From contig NZ_CP006867.1 in assembly GCF_001481685.1 (NCBI RefSeq), positions 810,001 to 842,000 of the forward strand: a stretch of DNA of 32,000 nucleotides, written 5' to 3'. The stretch is from Ignicoccus islandicus DSM 13165. GTDB taxonomy: Archaea; Thermoproteota; Thermoprotei_A; Sulfolobales; Ignicoccaceae. The notes beneath the pieces were generated by a model that had not been told where the DNA came from, did not search any database, and saw only the letters and a list, made by a program, of their open reading frames with translations. Position 1 is the first letter of the stretch, and every line of letters begins with the position of its first letter. The translations under genes and the position numbers were made by a program. Below are positions 1-32,000 of this stretch, one piece after another.

Positions 1-233
1 GGGAATAGAAATTCCTTAGCGTATTATTTTCATTATGGCGAACAGGATGAAGTATAGTCCCAAGATGGAATAGAAAGGTGGAAAGATATAGTATAGTTCG
101 TATCGTCCTTTGATGGTAGAAATCTGCGAGAAATAAAATAGTATAAGGATAAGTGAAACGCGTTCTCCTCGGTAATTACTAATATTATGAGAAAAGTCTG
201 TGAACTTTGATCCTTCAGATCGAAAATCTGAAC

Positions 234-830
234 TTAGAAGGTTACAGTTTCCATAATGGGTTCTTCTCCTTTCTTGATGATCAATACGTCGACTCCGTCT
301 CCCGATAAGCTATCTCTTGAAGAGGCAACCCGTATTGAGTCTATAGCTAAGTTCTTGGCGTCTTGAACGCTCATGTCCTCTCTGTATTCGCGCTCTAGGA
401 GGGCTATCGCTAAAGGCGCACCGCTACCTGCAGCCGCGTACTTCTCTTCTACTACCGAACCCACTGGATCTAATACGAAAATATGTGGGCCGGACGAATC
501 TATTCCTCCAAAGACGGTTTCCGTGAGTAGTGGGAACATCTTATAAGAATACAAGAGTACTCCCAGAAACCTCGCTGCTGATCGAACCTTCATTTCCTTC
601 CTTACGTTTAATTCGTATCTCTTGACCTCTAACTCTACAATTCTGCTTATCGTTTGCATGTCCGCGTACAGCCCCGCGCAAGCCATGCCCATCCTATTCC
701 CTATCTTGAATACTTTTTTCATAGATTTACTCATGACGAAACCTCCGTAACTCATCCTCTTTTCTGCCGCCAGCACGACGGCGTCGCTTAACTTAATGCC
801 AACCGCGGTAGCGCCTACGTATCCGCTCAC
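234..830 (-). CDS. psmB: 20S proteasome beta subunit (Ntn hydrolase)
   Basis: The 198-aa ORF has a short propeptide (MSGYVGA) followed by TAVGIK, the catalytic N-terminal Thr context. The overall sequence is typical of archaeal beta subunits. Its GTG start (830-828) overlaps the hypA stop (829-827) as GTGA. Confidence 0.9.
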   Translation of the reverse strand: MSGYVGATAVGIKLSDAVVLAAEKRMSYGGFVMSKSMKKVFKIGNRMGMACAGLYADMQTISRIVELEVKRYELNVRKEMKVRSAARFLGVLLYSYKMFPLLTETVFGGIDSSGPHIFVLDPVGSVVEEKYAAAGSGAPLAIALLEREYREDMSVQDAKNLAIDSIRVASSRDSLSGDGVDVLIIKKGEEPIMETVTF

Positions 831-1300
831 TTCGCATCTCCGCGGTAATTCGTAGGGGTGGATCCTTTTAGGTTAGCCTTTTCCTCTCCGGCGTTCTCAA
901 TCTCAATCGAAACGATCTGAAACTCCTCTCCCTTCACGATTTCGACGTCAGACGATCCGCATCTAGGGCACTTCAAAATTTCGCTTATCAAGTGTGGATA
1001 TAGGTGAAGGATCGGTAGGTTGACTTCCAAGTCTGGATATACGTCCCTGAAACTCCACTGGGCCCCGCAATTCCTACACTTGAACTCGGATTTCACCAAC
1101 TCTACCTCTAGCTGGGCTCCCTCCAAAGGGGTTCCTATGCTATATATTTCCATTGCGTTCTTCAAGGCTTCTATGTCAATTAGGCTCAGTTCGCCTATTC
1201 TCATCTTAATTTTCTTTACCCTTACGTTTTCCAAATTCTTATTCTTTAGGAAATCCAGTACGGAGCTTATGATCATCTGAGCGTAACTACCTTCGTGCAT
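827..1300 (-). CDS. hypA: Hydrogenase nickel-incorporation/maturation factor HypA
   Basis: It has the N-terminal MHE nickel-binding motif and two CxxC zinc motifs (CRNCG, CPRCG) with HypA-like spacing. A C-terminal tail of about 20 aa (NAGEEKANLKGSTPTNYRGDAK) extends beyond the usual HypA end. Confidence 0.85.
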   Translation of the reverse strand: MHEGSYAQMIISSVLDFLKNKNLENVRVKKIKMRIGELSLIDIEALKNAMEIYSIGTPLEGAQLEVELVKSEFKCRNCGAQWSFRDVYPDLEVNLPILHLYPHLISEILKCPRCGSSDVEIVKGEEFQIVSIEIENAGEEKANLKGSTPTNYRGDAK

Positions 1301-1303
1301 AAC

Positions 1304-1867
1304 ATGTTATCCCTACCATTGGACGCGGCGAGAGTTATTGAGCTTCTTCATAATACGTATAACGAAGTAATCGCCGTAACGCCTACCGGCTACTCTTGTT
1401 TAGGAGTATATCCTCGAGAGGGGGCCTCGCTGGAATTCAGGGCGTTCAAAGGCAAGTTTCAGGAAAGCTTGAGGAACGTAAACGAAATAAACGTATTTTC
1501 GTCGTTTAAGCCAATCGATTACGTGGAGGCCGCGCTAACTAAGGACTTGGAGCTAATTGAAACGCCTTTAGGGCTCGGTCCTAAGCACTGGTACTTAGCT
1601 ATCAAGTGCGAAGTTAGCGAACTAGGAGGCTCGGATCCAGTTATATATGAATGCGTACCTAGAGAAGCCTTCTATAGACCGGCGCCTCCGCCCAGTCGTT
1701 CCTTCTTCTACGTTCTCGAAGCAGCCGTTTACGCTTCGAGGTGGTTCCTAAAACCCGAATACGTGGACAAAGCCGTTGAATTGCTCCTAGAAGGCTACAG
1801 GCTCGGTGACGAGTTAGACAGAGCAGCAGTTGGAAAGGTTCTAAGGTACCTTATGGAAAGAGTGTAG
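1304..1867 (+). CDS. Conserved hypothetical protein (family not confidently recognised; possibly DUF447-like)
   Basis: The ORF runs 1295-1867. The first ATG is at 1304, and a GTG at 1295 would overlap the divergent hypA start. Composition is protein-like with no competing ORF. The product call is weak. Confidence 0.55.
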   Translation: MLSLPLDAARVIELLHNTYNEVIAVTPTGYSCLGVYPREGASLEFRAFKGKFQESLRNVNEINVFSSFKPIDYVEAALTKDLELIETPLGLGPKHWYLAIKCEVSELGGSDPVIYECVPREAFYRPAPPPSRSFFYVLEAAVYASRWFLKPEYVDKAVELLLEGYRLGDELDRAAVGKVLRYLMERV

Positions 1868-1911
1868 TCTATAATCATTAGTCGCGCTCAGATAAGAGGG
1901 GTCTCGGTATA

Positions 1912-3009
1912 TTGGATAATAAGTTTCTGACACTCATCGTAATTGCGTTCTTAGGTACAACTATTTCAAGGACCTTGAGAATGGGTACAGCGTTCTTGAC
2001 GATATCGGAAGGTTTCAGCTTCCTTTCTTTGCTCGCCGCCACGTTTGCAATAGGCAGGATACTGTCCTCGTACCTAAGCGGAATAAGTACCGAGAAGTAC
2101 GGCTCTAAGGTCGCTTCTCTTGGGATAAGCGTGATTGCACTAACCGGATTGGGATACGCCGTCCTCCCAGCGGTGACGTATTTACCGCTACGAATACTGC
2201 ACGGCTTGGCCTCTGGTATAGCGTGGCCCTCCCTGCAAACGCTAGTAATGAGCAGCGTTGGTGAGGAAAAGAGAGGTAGAGCCTCCTCGCTATACTTCAT
2301 TGCTACCAATTCAGCGTGGATATTGGCGTTTCTAATTGGTAGCATTATAGATAGGAACGCCATGGTAGTTTCGTCAGCCTTATTGATTCTAATAGCTCTA
2401 GTAATGTTAAAGTTAGACGTGCGAGTGGGAGTTAAAGCGAAAAAAGGCAAAGGCAAAGGGAAGAAGAGGTTCGTACCTCCTAATGAGGCAATAGCGTTAG
2501 GCGGACTCGCAGTAGGCTTCATGACTCTATTAGTGAACACGGAAGTCGCGATCGCCGTTCTAGGCTTAGAATTCGAAAAGACCGTCATCGGGATCGTTCT
2601 GGCGGTAGCGGCTCTCATAGGAGCGGTCGTTAGCTATTTAGTTAATAGGAAGTTAATAGACTACTTGGAAACGCACTTATCCTTGCTACTACCCTCTGTT
2701 GCGACCCCCGTTGCCTCAACTTTGATTTACGTTTCCCCCATGACCTCGTCCGTAGGCGTCCTAGTTACGAAGGCGGCTGTCTCGTGGTGGAGATCAACCC
2801 TCTTAGGCCTTTCCAGAGCTCAAGAAACGGGGAAGAGGGTCGGGCTTTTCAACTCAAGTGCCGACGCGGGCAGAATCATAGGAGCGTTCATAGCTTCCCA
2901 AGGAGCAGCGATGCTACCCATACTCTCAGCGCTTTCGTTCGTTCTAGGACTAGCCTCGTGGACGCTCTCTTTGAAAAGTAGGGGAGAAGTTAGCGAAGAT
3001 AAAAAGTAG
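1912..3009 (+). CDS. MFS-type membrane transporter (paralog of 27403-28512)
   Basis: The protein is hydrophobic with multiple predicted TM segments and a central KKGKGKGKK loop. It aligns along its length with the 369-aa ORF at 27403, for example KYGSKVASLG / KYGSKVTALG and LRILHGLASGIAWPSLQTLVM / LRVLHGFSSGITWPSMQSVVM. The TTG start is supported by matching N-terminal length in the paralog. Confidence 0.75.
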   Translation: MDNKFLTLIVIAFLGTTISRTLRMGTAFLTISEGFSFLSLLAATFAIGRILSSYLSGISTEKYGSKVASLGISVIALTGLGYAVLPAVTYLPLRILHGLASGIAWPSLQTLVMSSVGEEKRGRASSLYFIATNSAWILAFLIGSIIDRNAMVVSSALLILIALVMLKLDVRVGVKAKKGKGKGKKRFVPPNEAIALGGLAVGFMTLLVNTEVAIAVLGLEFEKTVIGIVLAVAALIGAVVSYLVNRKLIDYLETHLSLLLPSVATPVASTLIYVSPMTSSVGVLVTKAAVSWWRSTLLGLSRAQETGKRVGLFNSSADAGRIIGAFIASQGAAMLPILSALSFVLGLASWTLSLKSRGEVSEDKK

Positions 3010-3011
3010 TT

Positions 3012-4013
3012 TCACTCTTCCTCTAATCCCATCATTTTCCTAAGTTCCCTTCCGACCTTCTCGGCAGGGTGTTCCTTAACTTTCTCCATGAGCTCCGTTA
3101 ATTTCTTGGATCCGCTCTTGTATTCCTCGACCCATTCCTTCGCGAATTCGCCATTGAGAACCCTTTCTGAAGCCTTCTTCATGTTCTCCTTGACGTGTTC
3201 GTCTATTACCCTAGGACCTACAGTTAAGCCTCCGTACTTGGCGGTGTCGCTAACCCTCTTTAGCATTCCGTAGAAGCCGTACTGCCATATTAAGTCCATT
3301 ATCAATTTCGCTTCGTTTATTGCCTCGAAGTAAGCTATTTCCGGTTGGTAACCGAGTTCTACCAAGTTCTCGAAGCCCTTTAGCAAGAGCTCCATTAAAC
3401 CGCCTACCAGTACGGTTTGCTCTCCTATGAGATCGGTCTCGGTCTCCTCCTTAAACGTGGTCTTTATCACTCCGGCTCTGGTGCAGCCTATGGCTTTCGC
3501 AATTGCTAGTACCAAATCCCAAGCCTTTCCAGTAGCGTCTTGGTGAACCGCCACTAGAGCTGGAACGCCCCTTCCTTGTAAGTAAGCTTCCCTCACTTTG
3601 GGACCTGGGCTCTTGGGAGCCACCATTACAACGTCTACGTTCTTAGGAGGTTTAATTAGGCCGTAGTGGATGTTGAAACCGTGAGCGAATACTAAAGCGT
3701 TCCCCTCTTCCAAGTTGGGTTCAATGTATTTCTCGTATACTTCGGGTTGAGCCATGTCGGGAATTAGCATTACTATTACGTCCGCCTTCTTAGCTGCCTC
3801 TGGAATGGGAAGTGGTTCGAAGCCGTCTGCCTTCGCTTGATCCCAGCTCTTCCCGTTGGGTCTCAGACCTACTATTACGTCCACGCCGCTGTCTCTCATA
3901 TTTAGTGCCCAAGCCCTACCTTGAGATCCGTAACCTATCACAGCGACTTTCCTTCCCTTTAGAGGCTCTAAGCTAACGTCTTCGTCTTTCCATATTTGGG
4001 CCATCGCGTGCAC
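3012..4013 (-). CDS. ilvC: Ketol-acid reductoisomerase
   Basis: The 333-aa ORF has an N-terminal Rossmann motif ([21 protein letters not shown]) and class I KARI sequence throughout. Confidence 0.92.
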
Positions 4014-4039
4014 CTCGCGTTGGGTTTTAGGACAGAAGG

Positions 4040-4054
4040 AAATTTATTTATAGT
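4040..4054 (-). promoter_or_regulatory. Candidate TATA box for ilvC
   Basis: The minus-sense sequence CTATAAATAAATTT is centred about 35 nt upstream of the ilvC ATG (4013). Confidence 0.35.
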
Positions 4055-4078
4055 TGATCTTTAGCGAACCTTAGAGAA

Positions 4079-4090
4079 AACTTATATAGA
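4079..4090 (+). promoter_or_regulatory. Candidate TATA box for the thermosome gene
   Basis: CTTATATA lies at 4081-4088, about 40 nt upstream of the ATG at 4126. An SD-like GGTGGGTGA sits 7-15 nt upstream of that ATG. Confidence 0.4.
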
Positions 4091-4125
4091 ACCGGTGAAT
4101 ACCACATCCATGGTGGGTGAACGCG

Positions 4126-5745
4126 ATGGCGGCGAGACCTATCGAGAGCATGGGTGTCCCGGTAGTAATACTAAAGGAAGGTTCCAGCAGAACTTACGGT
4201 AGGGAAGCTCTAAGGAGCAACATGATGGCTGCTAGAGCCGTTGCAGAGGTGTTGAGGACCACCTTTGGACCTAAGGGCATGGACAAGATGCTGGTAGACA
4301 GCTTGGGCGACATCACCATAACCAATGACGGTGCAACCATCCTGGACAAGATGGACCTACAGCACCCCGCAGCTAAGCTACTAGTCCAAATCTCCAAGGG
4401 TCAAGACGAGGAGGTAGGCGACGGTACCAAGAGGGCCGTCATCTTCGCTGGAGAACTCCTAAAGCAGGCTGAGGACCTCCTAAACAAGGACGTCCATCCG
4501 ACCATAATTATTCAAGGTTACAAGAAGGCCCTAGAGAGGGCGCTCGAGAAAATAAACGAGGTCGCAGAGGCTATTGATCCAACTGATAAGGAGAAGTTGA
4601 AGAGGATAGCCCTTACCAGCCTGGCTAGCAAGGGCGTACAAGAGGCCCGCGAATACTTCGCCGAAATAGCAGTAGAGGCAGTGGATACTATCAAGGAGAA
4701 GAGAGGCGACAAGTGGTACGTTGACTTAGATTACGTACAAATAGTAAAGAAGCACGGAGGCAGCCTGAAGGACACTAAGTTAGTGAAGGGCGTAATCCTC
4801 GACAAGGAAGTAGTACACCCCGGTATGCCCAAGAGAGTAGAGAACGCGAAGATAGCCGTACTCGACACGCCGTTAGAAATCGAGAAGCCTGAACTAGACG
4901 CAGAGATAAGGATAACTAGCCCAGAGCAGCTCAAGCTCCTATTAGAAGAGAAGGAAGAGATACTGAGGAAGAAGGTCGAGAAGCTCAAAGAGGTCGGCGC
5001 TAACGTAGTGATAACTCAGAAGGGTATCGACGAAGTTGCTCAGTACTACCTCGCGAAGAACGGCATCCTAGCCGTAAGGAGGGTAAAGAGGAGCGACCTA
5101 GAGAAGGTAGCGAGAGCCACCGGAGCGAGGATAATCAGCAACATCGAAGACCTAACTCCCGAAGACCTAGGTGAGGCCCAGTTAGTCGAAGAGAGGAAGG
5201 TAGGAGACGACAAGATGGTATTCATCGAAGGCGCCAAGAACCCAAGAGCAGTATCCATACTCGTGAGGGGAGGCTTCGAGAGGATAGTCGATGAAGCTGA
5301 GAGGAGCCTAAGAGACGCCCTAAGCGCTGTCGCCGACGCTGTGAAGGCAGGAAAGATAGTAGGCGCGGGCGGAGCCCCTGAAGTGGAACTGGCGCTAGAC
5401 TTGAGAGAGTTCGCCAGGAAGGTTGGAGGCAAGGAGCAGCTAGCCGTTGAGGCCTTCGCCAGAGCTCTCGAAGGAGTGGTTATGGCGCTCGTCGAGAACG
5501 CCGGTCTCGACCCAGTAGAGAAGCTAATGCAACTAAGAGCCAAGCACAGCAACGGTTGCAAGCACTGCGGCGTCGACGTATACACTGGCGAGATCGTAGA
5601 CATGGTCGAGAAAGGTAACTTCGAGGCAGTAGCAGTTCCAGCTAACGCCATCAAGAGCGGAACTGAGGCGGCAACTCTGATACTCAGGATCGACGACATC
5701 GTCGTAGCTGGAAAGAAGGAAGAAGAAAAGGAGAAGAAGCCCTAA
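4126..5745 (+). CDS. ths: Thermosome subunit (group II chaperonin)
   Basis: Diagnostic group II chaperonin sequence is present: [18 protein letters not shown] and the ATP-binding GDGTK. The C-terminus is charged. The ORF opens at GTG 4117, but ATG 4126 is preferred because of the upstream SD-like GGTGGGTGA. Confidence 0.93.
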
Positions 5746-6123
5746 CTTTAAAGCCTAAACGTTTTCTTTAGATCGGACTAAATCTAACGTTTCGTTCTTT
5801 TGATTCTCCTCTGTTCCATCCTTATCGAAGTTCGCGTTTCAGTTTAATGGAGTTCCCCATCCGTTCTAGAACTGTTTTTAGAGTTTTAGTGCAACGTTTA
5901 ACGCTTTAGTTTATTGAACAACGGTAATAGACAATAGTCTGAGTTCACCCTTATGAGATTTGCGTGCAATCTAGGTCCAAGTATCTGCGATAGCGTAACG
6001 AATTCTAATTCCAATTAGCGTAGACGCGATCAAATCTAACTCGGTTTTAAAAATTCCTATAAGAAGAAAAACGTCCTAACATAATTGCCCAGACCGAGCA
6101 TTTAGTAAACGGTGAAAATTTCG

Positions 6124-7239
6124 ATGAAGGAAAAGATCTTGATACTAGGCGGTGGCGTTGCCGGCCTTACTTTCGCCAAGGAACTCGCTGCTAGGGGAAT
6201 CGAAAGTACTGTAATAAGCCTTCACGACTATTACATCAGCGGTCCCTCCAGGCCTCTAGTGCTTAGCGGCGAACAACAAGTGGACAGGATAACTAGGGGA
6301 TACAACTTCCTTCCCAAGGAAGTGAAGGTCAAGTACGGAAGAGTTGTTAGGGTCGATTTGGATAATAACAAGGTAGTTCTAGCACACGGAACCTCTGAAA
6401 AGGAAGTGGAATACGAATACCTAGCTATAGCATTAGGCACCCGCTACGCTTACGATGCTATCAAGATTGAAGACCACGTCTTCAACGTGTACGACTTAGG
6501 TAAGCTGTTCGACTTGAAGAACTTGATATGGAACGCTACTGAAGGCACCATCGTAGTTAACGCTCCTAAGATGCCTTACCGCTGTGCGCCCGCGCCCGGC
6601 GAGACGGTAATGACTATCGATATGGTACTGAGGCACAGAGGCGTTAGGGACAAGTTTAAGCTGATATTCGTTGACGCTAACGAGAAGCCTCAGCCAGCGG
6701 TAATAGCTGACGTATGGCTAAGCTTGTTCGAGAAGGCACAGATCGAAGTTCACCTAGGAAAGGAGATTACCGAAGTTACTAAGGAAGGCGTAGTGCTAAG
6801 CGATGGAACTGAAATTAAGGCCGACTACAAGGTAATACTACCGCCTAACAAACCAGCGCTCTTCGAGAATTGGCTAGAAGTAAGAGGTCCGAAGGACCTA
6901 AGGTTGAAGGACTACGACAACGTCTTTGCTATAGGTGAGGTAGCCAAGTTACCCTTCCCCAAGAACGCTGAAGTCACTATGATAAGCGCTAGGAACGCCG
7001 CCATAAAGCTCATGGAGATGCTCGGAGTAGGCGGTGGGAATTACATTGACTACAAGTTCTCAGGATGGGCCTACGCCGGTAACTTGAGCGGTGAGTTGAA
7101 GACTCTGAGCGTACAGTTCAGCTTGGACTTCAGCTCTGGAAAGCCTGTAGGTAGCAAGGACCCAGAGCCTAAGTACGAATACACCCAAAGGAAGGACGCA
7201 TGGGAACAAGGATTACTGAAGCAATTATTCGGGTACTAA
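6124..7239 (+). CDS. FAD-dependent pyridine nucleotide-disulfide oxidoreductase, sulfide:quinone reductase / FCSD-like
   Basis: It has an N-terminal GGGVAG dinucleotide-binding motif and lacks a second GxGxxG. Instead it has a PYRCAPAPGE segment, as in SQR/flavocytochrome c sulfide dehydrogenase-type enzymes. The ORF opens at GTG 6112; ATG 6124 places the Rossmann strand at the N-terminus. Confidence 0.72.
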   Translation: MKEKILILGGGVAGLTFAKELAARGIESTVISLHDYYISGPSRPLVLSGEQQVDRITRGYNFLPKEVKVKYGRVVRVDLDNNKVVLAHGTSEKEVEYEYLAIALGTRYAYDAIKIEDHVFNVYDLGKLFDLKNLIWNATEGTIVVNAPKMPYRCAPAPGETVMTIDMVLRHRGVRDKFKLIFVDANEKPQPAVIADVWLSLFEKAQIEVHLGKEITEVTKEGVVLSDGTEIKADYKVILPPNKPALFENWLEVRGPKDLRLKDYDNVFAIGEVAKLPFPKNAEVTMISARNAAIKLMEMLGVGGGNYIDYKFSGWAYAGNLSGELKTLSVQFSLDFSSGKPVGSKDPEPKYEYTQRKDAWEQGLLKQLFGY

Positions 7240-7245
7240 TTTTTT
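7240..7245 (+). terminator. Oligo-T tract (archaeal intrinsic terminator signal)
   Basis: A T6 run follows the TAA stop at 7237-7239 directly. Confidence 0.45.
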
Positions 7246-7283
7246 GATCTCCCTTATTTCTTCGCTTTCGGTGTTGTAAATTT

Positions 7284-7925
7284 ATGAAAGAGATATTGTA
7301 CGACACTTACCAACAGAAGCCCGTTGTTAGGAACGCCAAGTCACGTCCTCACCTCGTCTATCGGGAATGCGAGAGCGGTTTGGAATTGAAAGTGGTTGTA
7401 CGGGACGAGGACGTAGAAAAAGTATTAGATGCGTTAAAGGGGAACTTGCCTGACGAGGTCCTCAACGCCCTTGGGATAGAGGCCACCGGAGAGGACTTGG
7501 AGGAGCTGTGTTCCGAGTTGATGAGCTTGGGCTACTCATGTATTCTGGAGAGCTTTGAGGAGAACGGGGAGTATTGCGAGAGATTAGAGGTCGACTTAAT
7601 TCCTCAACAAGATTACGTTTTAGTGGAAGTAAGCGGCAAGAAAGTCAAGACGAAACCGTACGAGGATGTGATAGGGTTCGTGGAACTCGAGGTTCGTAGA
7701 GGAGCGGTAGTATCTCTGCGAGCCGCGGTAGAAGAGAAGGCGGTGAAGGAGGTAGTGCAATCTCGAGATCCAATGAGGAAGATCTTAGAACTCTATGGAT
7801 TAGACGTGGATCTTAAGAACTTCGACGTAATTTCTCTTCTATCTTTAATCGAATCGAAATACGACTACTACTCTATAGATATAGAAAGGGATGGGGACGA
7901 CTACAGGGTATATATAATACTTTAG
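7284..7925 (+). CDS. Hypothetical acidic protein
   Basis: The 213-aa ORF has an ATG start, is strongly D/E-rich, and contains no motif I recognise. It fills the gap between the flavoprotein gene and gatE on the same strand. Confidence 0.55.
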   Translation: MKEILYDTYQQKPVVRNAKSRPHLVYRECESGLELKVVVRDEDVEKVLDALKGNLPDEVLNALGIEATGEDLEELCSELMSLGYSCILESFEENGEYCERLEVDLIPQQDYVLVEVSGKKVKTKPYEDVIGFVELEVRRGAVVSLRAAVEEKAVKEVVQSRDPMRKILELYGLDVDLKNFDVISLLSLIESKYDYYSIDIERDGDDYRVYIIL

Positions 7926-7991
7926 CGAATCAGTGGGCGTGAAACTCATTTTTAAGATGAGAGTCGGTTCCATTCCGGGGAACTTCGCAAG

Positions 7992-9887
7992 TTGAATTAT
8001 AAGGATCTGGGTCTTAAAGTAGGTCTCGAATTACACCAACAATTGAAGACCGAGAGGAAACTGTTCTGCCACTGCAAACCGGAACTCGTTGAAGAAGACG
8101 AGGAAGATGTGTTCGAGAGGAGACTGAGACCCGTTAGGAGCGAATTGGGCGAAGTGGACATAGCGGCCCTTTTCGAGTGGAGGAAGGGAAGAACCTACGT
8201 CTACCACGCTCCCCGCTCTGCTTCTTGTTTAGTTGAAGCTGACGAGGAACCACCTCACGACGTGGACACTGATAGCATTGTAATTGCCCTAGCCATGGCT
8301 AGGGCCTTCGGCTCACACGTCGTAGACGAAGTACACGTTATGAGGAAGATGGTTATCGACGGATCCAATACCTCGGGCTTCCAGAGGACTATGCTAGTCG
8401 CCTTGGGCGGTAAGGTTAAGATAGGAGAGAAGGAGATAGGTATACAGACCATATGCGTAGAGGAGGACGCAGCTAGGAAAATAAAGGAGGAAGGAAGGTT
8501 CATACACTACAAATTGGATAGGCTTGGGATACCTCTAATAGAAATAGCTACAGCACCGGACATTGAGACCCCGCAAGAAGCTAAGACTGTAGCTTTGAGA
8601 ATAGGCCAAATGTTGAGGCTCACTGGGAGAGTGAAGAGGGGCCTTGGAACTATAAGGCAAGACTTGAACGTTTCGATAAAGGGAGGAGCCAAGACTGAAA
8701 TTAAGGGCGTTCAGAAACTCGAAATAATAGATAAAGTAATTGAGTACGAAGTGATGCGTCAATTGAGACTGCTTGAAATAAGGGATGAATTAATTAAGAG
8801 AGGTGTAACGAAGGAGGAAGTATTGTCTCAAAAGGAAAAGGACGTAACGCATATTGCGATGAGATCTCAAAGCAAGCTGGTTAGAAAGGCGTTAGATGGG
8901 GGAGCGGGAGCTTGGGCAATAAGGTTACCTAAGTTCGCTGGACTCCTAGGGAAGGAAGTTCAGCCCAACAGGAGGTTCGGAACAGAATTAGCTGATTACG
9001 CTAAGTTCTGGGCAGGCGTTGGCGGTATCATACACAGCGACGAGTTGCCGAAGTACGGGATAACTATTGAAGAAGTGAAAGCGATCAAGGAGGAGCTCGG
9101 CTGTTCCGAAGAGGACGCTTTCGTAATTGTCTTAGCGACCTCCGATCAAGCTAGACTGGCTCTAGAGGCCGTGAAGGAAAGAGCCGCTAAGGCAATAGAA
9201 GGCGTTCCCGAAGAGACGCGCGCAGCTAATCCAGATGGTACCACCCGATTCCTAAGACCTAGACCCGGTGCAGCTAGGATGTATCCCGAGACCGACGTAC
9301 CTCCCGTAACGATAACAGAGGAAATGTTAGCGAAAGCCGAGAAGCTAAAGCCTAAGAATCCAGTGGAACTTTTGATGGAGCTCACCTCAAAGTACGGCCT
9401 ATCCAAGGACATGGCCGAAAAGGCAATCTCTAGCGTTAGGTTCGATCTAACGTATAGGCTCATAAAGAAGTACCACGGCAAGCTCCCCTCTTCAATTATT
9501 GTGAGGACGGTCGTTGATACATTGAAGGAGCTAGAGAGGGAGGGAATAGAAACAGATAAAATAAGAGATGAGCAGATAGAGGAGGTATTGGATGAGGTCA
9601 GTAAAGGTACCATAGCTAAGGAAGTGATACCGGACGTCCTCAGGGAAGTGAGCAAGGGTAAGAGCGTTAAGGATGCTATAAAGGACTTAGGTCTTACGGA
9701 GAAGGTAGACGTGGAAGGAATAGTCAGGGAAGTCGTCCAGAGCTTGAGAGAGGAAATAATGAAGAGAGGTCCCGATAGGAGCTTCGGTCTCGTCATGGGT
9801 CGCGTAATGGAGAAAGTAAGAGGCAAGGTCGATGGTAAAGTAGTCGCTCAAGCGGTTAGGAAGGCATTGGAGGAACTCGGGAAATGA
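7992..9887 (+). CDS. gatE: Glutamyl-tRNA(Gln) amidotransferase subunit E
   Basis: The 631-aa ORF has the N-terminal LGLKVGLELHQQL motif and a GatB/GatE catalytic core, with the archaeal-specific insertion and a C-terminal YqeY-like tail. The start is TTG. Confidence 0.92.
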   Translation: MNYKDLGLKVGLELHQQLKTERKLFCHCKPELVEEDEEDVFERRLRPVRSELGEVDIAALFEWRKGRTYVYHAPRSASCLVEADEEPPHDVDTDSIVIALAMARAFGSHVVDEVHVMRKMVIDGSNTSGFQRTMLVALGGKVKIGEKEIGIQTICVEEDAARKIKEEGRFIHYKLDRLGIPLIEIATAPDIETPQEAKTVALRIGQMLRLTGRVKRGLGTIRQDLNVSIKGGAKTEIKGVQKLEIIDKVIEYEVMRQLRLLEIRDELIKRGVTKEEVLSQKEKDVTHIAMRSQSKLVRKALDGGAGAWAIRLPKFAGLLGKEVQPNRRFGTELADYAKFWAGVGGIIHSDELPKYGITIEEVKAIKEELGCSEEDAFVIVLATSDQARLALEAVKERAAKAIEGVPEETRAANPDGTTRFLRPRPGAARMYPETDVPPVTITEEMLAKAEKLKPKNPVELLMELTSKYGLSKDMAEKAISSVRFDLTYRLIKKYHGKLPSSIIVRTVVDTLKELEREGIETDKIRDEQIEEVLDEVSKGTIAKEVIPDVLREVSKGKSVKDAIKDLGLTEKVDVEGIVREVVQSLREEIMKRGPDRSFGLVMGRVMEKVRGKVDGKVVAQAVRKALEELGK

Positions 9888-10072
9888 GCGCTGACCCATT
9901 GAGGGTCACTGTGGCCGCTATCCTAATGCTTATTGCAATAGGTATATTGTTTCAAACGGCTACATTCGTCTCATCTATTATAGGCCTTAAGGGCGTGGCT
10001 AAGTGGATATTGATTTTGGTTGACGTCCTAACTTGCCTCGTTATGGCCTTCTGGGTTCTGAACGTTTACTAA
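9884..10072 (+). CDS. Small two-TM membrane protein (hypothetical)
   Basis: The 62-aa ORF has two clear hydrophobic helices. Its ATG overlaps the gatE stop (ATGA). Its 3' end overlaps the convergent carB 3' end by 32 nt. Confidence 0.4.
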   Translation: MSADPLRVTVAAILMLIAIGILFQTATFVSSIIGLKGVAKWILILVDVLTCLVMAFWVLNVY

Positions 10073-13000
10073 AGAGGGTTTCCGAGTACTCCAAGACCTC
10101 AACGCTCTCTATATCCCTCACGGTCTTCATTGCTTTAGCTATCTCCATGCCGAGCGATGAATTGAGAATTAATGGAACGTTTAGGTCTACGGCGGATCTC
10201 CTAATTTCGTAATCTAAGTTCTTATTAGAACCACTTGTTACTACGAGACCGATTTCATTGCTTTGCATTAATCTGAGTATCTCGCTTTTGCTTAGGGCAG
10301 TGAACCCCTCTAAAGGCGCTCTATCGTAGGTTATTACTTCATAGCCCAATTCATCGAAGATCTTGGCGGCTTGTATCGCGTGTTCGAGGTCCCTCTTGAA
10401 GTAATTCTCTAAAGTATAGACTAATACTTTGGAGTTGGGCTTCGGTAGCTTATTTGGAGTGGCTGAGAGCCACGAAAGCAGCAACGCCTTCTCATAGGTT
10501 TGATGGAAAGCGGCCACTTCACCCGTGCTCCTCATTTCAGGTCCTAGTTCCGGGTACGCACCCTTTATCTGGGTCCAACTGAACTGGGGCGACTTAACGC
10601 CCCACGCTCGAGCAGACGGCTCGATTACGCCTTCGGAACTCTCTATTCCCAGCGCGCCCCTCAACACTGCTCTAGCAGAATATTCCATTAAGTTAATTCC
10701 CCTGGCCTTGCTCGTAAAGGGCATGCTCCTGCTAGCTCTAAGGTTAAGTTCAATTACGTAAGGCTTGTTGTTATATATCAGGAACTGAAGGTTATAGGGT
10801 CCGATTATTTCAAGTTCGTTCACTAACGTGTATGCTATTTCCTTCATCTTAGATACTACGTCTAGGTTCAATAGAGGAGGTGTGACCATAGTGGAATCTC
10901 CGGAATGAACGCCAGCTGGTTCTATGTGACTCAAAGGTATTGCTATGGTGTTCTTAGAGTCACCGACTCCATCCAGTTCCGCCTCTATGGAATCTGCGAG
11001 GAACTTGGAAACCACTACTGGATATTCGGGAGAGACCTTACTAGATAGTTTCAGGAAATCCTCTAGTTGTTCCCAATTCCACACTACTTTCATGGCGTAG
11101 CCACTTATCACGTAACTTGGCCTCAAGATCACCGGAAAGCCTACTTCTTCCACGAACCTCTTCACTTCCTCAATGCTGCTCGCGCTAATCCATGGCGGTT
11201 GAGGAATGCCCAGCTTGTCCAAGAGCTCGCTGAACTTGTTCCTGTCCTCGGCAATGTCTACGCTAGTTCCGCTGGTTCCCAGTAACGGTATTCCTAAGTC
11301 TTGTAGCTTTTTGTAAAGTTTGTTAGTGAGTTGGCCGCCGGCGAAGGCGGCGACCCCCCACGGCCTTTCCTTCTTCACTATCTTGTAAACGCTCTCTACA
11401 GATATTTCGTCGAAGTACAATTTTTCGTTTTCGTCCCAATCGGTCGAGACCGTCTCGGGATTGTAGTTCACTACAATTACCTCTTCGGAACCCATCTCCT
11501 TTAAGCTCTTAGCCAAGTTTACTACAGCCCAGTCGAATTCCACTGAAACTCCTATCCTGAACACGCCAGCGCCGAGCACTACTGTCTTCAGCCTCTTATT
11601 CTCGAAACTCACATCGTCTTCCATGCCATCGTACGTTAAATATAGGTAATTCGTTATCGCAGGCCACTCAGCGGCTAAGGTGTCTATCCTCTTAACCCAT
11701 GGTAAGGCACCGTTCCTTACGTCTACTCCTAATTTATTATCAGAGAAACCTAGTTTCTTCAAGCGCTCGTAGTTCCGCTCTTTCTCTTCAGCCCTAACTA
11801 CTTCCTCGATCCAGTATAGGAAGTACTTATCTACTCCATAGGCCTCGTGAATTTCGTCTAAGGTTGCCCCTTCCTTTAGAGCCTTTACAGCGTAGAAAGG
11901 CCAGTAGGGCTCCCTCCTTCTGAGCTTCTCAAGGGCTTCCTCTTTACTGAGCTTCTCTATTTCTTCGCTTAAATCGGTCAATCCATCGCTTCCTATGTCT
12001 AACATTCTCAATGCCTTCTGGAAAGCTTCAGCGACGTTTCTTCCAACTGCCATTACTTCACCTATGCTCTTCATTTCGCTATCGAGCGTCTTGATAGCGC
12101 CATCGAACTTCTCTAAGTCCCATCTCGGTACCTTTAGTACCACGTAGTCTAGGCTAGGTTCGAAACACGCGCACGTGACTCCGGTTACTTTGTTTAATAT
12201 TTCCCAGAGCTCGTATCCCAACGCTAACTTCGCTGCTATGTAGGCGAGCGGGTAACCAGTTGCCTTACTAGCTAGGGCACTGCTTCTACTCATCCTAGGG
12301 TTAGTTTCTATTACGTAATGAACCTCGCTCCTAGGATCGAGCGCTAATTGAACGTTACCCTCCCCTACGAGCTCTACGGCCTCAGCCACTCGAAAGGAAG
12401 TATCTCTCAGTAACTGATATTCTCTATTAGTTAGGGTTTGACAAGGCGCTATTACTATCGAATCGCCCGTATGGACGCCCATGGGATCCAAGTTCTCCAA
12501 GCAAGCTATTGCGGCCACGTTGCCTTTGCTATCTCTTACAACCTCGTATTCGATCTCCTTCCAATGATGGAGATATTTCTCTATTAATACTCTGCCTACC
12601 TCGCTCTGAGCTAGGGCCCTCTTCACCCATTTCCTTAGTTCCCCTTCATTCCATGCGATGAAACTGCCCTTTCCACCTAAGGTGAACGCTATTCTTACTA
12701 TAACTGGGTAACCTATTTCCTTAGCAGCTTCAATAGCTTCCTCAACTGAAGAAACGCCCTTACTAGGAGGCATTGGAATGCCCTTGCTATTCATGAGTTC
12801 TTTAAAGAGGGTCTTGTCCGTCGCATTTACTATGCCCCTAATCGGGGTACCCAGTACCTTTATCCCGTACTTTTGGAACACGCCTTTCTTCCATAACCTG
12901 ACTCCGAGCGTTAAGGCAGTCTGCCCACCGAATCCTATCATTACCCCATCTGGTCTCTCCTTTTCGATTACTTTCTCTAAGAACTCCTCAGTTAATGGGT

Positions 13001-13193
13001 AGAAGTATATCCTGTCTGCCAGTTTGTAAGTCGTTTGAACCGTTGCCACGTTTGGGTTAACTAGAACTGATTGGATGCCCTCTTCCTTTAGAGCCTTAAG
13101 CGCTTGACTGCCACTGTAATCGAACTCAGCGGCCTCACCTATTTTTATTGCTCCCGAACCTATGACGAGTACCTTCTTTAAGTCCACCTTCAC
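10041..13193 (-). CDS. carB: Carbamoyl-phosphate synthase large subunit
   Basis: Two ATP-grasp halves are present (VLVIGSGAIKIGEAAEFDYSG and VVLGAGVFRIGVSVEFDW) plus a C-terminal MGS-like domain. The ORF opens at ATG 13235. GTG at 13193-13191 gives the canonical short N-terminus and overlaps the carA stop as GTGA. Confidence 0.93.
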   Translation of the reverse strand: MKVDLKKVLVIGSGAIKIGEAAEFDYSGSQALKALKEEGIQSVLVNPNVATVQTTYKLADRIYFYPLTEEFLEKVIEKERPDGVMIGFGGQTALTLGVRLWKKGVFQKYGIKVLGTPIRGIVNATDKTLFKELMNSKGIPMPPSKGVSSVEEAIEAAKEIGYPVIVRIAFTLGGKGSFIAWNEGELRKWVKRALAQSEVGRVLIEKYLHHWKEIEYEVVRDSKGNVAAIACLENLDPMGVHTGDSIVIAPCQTLTNREYQLLRDTSFRVAEAVELVGEGNVQLALDPRSEVHYVIETNPRMSRSSALASKATGYPLAYIAAKLALGYELWEILNKVTGVTCACFEPSLDYVVLKVPRWDLEKFDGAIKTLDSEMKSIGEVMAVGRNVAEAFQKALRMLDIGSDGLTDLSEEIEKLSKEEALEKLRRREPYWPFYAVKALKEGATLDEIHEAYGVDKYFLYWIEEVVRAEEKERNYERLKKLGFSDNKLGVDVRNGALPWVKRIDTLAAEWPAITNYLYLTYDGMEDDVSFENKRLKTVVLGAGVFRIGVSVEFDWAVVNLAKSLKEMGSEEVIVVNYNPETVSTDWDENEKLYFDEISVESVYKIVKKERPWGVAAFAGGQLTNKLYKKLQDLGIPLLGTSGTSVDIAEDRNKFSELLDKLGIPQPPWISASSIEEVKRFVEEVGFPVILRPSYVISGYAMKVVWNWEQLEDFLKLSSKVSPEYPVVVSKFLADSIEAELDGVGDSKNTIAIPLSHIEPAGVHSGDSTMVTPPLLNLDVVSKMKEIAYTLVNELEIIGPYNLQFLIYNNKPYVIELNLRASRSMPFTSKARGINLMEYSARAVLRGALGIESSEGVIEPSARAWGVKSPQFSWTQIKGAYPELGPEMRSTGEVAAFHQTYEKALLLSWLSATPNKLPKPNSKVLVYTLENYFKRDLEHAIQAAKIFDELGYEVITYDRAPLEGFTALSKSEILRLMQSNEIGLVVTSGSNKNLDYEIRRSAVDLNVPLILNSSLGMEIAKAMKTVRDIESVEVLEYSETLFSKRSEPRRP

Positions 13194-14314
13194 TCCACCA
13201 TCCCTACGTTTTTCGCGAACAAATCGAAGATCCATCTCGTATCATGAGGCCCCGGGGAAGACTCGGGGTGGAACTGAACGCTCAGTATCTTGCGATCCTT
13301 GCTCCTAACCCCCTCTAACGTACCGTCGTCGGGGTTGAAGAACCAAGGTTCGAGCTTGGTCCTGTTTAAAGTTTTGGGATCAACGGCGAACCCGTGATTC
13401 TCGCTTACAATGAAACACTTCTCGCCGTCCTTAACAGGCTTGTTAACTCCTCTGTGTCCGTACTTCATTTTGTAAATCTTCGATCCGAAGTACATGTTCA
13501 GTAACTGGTGACCTAGGCAAATTGCTAGTATTGGGAGTCCGTACTCTATTACGGCCTCGATCTTCTTCTCGAATCCGTATTTCTCGTAGATCAGCGTAGG
13601 ATTCCCCGGTCCGTTTCCGAAGACCACCCCGCTCGCTTGGCCGAGGAACTTATCCAAGTCCTCGTTACATGGGACCCTAGTTACCGTTAGACCCCTCTCG
13701 ACCAACTCCCTAATTATGCCGTACTTTATTCCGCAATCGATTACGATGACGTTCTTCCTTCCGTTCCCGTAGACGAGCTCTTTCTTAGGAACGACGCTCT
13801 CTACGAAGTCCCTCTGATCGTATCTAGGTACTTGCGCGAGCCTCTCCTTCGCTGCTTCCCTCTCTGTATCTGTTGTTATAGCTCCCATCATTACGCCGTT
13901 CTCTCTGAGCTTCTTAACTACCATTCTGGTATCGATTCCCCAAATCCCCACTTTTCCTTCCCTTTCGAACCACTTCTCCAAGCTTTCTACCGAGGCCCAG
14001 TGATTTGGCTTAGTTAACCACGATATAACGAAACCCTCTACCTTAATTCCATCGGACTCGTAATGAAGGGGTAAACCGGAGGGTTCGTGGATTATTTTAG
14101 GTGAAGGCACGCCGTAGTTACCTACCATCGGGTGGGTGAAAACTAATATTTGTCCCTTGTAGGAAGGGTCCGTTAGCGATTCAGGGTAGCCGTTCATTGT
14201 TGTAGTGAAGACTACCTCGCCAAAGGAAGTCTGGGGCTTTCCGAATAGACAGCCTTCCAGTTCGGTGCCATCCTCCAATATTAGGTAACCTTTCTCATAT
14301 TCTTCGCAGTCCAC
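13190..14314 (-). CDS. carA: Carbamoyl-phosphate synthase small (glutaminase) subunit
   Basis: It has the LILEDG N-terminal motif, the class I glutamine amidotransferase nucleophile context ICLGHQL, and the HPE triad motif (FHPESSPGPHD). The ORF opens at TTG 14389. GTG 14314 is preferred because an A/T box lies inside the longer ORF about 36 nt upstream. Confidence 0.9.
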   Translation of the reverse strand: MDCEEYEKGYLILEDGTELEGCLFGKPQTSFGEVVFTTTMNGYPESLTDPSYKGQILVFTHPMVGNYGVPSPKIIHEPSGLPLHYESDGIKVEGFVISWLTKPNHWASVESLEKWFEREGKVGIWGIDTRMVVKKLRENGVMMGAITTDTEREAAKERLAQVPRYDQRDFVESVVPKKELVYGNGRKNVIVIDCGIKYGIIRELVERGLTVTRVPCNEDLDKFLGQASGVVFGNGPGNPTLIYEKYGFEKKIEAVIEYGLPILAICLGHQLLNMYFGSKIYKMKYGHRGVNKPVKDGEKCFIVSENHGFAVDPKTLNRTKLEPWFFNPDDGTLEGVRSKDRKILSVQFHPESSPGPHDTRWIFDLFAKNVGMVE

Positions 14315-14344
14315 TAAAACCCACGTAAAGGATCCTTGAACAGT

Positions 14345-14356
14345 ATTTATAATTTT
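14345..14356 (-). promoter_or_regulatory. Candidate TATA box for carAB
   Basis: The minus-sense sequence AAAATTATAAAT lies about 36 nt upstream of GTG 14314. Confidence 0.35.
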
Positions 14357-14458
14357 TTGGAGAGTCTTTAATTTCCTTAGACGAAACAAGATGGGGTTCC
14401 CTAGTCTAAGTAGATTGAGAATGGGGAGACGAGAAGAGGTTGTTGAGAGGCGTTGTAA

Positions 14459-14532
14459 TGGGCCCGGGGGGATTCGAACCCCCGACCACCCGGTTATCAG
14501 CCGGGCGCTCTGCCGGGCTGAGCTACGGGCCC
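14459..14532 (-). tRNA. tRNA-Ile (anticodon GAU)
   Basis: I folded the cloverleaf by hand. The acceptor stem is GGGCCCG/CGGGCCC and the D stem GCTC/GAGC. The anticodon stem is CCCGG/CCGGG with loop CTGATAA. The T arm is GGGGG-TTCGAAT-CCCCC and the discriminator is A. There is no intron and no encoded CCA. Confidence 0.95.
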
Positions 14533-14557
14533 TCCGATGAACACTCGCATAAGCGAG

Positions 14558-14569
14558 TTTTTAAATTTT
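14558..14569. promoter_or_regulatory. Shared A/T box (TTTTTAAATTTT) between tRNA-Ile and the divergent ORF
   Basis: The box is centred about 31 nt upstream of the tRNA-Ile 5' end (14532) on the minus strand. It is about 28 nt upstream of ATG 14592 on the plus strand. Confidence 0.45.
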
Positions 14570-14591
14570 GAATAGCTACTTTTATACAGCG

Positions 14592-15077
14592 ATGACGTTC
14601 GCAGGGTTGGCTGATTTAGTGATGAAGAAGAGCCGATCCGAGCACTCCCTTAAGGTTATCTTAGAGAAATCGCGAAGCAAGAGCGGTAAGCACGCGTTCG
14701 TTAGACTCGCTGCAAGAGTTAACTTAGACACCAATGAGGTAATTGAAGTAATTCAACCCACTGGCTCGTCTCCGCCTAAAACTTACTCCGAGGGCATTTC
14801 GAAAGAGGTAAATTTGAAGTATGGGAACAAGGAGGCCCTAGTGATCGTGAGCATGGTAAAGGTGCCTCACCCGAACCCAAAGAGGCGCGTTAAGGGTACA
14901 GTGGAAGTTTACTCGAATGGCGAATTGGTCTATAAGGCCAAGTACGTGAAAGGTATATTAAGAGGATCGGCGGGAGACCCGAAGTACTTCCCGGCAGTAA
15001 AGGTCGTTTTTGAGAAATTGCAGATACCCGTGAAGAGGGAAAACCCTAATGCGCACGTCCCTGGTAGGGGGAATTGA
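14592..15077 (+). CDS. Hypothetical basic protein
   Basis: The ORF runs 14568-15077. The TTG at 14568 lies inside the A/T box, so ATG 14592 is the more plausible start. I recognise no family. Confidence 0.5.
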   Translation: MTFAGLADLVMKKSRSEHSLKVILEKSRSKSGKHAFVRLAARVNLDTNEVIEVIQPTGSSPPKTYSEGISKEVNLKYGNKEALVIVSMVKVPHPNPKRRVKGTVEVYSNGELVYKAKYVKGILRGSAGDPKYFPAVKVVFEKLQIPVKRENPNAHVPGRGN

Positions 15078-15858
15078 CGTCGGTACTAGGAGAATAAGAG
15101 CTGTAGCCTTCGATTGCAGCACTAGGAAAGTCTTAGCGCGCGAGGCTAAGGGGAAGGAAGAAGTACTCGAACTAATCCGTTTCTTGAAGGGTATAGGTGT
15201 TGAAAAGTTATGCGTTGCGGGGGGCCTTCAGTGGAGGGAGCTAAACGGCATTGAAATTTATAGAGATCCAGTTTCCCTTCTAGGATCGGAAAGAGATATT
15301 GGGACTCACGGGTTCAGGAAGCTCATATCAAGTTCTATTTTCAAAGAAGTAGTTATACTGCCTTCCGGAGGGGCTAGCGGCGAAGTACCGATATGGAACC
15401 TCTTCAACGCCGTTGATAGCGGCACTCCGGATAAGGTGGCTAAATGTAACTACTTGATTAACTCAGAGGGCCTCAGTGACTTTACTTTGATAGATGACGG
15501 TTGCTTCACCTCGATATTGAAGGTAAACGATAAAGCAATCACCTTCGTTCTCGGCTCCACTAGGGGGGTCCCCGGGCGATGCACTCCCGGATGCATCGAT
15601 TCGGAGATATTCATTGCCTTTAAGTGGCCTCAAAGGAAGAAGGACTTACTTGAATGCGGAGCTCCCCGAGAAGTGGTGGAAGGTTGGATAAGGTTCTTGA
15701 AACCAGTTCTGGGTGATACGATAATATATTCTAGCGAGCTAGACGAGTGGTCGGCCGCTATAGGTAGTGCCCTTTGGTGCTGCGGGACGAAACCTAAGAA
15801 CTTCTTCAGTGATACGCCGAGATACTTCTGTGATACTCTCAAGGCACTAATGCGCTGA
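15049..15858 (+). CDS. ASKHA-fold (actin/sugar kinase/Hsp70-like) ATPase-like protein, possibly DUF1464-type
   Basis: The N-terminal GGIDVGTRRIRAVAFD resembles the phosphate-1 motif and AVDSGTPDK resembles phosphate-2. The ORF overlaps the upstream ORF by 29 nt and convergent argF by 20 nt. Confidence 0.55.
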   Translation: MRTSLVGGIDVGTRRIRAVAFDCSTRKVLAREAKGKEEVLELIRFLKGIGVEKLCVAGGLQWRELNGIEIYRDPVSLLGSERDIGTHGFRKLISSSIFKEVVILPSGGASGEVPIWNLFNAVDSGTPDKVAKCNYLINSEGLSDFTLIDDGCFTSILKVNDKAITFVLGSTRGVPGRCTPGCIDSEIFIAFKWPQRKKDLLECGAPREVVEGWIRFLKPVLGDTIIYSSELDEWSAAIGSALWCCGTKPKNFFSDTPRYFCDTLKALMR

Positions 15859-16774
15859 GCACGGCCCTCTGAGCGTGCAACTTGTTTTCCGCTTGATCCC
15901 ATACTATACTAACATCGCTTTCAATTACTTCCTCCGTAACCTCCTCTCCCCTAACTGCAGGCAAGCAGTGCATGAAGAGGAAATCCTTACCGATGCATTT
16001 GGTTAGCTCCTTGTTAACTTGATACGGCGCTAAGTCCCTCTTCCTTTTATCGGCTTCGCTTTCGAATCCCATGCTAACCCAAACGTCCGTATATATGACG
16101 TCCGCTCCAGCCACGCCCTTGCAAGGATCGTAAACTATTTCCATGCTCCCTCCGCTCCTCCTGGCCCTTTCCATCGCCTCAAACAATACCTCATCCAATG
16201 GCTCGTATCCAGGTGCTGTAACGACCCTTACGTTCGCGCCTAAACTGGTGAGCGCCAAGATCAAGCTGTGGGCCACGTTATCTCTTCCGTCACCAATAAA
16301 GACCACCCTGACTCCTTCCACCTTACCCAGCTTCTCGTAGATAGTCATGGCATCAGCTAAGGCTTGAGTAGGGTGGAACTTATCGCTTAGAGCGTTCACG
16401 ACTACTCCATCGAAATATTTGGAAAGTTCGATTAGGGTTTCGTGCTTTAGGACCCTGGCAGCTATTGCGTCTACATACTGAGATAGAGCTCTAGCGGTGT
16501 CCTTAACGGGTTCACCCCTACCTAAATGGCTGTTCTCTTTTGAGATAAATATGGGATGCATACCCAATTGCTTGGCAGCTACTTCGAAAGCGACTCTAGT
16601 CCTCGTGCTAGGCTTTTCGAAGATTAACGCTAGGTATCTATTCTCTAAGTATCCCCAGTACCTCTTGCCTAAGAGGTATTCCTCTTTCATTGATAGAGAT
16701 AAACTTAGAAGGTACCTAATTTCCCATGGTTCGAAGTCCATTAGAGAAAGTAAGTTCCTTCCCTTTAGCTTCAT
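15839..16774 (-). CDS. argF: Ornithine carbamoyltransferase
   Basis: It has the STRTR carbamoyl-phosphate motif, HPTQ, DVWVSMG (ornithine-binding SMG loop) and HCLP. Confidence 0.9.
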   Translation of the reverse strand: MKLKGRNLLSLMDFEPWEIRYLLSLSLSMKEEYLLGKRYWGYLENRYLALIFEKPSTRTRVAFEVAAKQLGMHPIFISKENSHLGRGEPVKDTARALSQYVDAIAARVLKHETLIELSKYFDGVVVNALSDKFHPTQALADAMTIYEKLGKVEGVRVVFIGDGRDNVAHSLILALTSLGANVRVVTAPGYEPLDEVLFEAMERARRSGGSMEIVYDPCKGVAGADVIYTDVWVSMGFESEADKRKRDLAPYQVNKELTKCIGKDFLFMHCLPAVRGEEVTEEVIESDVSIVWDQAENKLHAQRAVLSALVP

Positions 16775-16831
16775 ATTTCCTTTCCAAGGTAAGTATAGAT
16801 TGTAAAAACTTAATGCGTTTCTATGGAAACG

Positions 16832-19297
16832 TCATTCCTTACCTAACTTCTCTTCGAGCTTGGCTAACCTCTGGAGCATTACCTTCCTTTCAACGCTAGC
16901 TACCATGTACCTAGTTCTGATTACTGCGTCTGGGTTTACGCTTATGCTATCTATTCCAGCCTTTACTAGGAACTCCACTAGTTCAGGATATACGCTAGGT
17001 CCTTGACCGCATATGCTGACGGTCCTTCCGTACTTATGAGCCGTCTTTATCAAGGTTTCGATTGCTTTGAGCACTGCCGGGTCTCTCTCATCGAAGTAAC
17101 CCATTCTAGCCAATAGGTCGCTGTCCCTGTCAGCGCCTAGCACTAGCTGAGTTAGGTCGTTGCTACCTATACTGAAGCCGTCAACGAGCTTCGAGAACTC
17201 GTCCGCTAGCAACACCACGCTGGGAACTTCAGCCATTATCCATACCTTGAAGTCCCTGTTCCTTTGAAGTCCCTCGCTTTCCATTATCTTTAGGACCTTC
17301 TCTACTTCCCACGTGGTCCTTACGAAGGGTAACATTACCCATACGTTCTTGAGTCCGAATTCTTCCCTTACCTTCTTTATGGCCCTAAGCTCTAGTCTGA
17401 AGGCCGGTTCGTACGTAGGACTTATGTACCTCGATACGCCTCTCCAGCCTAACATCGGGTTCCTCTCTTCGGGCTCGAACTCCTCGCCGCCCTTGAGTCC
17501 TCTGTACTCGTTGCTCTTGAAGTCGCTAAACCTCACTACTACTGGTCTCGGATATATTGCGGAGGCGACTTTAGCTATCCCGTCCGCAAGTTTGTTGATG
17601 AAGTACGTCTCCTTACCCTCCTTTATTAGGTAAAGCGGGTGATAGCCTATCCAGTCAGTAATAATGAATTCTATTCTCATTAGCCCAATTCCGTCAAACG
17701 GTAGGTCCTTATACCTATCTATGGCGTTAGGCTCGCCCAAGTTCATGTAGATCTTCGTACCGGTTGCTGGGAAGAGGTATCTGAGCTCTTCGGAAGGTAT
17801 TCCTATACCAGTGCCACCGGTAACTTCTTCTTTCTTCTCCTCTCCTATTCTCACTTTACCCTTGTAAACTACGCCTCTGTATCCGTCAACTGTAACCGTC
17901 ATACCGCTCTTGATTTTCTTGGTGGCCTCTTTGGTACCGACTACGGCAGGAATTCCTAGTTCCCTAGACACTATTGCAGCGTGGGAGGTCATACCTCCTT
18001 CATCCGTAACTATTGCAGCGGCCTTTCTCATTAGAGGGACCCAATCCGGATCGGTCATCTTAGTTACTAGAACGTCCCCCTCATTGAACTTGTCGGCGTC
18101 CTTCTTAGGGTCACTTAAAACCTTCGCAACGCCTATTCCAATGCCGGGCGAAGCGGGGAGACCTCTAACTAATACCTCGGCCTCCACGTGCTCCACCTCT
18201 TCCTCTTCCGAAGGCCTTACCTTTACCTCTTCCCTAGCGCTCCAGACAGTCTCTGGTCTCGCTTGAAGTAAGAACACGTTCTTGGGGAATTCCATGTCAG
18301 CGTCGAGAGCCCATTCGATGTCCATGGGCCTCTTGTAGTGATCCTCTACTTTGATGCCCATTTGCGCCAATGCGAAGATTTCCCTATCTTCCAAAGAGGG
18401 CTTCTCAGCGAGCTCCGGAGGCAAGGGTTCCTCATAGGTACCTCCTTTTTCCCAATCGAACCTAATTGCTATTTCCTTCTTGGAAATATGCTTCTCTATA
18501 ATTGCTTCCTTTAGGACGTTCTCGTCCACTTGAGTGGGGTCCACGTCTAGGTATTTCCTTACTACTTCCTTATTTACAACGAAGGTATCCGGCGTAACCT
18601 TACCGCCAACTACGGCCTCGCCTAGGCCCCAAGCGCTTTCTATTACTATCTTGCTTCTATCACCGTTCCTCACGTCTAGGGTGAACATTACACCAGCGCT
18701 CCTAGCGTTCACCATCTTTTGGACTACAGTGGCCATAGCAACGTTCTCGTGAGGTATCCCTTTGCTTATCCTGTAGGCTATCGCTCTTGCATTAAATAGA
18801 GAAGCCCAACACTTCTTAACGTGTTCCACAACCGAGTCTTCACCAACAACGTTGAGGTAAGTGTCTTGTTGTCCAGCAAATGACGCGTCGGGCAGGTCTT
18901 CAGCGGTTGCGGAAGATCTCACCGCTACCCTCAAGTTATTTACGTCCACTCCCACCTTCGCTGCGAGTTCTCTGTAGGCGTTCCTTATCGCTTCCTCTAT
19001 GTCTTTGGGCATGGGCGTTTCCAATATCAATTTCTTTATCTCTTCCGCCTTTGCCTCTAGTTCCTTAACGTTACTGGCGTCTATGTCCTTCAACATATCG
19101 TTTATCTTGTCCAGTAATCCAGTTTCCTTAATGAACCTCCTATAAGCAGTAGAAGAGACTACGAAACCTGGAGGAACTGGTATACCCGCCCTAACTAGCT
19201 CACCTAGGTTCGCTCCCTTTCCTCCAGCTAGGTTGATGTCTTCCTTCCCTATTTCTTCGAACCACAATATTACCTTGTTCAACTTATCTTGAGACAT
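16832..19297 (-). CDS. ppsA: Phosphoenolpyruvate synthase (pyruvate, water dikinase)
   Basis: The N-terminal ATP-grasp region carries [10 protein letters not shown]. The phosphohistidine swivel domain has [23 protein letters not shown]-terminal PEP-utilising TIM barrel is present. The ORF opens at 19348; ATG 19297 ([15 protein letters not shown]) matches the usual N-terminus. Confidence 0.93.
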
Positions 19298-19372
19298 AAG
19301 GAGGCCCCAAGGGGCGTATCTGTAAGTTGAGCTATAAGGTTTATGCATGCCAATACAACATATACCATATGT

Positions 19373-20506
19373 TCAGCTATTCCTCAAATGTACCATACTC
19401 TTCCACAGTGAGTATGATGAGAGCACGTTCATAAGGGCAGAGAAAGCGAACACCCAACCTCCTCCAAGACCTATTCCCTCGAGGTAAGTATATAGGAATG
19501 ACCCTACTAGGGGCCCTATCGCGTTGCCTAGACCGAACATCGTTTGCCTGAAACCGAAGTGCTTCACGGAGGCCCCCATTTCGCCTTGAGCTGCTTTGGA
19601 TATCGATACCGAAGTTGAAGCGCCTAACCTACTGAGCATCAACAAGAGCACCAGTGCAACGTAATCCCTAGTGAAGCCTATCAGGGAGGTGCTTATTGCT
19701 TGTATGAACTTAAGTTGAGAACTGAGGAGGAGCTTCTTCTCAATGCTTAAGAAGTCGGTCTTCCTGGCTATTAGGTATGAGACGAATAGAACCGTGTAAC
19801 CCGGAATTGCCATTGCAATTGAATACATTTTGGGAGATGCCGTAACGTATTGGATAATGTAAGTAGGTAAGACGGAAACCCTCATTCCGAGGGCTATACC
19901 GCTGAAGAGGGCACTTAGGTAGAGGTATTTCATGGCGCTCGAAGTCGAACCCCTACCTTTATAGACGTTTAAATTGACGAGCAGAGGTAAGCTAGCAAGC
20001 GCTATCAGAGCTGAAACGCCGAATGGGATCCTAACGCTAGCTGGATGCGTTGGTAATATTAGGAACCCTCCCATTAAGTTTCCGGTAGAGAACCCCAAGT
20101 TCGAAAACAAGTTCAGTAAAGCTAAGTTCGAGGACTTCCTATCACTTTTCGCTATACTGTACTCTATGTGGGGCCAGATGAGCCCTAGCGAGGAACCTTG
20201 GAGTATCCTAAAGATTAGTAACTGGGGAACGCTCGTTGAGAACGCCATGCCAATTAGCGATATCAATAACGTTAGAGACGCTATAGATGGCCTCGAGAGG
20301 TGCGAAAGGGAAGAAGCAACCGTTCTACTAAGCATGAATGCAGTCGATAGAGCCCCTAAGTCAATAGCGACCAATTGCGCGGGCAACGTTTTGGAAGGGG
20401 CTAGGATTCCCTTTAGGTATAACAACATGTAGGGCAAACTAACTGAGACGACGGACGAGCTTAGCGATAGCGCGAACGCTAATGCTATTCCCTTCCATTG
20501 GTTCAT
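19373..20506 (-). CDS. MFS-type membrane transporter
   Basis: The 377-aa protein is hydrophobic with multiple TM segments in an MFS-like arrangement. It is not closely similar to the other two MFS ORFs. Confidence 0.7.
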   Translation of the reverse strand: MNQWKGIALAFALSLSSSVVSVSLPYMLLYLKGILAPSKTLPAQLVAIDLGALSTAFMLSRTVASSLSHLSRPSIASLTLLISLIGMAFSTSVPQLLIFRILQGSSLGLIWPHIEYSIAKSDRKSSNLALLNLFSNLGFSTGNLMGGFLILPTHPASVRIPFGVSALIALASLPLLVNLNVYKGRGSTSSAMKYLYLSALFSGIALGMRVSVLPTYIIQYVTASPKMYSIAMAIPGYTVLFVSYLIARKTDFLSIEKKLLLSSQLKFIQAISTSLIGFTRDYVALVLLLMLSRLGASTSVSISKAAQGEMGASVKHFGFRQTMFGLGNAIGPLVGSFLYTYLEGIGLGGGWVFAFSALMNVLSSYSLWKSMVHLRNS

Positions 20507-20618
20507 CAGTCATCAATTGCGCTGGTATACCTCACAGTTAATTAGATGCGATAGTGCGATTAGAGCGAGGTTTTGAAAAGAAGGTCTTCGATAATCTAGT
20601 TATTGAGTAAAAGAGGAG

Positions 20619-22073
20619 TTAGGTGAAGACCACTTTCCTAACTTTCTTGTATGCAGCTACTTTGCTGTTTACGAAGTTCATTATCTCTTCTTCGCTCACC
20701 TTACCTTTGCATTCTTCCTTTAGTTTGACCTTCGCAACCGGTATTTGGCCGACGTCGCCGGCCGGTTCTCCCTCTACCGTGACTTCCTCTACACACGGGT
20801 GTTTCTGGAGTATTAACTCTAGATCCCTAGGGAATATGGGATAACCTTTGTATTTCAACATCCTCTTTCTAACTCCTTTGAAGTAATAGAATCCTTCCGA
20901 GTCTCTCGAGAGTATATCTCCGGTCCTCAACCACTTCTTTCCATCTACCACAACGAAGGCCTTCTCGTTCTCTTGAGGATCGGGATAACCCTTCATTACT
21001 TGCGGTCCTCTCACTAATAACTCTCCTTGATCCTCAACTTTCTGCAACGTATCCGGATCTACTAGCAACGCCTCTACGCCGGGCAAGGGGAACCCCAAGC
21101 TCCCAATCTTGTGCTTCTGCGGAGTGGTGGCGAATATCTGAGGAGCTTCGGTCATTCCATATACTTGAAGGAGAGGCTTCCCAGTAAGCTCCTCCCACTT
21201 CTGCTGGTCTTGGGGCGGTAGGTAAGCGCCGCCGCTCATTGACCACTTAAGGCTCCTACCAAGCTCCTTCACGAAACCTTCGTCTTCCTTCATCAACGTT
21301 TGGAATACCAAAGGTACAGCTACTACGTACGTGGACGGGAACTTCCTCGATAACTCCTTTATCTTGTCAATGTTAAATCTCTTTAATAGAATTGCTGTTC
21401 CGCCGCTCACGAGCGCGGTCATTAAGGCTGCGTCCAAACCCAGTACGTGGGTCAATGGAATAGTAACTAGGCTCACGTCGCTCCCTTCAATCCCCTCAGC
21501 TTGAACTAAGGGCATTATCGCGCCAGTGAACGACCTATGGGTGTGTATTACTTGCATGGTCCTTCCAGCTATTCCAGCATAATAGAATATTCTCGCATCG
21601 TCCTCGTAATTCACTTCTACTTCGTGTGAACCGGAAGCGTTCTTGAGGTCCTCTTCGTTCACCACTGGGTAATTACTAAGCGTGGCTCCTTCTCTTTCTA
21701 TAACTTCCTTATCGGCAATTACTACCTTCGGTTTCGAGTCCTCGAGTTGCATCTCCAGGTCTTCCTTCTGCGTTAAAGCGTCTACTATGACTACTCTAGC
21801 CCCAGCGTAGAGGCTACCCAGCAAAGCGGTTACGAATTCGGGTCGGTTAAACATTATTAGGAAGGTAGTATCTCCCTTGTTCACTCCGTTTTCCTTCAAT
21901 AAGGACGCAACCGCCTTACTTTTGTCTATTAGCTCCTTATACGTCATTTGAGTACCATCTTCGTACACCAGCGCTACTTTTTCTGGTTCGGCGTTGGCAG
22001 CTTTTTCTATTAATTTATGAACAGGTAATCCGGGGTCCTTGTATTCCATGGCTCTTCGAGCATTCTGAGACAT
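20619..22073 (-). CDS. AMP-dependent acyl-CoA synthetase/ligase (ANL superfamily)
   Basis: AMP-binding signatures are present: YYAGIAGRTMQV (a degenerate P-loop-like motif), YGMTE, TGD and the C-terminal KGYPIFPRDLE. The ORF opens at GTG 22127. ATG 22073 is preferred because the duplicated fragment at 26370-26665 keeps this ATG and homology ends about 15 nt upstream of it. Confidence 0.88.
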   Translation of the reverse strand: MSQNARRAMEYKDPGLPVHKLIEKAANAEPEKVALVYEDGTQMTYKELIDKSKAVASLLKENGVNKGDTTFLIMFNRPEFVTALLGSLYAGARVVIVDALTQKEDLEMQLEDSKPKVVIADKEVIEREGATLSNYPVVNEEDLKNASGSHEVEVNYEDDARIFYYAGIAGRTMQVIHTHRSFTGAIMPLVQAEGIEGSDVSLVTIPLTHVLGLDAALMTALVSGGTAILLKRFNIDKIKELSRKFPSTYVVAVPLVFQTLMKEDEGFVKELGRSLKWSMSGGAYLPPQDQQKWEELTGKPLLQVYGMTEAPQIFATTPQKHKIGSLGFPLPGVEALLVDPDTLQKVEDQGELLVRGPQVMKGYPDPQENEKAFVVVDGKKWLRTGDILSRDSEGFYYFKGVRKRMLKYKGYPIFPRDLELILQKHPCVEEVTVEGEPAGDVGQIPVAKVKLKEECKGKVSEEEIMNFVNSKVAAYKKVRKVVFT

Positions 22074-22204
22074 ATGCGATATATATCTTCGTATAGCGTC
22101 GCGTTCGTATTGCCTTTCCTCTCGCACGAAAAGAGGAATGCCTCGAGGATATCAAATGGTGAGCACTTTGATATCAAGTCTGTTAAGGAATGGTAGTAGC
22201 GGTT

Positions 22205-22252
22205 TGGAGCGCCGCCGGGATTCGAACCCGGGACCTCCGCCTTACCAGGGCG
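22205..22252 (-). repeat. Orphan 3' half of tRNA-Thr (attL-like direct repeat)
   Basis: Positions 22211-22252 are identical to 27175-27216 (42 bp). TGGAGC at 22205-22210 matches 27168-27173 with a 1-nt deletion relative to the intact gene. No tRNA 5' half follows. Confidence 0.9.
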
Positions 22253-22337
22253 AAGTCATAGCTAATAGGATCCTTACCTTTTACTTGCTAGGTTGTTTGT
22301 TGACGCAATCTGATTATTTTACTAAAGCTGTTATATT

Positions 22338-23612
22338 TTGGTAACGAAGGTGTTCACAGTGGCACTTGAAGTGTCGTTTAGACAGTTGGTGAAAAGCGTC
22401 CCGTCTACCACATATGCCACACACGGTCTTTACATGCATCCTGCTAAATTCATCCCACACGTCGTTAGATTCGCGCTAGAGAAATATTCCAAAGAGGGCG
22501 ATACTGTTTTCGATCCCTTCGCCGGACACGGGACGGTTGGTATTGAAGCGAAGATTCTGAACAGAAACGCAGTTCTCTGGGATCTAAACCCTATGTCTAG
22601 GGTTTTAGCTCTAGCATCAATGTATGACGGCGAGCTTAGGAAGAGCGATTTCATCTTAAAGGACGATTCTGGTTGCGAATTTGTTCCTAGTTGGAGCAAC
22701 ATTGATTATTGGTATCCTGAGGAATTCTTAAACTATTTGAGTAAACTGTGGGGCTTTTGGCACTATAATATATACGAAAGATACAAAGATAGGAACCTTG
22801 AGGCTAAGGCCTTCGTTCTGTCTATACCTCTCTTCAAAATTACGAGGTACTTCAGTTGGGCTGATGAAAAAATCGCTAAAACATATCGATCAAAGTATGC
22901 TAAAAGGAAAGTTGAAAGCTTATTGAAAGGAAATTGGAAAGCCGTGCTCTGGAATATGTACTGGAAAAACGTTAATGTGGTAATTAGGAAAGTATCCGAG
23001 TTCAAAAGGTATCGCCCGCATAAGATCGATGTGGTAATTAAGACCAGTTGGAAGAATAACGACAAACTTGCAATATTTGATAGTATTGTAAACAAGGTGG
23101 ATAGGCACATTGACTTACTAATAACTTCACCACCTTATCTGCAAGCACAAGAGTACATTAGGAGTTTTAAGCTCGAACTCGCCTGGCTCGGATACAATGA
23201 TAGGGATCTCAGAGAGTTATCGTCCAGGGAAATACCGTATAACAATCCTCCAGAGACAAATATCCGAAGCAACACTTACTGGAGCGTGAGAGAAATAATA
23301 GAGGGTTATAATAATAAGAAGTTATTGAAACTCTACGACGCATACTTCAAGTCCATCTTGGGCTTCTTTGAGAGAAACCAGGACGTGGTCGATACTATGG
23401 CAATATTCGTTGGGCCGGTAAAGGTTAGGACTTTGCGCGTTCCAATTGATGAGATAATCCGGGAGCATATGGAGGCTCACGGATGGAGACATGTAGCCAC
23501 ATATATTGATACAATAAAGTCGAGAAGGTTGTTTGAATCCAGAATTAACCCCGCTACTGGTATACTGGACGAGAGGACGCCTACCGAGCATTTATTGGTT
23601 ATTACCAAATAA
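22338..23612 (+). CDS. Site-specific DNA methyltransferase (N4-cytosine or N6-adenine; SPPY motif IV)
   Basis: The AdoMet motif I region reads HPAKFIPHVVRFALEKYSKEGDTVFDPFAGHGTVGIEA (FDPFAGHGT encoded at 22509-22535). The catalytic motif IV, LLITSPPY, is encoded at 23127-23138. About 190 aa separate the two motifs (motif I, putative TRD, motif IV order). The start is uncertain: TTG 22338, GTG 22350 or ATG 22434. Confidence 0.85.
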   Translation: MVTKVFTVALEVSFRQLVKSVPSTTYATHGLYMHPAKFIPHVVRFALEKYSKEGDTVFDPFAGHGTVGIEAKILNRNAVLWDLNPMSRVLALASMYDGELRKSDFILKDDSGCEFVPSWSNIDYWYPEEFLNYLSKLWGFWHYNIYERYKDRNLEAKAFVLSIPLFKITRYFSWADEKIAKTYRSKYAKRKVESLLKGNWKAVLWNMYWKNVNVVIRKVSEFKRYRPHKIDVVIKTSWKNNDKLAIFDSIVNKVDRHIDLLITSPPYLQAQEYIRSFKLELAWLGYNDRDLRELSSREIPYNNPPETNIRSNTYWSVREIIEGYNNKKLLKLYDAYFKSILGFFERNQDVVDTMAIFVGPVKVRTLRVPIDEIIREHMEAHGWRHVATYIDTIKSRRLFESRINPATGILDERTPTEHLLVITK

Positions 23613-23620
23613 AGGAAGGT

Positions 23621-24979
23621 ATGAAGAGGGTTAGTATAATGTCTAGGCCATTGCTGTTGCTTTATATAACTCCCCAAAACTTGTTCAAGACGAACAAGAT
23701 ATTAGAGATGCAATGGTCTGCAACTAAAACACTAACTCCATGTATAATGAAAATATTATATGAAGGAGACATTGATAAACGCCTTCATATATTCGATGAA
23801 ATATTTACTGGACTCAAGAATCTAGAAGACATAGATGAGAATGATGTGTTAGGTAGAGTATCTATTTCTTGGTATTATATCACAAAGCTCCTTCATCAGT
23901 CAATAGGACCTAGACTCGGGAAATTTACAGAGAAGATAATCCAACATTGGATCAATACTAATGGTATCTTTGAGGTATTAGGCACTGACGTCCCTTTGGG
24001 ATCAATTCTTCGTGAATACTTCAAAGTAAGATATAATTCTCGGAAAAAGATTGATTTTGTAATTCGTAGGAGATCTAATATGAGCTATAAGAAGGAATGG
24101 AACTTCATAGAATTAAGAACTAGTGAGCATACTGGGGGGAGAACAGCTCAGTTATCCTTATTGGATAAGTTCAATGATCTACTACGCCTTTTAGAGATAG
24201 ATGGGTACTATACCAAGATAATCAATGTTGCCGAGTCGATCTATATGGATATTGCAATATTATTTTCGGAGCAACATGAACTTTTAAATAATTATAACTT
24301 TAGTAAGGGACGCCTAAGTTCTCTGATAAGTTACATTGTACAAGAGGATCAAATTTTGGGAAAAGTTGAAAAGCTTCTTAACAAAGGATTCGAGCTATTT
24401 GACAAATATTGTAAGGAACATGTAGATCGCGAATCCTTACAAACGGTACTTAATAAGGAGAGAGGATTCTGCTTAAAAGACGGCAAGATCAGTATCATTT
24501 TTAGAATACTGTTTGGAGACGAGTTTTTTAGATATTATACTGGCAAAACCATAAATCAACTTCTTAGTGAGGATCGGAATATAGCTGACGATCTTTGGTT
24601 CTATTTTGGCATTGTTCTAAACGAGTTAAAAGTCGCCAAAGTGTTTGGTAGAACAAATGTAAGGCTTATTTACGATATAATAAAAGAAAATGATATGGCT
24701 AAATCATTTAAAGACATTTATAATATTTGTACGGGCAAGCATAGTTCTCAATGTTCATTAGAGAAATATGTTCGTGAGGTAAATGATATTGTGCAACAGC
24801 TTGCGATTGGCCTATTGAATCACCTAGAACAAAAGAATCTTCCTCTAAGATTACTTGAGACGAACGATCATGTGAAAAATTGGATATATTTGAAAAGATT
24901 AGTCTATGCATCTCTCTCGTTGTATTTAACAAGGGATTTAGTGGGCGATACACACTTCAAACAATGTAAATGGAGTTAA
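23621..24979 (+). CDS. Uncharacterised 452-aa protein; candidate restriction endonuclease or defence effector partnered with the methyltransferase
   Basis: The ORF is intact and starts 8 bp after the methyltransferase stop, preceded by AGGAAGGT (SD-like). It is very AT-rich. It contains no Walker A motif or other motif I recognise. A possible PD-(D/E)xK-like arrangement is E104 ... D145 (KIDFV) ... E164-L-R166 (FIELR). Confidence 0.7.
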   Translation: MKRVSIMSRPLLLLYITPQNLFKTNKILEMQWSATKTLTPCIMKILYEGDIDKRLHIFDEIFTGLKNLEDIDENDVLGRVSISWYYITKLLHQSIGPRLGKFTEKIIQHWINTNGIFEVLGTDVPLGSILREYFKVRYNSRKKIDFVIRRRSNMSYKKEWNFIELRTSEHTGGRTAQLSLLDKFNDLLRLLEIDGYYTKIINVAESIYMDIAILFSEQHELLNNYNFSKGRLSSLISYIVQEDQILGKVEKLLNKGFELFDKYCKEHVDRESLQTVLNKERGFCLKDGKISIIFRILFGDEFFRYYTGKTINQLLSEDRNIADDLWFYFGIVLNELKVAKVFGRTNVRLIYDIIKENDMAKSFKDIYNICTGKHSSQCSLEKYVREVNDIVQQLAIGLLNHLEQKNLPLRLLETNDHVKNWIYLKRLVYASLSLYLTRDLVGDTHFKQCKWS

Positions 24980-26369
24980 TACATGACTAATAAAAATAGG
25001 GATTCTATGATTATAAAGATTTCTATTTTAGTAGACATAAATTTAGTAGGGGTAGAAAGTTGGGTCTTTGTATTGAGATGAAGAGGTAAGTGTGTCCATT
25101 CATCTGGTGTTTAGACGCTATAATATATAAGAATACATAAGACACTCACACTACCAAGATAGTTAGTTTGTTTAGTACCATTGAGAATGTTTTTGCTGAC
25201 TTCTATCCAAGCTTGTACTTGTATTATCTTGGAGAAGATACAAGACCTTTAGAATACGAGTTACATCCTAGTACTAAGCTTCTTGTTAGGAGAATTCTTG
25301 AGACTTATAGAATAACTCAAGTTAAGTGGGAAAATATTACTGGAGTACATTGGTTTTGGAGTTTGAATACTCTCCGCTTGGGGAGCCGATTGTGTCAGTA
25401 AGCATATTCGTATACAATGGTCCATTTGAAGGTGCTGATATAGAGGTTAACGTCCTACTATGGATTTATGATAATCAAGTTATCGAATCTCTCGAATCAT
25501 CTTTAGTATCATTTTGGGTTATCCAACTTTAGATATGCTTTTGAGAAAAGTGGAGAGATATAAATAGATCTAAGATAAGGGTTTCTTGATTGAAAAGCCA
25601 TTAGCAATTATCCAGAAGCTTTATCCGATATTTTGCGACTAGCCAAGATGGCTTGACTCCCTAATAAACAAAAATACTTTCTTATATTAGATACGATTAG
25701 TAGCCCGAAACCTCTGATAGGCGAATTTCACAGTTATACGATCATTATAGTCCTTATAGGAAAGATATTTTGGTGAACATGATTGTTGGAGAAAAAGGAT
25801 ATGAGGTTTATCTTCGGCCAAAGGGATAAAAGAAGTTGCGGAGATAATTATGGGAAATAGTGTTATATTGAAACCTTTAAAGGGTGATAATACATTGGAG
25901 GATGCATTTAACTCGATGGTTGAGGACATATTGTGGCCTTATGTAATGAAAGCTTTAAAGAATACTCGTACTCTGATAAGAGCTACTACAGAGCACTTCT
26001 TTGTCGAGTAGATGAATAAATTGGTCTCATCTAGGAAATAGATATACAAGTTTGGAACCATGCATTTTACTTCAACCTTCATCTTGCCTAAGTCGTTAAC
26101 AAGCTGACACCAAGGATCACCTTTGAGTTTTCTATGTTTTTATTCCTCTTTTCCTCTTACACTTCTTTGCTTTCGATTTTGAGATTACAATAAAAATAGG
26201 CATATATCTTTCAATGTACCTCATAGAACTTTATCGCAAAAATCATTTAGTTGTAGCAATGATGCCGAGAGGTTTGATGGTCTTATTTCTACTACGATCC
26301 ACTAATAGGACTTCCGGTGTCAGACACGATCAAGATAATTTATGTCATTACCCCCTTTCATATCGGAGC

Positions 26370-26665
26370 CTAGCGCCAGCGTAGAGGCTACCGAGTAAGG
26401 CGGTTACGAACTCGGGTCTGCTGAACAATTATTAGAAACGTGGTGTCCCCTTTATTTACCCATTTCTCTCTAAGTAACAAGACCGCTGCCTTACTCTTCT
26501 CAATTAGCTCCTTATACGTCATCTGAGTACCGTCTTCGTACACCAGCGCTACTTTTTCTGGTTGGGCGTTGGCAGCTTTTTCTATTAATTTATGAACAGG
26601 TAATCCGGGGTCCTTGTATTCCATGGCTCTTCGAGCATTCTGAGACATATGCGATATATATTTTC
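26370..26665 (-). pseudogene. Truncated, frameshifted duplicate of the 5' end of the acyl-CoA synthetase gene
   Basis: This segment aligns with 21796-22090. The start-proximal part of about 190 bp differs at only a few positions. The distal part of about 100 bp is much more diverged, and its frame is broken (FLIIVQQTRVRNRLTR versus FLIMFNRPEFVTALLGS). Confidence 0.85.
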
Positions 26666-27167
26666 ACGTAGCTCAGCTCCCCATTACCTTACCCCACTCG
26701 ATTCCAAGGACTCAAAGGTTCCCAAACCGCTTTGCTTTCAAAACACTGAAAGTTCGAAGGCGTCCTCGGAAGAAACACTCGAATCTAGCTTAAAGGGTCT
26801 TTGAGCCTCGCGAATACCGTCGGTCAGGAAACCTTTTTATTAGGACGTGATGATGGAGGGCTTAATTAGACCGTCTTGGATGTTAAGAACCGTTAACGGA
26901 ACGACTCGAGGGTGAATGGTAACCGAGGTCATTACTAAAGAGGTAGGGTGGCAGGAGAATCAGAAGAGAGAGCATATTTCATTAATTAACACGTTGGGGT
27001 CCCATTATCTCCCGCTGCCTTCGTGAGTAGCTTTGAGGTCTTACGTGTATCTTTGAGTTTTCGGCTTCCCTTGACCTCGAAATTTGAACTTCTAGCGAAG
27101 TAATTCGCTACCCTTGCCGAGCTTATTTTCGGATAGATAAAGCCGGAGGTGGGGGAGCTTGTTTAGG

Positions 27168-27216
27168 TGGAGCCGCCGCCGGGATTCGAACCCGGGACCT
27201 CCGCCTTACCAGGGCG
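27168..27216 (-). repeat. attR-like direct repeat inside the intact tRNA-Thr gene
   Basis: This is the partner of 22205-22252. It spans the CCA end, the acceptor 3' strand, the T arm, the variable loop, the anticodon loop and part of the anticodon stem. Confidence 0.9.
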
Positions 27217-27244
27217 GCGCTCCACCAGGCTGAGCTACGGCGGC
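27168..27244 (-). tRNA. tRNA-Thr (anticodon GGU), CCA encoded
   Basis: I folded the cloverleaf by hand. The acceptor stem is GCCGCCG/CGGCGGC and the D stem GCTC/GAGC. The anticodon stem is CCGCC/GGCGG with loop CTGGTAA. The T arm is CCGGG-TTCGAAT-CCCGG. The discriminator is U, followed by CCA. Confidence 0.95.
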
Positions 27245-27271
27245 GCGCTCAAGGAATTCGACCCCACGTCC

Positions 27272-27280
27272 ATTTAAAAA
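27272..27280 (-). promoter_or_regulatory. Candidate TATA box for tRNA-Thr
   Basis: The minus-sense sequence TTTTTAAAT is centred about 32 nt upstream of the tRNA 5' end. It has the same box type and spacing as at tRNA-Ile. Confidence 0.45.
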
Positions 27281-27402
27281 CGTTTTGATTGCGTGTGAAG
27301 TAGGTGATGAGGAACCGTGTTTCAGCCGAACGGTGAAGAAGTCGGTCGTGCACCGAGCTTTCAAAATAACCTCTCCAGGTTGTGTGACGGGACGTAAAGA
27401 CC

Positions 27403-28512
27403 ATGAGGAAAGGTTTGTTGGTAGTAACCTTCTTAGGCGTAGTAGCCGGCATGACCCTCAGAACTGCCAGTGCCTTCAAAGAGGTTCAAAGCGGTTGGAC
27501 CTTCATGGCGAGCTTAGCGATAGGATTTTCCGTAGGTAGAGCATTAGTTTCTTTCGTATCTAGTAAGGCCGCTAATAAGTATGGAAGTAAAGTAACCGCG
27601 TTGGGATTCCTCGCCCTAGCTTTCATTGGCCTAGCCTATGCCTTAGGTCCGGTCGAACTCTATCCATTACTTAGGGTACTTCACGGATTCTCCTCGGGCA
27701 TAACTTGGCCGTCTATGCAATCCGTAGTTATGGGTACAGCTAGTAAAGAGGAGCGCGCCAAGGTTTCCTCGCTGTACTTCTTCATTGGTACTATAGGTAT
27801 GAGCTTCGCCTATCTAATAGGAGGTGTCCTTAGTAGGGAATCGCTCCTAGTCTTTCCGTTAATACTTATAGGTCTATCAATATATCTATTTAGGGAATCT
27901 ATAAAAATAGAATTATCTAAGATCAAATCGGAAAAAGGCCTATTCAACCCACCTTCTTCGACGCTTTTCCTTATGGCAATGGCAACGGGTATGCTCAACT
28001 TGTTGGTCAATAGCGAAGTAACCATCTCCCTACTTTACTTAATGTTCGGCAAGATCATGGCTGGAATCTTCTTGTCGTTGGCTTCCGCCATAGGTAGCGT
28101 TGTAAGTTACTTCCTAGGACGTAAGATGTTGGATCTCAAGCAATCCCCAGCTTCAATTGTAGTACCGGCCACTGCATCAATAGCTTCTTCCCAACCTCTA
28201 TTAATAGTCCATGACCCATACGCGAAAGTTGCGTCGATAGCCCTTACTCAAGGAACGATAACTTGGTGGAGGGGCTTACTCGTGGCAGCCGCGAGGAGCG
28301 GTGACGTCGGCGCTAGGATAGGCCTAGTTAACATGGGAAGGGACTTGGGCAACGTAATTGCTGGCTTAATAGTAAGCGCGATCGGTCAGCCAGGCTTCGC
28401 GTTCGCTCTAGGCGTTAGCTACGTAGTTACGACCCTTTCAATGGTTCCCCTACTTTCCTTAAAACGGTCCAACAATTCTCGATCAAGTTATATAAATCTG
28501 CAAGATGCATGA
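27403..28512 (+). CDS. MFS-type membrane transporter (paralog of 1912-3009)
   Basis: The 369-aa hydrophobic protein is collinear with the 365-aa ORF at 1912, with many identical blocks. Its stop overlaps the ATG at 28509 (ATGA). Confidence 0.8.
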   Translation: MRKGLLVVTFLGVVAGMTLRTASAFKEVQSGWTFMASLAIGFSVGRALVSFVSSKAANKYGSKVTALGFLALAFIGLAYALGPVELYPLLRVLHGFSSGITWPSMQSVVMGTASKEERAKVSSLYFFIGTIGMSFAYLIGGVLSRESLLVFPLILIGLSIYLFRESIKIELSKIKSEKGLFNPPSSTLFLMAMATGMLNLLVNSEVTISLLYLMFGKIMAGIFLSLASAIGSVVSYFLGRKMLDLKQSPASIVVPATASIASSQPLLIVHDPYAKVASIALTQGTITWWRGLLVAAARSGDVGARIGLVNMGRDLGNVIAGLIVSAIGQPGFAFALGVSYVVTTLSMVPLLSLKRSNNSRSSYINLQDA

Positions 28513-30497
28513 GATCTGGAGAGTGTACCATGGGACTAAAGGCAGCGCTTTTTCCAGACAGAATGTATAAAGTGCGAGCAATGGTCATTAAAGAGAAAGC
28601 TGACAAGCTAGTTGAACTGCTAGGCGAACTCCAAAGCTTCGAACCCGCCGAACCCAAGGTACCTTTCGGCAGACCCATTGAATGGGCGCGCCACGATTTG
28701 CTCGTAATCTTGGACCATTTGAACAAGTTCGAGCAATACCTAGAGTACTTCGAACTCAGCATCTTCCCCGAACCCGAGCAAGTATACAAGTTCAAGAGCT
28801 GGAAGGAGGCTTCCGAGGAAGCTATTAGAAAGGCTAAGGAAGTGGAAAAGGAGTTCGAAGAGAGATTAAGTAAGATTAAAGAAATAGAAGGCAAGATCTT
28901 CGAACTCAGCGCGCTCCTAAGCAAGCCCCAGTTGGTACCGGGCGAGGCCGTGAAGAAGTTAAAGGAAATAGTAGGCGATATGGTAGTTGAGAGACTCCCC
29001 GCGGAATTACAGACGGACTTAGTGGTCCTAGACGCTACTGCCAAGGAACTCTTGAAATTAACAGAGGAATTCGTGAGGAAGCTCGCTCTCAAGCTAATGA
29101 AGGTGCTCGAAGAGGAGAAGAGAGGGATTTTCGAAGAAGCCAGGCTTTGGGCTTTGGACAACGAAGGCAAGATCGCCGATACCTACGCTCTGTTGAAAAC
29201 CGTTGAATCCTCATTAAAGGTGCTATCTAAAGCTAGAGAAACGGAGTACGTTATCTATATAGAGGGATACGTTCCCGAAAGTAAAGTAGCTAGGACCTTG
29301 AGGAGAATCGAGGAGCTAATAGGCGAGGGAGGCTTCGCATTAGTACACCAAGTCGACCTAGACGAAGAAACCCCTCCGACTTACGTCAACATCGAGAACG
29401 ATAAAGTTGAAACTGCACTAAAGGTAGGTAACATATACGGTGCCCCCCATCCCAATGAGTTCGTACCAGCTGTAATAATGGCCTTTACTTTGCCGTTCAT
29501 TTACATGTTCATGTTCCCGGACTGGGGTCACGCGTTAGTTTTGTACCTCTTCGGCTGGGGCCTGATTAATAGGAGAGAATGGGCTCTAGCGGTCTTTAAG
29601 CCCTTCGGCTTGAGGAGATTTACCGAAGGCACTGATTTCCTAGGTAAACTAATGATCATACTCGGAAGCGCGTCTATAATTACTGGTTGGCTTGCCGGCG
29701 AGTTCTTCGGGCCTCTAATAGGAGAGAGCCCCATAGATCCAGCTATATGGCTCTGGAAGGGATTAGGTCTACACTCCCCACCGCTCACTTTCGAGATACA
29801 CTACTTGGGCGACACCGTACTCAAGTACGTACTGCTGAGCATAACTATTGGTTACTTCCATCTACTAATAGGTCACCTAATAGGAATAATCAACGAACTT
29901 AGGTTCGGTAGAAAGTGGAAGGCGTACCATTACGTACTACCGTTCATGATAATGTACTTGGCAGCTGGAGCCCCCTTCGTTGCTGGCTTCTTCGCCAGCG
30001 GACTCGGTAGCGACATCGAGCAAATGATGTACTTAAGCGGTAAGTTCTTCAGCGAATGGATGTTTGACATGAAGGCAGGGACCATAGGGCCTCTGCTAGT
30101 AGTCTTCATCCTTGCTCTACTATGGAGAGGATACGGTATTCACTTAGAGCTCGTTCACGAGCACGGAAAGAGCGAAGCGTCGATACTCGGTATGGAGCTG
30201 TTCGATAACTTCCTGCTAGTAATCAGTAACACAGTGTCTTACCTCAGGATTATGGCGCTCGCACTGGCGCACTGGGGTCTAGTCTTCGCCTTCCAAGTAA
30301 TCGGTGAGATAGGAGGTCCAGTGCTCCTAGCAATACTATACGTGCTCGCTAACATACTAGTAATAATGTTAGAAGGCCTGATAAGCTTCATCCACGACAT
30401 AAGGCTTCACTTCTACGAATGGTTCACTAAGTTCTATAATGACAGAGGGAGGATGTTCGAACCAGTTAAACAAGTAGCTAGAGTAAGAATAGAGTAA
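28509..30497 (+). CDS. atpI: A/V-type ATP synthase subunit I (membrane stator/proton channel subunit a)
   Basis: The N-terminal half of about 300 aa is a soluble coiled-coil region beginning PDRMYKVRAMV. The C-terminal half has multiple TM helices with the conserved LRLHFYEWF / SYLRIMALALAH region, which contains the essential Arg context. An alternative start is ATG 28530. Confidence 0.9.
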   Translation: MRSGECTMGLKAALFPDRMYKVRAMVIKEKADKLVELLGELQSFEPAEPKVPFGRPIEWARHDLLVILDHLNKFEQYLEYFELSIFPEPEQVYKFKSWKEASEEAIRKAKEVEKEFEERLSKIKEIEGKIFELSALLSKPQLVPGEAVKKLKEIVGDMVVERLPAELQTDLVVLDATAKELLKLTEEFVRKLALKLMKVLEEEKRGIFEEARLWALDNEGKIADTYALLKTVESSLKVLSKARETEYVIYIEGYVPESKVARTLRRIEELIGEGGFALVHQVDLDEETPPTYVNIENDKVETALKVGNIYGAPHPNEFVPAVIMAFTLPFIYMFMFPDWGHALVLYLFGWGLINRREWALAVFKPFGLRRFTEGTDFLGKLMIILGSASIITGWLAGEFFGPLIGESPIDPAIWLWKGLGLHSPPLTFEIHYLGDTVLKYVLLSITIGYFHLLIGHLIGIINELRFGRKWKAYHYVLPFMIMYLAAGAPFVAGFFASGLGSDIEQMMYLSGKFFSEWMFDMKAGTIGPLLVVFILALLWRGYGIHLELVHEHGKSEASILGMELFDNFLLVISNTVSYLRIMALALAHWGLVFAFQVIGEIGGPVLLAILYVLANILVIMLEGLISFIHDIRLHFYEWFTKFYNDRGRMFEPVKQVARVRIE

Positions 30498-30504
30498 TTT
30501 TTTT
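30498..30504 (+). terminator. Oligo-T tract (archaeal intrinsic terminator signal)
   Basis: A T7 run follows the TAA stop of atpI directly. Confidence 0.45.
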
Positions 30505-30586
30505 CCACACATTTAACTATACTGCTTTATGTAACAAATACAAATATATACTCGATATTCTCCCTCATTTCGCTGGGTTTAGTAGG

Positions 30587-31720
30587 TTGGTAATCAAGCC
30601 TGGGAAATACTTCGAAAGCGGTGCTTGGGCGGCCGCAATGGGCGCCTTAGTAGCGGGCGCCAACTTCTTTGCTTACTATCCAATAGAACCGGCGACTGAC
30701 ATTGCGGAGGAAATGGTCAAGCTCGGACCAAGGAACGGTATGGTTATCTTTGAAGCGGAGGACGAAATTTCGGCCTTAGGTGCTGCGATAGGCGCTTCTT
30801 GGGCTGGAGCGAAGGCTTTCACCTCAACCAGCGGACCCGGTTTCAGTTTGATGCAAGAGCACATTTCCTATGCTGCAATGACCGAGACTCCAGTTGTTCT
30901 AATTAATGGAATGAGAGAGGGCCCTAGCACTGGTCAAGCGACTAAAGCTGCACAGCAAGACGTCATGCAGGCTAAGTGGGGAGGACACGGAGACTACGAG
31001 GTAATCGTTTACGCTCCTTACAACGTCCAAGAGATGTTCGATTTCACGATAAAGGCCTTCAACCAAGCGGAAAGGTGGAGAGTACCTGCAATGGTAATGG
31101 CGGACAAGATGACAGTTCTCCTTATGGAAGAAATTACCATACCGAGGGAGGTCGAAATAGTTAATAGAAAGAGGCCTAAGGTCCCTCCGGAACAGTTCGA
31201 ACCCTTTAGACCGGAAGAGGACCTCGTCCCGCCAATGCCCGTCTTTGGCGAAGGCTATAGAGTTCACGTAACTGGCGTCACCCATAACGAAAAGGGCCTT
31301 CCAGTAAGCGACGATCCTTGGGTTCACCACGAACTAGTTAAGAGGCTCTGCGATAAGATAAGGAAGAACAGGGATCAGATAGTTGAATACGAACTAGTAG
31401 GTTCGAACGTACCCGAAGTACTCATAGTAGCCTATGGATTCCCCGCTAGGGCCGCTAAGGAAGCGGTGAACATCCTCCTAGATAGAGGAATACCTGCTGC
31501 CCTATTCAGACCTAAGACGCTATGGCCGTTCCCAGACAAGGAGTTAAAGTCGGTAGCCAGCAAGGCGAGGAAGGTAATAGTTGTAGAATGGAACTACGGG
31601 CAAATGTTAAACGAAGTTTTGAAGGTTGTACCTGAAGAGAAGGTAAGTTTCGTTTATAGGATTGGTGAAATACCCATACCTCCTCAAGATATCCTTCGCG
31701 AAGGAGGTGTTTACATATGA
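30587..31720 (+). CDS. korA: 2-oxoacid:ferredoxin oxidoreductase alpha subunit
   Basis: The 377-aa ORF has the YYPIEPATDIAEEM N-terminal motif typical of the KorA/PorA family. It has a TTG start, and its stop overlaps the beta-subunit ATG (ATGA). Substrate specificity cannot be determined from the sequence. Confidence 0.85.
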   Translation: MVIKPGKYFESGAWAAAMGALVAGANFFAYYPIEPATDIAEEMVKLGPRNGMVIFEAEDEISALGAAIGASWAGAKAFTSTSGPGFSLMQEHISYAAMTETPVVLINGMREGPSTGQATKAAQQDVMQAKWGGHGDYEVIVYAPYNVQEMFDFTIKAFNQAERWRVPAMVMADKMTVLLMEEITIPREVEIVNRKRPKVPPEQFEPFRPEEDLVPPMPVFGEGYRVHVTGVTHNEKGLPVSDDPWVHHELVKRLCDKIRKNRDQIVEYELVGSNVPEVLIVAYGFPARAAKEAVNILLDRGIPAALFRPKTLWPFPDKELKSVASKARKVIVVEWNYGQMLNEVLKVVPEEKVSFVYRIGEIPIPPQDILREGGVYI

Positions 31721-32000
31721 GCCTTGAAGAAGCTAGGAGGAAGTTAACTCAAATGCCCCAAATGGAGCTCGCCAGGGCAGAGGCCTTACCTCACACCCTC
31801 TGTCCCGGGTGTGGAATAGGGACTATATTGAACACGTTCATTAGAGCCATGGACGAACTAGCGAAAGAGGGTAAACTAGATCCAAACAAGCTAGTCGTAG
31901 TATCCGGAATAGGGTGCTCTGGCAGAATAAGTGGCTTCATTAAGGCGGATTCAATGCACACCACCCATGGAAGGCCAATTGCTTTCGCAACCGGTATCAA
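31716..32000 (+). CDS. korB: 2-oxoacid:ferredoxin oxidoreductase beta subunit (TPP-binding), 5' partial
   Basis: The frame is open from ATG 31716 to the window end. It translates as MSLEEARRKL...HTLCPGCGIGTILN...VSGIGCSGR, the CPGCG and GIGCS motifs of beta subunits. It is absent from the ORF track because no stop falls inside the window. Confidence 0.85.

Follow-up and report, generated by a model that had tools for sequence, protein, structure and literature searches.

Archaeal chromosomes are reported by She and co-workers to carry SSV-type elements integrated in tRNA genes by means of a partitioning integrase, together with decayed remnants of such elements, and these findings are said to include cases of 'gene capture'. 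Imprecise excision of an integrated prophage is the origin of specialised-transducing derivatives such as those of lambda that carry gal or bio. Restriction-modification (R-M) genes form units with an integrase that are inserted in tRNA genes, and they also take part in 'insertion with long target duplication', which is described for Helicobacter and other bacteria; the survey of Furuta et al. 2010 (PMC2853133) recovered no case from archaea with an empty site. A literature search for mobile elements in I. islandicus or in Ignicoccus at large found nothing specific. The locus described below, with about 5 kb of DNA between tRNA-derived repeats, lies within a stretch of 32,000 nucleotides of the I. 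islandicus DSM 13165 chromosome, called the window.

The tRNA-Thr repeat

A repeat search of the window found an exact direct repeat of 43 nt, positions 22210-22252 being identical to 27174-27216. The original prediction had given it as 42 bp (22211-22252 and 27175-27216); the repeat is real and one base longer. By chance alone, 32 kb should contain about 7e-18 exact repeats of 43 nt (32000^2/2 x 4^-43). Reading the sequence bears out the proposed extension of the match through TGGAGC with one 1-nt indel: the repeat then measures 48 nt and reaches 22205 and 27168 via TGGAG(C), its left copy having a 1-nt deletion (TGGAGC-GCCGCC vs TGGAGCCGCCGCC). The two copies belong to the following features.

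22205..22252, minus strand: orphan 3' part of tRNA-Thr, distal att copy (positions 29-77, 1-nt deletion in the acceptor strand)
27168..27244, minus strand: intact tRNA-Thr(GGU) with encoded CCA; the proximal att copy is 27168-27216

ARAGORN identifies the tRNA-Thr(GGT) at 27168-27244 on the minus strand, and this intact gene scores 69.3 bits with Rfam. The left copy has only a partial tRNA match of 23.2 bits, below the gathering score, and is for this reason an orphan tRNA 3' part, so that the division into an intact tRNA on the right and an orphan 3' half on the left stands as first described. There are no other Rfam matches in 20000-29000. Within the tRNA the repeat occupies positions 29-77; it begins in the 5' strand of the anticodon stem and runs to the encoded CCA, and on the outer side its homology terminates precisely at the CCA end. 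This footprint, from the anticodon stem to the 3' end, is typical for tyrosine-recombinase att sites. As in SSV-type elements, the flanking direct repeats thus derive from the 3' part of a tRNA (tRNA-Thr positions 29-77). Logan unitigs of the same strain (L001, L002 and L005) end at the repeats.

Composition of the DNA between the repeats

The foreign low-GC core extends from 22253 to 26369 and has 36.7% GC, whereas 375 flank windows of equal length have 46.9-50.3%; its tetranucleotide distance is about three times the background. The windowed composition analysis that had been proposed as a check therefore supports an AT-rich interval for the core, but not for the tRNA-proximal 0.8 kb: the final 798 nt within the repeats (26370-27167) are host-like, with 45-47% GC. 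Low GC starts already at the first base past the orphan att, the 106-nt arm that abuts it having 34% GC, and the gap of 11 GC points shows no amelioration. Since low GC begins directly at the orphan att, the R-M core and the att are one piece of DNA. Foreign DNA enclosed between an intact tRNA-Thr and an orphan 3' part is the footprint of archaeal tRNA integration that the original prediction had recognised here. Two parts of the core lie outside its genes.

22253..22358, plus strand: element arm abutting att, 34% GC
24980..26369, no strand: AT-rich segment of about 1.4 kb, 34.7% GC, short ORFs only, with a sharp junction with the ligase fragment at CTAG

No genes or homology were detected in the AT-rich segment when its short ORFs were compared with Pfam, NCBIfam and PHROGs and its DNA with all fetched loci (tblastx) and with phages (blastn); it is presumably decayed element DNA. 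Tandem repeats within the island are trivial.

The restriction-modification pair

The cargo, earlier described as non-housekeeping, is a type II restriction-modification pair, M then R.

22359..23612, plus strand: DNA amino-methyltransferase, motif I FDPFAGHG followed by motif IV SPPY
23621..24979, plus strand: putative type II restriction endonuclease (EYM_04765, annotated hypothetical; ORF452), assigned by fold and linkage

The methyltransferase (MTase) matches Pfam N6_N4_Mtase (PF01555, 1.2e-12) and phrog_18146 (4.4e-80). It is 47% identical over its full length to the 'PspGI-like cytosine methylase' of STSV1/STSV2 and 54% identical to the MTase of a Sulfolobales MAG (L012). The motif TTATATTTT at 22331-22339, about 25 nt 5' of the MTase GTG, may be the archaeal TATA box of a leaderless M-R transcript. 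The endonuclease ORF starts 8 nt past the MTase stop and both ORFs are intact.

The endonuclease has 83 homologues, the best 44% identical, and one of them, from Thermotoga, is named a DpnII-family REase. The DpnII family PF04556 is matched weakly by 2 of 24 homologues (best E 0.0017), while the window protein has no Pfam match, and a profile comparison with PDB sequences gave nothing meaningful. The AlphaFold2 model (pLDDT 91.2) has as top PDB fold matches EcoO109I, then BstEII, BbvCI, PfoI, Bse634I and BamHI. The EcoO109I match (prob 1.00, E 2.5e-3, TM 0.48-0.51 on target) is moderate and hence supports the REase fold class, not the specificity; the model supports a PD-(D/E)XK fold of type II REases. 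Palindrome avoidance, sought in 27 kb of host DNA as a guide to the recognition site, gave no signal. Homologues of the endonuclease always adjoin an MTase homologue in the loci examined: L012 and the metagenome contig L013 have intact M-R pairs, and in the metagenome contigs L009-L011 R is preceded by a fragmented M. An MTase with AdoMet-binding and SPPY motifs, an adjacent REase fold and M-R linkage among homologues are thus the type II R-M features present at this locus.

The search of virus and plasmid collections suggested for the island proteins gave a relative for the MTase, in STSV1/STSV2, but none for the endonuclease, which has no match in phages, plasmids or IMG/VR; IMG/VR matches of the MTase are STSV-like viruses and distant ones only. 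None of the seven relative loci from Ignicoccus/Desulfurococcales has M or R; the closest homologues, with 43-54% identity, come from L012 and from the contigs L009-L011 and L013. The M-R pair of L012 has as its neighbour an SSV-type integrase (PF16795), the ORF of which runs through a tRNA-derived att, and this shows that this M-R cassette family does travel on such integrase/tRNA-att elements.

It is highly improbable that there was no insertion, with the low-GC segment being old resident DNA and the tRNA-half repeat the leftover of a different, lost element. This reading would agree with the failure to find an empty-site genome among relatives and with host DNA that has no palindrome-avoidance signal. 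It conflicts with a low GC that sets in at the very first base past the orphan att, with an unameliorated 11-point gap alongside intact M and R ORFs, and with the distribution of M and R just described.

Search for an integrase

The original prediction had seen no integrase ORF and no split int(N)/int(C) at the borders, and both observations hold. In the interval 24960-27170 a six-frame translation with stops masked gave no integrase family match (Pfam, E<=10), the ligase fragment alone being found. A tblastn search with the L012 integrase over the whole window returned tRNA-derived matches only, and Pfam, NCBIfam and PHROGs show that the MTase and ORF452 are not recombinases. A split int(N)/int(C) was sought at the att copies, where all frames across both run into stops within a few codons; the frame of the L012 integrase (PPGFEPG...) meets a stop 4 codons past the left att and another directly in front of the right att. 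The island therefore encodes no tyrosine-recombinase catalytic domain of the kind that marks SSV- and pNOB8-type elements, nor an int gene split by integration as in SSV. The 36-nt att pattern had no match in IMG/VR. Note that the window is also without an integrase to act in trans and that att and endonuclease occur in no virus, plasmid or viral contig searched; both observations count against an element of the tRNA-integrating type.

A second repeat from the ligase gene

A direct repeat of about 300 nt, overlooked earlier, links the 5' end of the acyl-CoA ligase gene to the right part of the island (21796-22097 vs 26370-26672). The features that it defines are as follows.

20619..22049, minus strand: full-length acyl-CoA ligase (AMP-binding) of the left chromosomal flank, Pfam AMP-binding 2.9e-69
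21796..22092, minus strand: left ligase repeat copy within the functional gene (TATA-like box, start codon, first ~85-93 codons)
22093..22204, no strand: short left spacer, from the end of the ligase repeat to the orphan tRNA part, 77 nt of it past the mechanical ORF start
26370..26667, minus strand: ligase pseudogene fragment, second allele (TATA-like box, start, ~93 codons)
26668..27167, no strand: right spacer of about 500 nt, 46.9% GC, host-like, no ORF

The full-length ligase matches the annotated 476-aa I. islandicus protein P0001 at 100% identity; its conserved start MEYKDPG is at 22049 and the mechanical ORF extends to a GTG at 22127. The simple insertion between ligase and tRNA implied by the original prediction is too simple, because the tRNA-proximal 0.8 kb is made up of the ligase promoter and 5' end, in a diverged version with a frameshift, and of the unrelated spacer of about 500 nt.

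The ligase fragment has a 1-nt insertion (frameshift) near 26427/26428 and is a mosaic. Its identity with the resident gene is 97.5% in the first ~160 nt but falls to 74% in codons 49-93, a tract of 161 nt with only 4 differences thus lying beside the 74%-identical one (Fisher p = 1.7e-8). Differences within codons 49-93 are distributed over codon positions 1, 2 and 3 as 3:5:27 (chi-square p = 2.5e-7), with 20 synonymous vs 9 non-synonymous codon changes. The fragment hence derives from a diverged allele that once functioned, rather than from duplication in place. It has residues (KGDTT, VTALLGS) found otherwise, among the genes compared, only in the I. islandicus gene, and its 74% nucleotide identity is near the 66-71% seen against relatives. 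Together with the codon pattern, these data indicate that both copies evolved as working genes in separate lineages, and the comparison shows the fragment to be of foreign, once-functional origin. The 97.5% identity of the first 160 nt points to a later recombination between the ligase copies. For an element integrated at the tRNA this tract demands an additional gene-conversion step, which counts against it. The right spacer has no Rfam match and resembles neither the left spacer nor the relatives. It is proposed to be the ligase-tRNA intergenic region of the donor; since it matches nothing, this origin is an assumption.

The double repeat invites the view that an R-M unit inserted in situ and duplicated a target of about 460 nt (ligase 5' end, spacer and tRNA 3' part). 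R and M alone in a short insert, long direct repeats and the lack of a mobility gene are what PMC2853133 describes for such insertions, but this account can hardly be correct. The spacers (~110 vs ~500 nt) are unrelated and the 3:5:27 third-position divergence is impossible from decay of an in-place duplicate, so that the repeats are not two copies of one target; moreover, they include a canonical tRNA att, in PMC2853133 a sign of site-specific recombination. The codon-position test and the lack of relation between the spacers thus largely contradict duplication in situ.

The R-M genes could also have been acquired independently of an integrase, by homologous recombination or by illegitimate recombination aided by homology, with chromosomal DNA of a related Ignicoccus that had them at its ligase/tRNA-Thr locus; the similarity of the ligase, of the tRNA or of both would have served for the exchange. 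This has some chance of being right, although a limited one. The DNA might have entered as a Campbell-style circle, or as a linear fragment with one homologous end and an illegitimate join at the CTAG 26369/26370, and the tRNA-half repeat would go back to an earlier event in the donor. A variant of this account takes the right ligase fragment and its ~500-nt spacer as native, and the start of the full-length ligase and the short spacer as imported. Two homology blocks, the ligase 5' end and the tRNA 3' part, do flank the core in the same order and orientation, the 161-nt tract with 4 differences beside the 74% tract is a recombination signature in the ligase repeat, no integrase is present and the junction at 26370 is abrupt. 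However, a simple crossover leaves no one-sided identity and gene conversion is therefore needed here too, 74% identity is a poor substrate for homologous recombination and the donor genome is not known. The repeat limits also match a canonical att (tRNA position 29 to CCA), hence at some stage of this history a site-specific event is still required.

A further reading, which we consider unlikely, makes the R-M cassette a self-sufficient, integrase-free mobile unit with portable homology arms that moves between Ignicoccus lineages by host recombination. With a tRNA 3' part at one border and part of the conserved gene next door at the other, it would re-insert at the same locus in a new host. 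Breaks made by its own endonuclease might aid entry, the inner junction being at a CTAG palindrome, and entry would have left the nearly identical 160-nt ligase tract as its recombination scar.

The locus in relatives

An empty site, with the acyl-CoA synthetase gene followed directly by tRNA-Thr, had been proposed as a check and is found in no available relative; synteny at the locus is not conserved among the relatives found. Searched against one genome per species, the ligase protein is present only in two Desulfurococcales MAGs (80% identity, no tRNA nearby), and in JGI metagenomes it finds a 27% paralogue only. The ligase is not next to a tRNA in L003, L004 and L008, nor in L007 for at least 449 nt, and on the MFS2/AtpI side tRNA-Thr is absent in L015 and L016. 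Neither a ligase-tRNA-Thr nor a tRNA-Thr-MFS2 arrangement occurs in the contigs with ligase (L007, L008) or AtpI (L014-L016) homologues. The AtpI of the MAG GCA_054020855.1 is 88% identical. L007 shows partial synteny: ligase, MFS and PEP synthase genes are all present and share one orientation, but ligase and MFS are separated by about 5 kb of additional genes. That no empty site or donor arrangement was found among relatives, the donor with its ligase about 500 nt from tRNA-Thr being hypothetical, speaks against an element integrated at the tRNA.

Proposed history of the element

The reading that we favour, at somewhat better than even chances, is that of a degenerate remnant of a tRNA-integrating element in I. 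islandicus in which the R-M operon survived and which had carried in flanking DNA of a former host without an integrase. The order of events, the imprecise excision and the catalyst of integration in what follows are those that we infer. An att matching the anticodon-stem-to-CCA part of tRNA-Thr(GGU) would have recombined with the chromosomal tRNA gene; as a result the tRNA gene would be complete again at one end, and its former 3' part would lie at the far end beside the ligase. The incoming DNA, devoid of an integrase, would have carried next to att about 0.8 kb of chromosomal flank of its former host, a different Ignicoccus lineage, made up of the promoter and ~93 initial codons of the ligase gene together with ~500 nt of an intergenic region. 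Gain of this flank on one side and loss of the integrase end are what an excision at the same locus would yield if it was imprecise in the manner of lambda gal. Integration would in that case have required either an integrase acting in trans or recombination across the 48 bp of tRNA identity. Later, the ligase copies would have exchanged sequence over the first ~160 nt and the fragment would have gained its frameshift. The observed order, att - R-M - ligase fragment - spacer - att+tRNA, would be the exact product of a circle (ligase fragment - spacer - att - R-M) integrating at the tRNA.

At this locus Ignicoccus, a genus of deep-sea hyperthermophiles, is seen to have gained a defence system by horizontal transfer. 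The piece of a foreign ligase allele captured here shows directly, at the sequence level, that DNA of another Ignicoccus lineage entered the chromosome at this point, and it also displays later recombination with the resident gene. The endonuclease family has about 80 members in archaea and bacteria, most of them annotated as hypothetical, and the one in the island is a candidate new thermostable type II enzyme. The general understanding of such elements is unchanged by the island.

Comparison with known systems

The island MTase is in the same PHROG family as that of the Sulfolobus spindle-shaped viruses STSV1/STSV2, with the identity of 47% given above. The viral MTase is solitary, with no endonuclease homologue, unlike that of the island, and nothing in the rest of the island resembles STSV1/STSV2. 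Like the lambda gal and bio derivatives, the island carries host flank next to att and misses the genes of the opposite end, here presumably the integrase end; unlike them, it has no visible phage, and its donor arrangement is hypothetical.

The R-M units described in PMC2853133 share with the island the short R-M-only insert, direct repeats longer than 30 bp, one of them tRNA-derived, and R-M genes as mobile cargo. The island differs from the R-M/integrase units in having no integrase and from the long target duplications (Nobusato/Furuta) in that its long repeat is partly a diverged allele from another lineage.

In comparison with SSV-type elements, the island has no Int(N)/Int(C) at its att copies and no integrase domain, and its gene order relative to att differs from that of L012. 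It has in common with them a direct repeat from the anticodon stem to the 3' end of a tRNA that bounds foreign, AT-richer DNA beside an intact tRNA. It resembles the decayed SSV-type remnants in being trapped and decaying: an ordinary decayed mobile element with an informative scar.

The tRNA-Thr Gene and Its Repeats

27168–27244, minus strand: tRNA-Thr(GGT), found by ARAGORN and with Rfam (69.3 bits)
21796–22097 and 26370–26672: second direct repeat, found by repeat search

The original prediction placed a direct repeat of the tRNA-Thr 3' part at both ends of the island, and the analysis bears it out. The repeat search of the window returns an exact repeat of 43 nt (22210–22252 = 27174–27216), where about 7e-18 43-mer repeats are expected by chance in 32 kb. 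Reading of the sequence prolongs it to 22205 and 27168, the left copy having a 1-nt deletion. The repeat spans tRNA positions 29–77: it starts in the anticodon stem, and its limit is exactly at the encoded CCA. The intact tRNA gene lies on the right, and the left copy (orphan att) gives a partial tRNA match below threshold (Rfam, 23.2 bits). Same-strain assemblies from at least 10 samples (Logan unitigs L001, L002 and L005, runs ERR9765744–ERR9765779) terminate within the tRNA-derived repeat and within the second, ligase repeat, so that both are branch points in the assembly graphs. Note that the window holds another tRNA gene, tRNA-Ile(GAU) (14459–14532, minus strand), of whose 3' part no repeat is seen within the region searched, 20000–29000.

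The claim that the interval between the repeats is AT-richer than its flanks is only partly right. It stands for 22253–26369, a low-GC core of 4117 nt with 36.7% GC against 46.9–50.3% in all 375 flank windows of that length, but fails for the last 798 nt before the right copy, whose GC is host-like (26370–26672, 45.2%; 26673–27167, 46.9%). The drop in GC starts at the first base past the orphan att, in a 106-nt arm with 34% GC. The tetranucleotide distance is ~0.42 for island windows versus 0.12–0.17 elsewhere.

Cargo of the Island

22359–23612, plus strand: DNA amino-methyltransferase gene (M), coding FDPFAGHG, then SPPY
23621–24979, plus strand: gene (R) of the 452-aa protein EYM_04765, annotated hypothetical, which begins 8 nt downstream of M
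24980–26369: AT-rich segment of 1.39 kb, 34.7% GC, with short ORFs only
L012:5731–9361: M-R pair and integrase in Sulfolobales MAG GCA_038831135.1, contig JAWBKW010000021.1

M matches N6_N4_Mtase in Pfam (1.2e-12) and, over its full length, phrog_18146 in PHROGs (4.4e-80). It is 47% identical to the STSV1/STSV2 methylase, whose annotation is PspGI-like. A TTATATTTT box ~25 nt 5' of its GTG suggests a leaderless transcript. EYM_04765 has no match in Pfam, NCBIfam or PHROG. Its 83 homologues (top identity 44%) come from Sulfolobales, Desulfurococcales, Euryarchaeota and Thermotoga, and one of them carries the name DpnII-family endonuclease. The AlphaFold2 model, with 24 homologues as input (mean pLDDT 91.2), has type II restriction endonucleases as top PDB matches: EcoO109I first (probability 1.00, E 2.5e-3), then BstEII, BbvCI, PfoI, Bse634I and BamHI. 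Invariant D145 and E164-x-R166 lie on neighbouring predicted strands and may form a PD-(D/E)XK-like site; the family alignment (A2) also contains a SEHTGG(R/K)T motif. The R homologue is found directly 3' of a homologous methyltransferase gene in L012 and in the metagenome contig L013, and 3' of a fragmented one in three further metagenome contigs (L009–L011). We conclude that the island carries a predicted type II restriction-modification operon.

The family of EYM_04765 is mostly annotated hypothetical and has no Pfam model beyond weak DpnII matches, in 2 of 24 members; it appears to be a putative, uncurated type II endonuclease family. Contigs L009 (2300–4299), L010 and L011 code for the nearest homologue (43% identical), with only M gene fragments upstream (tblastn pieces, residues 222–279 and 322–409), an arrangement that looks like an endonuclease adjoining its own methylase in broken form. 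A further methyltransferase homologue, full-length, is present in L009 3 kb downstream (6127–7320). The AT-rich segment has no match in any library or locus tried.

The Ligase Fragment

The second repeat is the 5' end of the flanking acyl-CoA ligase gene, comprising the conserved start (MEYKDPG), a TATA-like box ahead of it and ~85–93 codons. Its island copy lies within the island, close to the tRNA end, and is frameshifted by a 1-nt insertion near 26427/26428. The spacers between ligase homology and tRNA part (~110 nt left, ~500 nt right) show no similarity to each other or to relatives. The repeat has a mosaic structure. From ~45 nt 5' of the start through codon 48 the copies show 4 differences over 161 nt, and in codons 49–93 they show 35 over 135 nt (Fisher p = 1.7e-8). 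These 35 fall 3:5:27 on codon positions 1:2:3 (chi-square p = 2.5e-7), with 20 synonymous versus 9 non-synonymous codon changes. An in-place copy under neutral decay is expected to change equally at the three positions; the third-position excess is unlike this, and both copies therefore diverged as functioning genes. The residues KGDTT and VTALLGS are common to the fragment and the I. islandicus gene only, among the genes compared, and over codons 49–93 the fragment is 74% identical in nucleotides to the resident ligase, relatives being 66–71% identical. By its sequence, the fragment (26370–26667) belongs to a sister allele that comes from another lineage, and the near-identical tract points to exchange between the ligase copies at a later date. 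An in-situ "insertion with long target duplication" (PMC2853133) conflicts with the outcome of the codon-position test, and also with the fact that the spacers are unrelated.

The junction between AT-rich element DNA and ligase fragment (26369/26370) is at a CTAG palindrome (…CGGAGC|CTAGCGCC…), exactly where ligase homology starts. The mechanical ORF of the ligase begins at GTG 22127, and the deposited annotation and all homologues begin at MEYKDPG (22049). A TATATATA box (~22079–22086) is located within the longer ORF; as box and start are both included in the duplicated fragment, this pseudogene may still be transcribed.

Neighbourhood in Relatives

Ligase homologues 78–83% identical are found in Desulfurococcales/Ignicoccus-like MAGs. 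No empty site was found among the available relatives' loci, and no tRNA lies upstream of their ligase within 2–10 kb (L003, L004, L008) or the 449 nt available (L007). In L007 the genes for ligase, MFS and PEP synthase keep a common orientation, with ~5 kb of extra genes separating ligase from MFS, so that the ligase flank is native to the neighbourhood. On the other side, L015 (same MAG as L007) has PGK-MFS2-AtpI without a tRNA, I. hospitalis (L016) has PCNA-AtpI, and L014, a contig of the closest relative, begins within MFS2. M and R are absent from all these loci, on the ligase and the AtpI side; the island is thus specific to I. islandicus among the sampled genomes. An ancestral, not inserted, segment is contradicted by this distribution and by the composition break at the att.

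There are three MFS-transporter paralogues in the 32 kb (1933–2900, 19373–20506, 27403–28512), the first seen only via tblastx similarity to MFS2 relatives; two of the three flank the ligase/tRNA-Thr locus, one per side.

Search for an Integrase

In L012 the M homologue is 54% and the R homologue 42% identical (tblastn). A 329-codon ORF with an SSV-type integrase domain (PF16795) adjoins the pair and runs through its own att (...RPGFEPGASRLQ...); its N-terminal part passes through ~65 nt that resemble, by eye, a tRNA-Ala(UGC) 3' part (TGGTGGACCGGCCGGGATTTGAACCCGG...). No complete tRNA is found at this att by ARAGORN or Rfam. Upstream lies a series of small ORFs, typical for an integrated element.

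Translation of 24960–27170 in six frames, with stops masked, yields no integrase family in Pfam at E<=10, the ligase fragment being the sole match. The L012 integrase matches only tRNA-derived stretches (tRNA-Ile, tRNA-Thr, orphan) by tblastn against the whole window. The corresponding frame at the window atts (PPGFEPGTSALPG) meets a stop four codons past the left att and a TAG directly before the right att, and minus-strand frames out of the right att are closed within ~25 codons. There is thus no Int(N)/Int(C), and the predicted absence of an integrase, whole or split, is confirmed.

Origin of the Island

The order observed is ligase, short spacer, orphan att, R-M core, ligase fragment, ~500-nt spacer, and att with tRNA. 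We lean towards integration at tRNA-Thr of a circle produced by imprecise excision. In a donor with the element in tRNA-Thr beside its ligase gene, such excision would have taken one flank along and left the element's opposite end behind, the end at which integrases are usually located. The circle (ligase fragment, spacer, att, R-M core) would then have recombined at its att with the chromosomal tRNA-Thr, via an integrase in trans or across the 48 bp identity, and the conversion tract between the ligase copies would have formed later. The main rival, which is less likely, is that donor chromosomal DNA already bearing the island was acquired by homology, independently of an integrase; one version of this has the right-hand ligase fragment and spacer as native. 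The imprecise-excision circle would account for four features: the canonical limits of the att, the abrupt onset of low GC there, the lack of an integrase and the presence of a foreign piece of ligase gene.

Comparison with Known Systems

Integrated elements bounded by tRNA genes are familiar from Crenarchaeota, as are the remnants to which they decay; no description of mobile elements in I. islandicus was found in the literature. For bacteria, tRNA genes occupied by an R-M unit together with an integrase have been described (PMC2853133); for archaea, that survey turned up no example that has an empty site. L012 carries the M-R family of the island beside an SSV-type integrase. The island locus differs from SSV-type and pNOB8-type elements in lacking their defining integrase features and therefore qualifies as no more than a remnant, or a trans-mobilised derivative. 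It is a real feature of an ordinary kind, whose informative twist is a captured foreign flank bearing a recombination scar.

Follow-up and report, generated by a model that had tools for sequence, protein, structure and literature searches.

What kind of system is encoded by two intact, adjacent genes in a small low-GC island of the Ignicoccus islandicus DSM 13165 chromosome? The window, by which we mean the whole stretch of 32,000 nucleotides that was analysed, carries a DNA methyltransferase gene followed on the same (+) strand by an ORF of 452 codons, here called ORF452. A preliminary description of this DNA had likened the arrangement to the operons of type II restriction-modification (R-M) pairs, and had raised the further prospect of a novel defence system. 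We argue below that the pair is probably a type II R-M system on a small, integrase-less element remnant in tRNA-Thr. The features that bear on the question are these:

22205-22252, minus strand: left island boundary, attL-like, a displaced copy of the tRNA-Thr 3' part (repeat of 27168-27216)
22331-22338, plus strand: TATA-like box TTATATTT, read from the sequence, about 24 nt upstream of GTG 22359
22338-23612, plus strand: DNA methyltransferase (ORF1), 424 aa counted from the first TTG (22338)
23613-23620, plus strand: intergenic spacer AGGAAGGT, Shine-Dalgarno-like, exactly 8 bp by reading of the sequence
23621-24979, plus strand: ORF452 (ORF2, EYM_04765), putative type II restriction endonuclease, 452 aa from ATG
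23930, 24053, 24110 and 24116, plus strand: predicted core residues E104, D145, E164 and R166 of ORF452, respectively
24980-26369, no strand assigned: low-GC island tail, presumed decayed element DNA, with no ORF above 80 aa and no recognisable homology
26370-26672, minus strand: pseudogene fragment, acyl-CoA synthetase 5' end, 87% identical to the intact gene at 20619-22127
27168-27244, minus strand: tRNA-Thr(GGT), whose 3' part (27168-27216) is the right-hand, attR-like repeat

The island spans 4.9 kb between two copies of a 49-bp stretch from the 3' part of tRNA-Thr. The two copies are direct repeats, with 43 nt exact and 49 nt at 98% identity, and GC content is 0.33-0.43 within the island versus 0.46-0.50 outside, so that the earlier picture of an acquired, tRNA-flanked island is borne out. 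The same description held that everything else in the island has decayed. This is plausible, and what speaks for it is negative in kind, namely absent ORFs and absent matches. The longest ORF in 24980-27167 is at most 86 aa, and the sole recognisable item there is the 300-bp pseudogene fragment of the acyl-CoA synthetase gene, whose intact copy lies at 20619-22127. For positions 24980-26400, blastn against plasmids and phages found no remnant of an integrase or other gene, comparison with all 96 related loci by tblastx and blastn gave no match, and the short ORFs have no match in Pfam.

The two ORFs themselves are as first described: intact, on one strand, 8 bp apart with an SD-like spacer, the second of 452 aa. 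The methyltransferase stop codon TAA occupies 23610-23612, and the ORF452 ATG is at 23621. Where do the two proteins begin? In the NCBI annotation the methyltransferase has 417 aa, which places its start at GTG 22359. We find this start more plausible than TTG 22338, because the TATA-like box precedes the GTG by about 24 nt and the TTG falls within the box. General archaeal promoter geometry would also allow TTATATTT to be the promoter of a leaderless transcript of both genes. For ORF452 the NCBI annotation has 446 aa, starting at ATG 23639; the alignments of homologues start near residue 12, and thus favour neither this ATG nor the one at 23621.

The methyltransferase is the more readily classified of the two proteins. 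Its motif I, FAGHG (aa 61-65; 22518-22532), precedes motif IV, SPPY (aa 264-267; 23127-23138), and the roughly 200 aa between them form the target-recognition region; this FxGxG-to-SPPY order, noticed in the preliminary description, is that of the alpha class. Pfam model PF01555, a beta-class model, matches with an E-value of 1.2e-12, through its C-terminal motif I part only (profile positions 160-212 to aa 32-84), a partial match that is expected for a circular permutation. The PADLOC model MTase_II matches over the full length (aa 24-399, 1.6e-22), and among the 25 PADLOC matches listed of 47, the methyltransferase matches MTase_II or orphan-MTase models only. The match to phrog_18146 is strong (5e-80), and that to the NCBIfam model DUF1156 is trivial (17 bits, motif I only). 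NCBI names the protein a cytosine methylase, a homologue of 51% identity carries the UniRef name 'cytosine-N(4)-specific', and the enzyme is 47% identical to a protein of the Sulfolobus viruses STSV1 and STSV2 described as 'cytosine methylase, similar to PspGI methylase'. By these sequence criteria it is an alpha-class enzyme, probably of the N4-cytosine type. The m4C product is suggested by two things, the SPPY motif and the names just given.

The distribution of the two genes is informative about their relationship. When related loci were searched by tblastn with the window methyltransferase, a homologue was found adjoining the ORF452 relative (hereafter R, with M for the methyltransferase) in 89 of 96. 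These neighbours are 45-58% identical to the window enzyme, or 42-77% over a few partial matches. The order M then R on one strand predominates (75 of the 89), with R then M on one strand in 9 and opposite strands in 5. The seven loci lacking a methyltransferase either are truncated by a contig end or contain no more than a partial R, so that M is present in essentially every genome or contig with an ORF452 relative, the co-occurrence that one would look for in an R-M pair. The surroundings range from a prophage-like region with RecT and an S24 repressor in Thermotoga sp. SG1, through Rep_1 plasmid-like contigs, to several chromosomal sites in Sulfolobales, Desulfurococcales and Thermococcus, which indicates that the M-R pair moves as a unit. 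M also occurs alone: STSV1 and STSV2 have the methyltransferase and no R gene, as expected for an anti-restriction copy. With 1991 homologues M is far more numerous than R with its roughly 110 clusters (about 110), and at some loci a partial R match lies beside a full-length M; both observations are the usual R-M pattern.

Further evidence of a functional tie comes from a sister family of ORF452, whose profile matches that of the ORF452 family with an hhalign probability of 99.4% (E 4.8e-21). This family includes fusion proteins of 820-830 aa (P0121 and P0125), in which an R-like domain is N-terminal and a methyltransferase C-terminal. The fused methyltransferase can be aligned with the window enzyme along its full length, at 33-38% identity, and has the same FxGxG-to-SPPY order. 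The fusions resemble the single-chain enzymes of type IIC. They share with the window pair the methyltransferase family, a homologous nuclease-like domain and the signature D...x-R-S-x-x-T-G-G-x-T, but they are one chain where the window has two polypeptides, and the two nuclease families are only about 20% identical.

What, then, is ORF452? As a single sequence it found nothing significant in Pfam, NCBIfam, PADLOC, PHROG or the sequences of the PDB, and the family profile likewise found nothing significant in database searches. There is no Pfam match even at E<=1, PADLOC-DB gave 0 matches, non-R-M defence models included, and no PDB chain matches at the sequence level; PDB sequence searches with the sister family and the DpnII family yielded no solved relative. 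The weak Pfam and NCBIfam matches of scattered family members do have something in common, as all are to PD-(D/E)XK families (DpnII, NERD, Card1 endonuclease, SfsA). The possibility of a viral structural or other viral protein was considered and set aside: the BFVD has no significant match, tblastn against 50,697 phage and virus records has none, and IMG/VR contigs hold no relative, so that the homology to a viral structural protein that might have undone the R-M reading is not seen.

The predicted fold points in the same direction as the scattered family matches. The AlphaFold2 model of ORF452 is confident (pLDDT 92.3, pTM 0.87) and ends in about 150 purely helical residues, and neither the model nor Pfam indicates extra ATPase or sensor domains. 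In Foldseek searches of the PDB, the best match of the full-length model is EcoO109I (E 4.7e-3, probability 1.0, TM 0.49 on the target), followed by BstEII, BbvCI, AgeI, PfoI and BamHI; a core-only model best matches BstEII and EcoO109I. These matches are weak, none having a Foldseek E-value below 1e-3 and TM scores lying at 0.25-0.5, so the resemblance of the model to type II restriction enzymes is a weak one. EcoO109I (RGGNCCY) and BstEII (GGTNACC) are solved PD-(D/E)XK enzymes and head the matches of both ORF452 models, but with E-values of about 5e-3 and 11-14% identity they show no sequence-level relationship to ORF452.

Conserved residues provide a more specific comparison. Among 42 homologues no variation is seen at D145, E164 or R166 or within the SEHTGG loop, and at least 90% keep E104; the loop reads S168-E-H-T-G-G-R-T175 and is followed by D182-K183. 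ORF452 retains every invariant residue of its family, and both window ORFs are full length relative to their homologues. The canonical lysine of (D/E)xK is arginine in ORF452, and the sister family has Q-x-R for E-x-R, which makes the assignment of catalytic residues uncertain. GenBank names one ORF452 relative, that of Thermotoga sp. SG1, a DpnII family type II restriction endonuclease. That name prompted us to ask whether ORF452 belongs to the DpnII family (PF04556), and we rejected membership, ORF452 falling outside the E<=1 limit noted above; the Thermotoga protein itself is not re-matched by the current PF04556 model. Weak PF04556 matches do occur in 4 of 42 family members (best E 6.9e-4). 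When the ORF452 family was compared by hhalign with a genuine DpnII alignment, the probability was 84% and E 7.4e-6, over 64 columns only. The match covers the catalytic core of DpnII/MboI (GATC), with three acidic residues aligned: PRxGxFxE104 of the ORF452 family with NRTGxAME of DpnII, D145 with the D of FDFV, and E164 with the E of IEV. The sister family gave no match in the same comparison (probability 4%). DpnII has about 288 aa, against 452 for ORF452 with its extra N-terminal segment and C-terminal helical domain. DpnII-type systems pair with Dam-like m6A enzymes, unlike ORF452 with its SPPY alpha-class partner. We therefore keep the tie to DpnII, as read from profile alignments, as a remote relationship. 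Overall, ORF452 appears to be a divergent, putative PD-(D/E)XK endonuclease from a family that lacks a database model. Linkage, the fusions of the sister family, the model fold and the DpnII-core alignment all argue for this reading, and with it for the operon-like type II pair that had been proposed.

Among known systems, those of PspGI (Pyrococcus) and MvaI (both CCWGG) are likewise two-gene M plus R type II (IIP-like) systems. Their methyltransferases, M.PspGI and M.MvaI, are alpha-class N4-cytosine enzymes that also have motif I before motif IV, with SPPY, and the setting of mobile DNA in a hyperthermophile is a further likeness. The link to M.PspGI runs through the STSV1/STSV2 gene and its depositors' description. 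M.PspGI itself is described as thought to methylate N4 of a cytosine (PMC2532716). The restriction enzymes differ: structures of R.PspGI and R.MvaI are both published, and ORF452 is unrelated to either in size and sequence.

Might ORF452 be no nuclease at all, but a DNA-binding, target-recognition or regulatory partner in a system that modifies without restricting? A protein that reaches no nuclease family model at significance, that has arginine for the (D/E)xK lysine (and Q-x-R in its sister family) and whose C-terminal 150 or so residues are purely helical would suit such a role. The methyltransferase evidently needs no helper, however, given the excess of M homologues over R clusters and the viral copies without R. 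In addition, the invariant acidic residues align with the catalytic residues of DpnII, restriction enzymes are the best structural matches, and a partial R beside a full-length M is expected of a toxic gene, not of a helper. We judge this explanation quite improbable. Very improbable, in our estimation, is that ORF452 is a nuclease effector of another sort, such as a type IV-like modification-dependent enzyme or an abortive-infection toxin, with the methyltransferase as antidote or marker. The Lamassu LmuA nuclease is among the weak structural matches of the core-only model, no loop like the invariant SEHTGGRT has been described for canonical type II enzymes, and the island context fits defence islands. 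Against this, PADLOC matches no non-R-M defence protein, linkage to a methyltransferase is not usual for type IV enzymes, and ORF452 has no extra ATPase or sensor domains; to be paired strictly one-to-one, and fused, with just one methyltransferase family is the classical R-M signature.

It is also conceivable that the ORFs are open but that restriction has been lost in I. islandicus, leaving an inactive relic. One would think of this for genes in an otherwise decayed island without an integrase, and the ambiguous, non-ATG start codon of the methyltransferase is in keeping with it. Nevertheless, both ORFs are full length, ORF452 keeps all residues that are invariant in its family, and some 2.6 kb of ORF at 33-43% GC would not have remained open by chance next to 1.4 kb without an ORF above 80 aa. 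A relic thus seems very improbable.

Returning to the R-M reading, how would the pair work? An element would have integrated into the tRNA-Thr of I. islandicus, leaving a small remnant that carries M and R and no integrase. The methyltransferase would most likely add an N4-methyl group to a cytosine of some short recognition sequence wherever this occurs in the host chromosome. ORF452, probably co-transcribed, would cut the same sequence when unmethylated, by means of putative metal-binding residues E104, D145 and E164-x-R166, followed by the SEHTGGRT loop and the C-terminal helical domain; incoming viral or plasmid DNA would be destroyed. Were the pair lost, methylation would be diluted out and cells killed, and we propose that such addiction would explain how the pair stayed intact while the rest of the island decayed.

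Which sequence might be recognised? Of the interrupted palindromes in the host part of the window, GANTC and CCWGG show the strongest depletion. In a set of 47 non-redundant loci with the system, GANTC is about as depleted as its non-cognate mirror TCNGA, and CCWGG does not stand out. Such a pattern looks like general composition bias, and we claim no site from palindrome avoidance. A literature search found nothing relevant on the methylome or R-M of I. islandicus, and a review of archaeal R-M does not mention Ignicoccus.

Is there anything new here? Nothing in the evidence suggests a new kind of defence, and an ordinary two-gene R-M system is most likely. The ideas of a new mechanism and of a novel defence system are unsupported: ORF452 appears to have the commonest restriction-enzyme fold, PD-(D/E)XK, and GenBank already gives at least one relative, that of Thermotoga, the name of a type II restriction endonuclease; a new specificity for ORF452 is possible. 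It is unlikely, though worth a thought, that ORF452 and its sister family constitute a lineage of restriction endonucleases, without database model or structure, in which the catalytic lysine has become arginine and the SEHTGGRT loop after the third core strand builds the active site in a new way, for example by TGG(R/T)T binding of phosphate or metal. Such an enzyme could have a new recognition sequence and work at close to 90 C.

An M-R pair does not change the understanding of defence systems. If confirmed, it would enlarge the set of type II enzymes by a hyperthermostable one of possibly useful specificity, from a family without a solved structure, and would point to a likely obstacle in the genetic manipulation of Ignicoccus and related hosts. 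Self-protection would become a plausible reason for the lone matching methyltransferase of STSV1 and STSV2. Confirmation would also give a name and function to the roughly 110 clusters of "hypothetical proteins" that make up the ORF452 family, found widely among archaea of hot springs and hydrothermal sites and in Thermotoga as well.

We consider it quite likely that M, the DNA methyltransferase of the island, and ORF452 (R), the 452-aa protein encoded beside it, form a classical type II restriction-modification pair. In such a pair M would protect a short site, N4-cytosine methylation being the probable means, and ORF452 is the predicted cognate Mg2+-dependent endonuclease. The selfish, addictive behavior proposed for the pair would account for its being kept, alone intact, in a decayed island. 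The features concerned are the following.

20619-22127, intact acyl-CoA synthetase gene, abutting the left repeat
22205-22252, left repeat, a copy of the tRNA-Thr 3' part (43 nt exact, 49 nt at 98%)
22338-23612, + strand, M ORF, 424 aa from the first TTG
23621-24979, + strand, ORF452, 452 aa
24980-26369, island tail, about 1.4 kb, ORFs all of 80 aa or less
26370-26672, copy of the acyl-CoA synthetase 5' end, a pseudogene, 87% identical to window positions 21796-22097
27168-27244, - strand, tRNA-Thr(GGT), its 3' part being the right-hand repeat

The ORF list confirms the two same-strand reading frames of the preliminary description, which also had the order and spacing of the methyltransferase motifs right: FAGHG lies at M residues 61-65 and SPPY at 264-267. 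From the TAA stop of M to the ATG of ORF452 the spacer is exactly AGGAAGGT. ORF452 matches the hypothetical protein EYM_04765 of Ignicoccus islandicus DSM 13165 at 100% identity, and M is identical to a "cytosine methylase" of the Ignicoccus islandicus genome. Where do the two proteins start? The NCBI product of M has 417 aa, implying a start at GTG 22359. Because a TATA-like TTATATTT at 22331-22338 lies about 24 nt upstream of this GTG, and the TTG sits within that box, GTG 22359 is the more likely start, on what would be a leaderless transcript. For R, NCBI uses ATG 23639, giving 446 aa; the homologue alignments favor neither it nor ATG 23621.

M belongs to a large family, with 1991 homologues at E<=1e-10, and has full-length matches to PADLOC type II methyltransferase models (1.6e-22) and to PHROG 18146 (5e-80). 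Its PF01555 match is restricted to the motif I segment (residues 32-84 against profile positions 160-212 of 221), as expected of a circularly permuted, alpha-class relative of a beta-class Pfam model. In hyperthermophiles m4C is the expected cytosine modification, and SPPY together with the database names points to m4C as the probable product of M. A gene of the Sulfolobus viruses STSV1 and STSV2, 47% identical to M over 97% of the length of M, was named by its depositors "cytosine methylase, similar to PspGI methylase"; the supposed target of M.PspGI, according to a passage in PMC2532716, is N4 of a cytosine in CCWGG. Since STSV1 and STSV2 carry the methyltransferase and lack the nuclease, and no R homologue was found on IMG/VR contigs, the virus-borne gene fits self-protection against hosts with such restriction-modification systems. 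Two further methyltransferases, P0188 and P0192, 57-58% identical to M, come from Nanopusillaceae (Nanoarchaeota) metagenome-assembled genomes. Such organisms live as symbionts of crenarchaea, Ignicoccus-like ones among them, so that host and symbiont might share a methylation specificity.

Do M and R travel together? In all contexts inspected gene by gene, a PF01555 methyltransferase of 403-441 aa adjoins the R homologue; the contexts are a region of Thermotoga sp. SG1 that resembles a prophage (with RecT and an S24 repressor), Rep_1 plasmid-like contigs, and several chromosomal neighborhoods unrelated to one another. When M was compared by tblastn with 96 loci bearing an ORF452 relative, of which about 47 are non-redundant, many being re-assemblies of one element, an M homologue was adjacent in 89, at 45-58% identity (42-77% over a few partial matches). 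Co-occurrence with methyltransferases in other genomes, whose absence the preliminary description had listed among possible refutations, is thus the rule. The order is M-R on the same strand in 75 loci and R-M on the same strand in nine, with the genes on opposite strands in five; of the seven loci lacking an adjacent M, five are cut by a contig end beside the gene and two (L090, L091) have a partial R. The three arrangements and the varied flanks show, redundancy notwithstanding, that M and R are maintained as one unit. In some loci a full-length M stands beside an R match that is only partial, and M homologues far outnumber R homologues, an asymmetry typical of restriction-modification systems. 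In three loci (L018, L019, L020) only an M remnant (residues 329-416) lies upstream of the R homologue, with a full-length M copy about 1.8 kb downstream in L020; it looks as if the protecting gene was replaced or rearranged.

Independent evidence that the two families act together comes from fusion. When 1.84 billion representatives were searched exhaustively with a profile, 112 proteins were found; the distant ones among them make up a sister family, which aligns with the ORF452 family at an hhalign probability of 99.4% (E 4.8e-21, 314 columns), with the motif D-x-D ... Q-x-R-S-R-D-D-T-G-G-T-T-A-K at the matching place. Three of its 41 members also have a methyltransferase domain. Two fusion proteins, P0121 and P0125, have an N-terminal nuclease-like domain, and their C-terminal half is 33-38% identical to M at full length, with the same FxGxG-to-SPPY order.

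Direct searches, among them the Pfam search that the preliminary description had proposed, did not place ORF452 in a family: neither Pfam, NCBIfam, PADLOC, PHROGs nor PDB sequences matched it, and its family profile found no match in the PDB. It has 83 homologues at 29-45% identity, nearly all of them from metagenomes of hot springs or hydrothermal sites and from Sulfolobales, Desulfurococcales, Thermofilum, Thermococcus and a single Thermotoga. Invariant in 42 aligned homologues are S94, G96, R98 and G100; D145; E164-x-R166; the loop S168-E-H-T-G-G173, with T175, Q177 and S179; D182-K183; and D323-D324-x-W326. A divergent subgroup of about 400 aa (L005, L017, L094-L096; 31-32% identity) seems to have a different N-terminal region, since its tblastn matches start at query residue 79 and leave about 470 bp to the end of the M match, with the called genes of L005 just about 250 bp apart.

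GenBank names the Thermotoga relative a "DpnII family" enzyme. Membership in PF04556 fails, however: ORF452 does not match it, four of the 42 homologues do so weakly, and the Thermotoga protein was not matched again by the current model. We also compared the family with an alignment of 20 real PF04556 proteins, collected with a DpnII bait sequence whose matches included S. pneumoniae DpnII at 99% identity. Here hhalign gave a probability of 84% (E 7.4e-6, 64 columns), pairing PRxGxFxE104 with NRTGxAME, D145 with the D of FDFV, and E164 with the E of IEV. As judged from this alignment, the paired residues follow the E...D...ExK pattern seen in PD-(D/E)XK enzymes, ORF452 having arginine where the lysine would stand. 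The sister family did not reproduce the DpnII match, and the relationship is therefore graded probable and remote. Other stray weak matches of family members, to NERD, Card1 endonuclease and SfsA, likewise fall in PD-(D/E)XK families.

The AlphaFold2 model, built with the 42-sequence alignment (pLDDT 92.3, pTM 0.87), predicts a long helix at residues 76-113, a mixed sheet with D145 and E164/R166 on strands 2 and 3, a helix bearing D182-K183, and a helical C-terminal domain. Foldseek against the PDB placed EcoO109I first (E 4.7e-3, probability 1.0, target TM 0.49), followed by BstEII, BbvCI, AgeI, PfoI and BamHI amid mostly meaningless matches; with a core-only model (residues 60-320, pLDDT 87) BstEII came first, EcoO109I second and the Lamassu nuclease LmuA third. 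All of these named enzymes are PD-(D/E)XK nucleases, each match falling short of strong; the best matches of the structural check suggested earlier are type II enzymes. Homology to a viral structural protein, which would have spoken against defense, did not appear: predicted viral structures gave nothing significant and nothing structural.

One might ask whether ORF452 is instead a non-catalytic partner of M; we think this less likely, since the M family is common without R, the conserved acidic residues pair with those of the DpnII core, and restriction enzymes lead the structural matches. A nuclease effector of a different kind, to which the weak LmuA match might point, is also less likely, given the tight pairing and the fusion with one methyltransferase family and the failure of PADLOC to match ORF452 to other defense proteins. 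The decayed surroundings invite the view that both genes are an inactive relic, again less likely, both frames being full length beside their homologues and ORF452 keeping each residue that is invariant in its family. Under the preferred reading, a type II pair, there is no conceptual surprise. Restriction endonucleases are known for their diversity, and families new in sequence routinely turn up beside familiar methyltransferases; GenBank already gives one relative of ORF452 a restriction-enzyme name. Some practical interest lies in a predicted hyperthermostable enzyme, in a family that lacks both a model and a structure, and in the unusual E...D...E-x-R plus SEHTGGRT signature.

What site might the pair recognize? 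In the host part of the window (1-22209 and 27250-32000), first- and second-order Markov models single out two interrupted palindromes as the most depleted, GANTC (60 observed against about 113-126 expected, ratio about 0.5) and CCWGG (18 against about 46-50, ratio about 0.4). Across the 47 non-redundant loci from other hosts of the system, GANTC is depleted about as much as its unrelated mirror TCNGA, and CCWGG does not stand out. The depletion may reflect plain composition bias or other restriction systems; we read it as the former and claim no site. An archaeal restriction-modification review makes no mention of Ignicoccus.

The GC content of 0.33-0.43 between the repeats, against 0.46-0.50 outside, forms together with the repeats the usual mark of an element that has entered a tRNA gene in its 3' half. 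No integrase was found in the island, and neither end shows a trace of a split one of the SSV type; comparison of the tail with plasmids, phages, related loci and Pfam families gave no similarity. That everything else in the island has decayed, as first described, is plausible, its basis being absence of signal. The order of parts (repeat, M, R, tail, synthetase fragment, spacer, tRNA) would fit a history in which the element, by an imprecise excision from some related host, carried along the adjacent synthetase fragment and then re-integrated at tRNA-Thr here. At the left repeat, a 68-aa ORF (22138-22344, + strand) without a family match runs through the displaced tRNA fragment. The tRNA-Ile(GAT) gene (14459-14532, - strand) resembles tRNA-Thr at 78% identity over 60 nt, which is probably the usual likeness among tRNAs.

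Follow-up and report, generated by a model that had tools for sequence, protein, structure and literature searches.

Does the open reading frame at positions 23621-24979 (+) of the 32-kb stretch of Ignicoccus islandicus DSM 13165 DNA analysed here (the window) encode a nuclease, and how would such an enzyme work with an arginine at the place where the PD-(D/E)xK superfamily normally has its lysine? A preliminary description, made from the letters of the DNA, had proposed a possible degenerate PD-(D/E)xK core in an orphan protein of 452 amino acids, and the reading frame is present as it was given there. It matches EYM_04765 of this organism at 100% and represents a putative Type II restriction endonuclease gene. 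We consider it about 80% probable that EYM_04765 supplies the endonuclease in a Type II restriction-modification system of two genes on an island at tRNA-Thr, with a predicted PD-(D/E)xK core in an Arg variant.

NCBI annotates EYM_04765 with 446 amino acids, starting from the ATG at 23639 (M7), and a Shine-Dalgarno-like hexamer, GAGGGT, can be read from the sequence 7 nt upstream of that codon. The N-terminus had been called uncertain, with alternative methionines at residues 7, 30 and 43. The positions are correct, but Met30 and Met43 are ruled out as starts because the block LYLxP, which is conserved at residues 13-18 in the alignment of family A described below, lies upstream of both, so that M1 and M7 stand as the possible starts.

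No significant match to EYM_04765 was found in Pfam, NCBIfam, PADLOC, PHROGs or PDB sequences, nor any match by tblastn in 72,556 plasmids and 50,697 phage genomes. The negative result in the first four of these collections agrees with the earlier reading that Walker A, HNH and GIY-YIG domains are absent. The protein does have 82 database homologs besides the window's own entry, in addition to a sister family (family B), and is thus no orphan in the literal sense, while the term holds insofar as no curated family covers these relatives. A search of the cluster member names for a characterised or named relative returned no names other than "hypothetical protein" and "DNA modification methylase", and the family profiles gave only spurious matches to PDB sequences (RSC8 and a mitoribosomal protein).

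Fold and conserved residues of the predicted core

The bare PD-(D/E)xK-like pattern is no commoner in EYM_04765 than chance, with 9 pairs of the form D-x(8-30)-[DE]-x-[KR] against 10.7 +/- 4.6 in 500 shuffles. What raises the motif above chance is that it is conserved in 36 homologs and that its residues lie, in a model of high confidence, where the secondary structure of such a core would have them. The AlphaFold model of EYM_04765 (pLDDT 91.9, pTM 0.87) has, according to DSSP, a helix at residues 76-114 that includes E104, strands at 117-125, at 143-150, with D145 near the N-terminus, and at 159-168, with E164 and R166, followed by a helix at 174-190 and a strand at 206-215. Since E164 and R166 are two residues apart on a strand, they point to the same face. 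A model of the domain by itself gave the same core elements and the same placement of these residues on alpha1, beta2 and beta3. The structural check that had been suggested for the original idea thus came out in its favour, as the model shows the alpha-beta-beta-beta-alpha-beta topology of PD-(D/E)xK nucleases carrying E104, D145, E164 and R166. From this topology, we expect E104, D145, E164, R166 and K183 to cluster in space.

The PD-(D/E)xK-type nuclease core delimited by the AlphaFold secondary structure, Foldseek and hhalign to the DpnII core comprises residues 76-217 (23846-24271, +), from helix 1 through the first three strands and helix 2 to strand 4. It is followed by a C-terminal domain of about 230 residues (residues 229-441; 24305-24943, +), which was delimited by the secondary structure of the model and contains an invariant D323-D324-x-W326 that is conserved in families A and B ("WDDLW"). 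The roughly 270 amino acids beyond the motif had been described as helical, which is mostly the case, but a small beta-sheet at residues 258-298 had been overlooked.

Structure comparison with Foldseek placed the model among the same group of enzymes. With the whole model as query, EcoO109I came first among the PDB entries (E 2.3e-3, probability 1.0, TM 0.51 on the target), followed by BstEII, BbvCI, FokI, AgeI and PfoI. With the domain model, the first place went to BstEII (E 2.9e-3, probability 0.99), followed by viral cap-snatching endonucleases, EcoO109I, MspJI, a Cas4-family protein, HamA, Mus81, RecB and BamHI. The top PDB matches are therefore almost all PD-(D/E)xK nucleases, with scores that are weak throughout (no E <= 1e-3; TM 0.3-0.5), and these weak E-values, together with the lack of a match of EYM_04765 to a curated nuclease profile, count against our reading of the protein.

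The alignment of family A, to which EYM_04765 belongs, contains 36 homologs at 30-45% identity. D145, the "PD" aspartate where core strand 2 begins (codon 24053-24055, +), is invariant in 36/36 and corresponds to the invariant D147 of family B and to D201 of DpnII. On core strand 3, the "(D/E)xK" position is taken by E164-L165-R166 (24110-24118, +), in which E164 (24110-24112) and R166 (24116-24118), the Arg that stands for Lys, are likewise kept in 36/36. The helix-1 glutamate E104 (23930-23932, +) belongs to the block R98-x-G100-x3-E104; it is kept in 90% or more of the family A sequences and matches an invariant glutamate in family B (E108) and, by hhalign, E152 of DpnII. The codon positions given earlier for D145 and E164 proved exact. 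Besides the acidic residues, some 30 positions show no variation within family A, among them all six residues of the loop S168-E169-H170-T171-G172-G173 directly after strand 3 (24122-24139, +). This loop is a signature of the family, its columns reading R-D-D-T-G-G in family B, and the pattern RxSEHTGG[RK]T is specific enough to pull relatives out of genome contigs. Invariant in family A is also K183 (24167-24169, +) within the helix at 174-190, the second core helix, which makes it a candidate for a "migrated" catalytic Lys.

Of the features that define the superfamily, the conserved Asp with which strand 2 begins and the acidic residue of strand 3 are thus present, while the Lys two residues after the latter is absent, being R166 in family A, R162 in family B and N216 in DpnII. 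Because the superfamily tolerates the replacement or migration of its motif Lys (PMC3424549), this absence does not exclude membership at the level of the fold. It does speak against our preferred reading of a PD-(D/E)xK endonuclease, as does the fact that the active-site variants compiled in that survey (PMC3424549) include none with Arg at the motif-Lys position.

Family B bears on how the arginine is to be understood. Its members are metagenomic proteins of about 370-430 amino acids (e.g. P0112 and P0129) that are homologous to family A over the full length (hhalign probability 98.9, E 1e-17) and share with it the two-domain layout, the invariant Glu of helix 1, Asp of strand 2 and Arg of strand 3, the TGG loop and a (W/A)DDLW block. 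In contrast to the E-x-R of family A, strand 3 of family B reads Q-x-R (Q160 in at least 90% of the members, R162 invariant), and its invariant Lys lies elsewhere on helix 2, at K173, which aligns with Q177 of EYM_04765. The Arg at the R166 position is invariant across both families (69 sequences), and its fixation in the sister family as well argues for selection for function at this site. Judging by the alignments, Arg for Lys is a conserved hallmark of the family and no decay. The core that had been proposed is hence borne out by fold and conservation, and so is the Arg that had been noticed in the place of the Lys, but "degenerate" is not the right word for a conserved variant under selection.

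The methyltransferase partner and the relationship to DpnII/MboI

The gene immediately upstream, which the preliminary description had passed over, encodes the partner DNA methyltransferase (22338-23612, +), a member of the N6_N4 family (PF01555, 1.2e-12; PADLOC MTase_II, 1.6e-22). Its stop precedes the endonuclease ATG (23621) by 8 nt, and the two genes, adjacent and on one strand, could be co-transcribed. The TSPPY motif, invariant in 6 orthologs, and the source annotations of the methyltransferase in NCBI and UniRef ("cytosine methylase", "cytosine-N(4)-specific") point to a partner that methylates cytosine at N4.

The pairing extends beyond Ignicoccus. In a sample that left out the window and comprised 12 family-A loci, equal to 10 distinct places, an orthologous methyltransferase (48-54% identity) directly adjoins the endonuclease homolog in 12/12 loci (10/10 places), in either gene order, and the surroundings of these loci are unrelated, ranging from a chromosome to a Rep_1 plasmid-like contig and a Thermotoga prophage-like region. 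In family B, 3/3 loci have an adjacent methyltransferase of the same family (35-41% identity). A survey of homolog neighbourhoods, which had been proposed as a way of checking the idea, therefore found the methyltransferase in every locus examined. More remote relatives came from a profile search of 1.84 billion proteins, which listed 112 at E <= 1e-3; a Pfam scan of 53 remote proteins among them showed an N6_N4_Mtase domain in 3, and these methyltransferase fusions are probably the long proteins of 728-830 amino acids. In a search for the recognition site by palindrome avoidance, the strongest deviation was that of CGCG (z = -2.7, in about 27 kb of host DNA within the 32-kb window), a result that is uninformative with a sample of this size or a system only recently acquired.

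Among named families, the core is closest to DpnII/MboI (PF04556), GATC-specific enzymes of the alpha lineage of PD-(D/E)xK nucleases. Comparison with the DpnII alignment by hhalign gave a probability of 82% (E 1.1e-5) for the full family A alignment and of 90.7% (E 1.3e-6) for the domain alone, superposing R98/G100/E104, D145 and E164 on the invariant R146/G148/E152, D201 and E214 of DpnII. Both share R-x-G-x3-E in helix 1, (K/R)-x-D-F-V-I in strand 2 and h-h-I-E in strand 3, both lack a Lys two residues after the strand-3 Glu (E214-x-N216 in DpnII, R166 in EYM_04765), and both are stand-alone R subunits with a separate methyltransferase. Given that the DpnII alignment is of low diversity, with 64-82% identity to its first sequence, these values amount to moderate evidence for remote homology and to none for membership. 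Moreover, the link rests on family A only, because the comparison of family B with DpnII was not significant (hhalign probability 6%), and the columns past E164, in which a match of K183 to K233 was sought, are of low confidence.

Could EYM_04765 nevertheless be a divergent true member of DpnII/MboI that cuts GATC? Besides the hhalign probabilities of 82-91% over the catalytic core, this is suggested by NCBI's designation of P0056, the homolog from Thermotoga, as a "DpnII family type II restriction endonuclease", and by independent sub-threshold matches to PF04556 in 4/36 members of family A (E <= 1), which fall on the region of the hhalign match. The best of these, P0075, reaches 18.1 bits (E 6.9e-4), however, against a gathering cut-off of 23 bits, EYM_04765 has no match to PF04556 at E <= 1, and 0/53 of the remote proteins scanned match it at E <= 0.01. 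Whereas DpnII matches positions 1-277 of the 278 in PF04556, EYM_04765 can be aligned only at residues ~97-167 of 452, about 65 residues. The architecture differs as well, since the core occupies the N-terminal third of 452 amino acids and is followed by the C-terminal domain of ~230 residues, in contrast to the C-terminal half of 288 amino acids in DpnII, and the SEHTGG signature loop has no counterpart there. The systems also appear to differ in their methylases, as DpnII systems have a Dam-like adenine methylase and the partner of EYM_04765 is an N6_N4 enzyme with TSPPY, annotated as N4-cytosine-specific (m4C). Finally, GATC is not depleted in the 32-kb window. We therefore regard true membership as very unlikely and favour a core that is remotely tied to DpnII/MboI as its closest named family, membership failing on score and architecture and, to judge by motif and annotation, on the partner methylase.

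Among enzymes of solved structure, the Type IIP endonucleases EcoO109I (PDB 1wtd) and BstEII (PDB 9ibq) belong to the same fold class as the model of EYM_04765 and are its best structural matches, the former to the whole model and the latter to the isolated core (Foldseek probability 0.99-1.0), but no sequence similarity to either was detected, and the matches stay at E ~2e-3 and TM 0.3-0.5. EcoO109I has a non-canonical active-site arrangement of its own, EPD-XXK (PMC3424549), yet according to the literature it keeps the strand-3 Lys at the position where EYM_04765 has R166. A literature search on restriction systems of Ignicoccus islandicus, a BstEII structure and Arg-for-Lys variants returned nothing relevant.

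Possible catalysis with arginine in place of lysine

If EYM_04765 is the endonuclease of such a system, its methyltransferase would shield the host copies of the recognition sequence, and a homodimer of the endonuclease would cut both strands at unmethylated sites of incoming DNA. E104 of helix 1, D145 of strand 2 and E164 of strand 3 would bind the catalytic Mg2+, with a possible extra acidic ligand in E169 from the loop that follows strand 3. The positive charge of the motif Lys might be supplied by R166, by the "migrated" Lys K183, or by both, whereas the C-terminal domain would presumably serve dimerisation and/or sequence readout in DNA recognition. What does not fit easily is the Gln that replaces E164 in family B, because of which E164 may not be an essential metal ligand.

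The absence of the canonical Lys could also be a sign of inactivation, in which case EYM_04765 would have kept the fold but accompany the methyltransferase as an inactive enzyme or as something other than a nuclease, such as a regulatory subunit or one that binds DNA. Proteins with the PD-(D/E)xK fold that have lost catalysis or taken on other tasks do exist (PMC3424549), but the acidic residues and about 30 positions are invariant in family A at only 30-45% identity, and the Arg is fixed also in family B, indicating selection for function there. In addition, the strict one-to-one pairing with a methyltransferase, fusions included, is a signature of restriction enzymes, and the family spreads on mobile elements. 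We consider an inactive or non-nuclease partner very improbable.

A different distribution of roles within the same restriction enzyme deserves more weight, namely that the catalytic Lys has moved to helix 2, where K183 would take over its function, and that R166 instead contacts a phosphate or base of the DNA or stabilises the sheet. In favour of this, the second core helix contains the invariant K183, and the strand-3 position lacks a Lys throughout the three related families (Arg in families A and B, Asn in DpnII), all of which possess an invariant Lys within that helix or shortly before it (K183 in family A, K173 in family B, K224/K233 in DpnII). There are precedents for such a migration, in Pa4535 (1y0k), whose invariant Lys has moved to the adjacent second core helix (PMC3424549, section 10), and in COG4636 (Tt1808), whose catalytic Lys has migrated elsewhere in the sequence (PMC551604). 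Both resemble EYM_04765 in lacking the Lys on strand 3, but the resemblance is limited to the active-site logic, as no sequence or specific structural relationship of EYM_04765 to either was found, and in EYM_04765 the vacated position holds an invariant Arg. The invariant lysines of the three families, however, stand in different columns, K173 of family B corresponding to Q177 and not to K183, the alignment with DpnII past E164 is of low confidence, and the invariance of R166 in families A and B would be unusual for a merely structural residue. A migrated Lys is therefore a serious possibility, if one that falls short of even odds.

We also speculate, more tentatively, that families A and B, possibly together with DpnII/MboI, form a distinct sub-class of PD-(D/E)xK enzymes in which the strand-3 Lys has given way for good, to invariant Arg in the first two and to Asn in DpnII, and in which Arg166 and/or the helix-2 Lys catalyse together with the SEHTGG loop. 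If this were true, the Ignicoccus enzyme would be a hyperthermostable Type II endonuclease whose recognition sequence is not yet available among characterised enzymes.

Restriction enzymes are fast-evolving PD-(D/E)xK proteins with variable active-site signatures, and the current understanding of them is not overturned by EYM_04765. An invariant Arg common to two families does bear on how far the active site of this superfamily can be rewired. With our reading, EYM_04765, so far a "hypothetical protein", joins some 80 relatives from metagenomes in a predicted restriction endonuclease family, beside which the sister family B is defined as well; neither has a curated profile, and defence annotation in hyperthermophilic archaea might be improved by both. 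Given that the host organisms grow near 90 C and that the partner is probably an m4C methylase, these proteins are candidates for thermostable restriction enzymes, possibly of new specificity.

The island at tRNA-Thr

The low G+C content of the gene, from which a recent foreign origin had been suspected, was confirmed, with 34% against 46% in the window (endonuclease reading frame 0.341, upstream methyltransferase 0.418, window 0.464), and the lowest 1-kb windows (0.333-0.336) coincide with the 3' half of the endonuclease gene and the spacer after it. The two genes are bracketed by a direct repeat of tRNA-Thr. At the left boundary, the 3' part of the tRNA gene recurs as an incomplete copy of 43 nt (22210-22252, -), a 100% direct repeat of 27174-27216, and the latter segment is the 3' two-thirds of the intact tRNA-Thr(GGT) (27168-27244, -; ARAGORN; Rfam tRNA, 69.3 bits), forming the repeat of the right boundary. 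The low G+C content and the 43-nt repeat together support the foreign origin of the restriction-modification system, which is located on a low-G+C island of ~5 kb integrated at tRNA-Thr.

Downstream of the endonuclease gene, the island contains a spacer (24980-26369) with a G+C content of 0.34-0.37 and, according to the list of reading frames, no long ORF. A six-frame Pfam scan of these 1.4 kb for an integrase or a gene remnant was negative, and blastn and tblastx gave no similarity between the spacer and the homolog loci. Directly after it, and still inside the island, lies a duplicated fragment (26370-26672, -) that aligns with the 5'-terminal part of the acyl-CoA-synthetase-like gene nearby (20619-22127), the duplication showing up as the direct repeats D1 and D2 with 86-87% identity.

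Predicted fold and conserved residues of the R protein

Fold, conservation and methyltransferase linkage support the proposal that the protein encoded at 23621-24979 (+) is a PD-(D/E)xK-type nuclease; more precisely, it most likely serves as the endonuclease (R) component of a Type II restriction-modification (R-M) system whose methylase is probably of the m4C type. The open reading frame does encode 452 aa (the R protein), and the core residues and positions given in the preliminary description hold exactly, with the codons of E104 at 23930-23932, D145 at 24053-24055, E164 at 24110-24112 and R166 at 24116-24118. Its sequence matches EYM_04765 of I. islandicus DSM 13165 at 100% identity; NCBI lists that entry as a "hypothetical protein" and starts it at Met7, giving 446 aa. 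The Met residues at positions 7, 30 and 43, raised earlier as alternative starts, are all present; Met7 is possible alongside Met1, and a GAGGGT hexamer lies 7 nt upstream of its codon, whereas Met30 and Met43 are excluded because both lie downstream of LYLxP (residues 13-18), a block conserved near the N-terminus. D-x(8-30)-[DE]-x-[KR] pairs occur nine times in the protein, against 10.7 +/- 4.6 in shuffled sequences; the bare pattern carries no meaning, and D145, E164 and R166 would have to be singled out by conservation, fold and context.

The R protein proved not to be an orphan, as 83 database proteins, its own entry included, match it at E <= 1e-3, the others being 29-44% identical. Almost all of these homologs (family A) derive from hyperthermophilic archaea (Sulfolobales, Desulfurococcales, Thermosphaera, Thermofilum, Thermococcus) or from metagenomes of hot springs and vents, with one bacterial member, from Thermotoga sp. 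SG1. The family has no characterised member, and no curated profile covers the R protein, which has no match in Pfam, NCBIfam, PADLOC, PHROGs or PDB sequences. No variation is seen at D145, E164 or R166 across 36 aligned members, and at least 90% of them keep E104. Also invariant are the stretch right after strand 3, S168-E169-H170-T171-G172-G173-x-T175-x-Q177-x-S179-L180-x-D182-K183, and D323-D324-x-W326. A scan of genome contigs, one genome per species, found five family A loci, none from I. islandicus; the window does contain the motif RxSEHTGG[RK]T, and the I. islandicus genome may lie outside the scanned collection.

The AlphaFold2 model built with this alignment is confident (pLDDT 91.9, pTM 0.87 for the whole protein) and places E104 on a helix (76-114), followed by a strand (117-125) and a short inserted helix, a strand (143-150) with D145 near its start, a strand (159-168) bearing R166 two residues after E164, a helix (174-190) carrying D182 and K183, and a strand (206-215). 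The predicted core thus has the alpha-beta-beta-beta-alpha-beta topology of PD-(D/E)xK nucleases, its acidic residues E104, D145 and E164 lie on canonical elements, and the arrangement recurs in a domain-only model (residues 50-242, pLDDT 77.6); from this topology E104, D145, E164 and R166 are expected to cluster in space. In Foldseek searches of the PDB, the whole model matched EcoO109I best (E 2.3e-3, prob 1.0, TM 0.51 normalised to target), followed by BstEII, BbvCI, FokI, AgeI and PfoI, and the core model matched BstEII best (E 2.9e-3, prob 0.99), followed by arenavirus and bunyavirus cap-snatching endonucleases, EcoO109I, MspJI, a Cas4-family protein, HamA, Mus81, RecB and BamHI; each score is weak on its own, and the match lists are nearly all PD-(D/E)xK nucleases.

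Linkage to a DNA methyltransferase

Directly upstream lies a DNA methyltransferase gene (M gene, 22338-23612, +), whose stop is 8 nt before the ATG of the R gene. Its product matches PF01555 (N6_N4_Mtase, 1.2e-12) and PADLOC MTase_II (1.6e-22), is named "cytosine methylase" by NCBI and has UniRef relatives named "cytosine-N(4)-specific". It has an invariant TSPPY motif, SPPY in motif IV being typical of N4-cytosine enzymes, and is probably an m4C methylase. The linkage held in all 12 further family A loci fetched, representing 10 distinct places, where an orthologous methyltransferase (48-54% identity) is directly adjacent, with M either preceding or following R. The pairs lie in otherwise unrelated settings: some in chromosomal neighbourhoods, others on contigs of 7.5-8 kb that encode a Rep_1 rolling-circle initiator, and the Thermotoga pair in a prophage-like region with RecT and a repressor. 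Such constant adjacency in unrelated surroundings is a genomic hallmark of Type II R-M pairs.

In all fetched family A loci the methyltransferases are better kept than the endonucleases (32-42% identity). Such asymmetry is usual for R-M systems; it suggests that enzymes throughout the family recognise the same or a similar sequence. Two JGI metagenome contigs of 7.5-8 kb (L002, L003), which carry the M-R pair of protein P0024 together with the Rep_1 replication initiator, are probably a small archaeal plasmid or virus bearing the system. The bacterial pair of Thermotoga sp. SG1 (LNDD01000005.1; R 36-37% and M 54% identical to those of the window) adjoins RecT, HTH and S24-repressor genes, a prophage-like setting that implies archaea-to-bacteria transfer among hyperthermophiles.

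Remote relatives and the missing lysine

When 1.84 billion representative proteins were searched with a profile, 112 matched, among them a sister family (family B, P0112-P0167, about 370-430 aa) with full-length homology to family A (hhalign prob 98.9, E 1e-17) and no Pfam model. It carries R-x-Q-G-x3-E on helix 1, D on strand 2, I-Q-x-R-S-R-D-D-T-G-G-T-T-A-K along strand 3 and its loop (signature RSRDDTGGTTAK) and WDDLW in the C-terminal domain; Gln replaces E164 (Q-x-R versus E-x-R) and Asp stands at the position of E169. In all three loci inspected (L008-L010) the neighbouring gene encodes a methyltransferase that belongs to the family of the window's enzyme (35-41% identical to it). Among 53 remote profile-search matches scanned against Pfam, three contain an N6_N4_Mtase domain, probably the long proteins P0119 (830 aa), P0126 (823 aa) and P0158 (728 aa), which would thus be single-chain R-M fusions of a nuclease-type domain and a methyltransferase.

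NCBI names the Thermotoga homolog "DpnII family", and four of the 36 family A members have sub-threshold PF04556 matches over the core (P0075, 18.1 bits against a 23-bit cut-off). For comparison we used a DpnII sequence, verified by 335.7 bits on PF04556 (whole model), by 99% identity to P0184 and by 100% identity over 76% of its length to P0255, NCBI "type II restriction enzyme DpnII [Streptococcus pneumoniae]". The profile built from 18 DpnII-family proteins could be aligned with the family A profile (prob 82%, E 1.1e-5) and with its domain-only alignment (prob 90.7%, E 1.3e-6), superposing R98/G100/E104 on R146/G148/E152, D145 on D201, E164 on E214 and R166 on N216. Given this alignment and the placement of MboI/DpnII in the alpha lineage of the PD-(D/E)xK superfamily, through a model called experimentally validated by its authors (PMC2441816, PMC3424549, PMC548270), the two cores are likely to be remotely homologous. 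Membership of the DpnII/MboI family itself fails: the R protein has no PF04556 match at gathering score, only ~65 residues can be aligned, its architecture differs and its partner methylase is of another type. None of the 53 remote matches hit PF04556 at E <= 0.01, and the alignment of family B with DpnII is not significant.

All three families lack Lys at the +2 position of strand 3 (R in families A and B, N in DpnII) and keep an invariant Lys within the second core helix or immediately ahead of it (K183, K173 and K224/K233, respectively). Migration of the catalytic Lys to this helix is documented in Pa4535 (PMC3424549, section 10), and migration within the sequence in COG4636 (PMC551604). 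These lysines of the three families do not share one alignment column, while all 69 sequences of families A and B have the strand-3 Arg; the site may be Arg-based, through R166, or may use a migrated lysine.

On top of the predicted fold, the strict link to a methyltransferase and the acidic residues that are invariant on their canonical elements, a mechanism may be proposed in which E104, D145 and E164, perhaps with E169, would bind Mg2+, the enzyme would cut unmethylated recognition sites, probably as a homodimer, and the C-terminal domain would serve dimerisation and/or sequence readout. Family A is an uncharacterised, uncurated family, remotely related to DpnII/MboI, with an invariant E-x-R in place of E-x-K. 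Restriction enzymes are well known as fast-evolving PD-(D/E)xK proteins with variable signatures. The family is useful for annotation, might yield a thermostable enzyme of new specificity and offers a simple system in which to examine how plastic the active site is.

A genomic island at tRNA-Thr

The low G+C of the R gene (0.341 versus 0.464 for the window) was confirmed, the lowest 1-kb windows (0.333-0.336) spanning the 3' half of the gene and the sequence immediately after it. A perfect 43-nt direct repeat (22210-22252 and 27174-27216), corresponding to the 3' two-thirds of tRNA-Thr(GGT) (27168-27244, -), brackets a low-G+C island of ~5 kb, which supports the suggested foreign origin. The island looks like a tRNA-targeted integration; it contains no integrase ORF, and its only genes are M and R, the remainder being non-coding-looking DNA. 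This island and the homologs in plasmid-like and prophage-like settings together show the R-M pair to be mobile. A 1.4-kb spacer (24980-26369, 34-37% G+C) has stops in all six frames, no Pfam match and no similarity to regions flanking homologous R-M pairs. Near the intact tRNA, the island also holds a diverged copy of ~300 bp (26370-26672 versus 21796-22097) of the 5' end of the neighbouring acyl-CoA-synthetase-like gene (20619-22127, -), 86-87% identical overall and nearly identical over the central ~170 nt. The distance from this sequence to the tRNA repeat is 113 nt on the left versus 502 nt on the right, and the copy suggests either that a long target was duplicated or that the DNA was acquired from a related strain.
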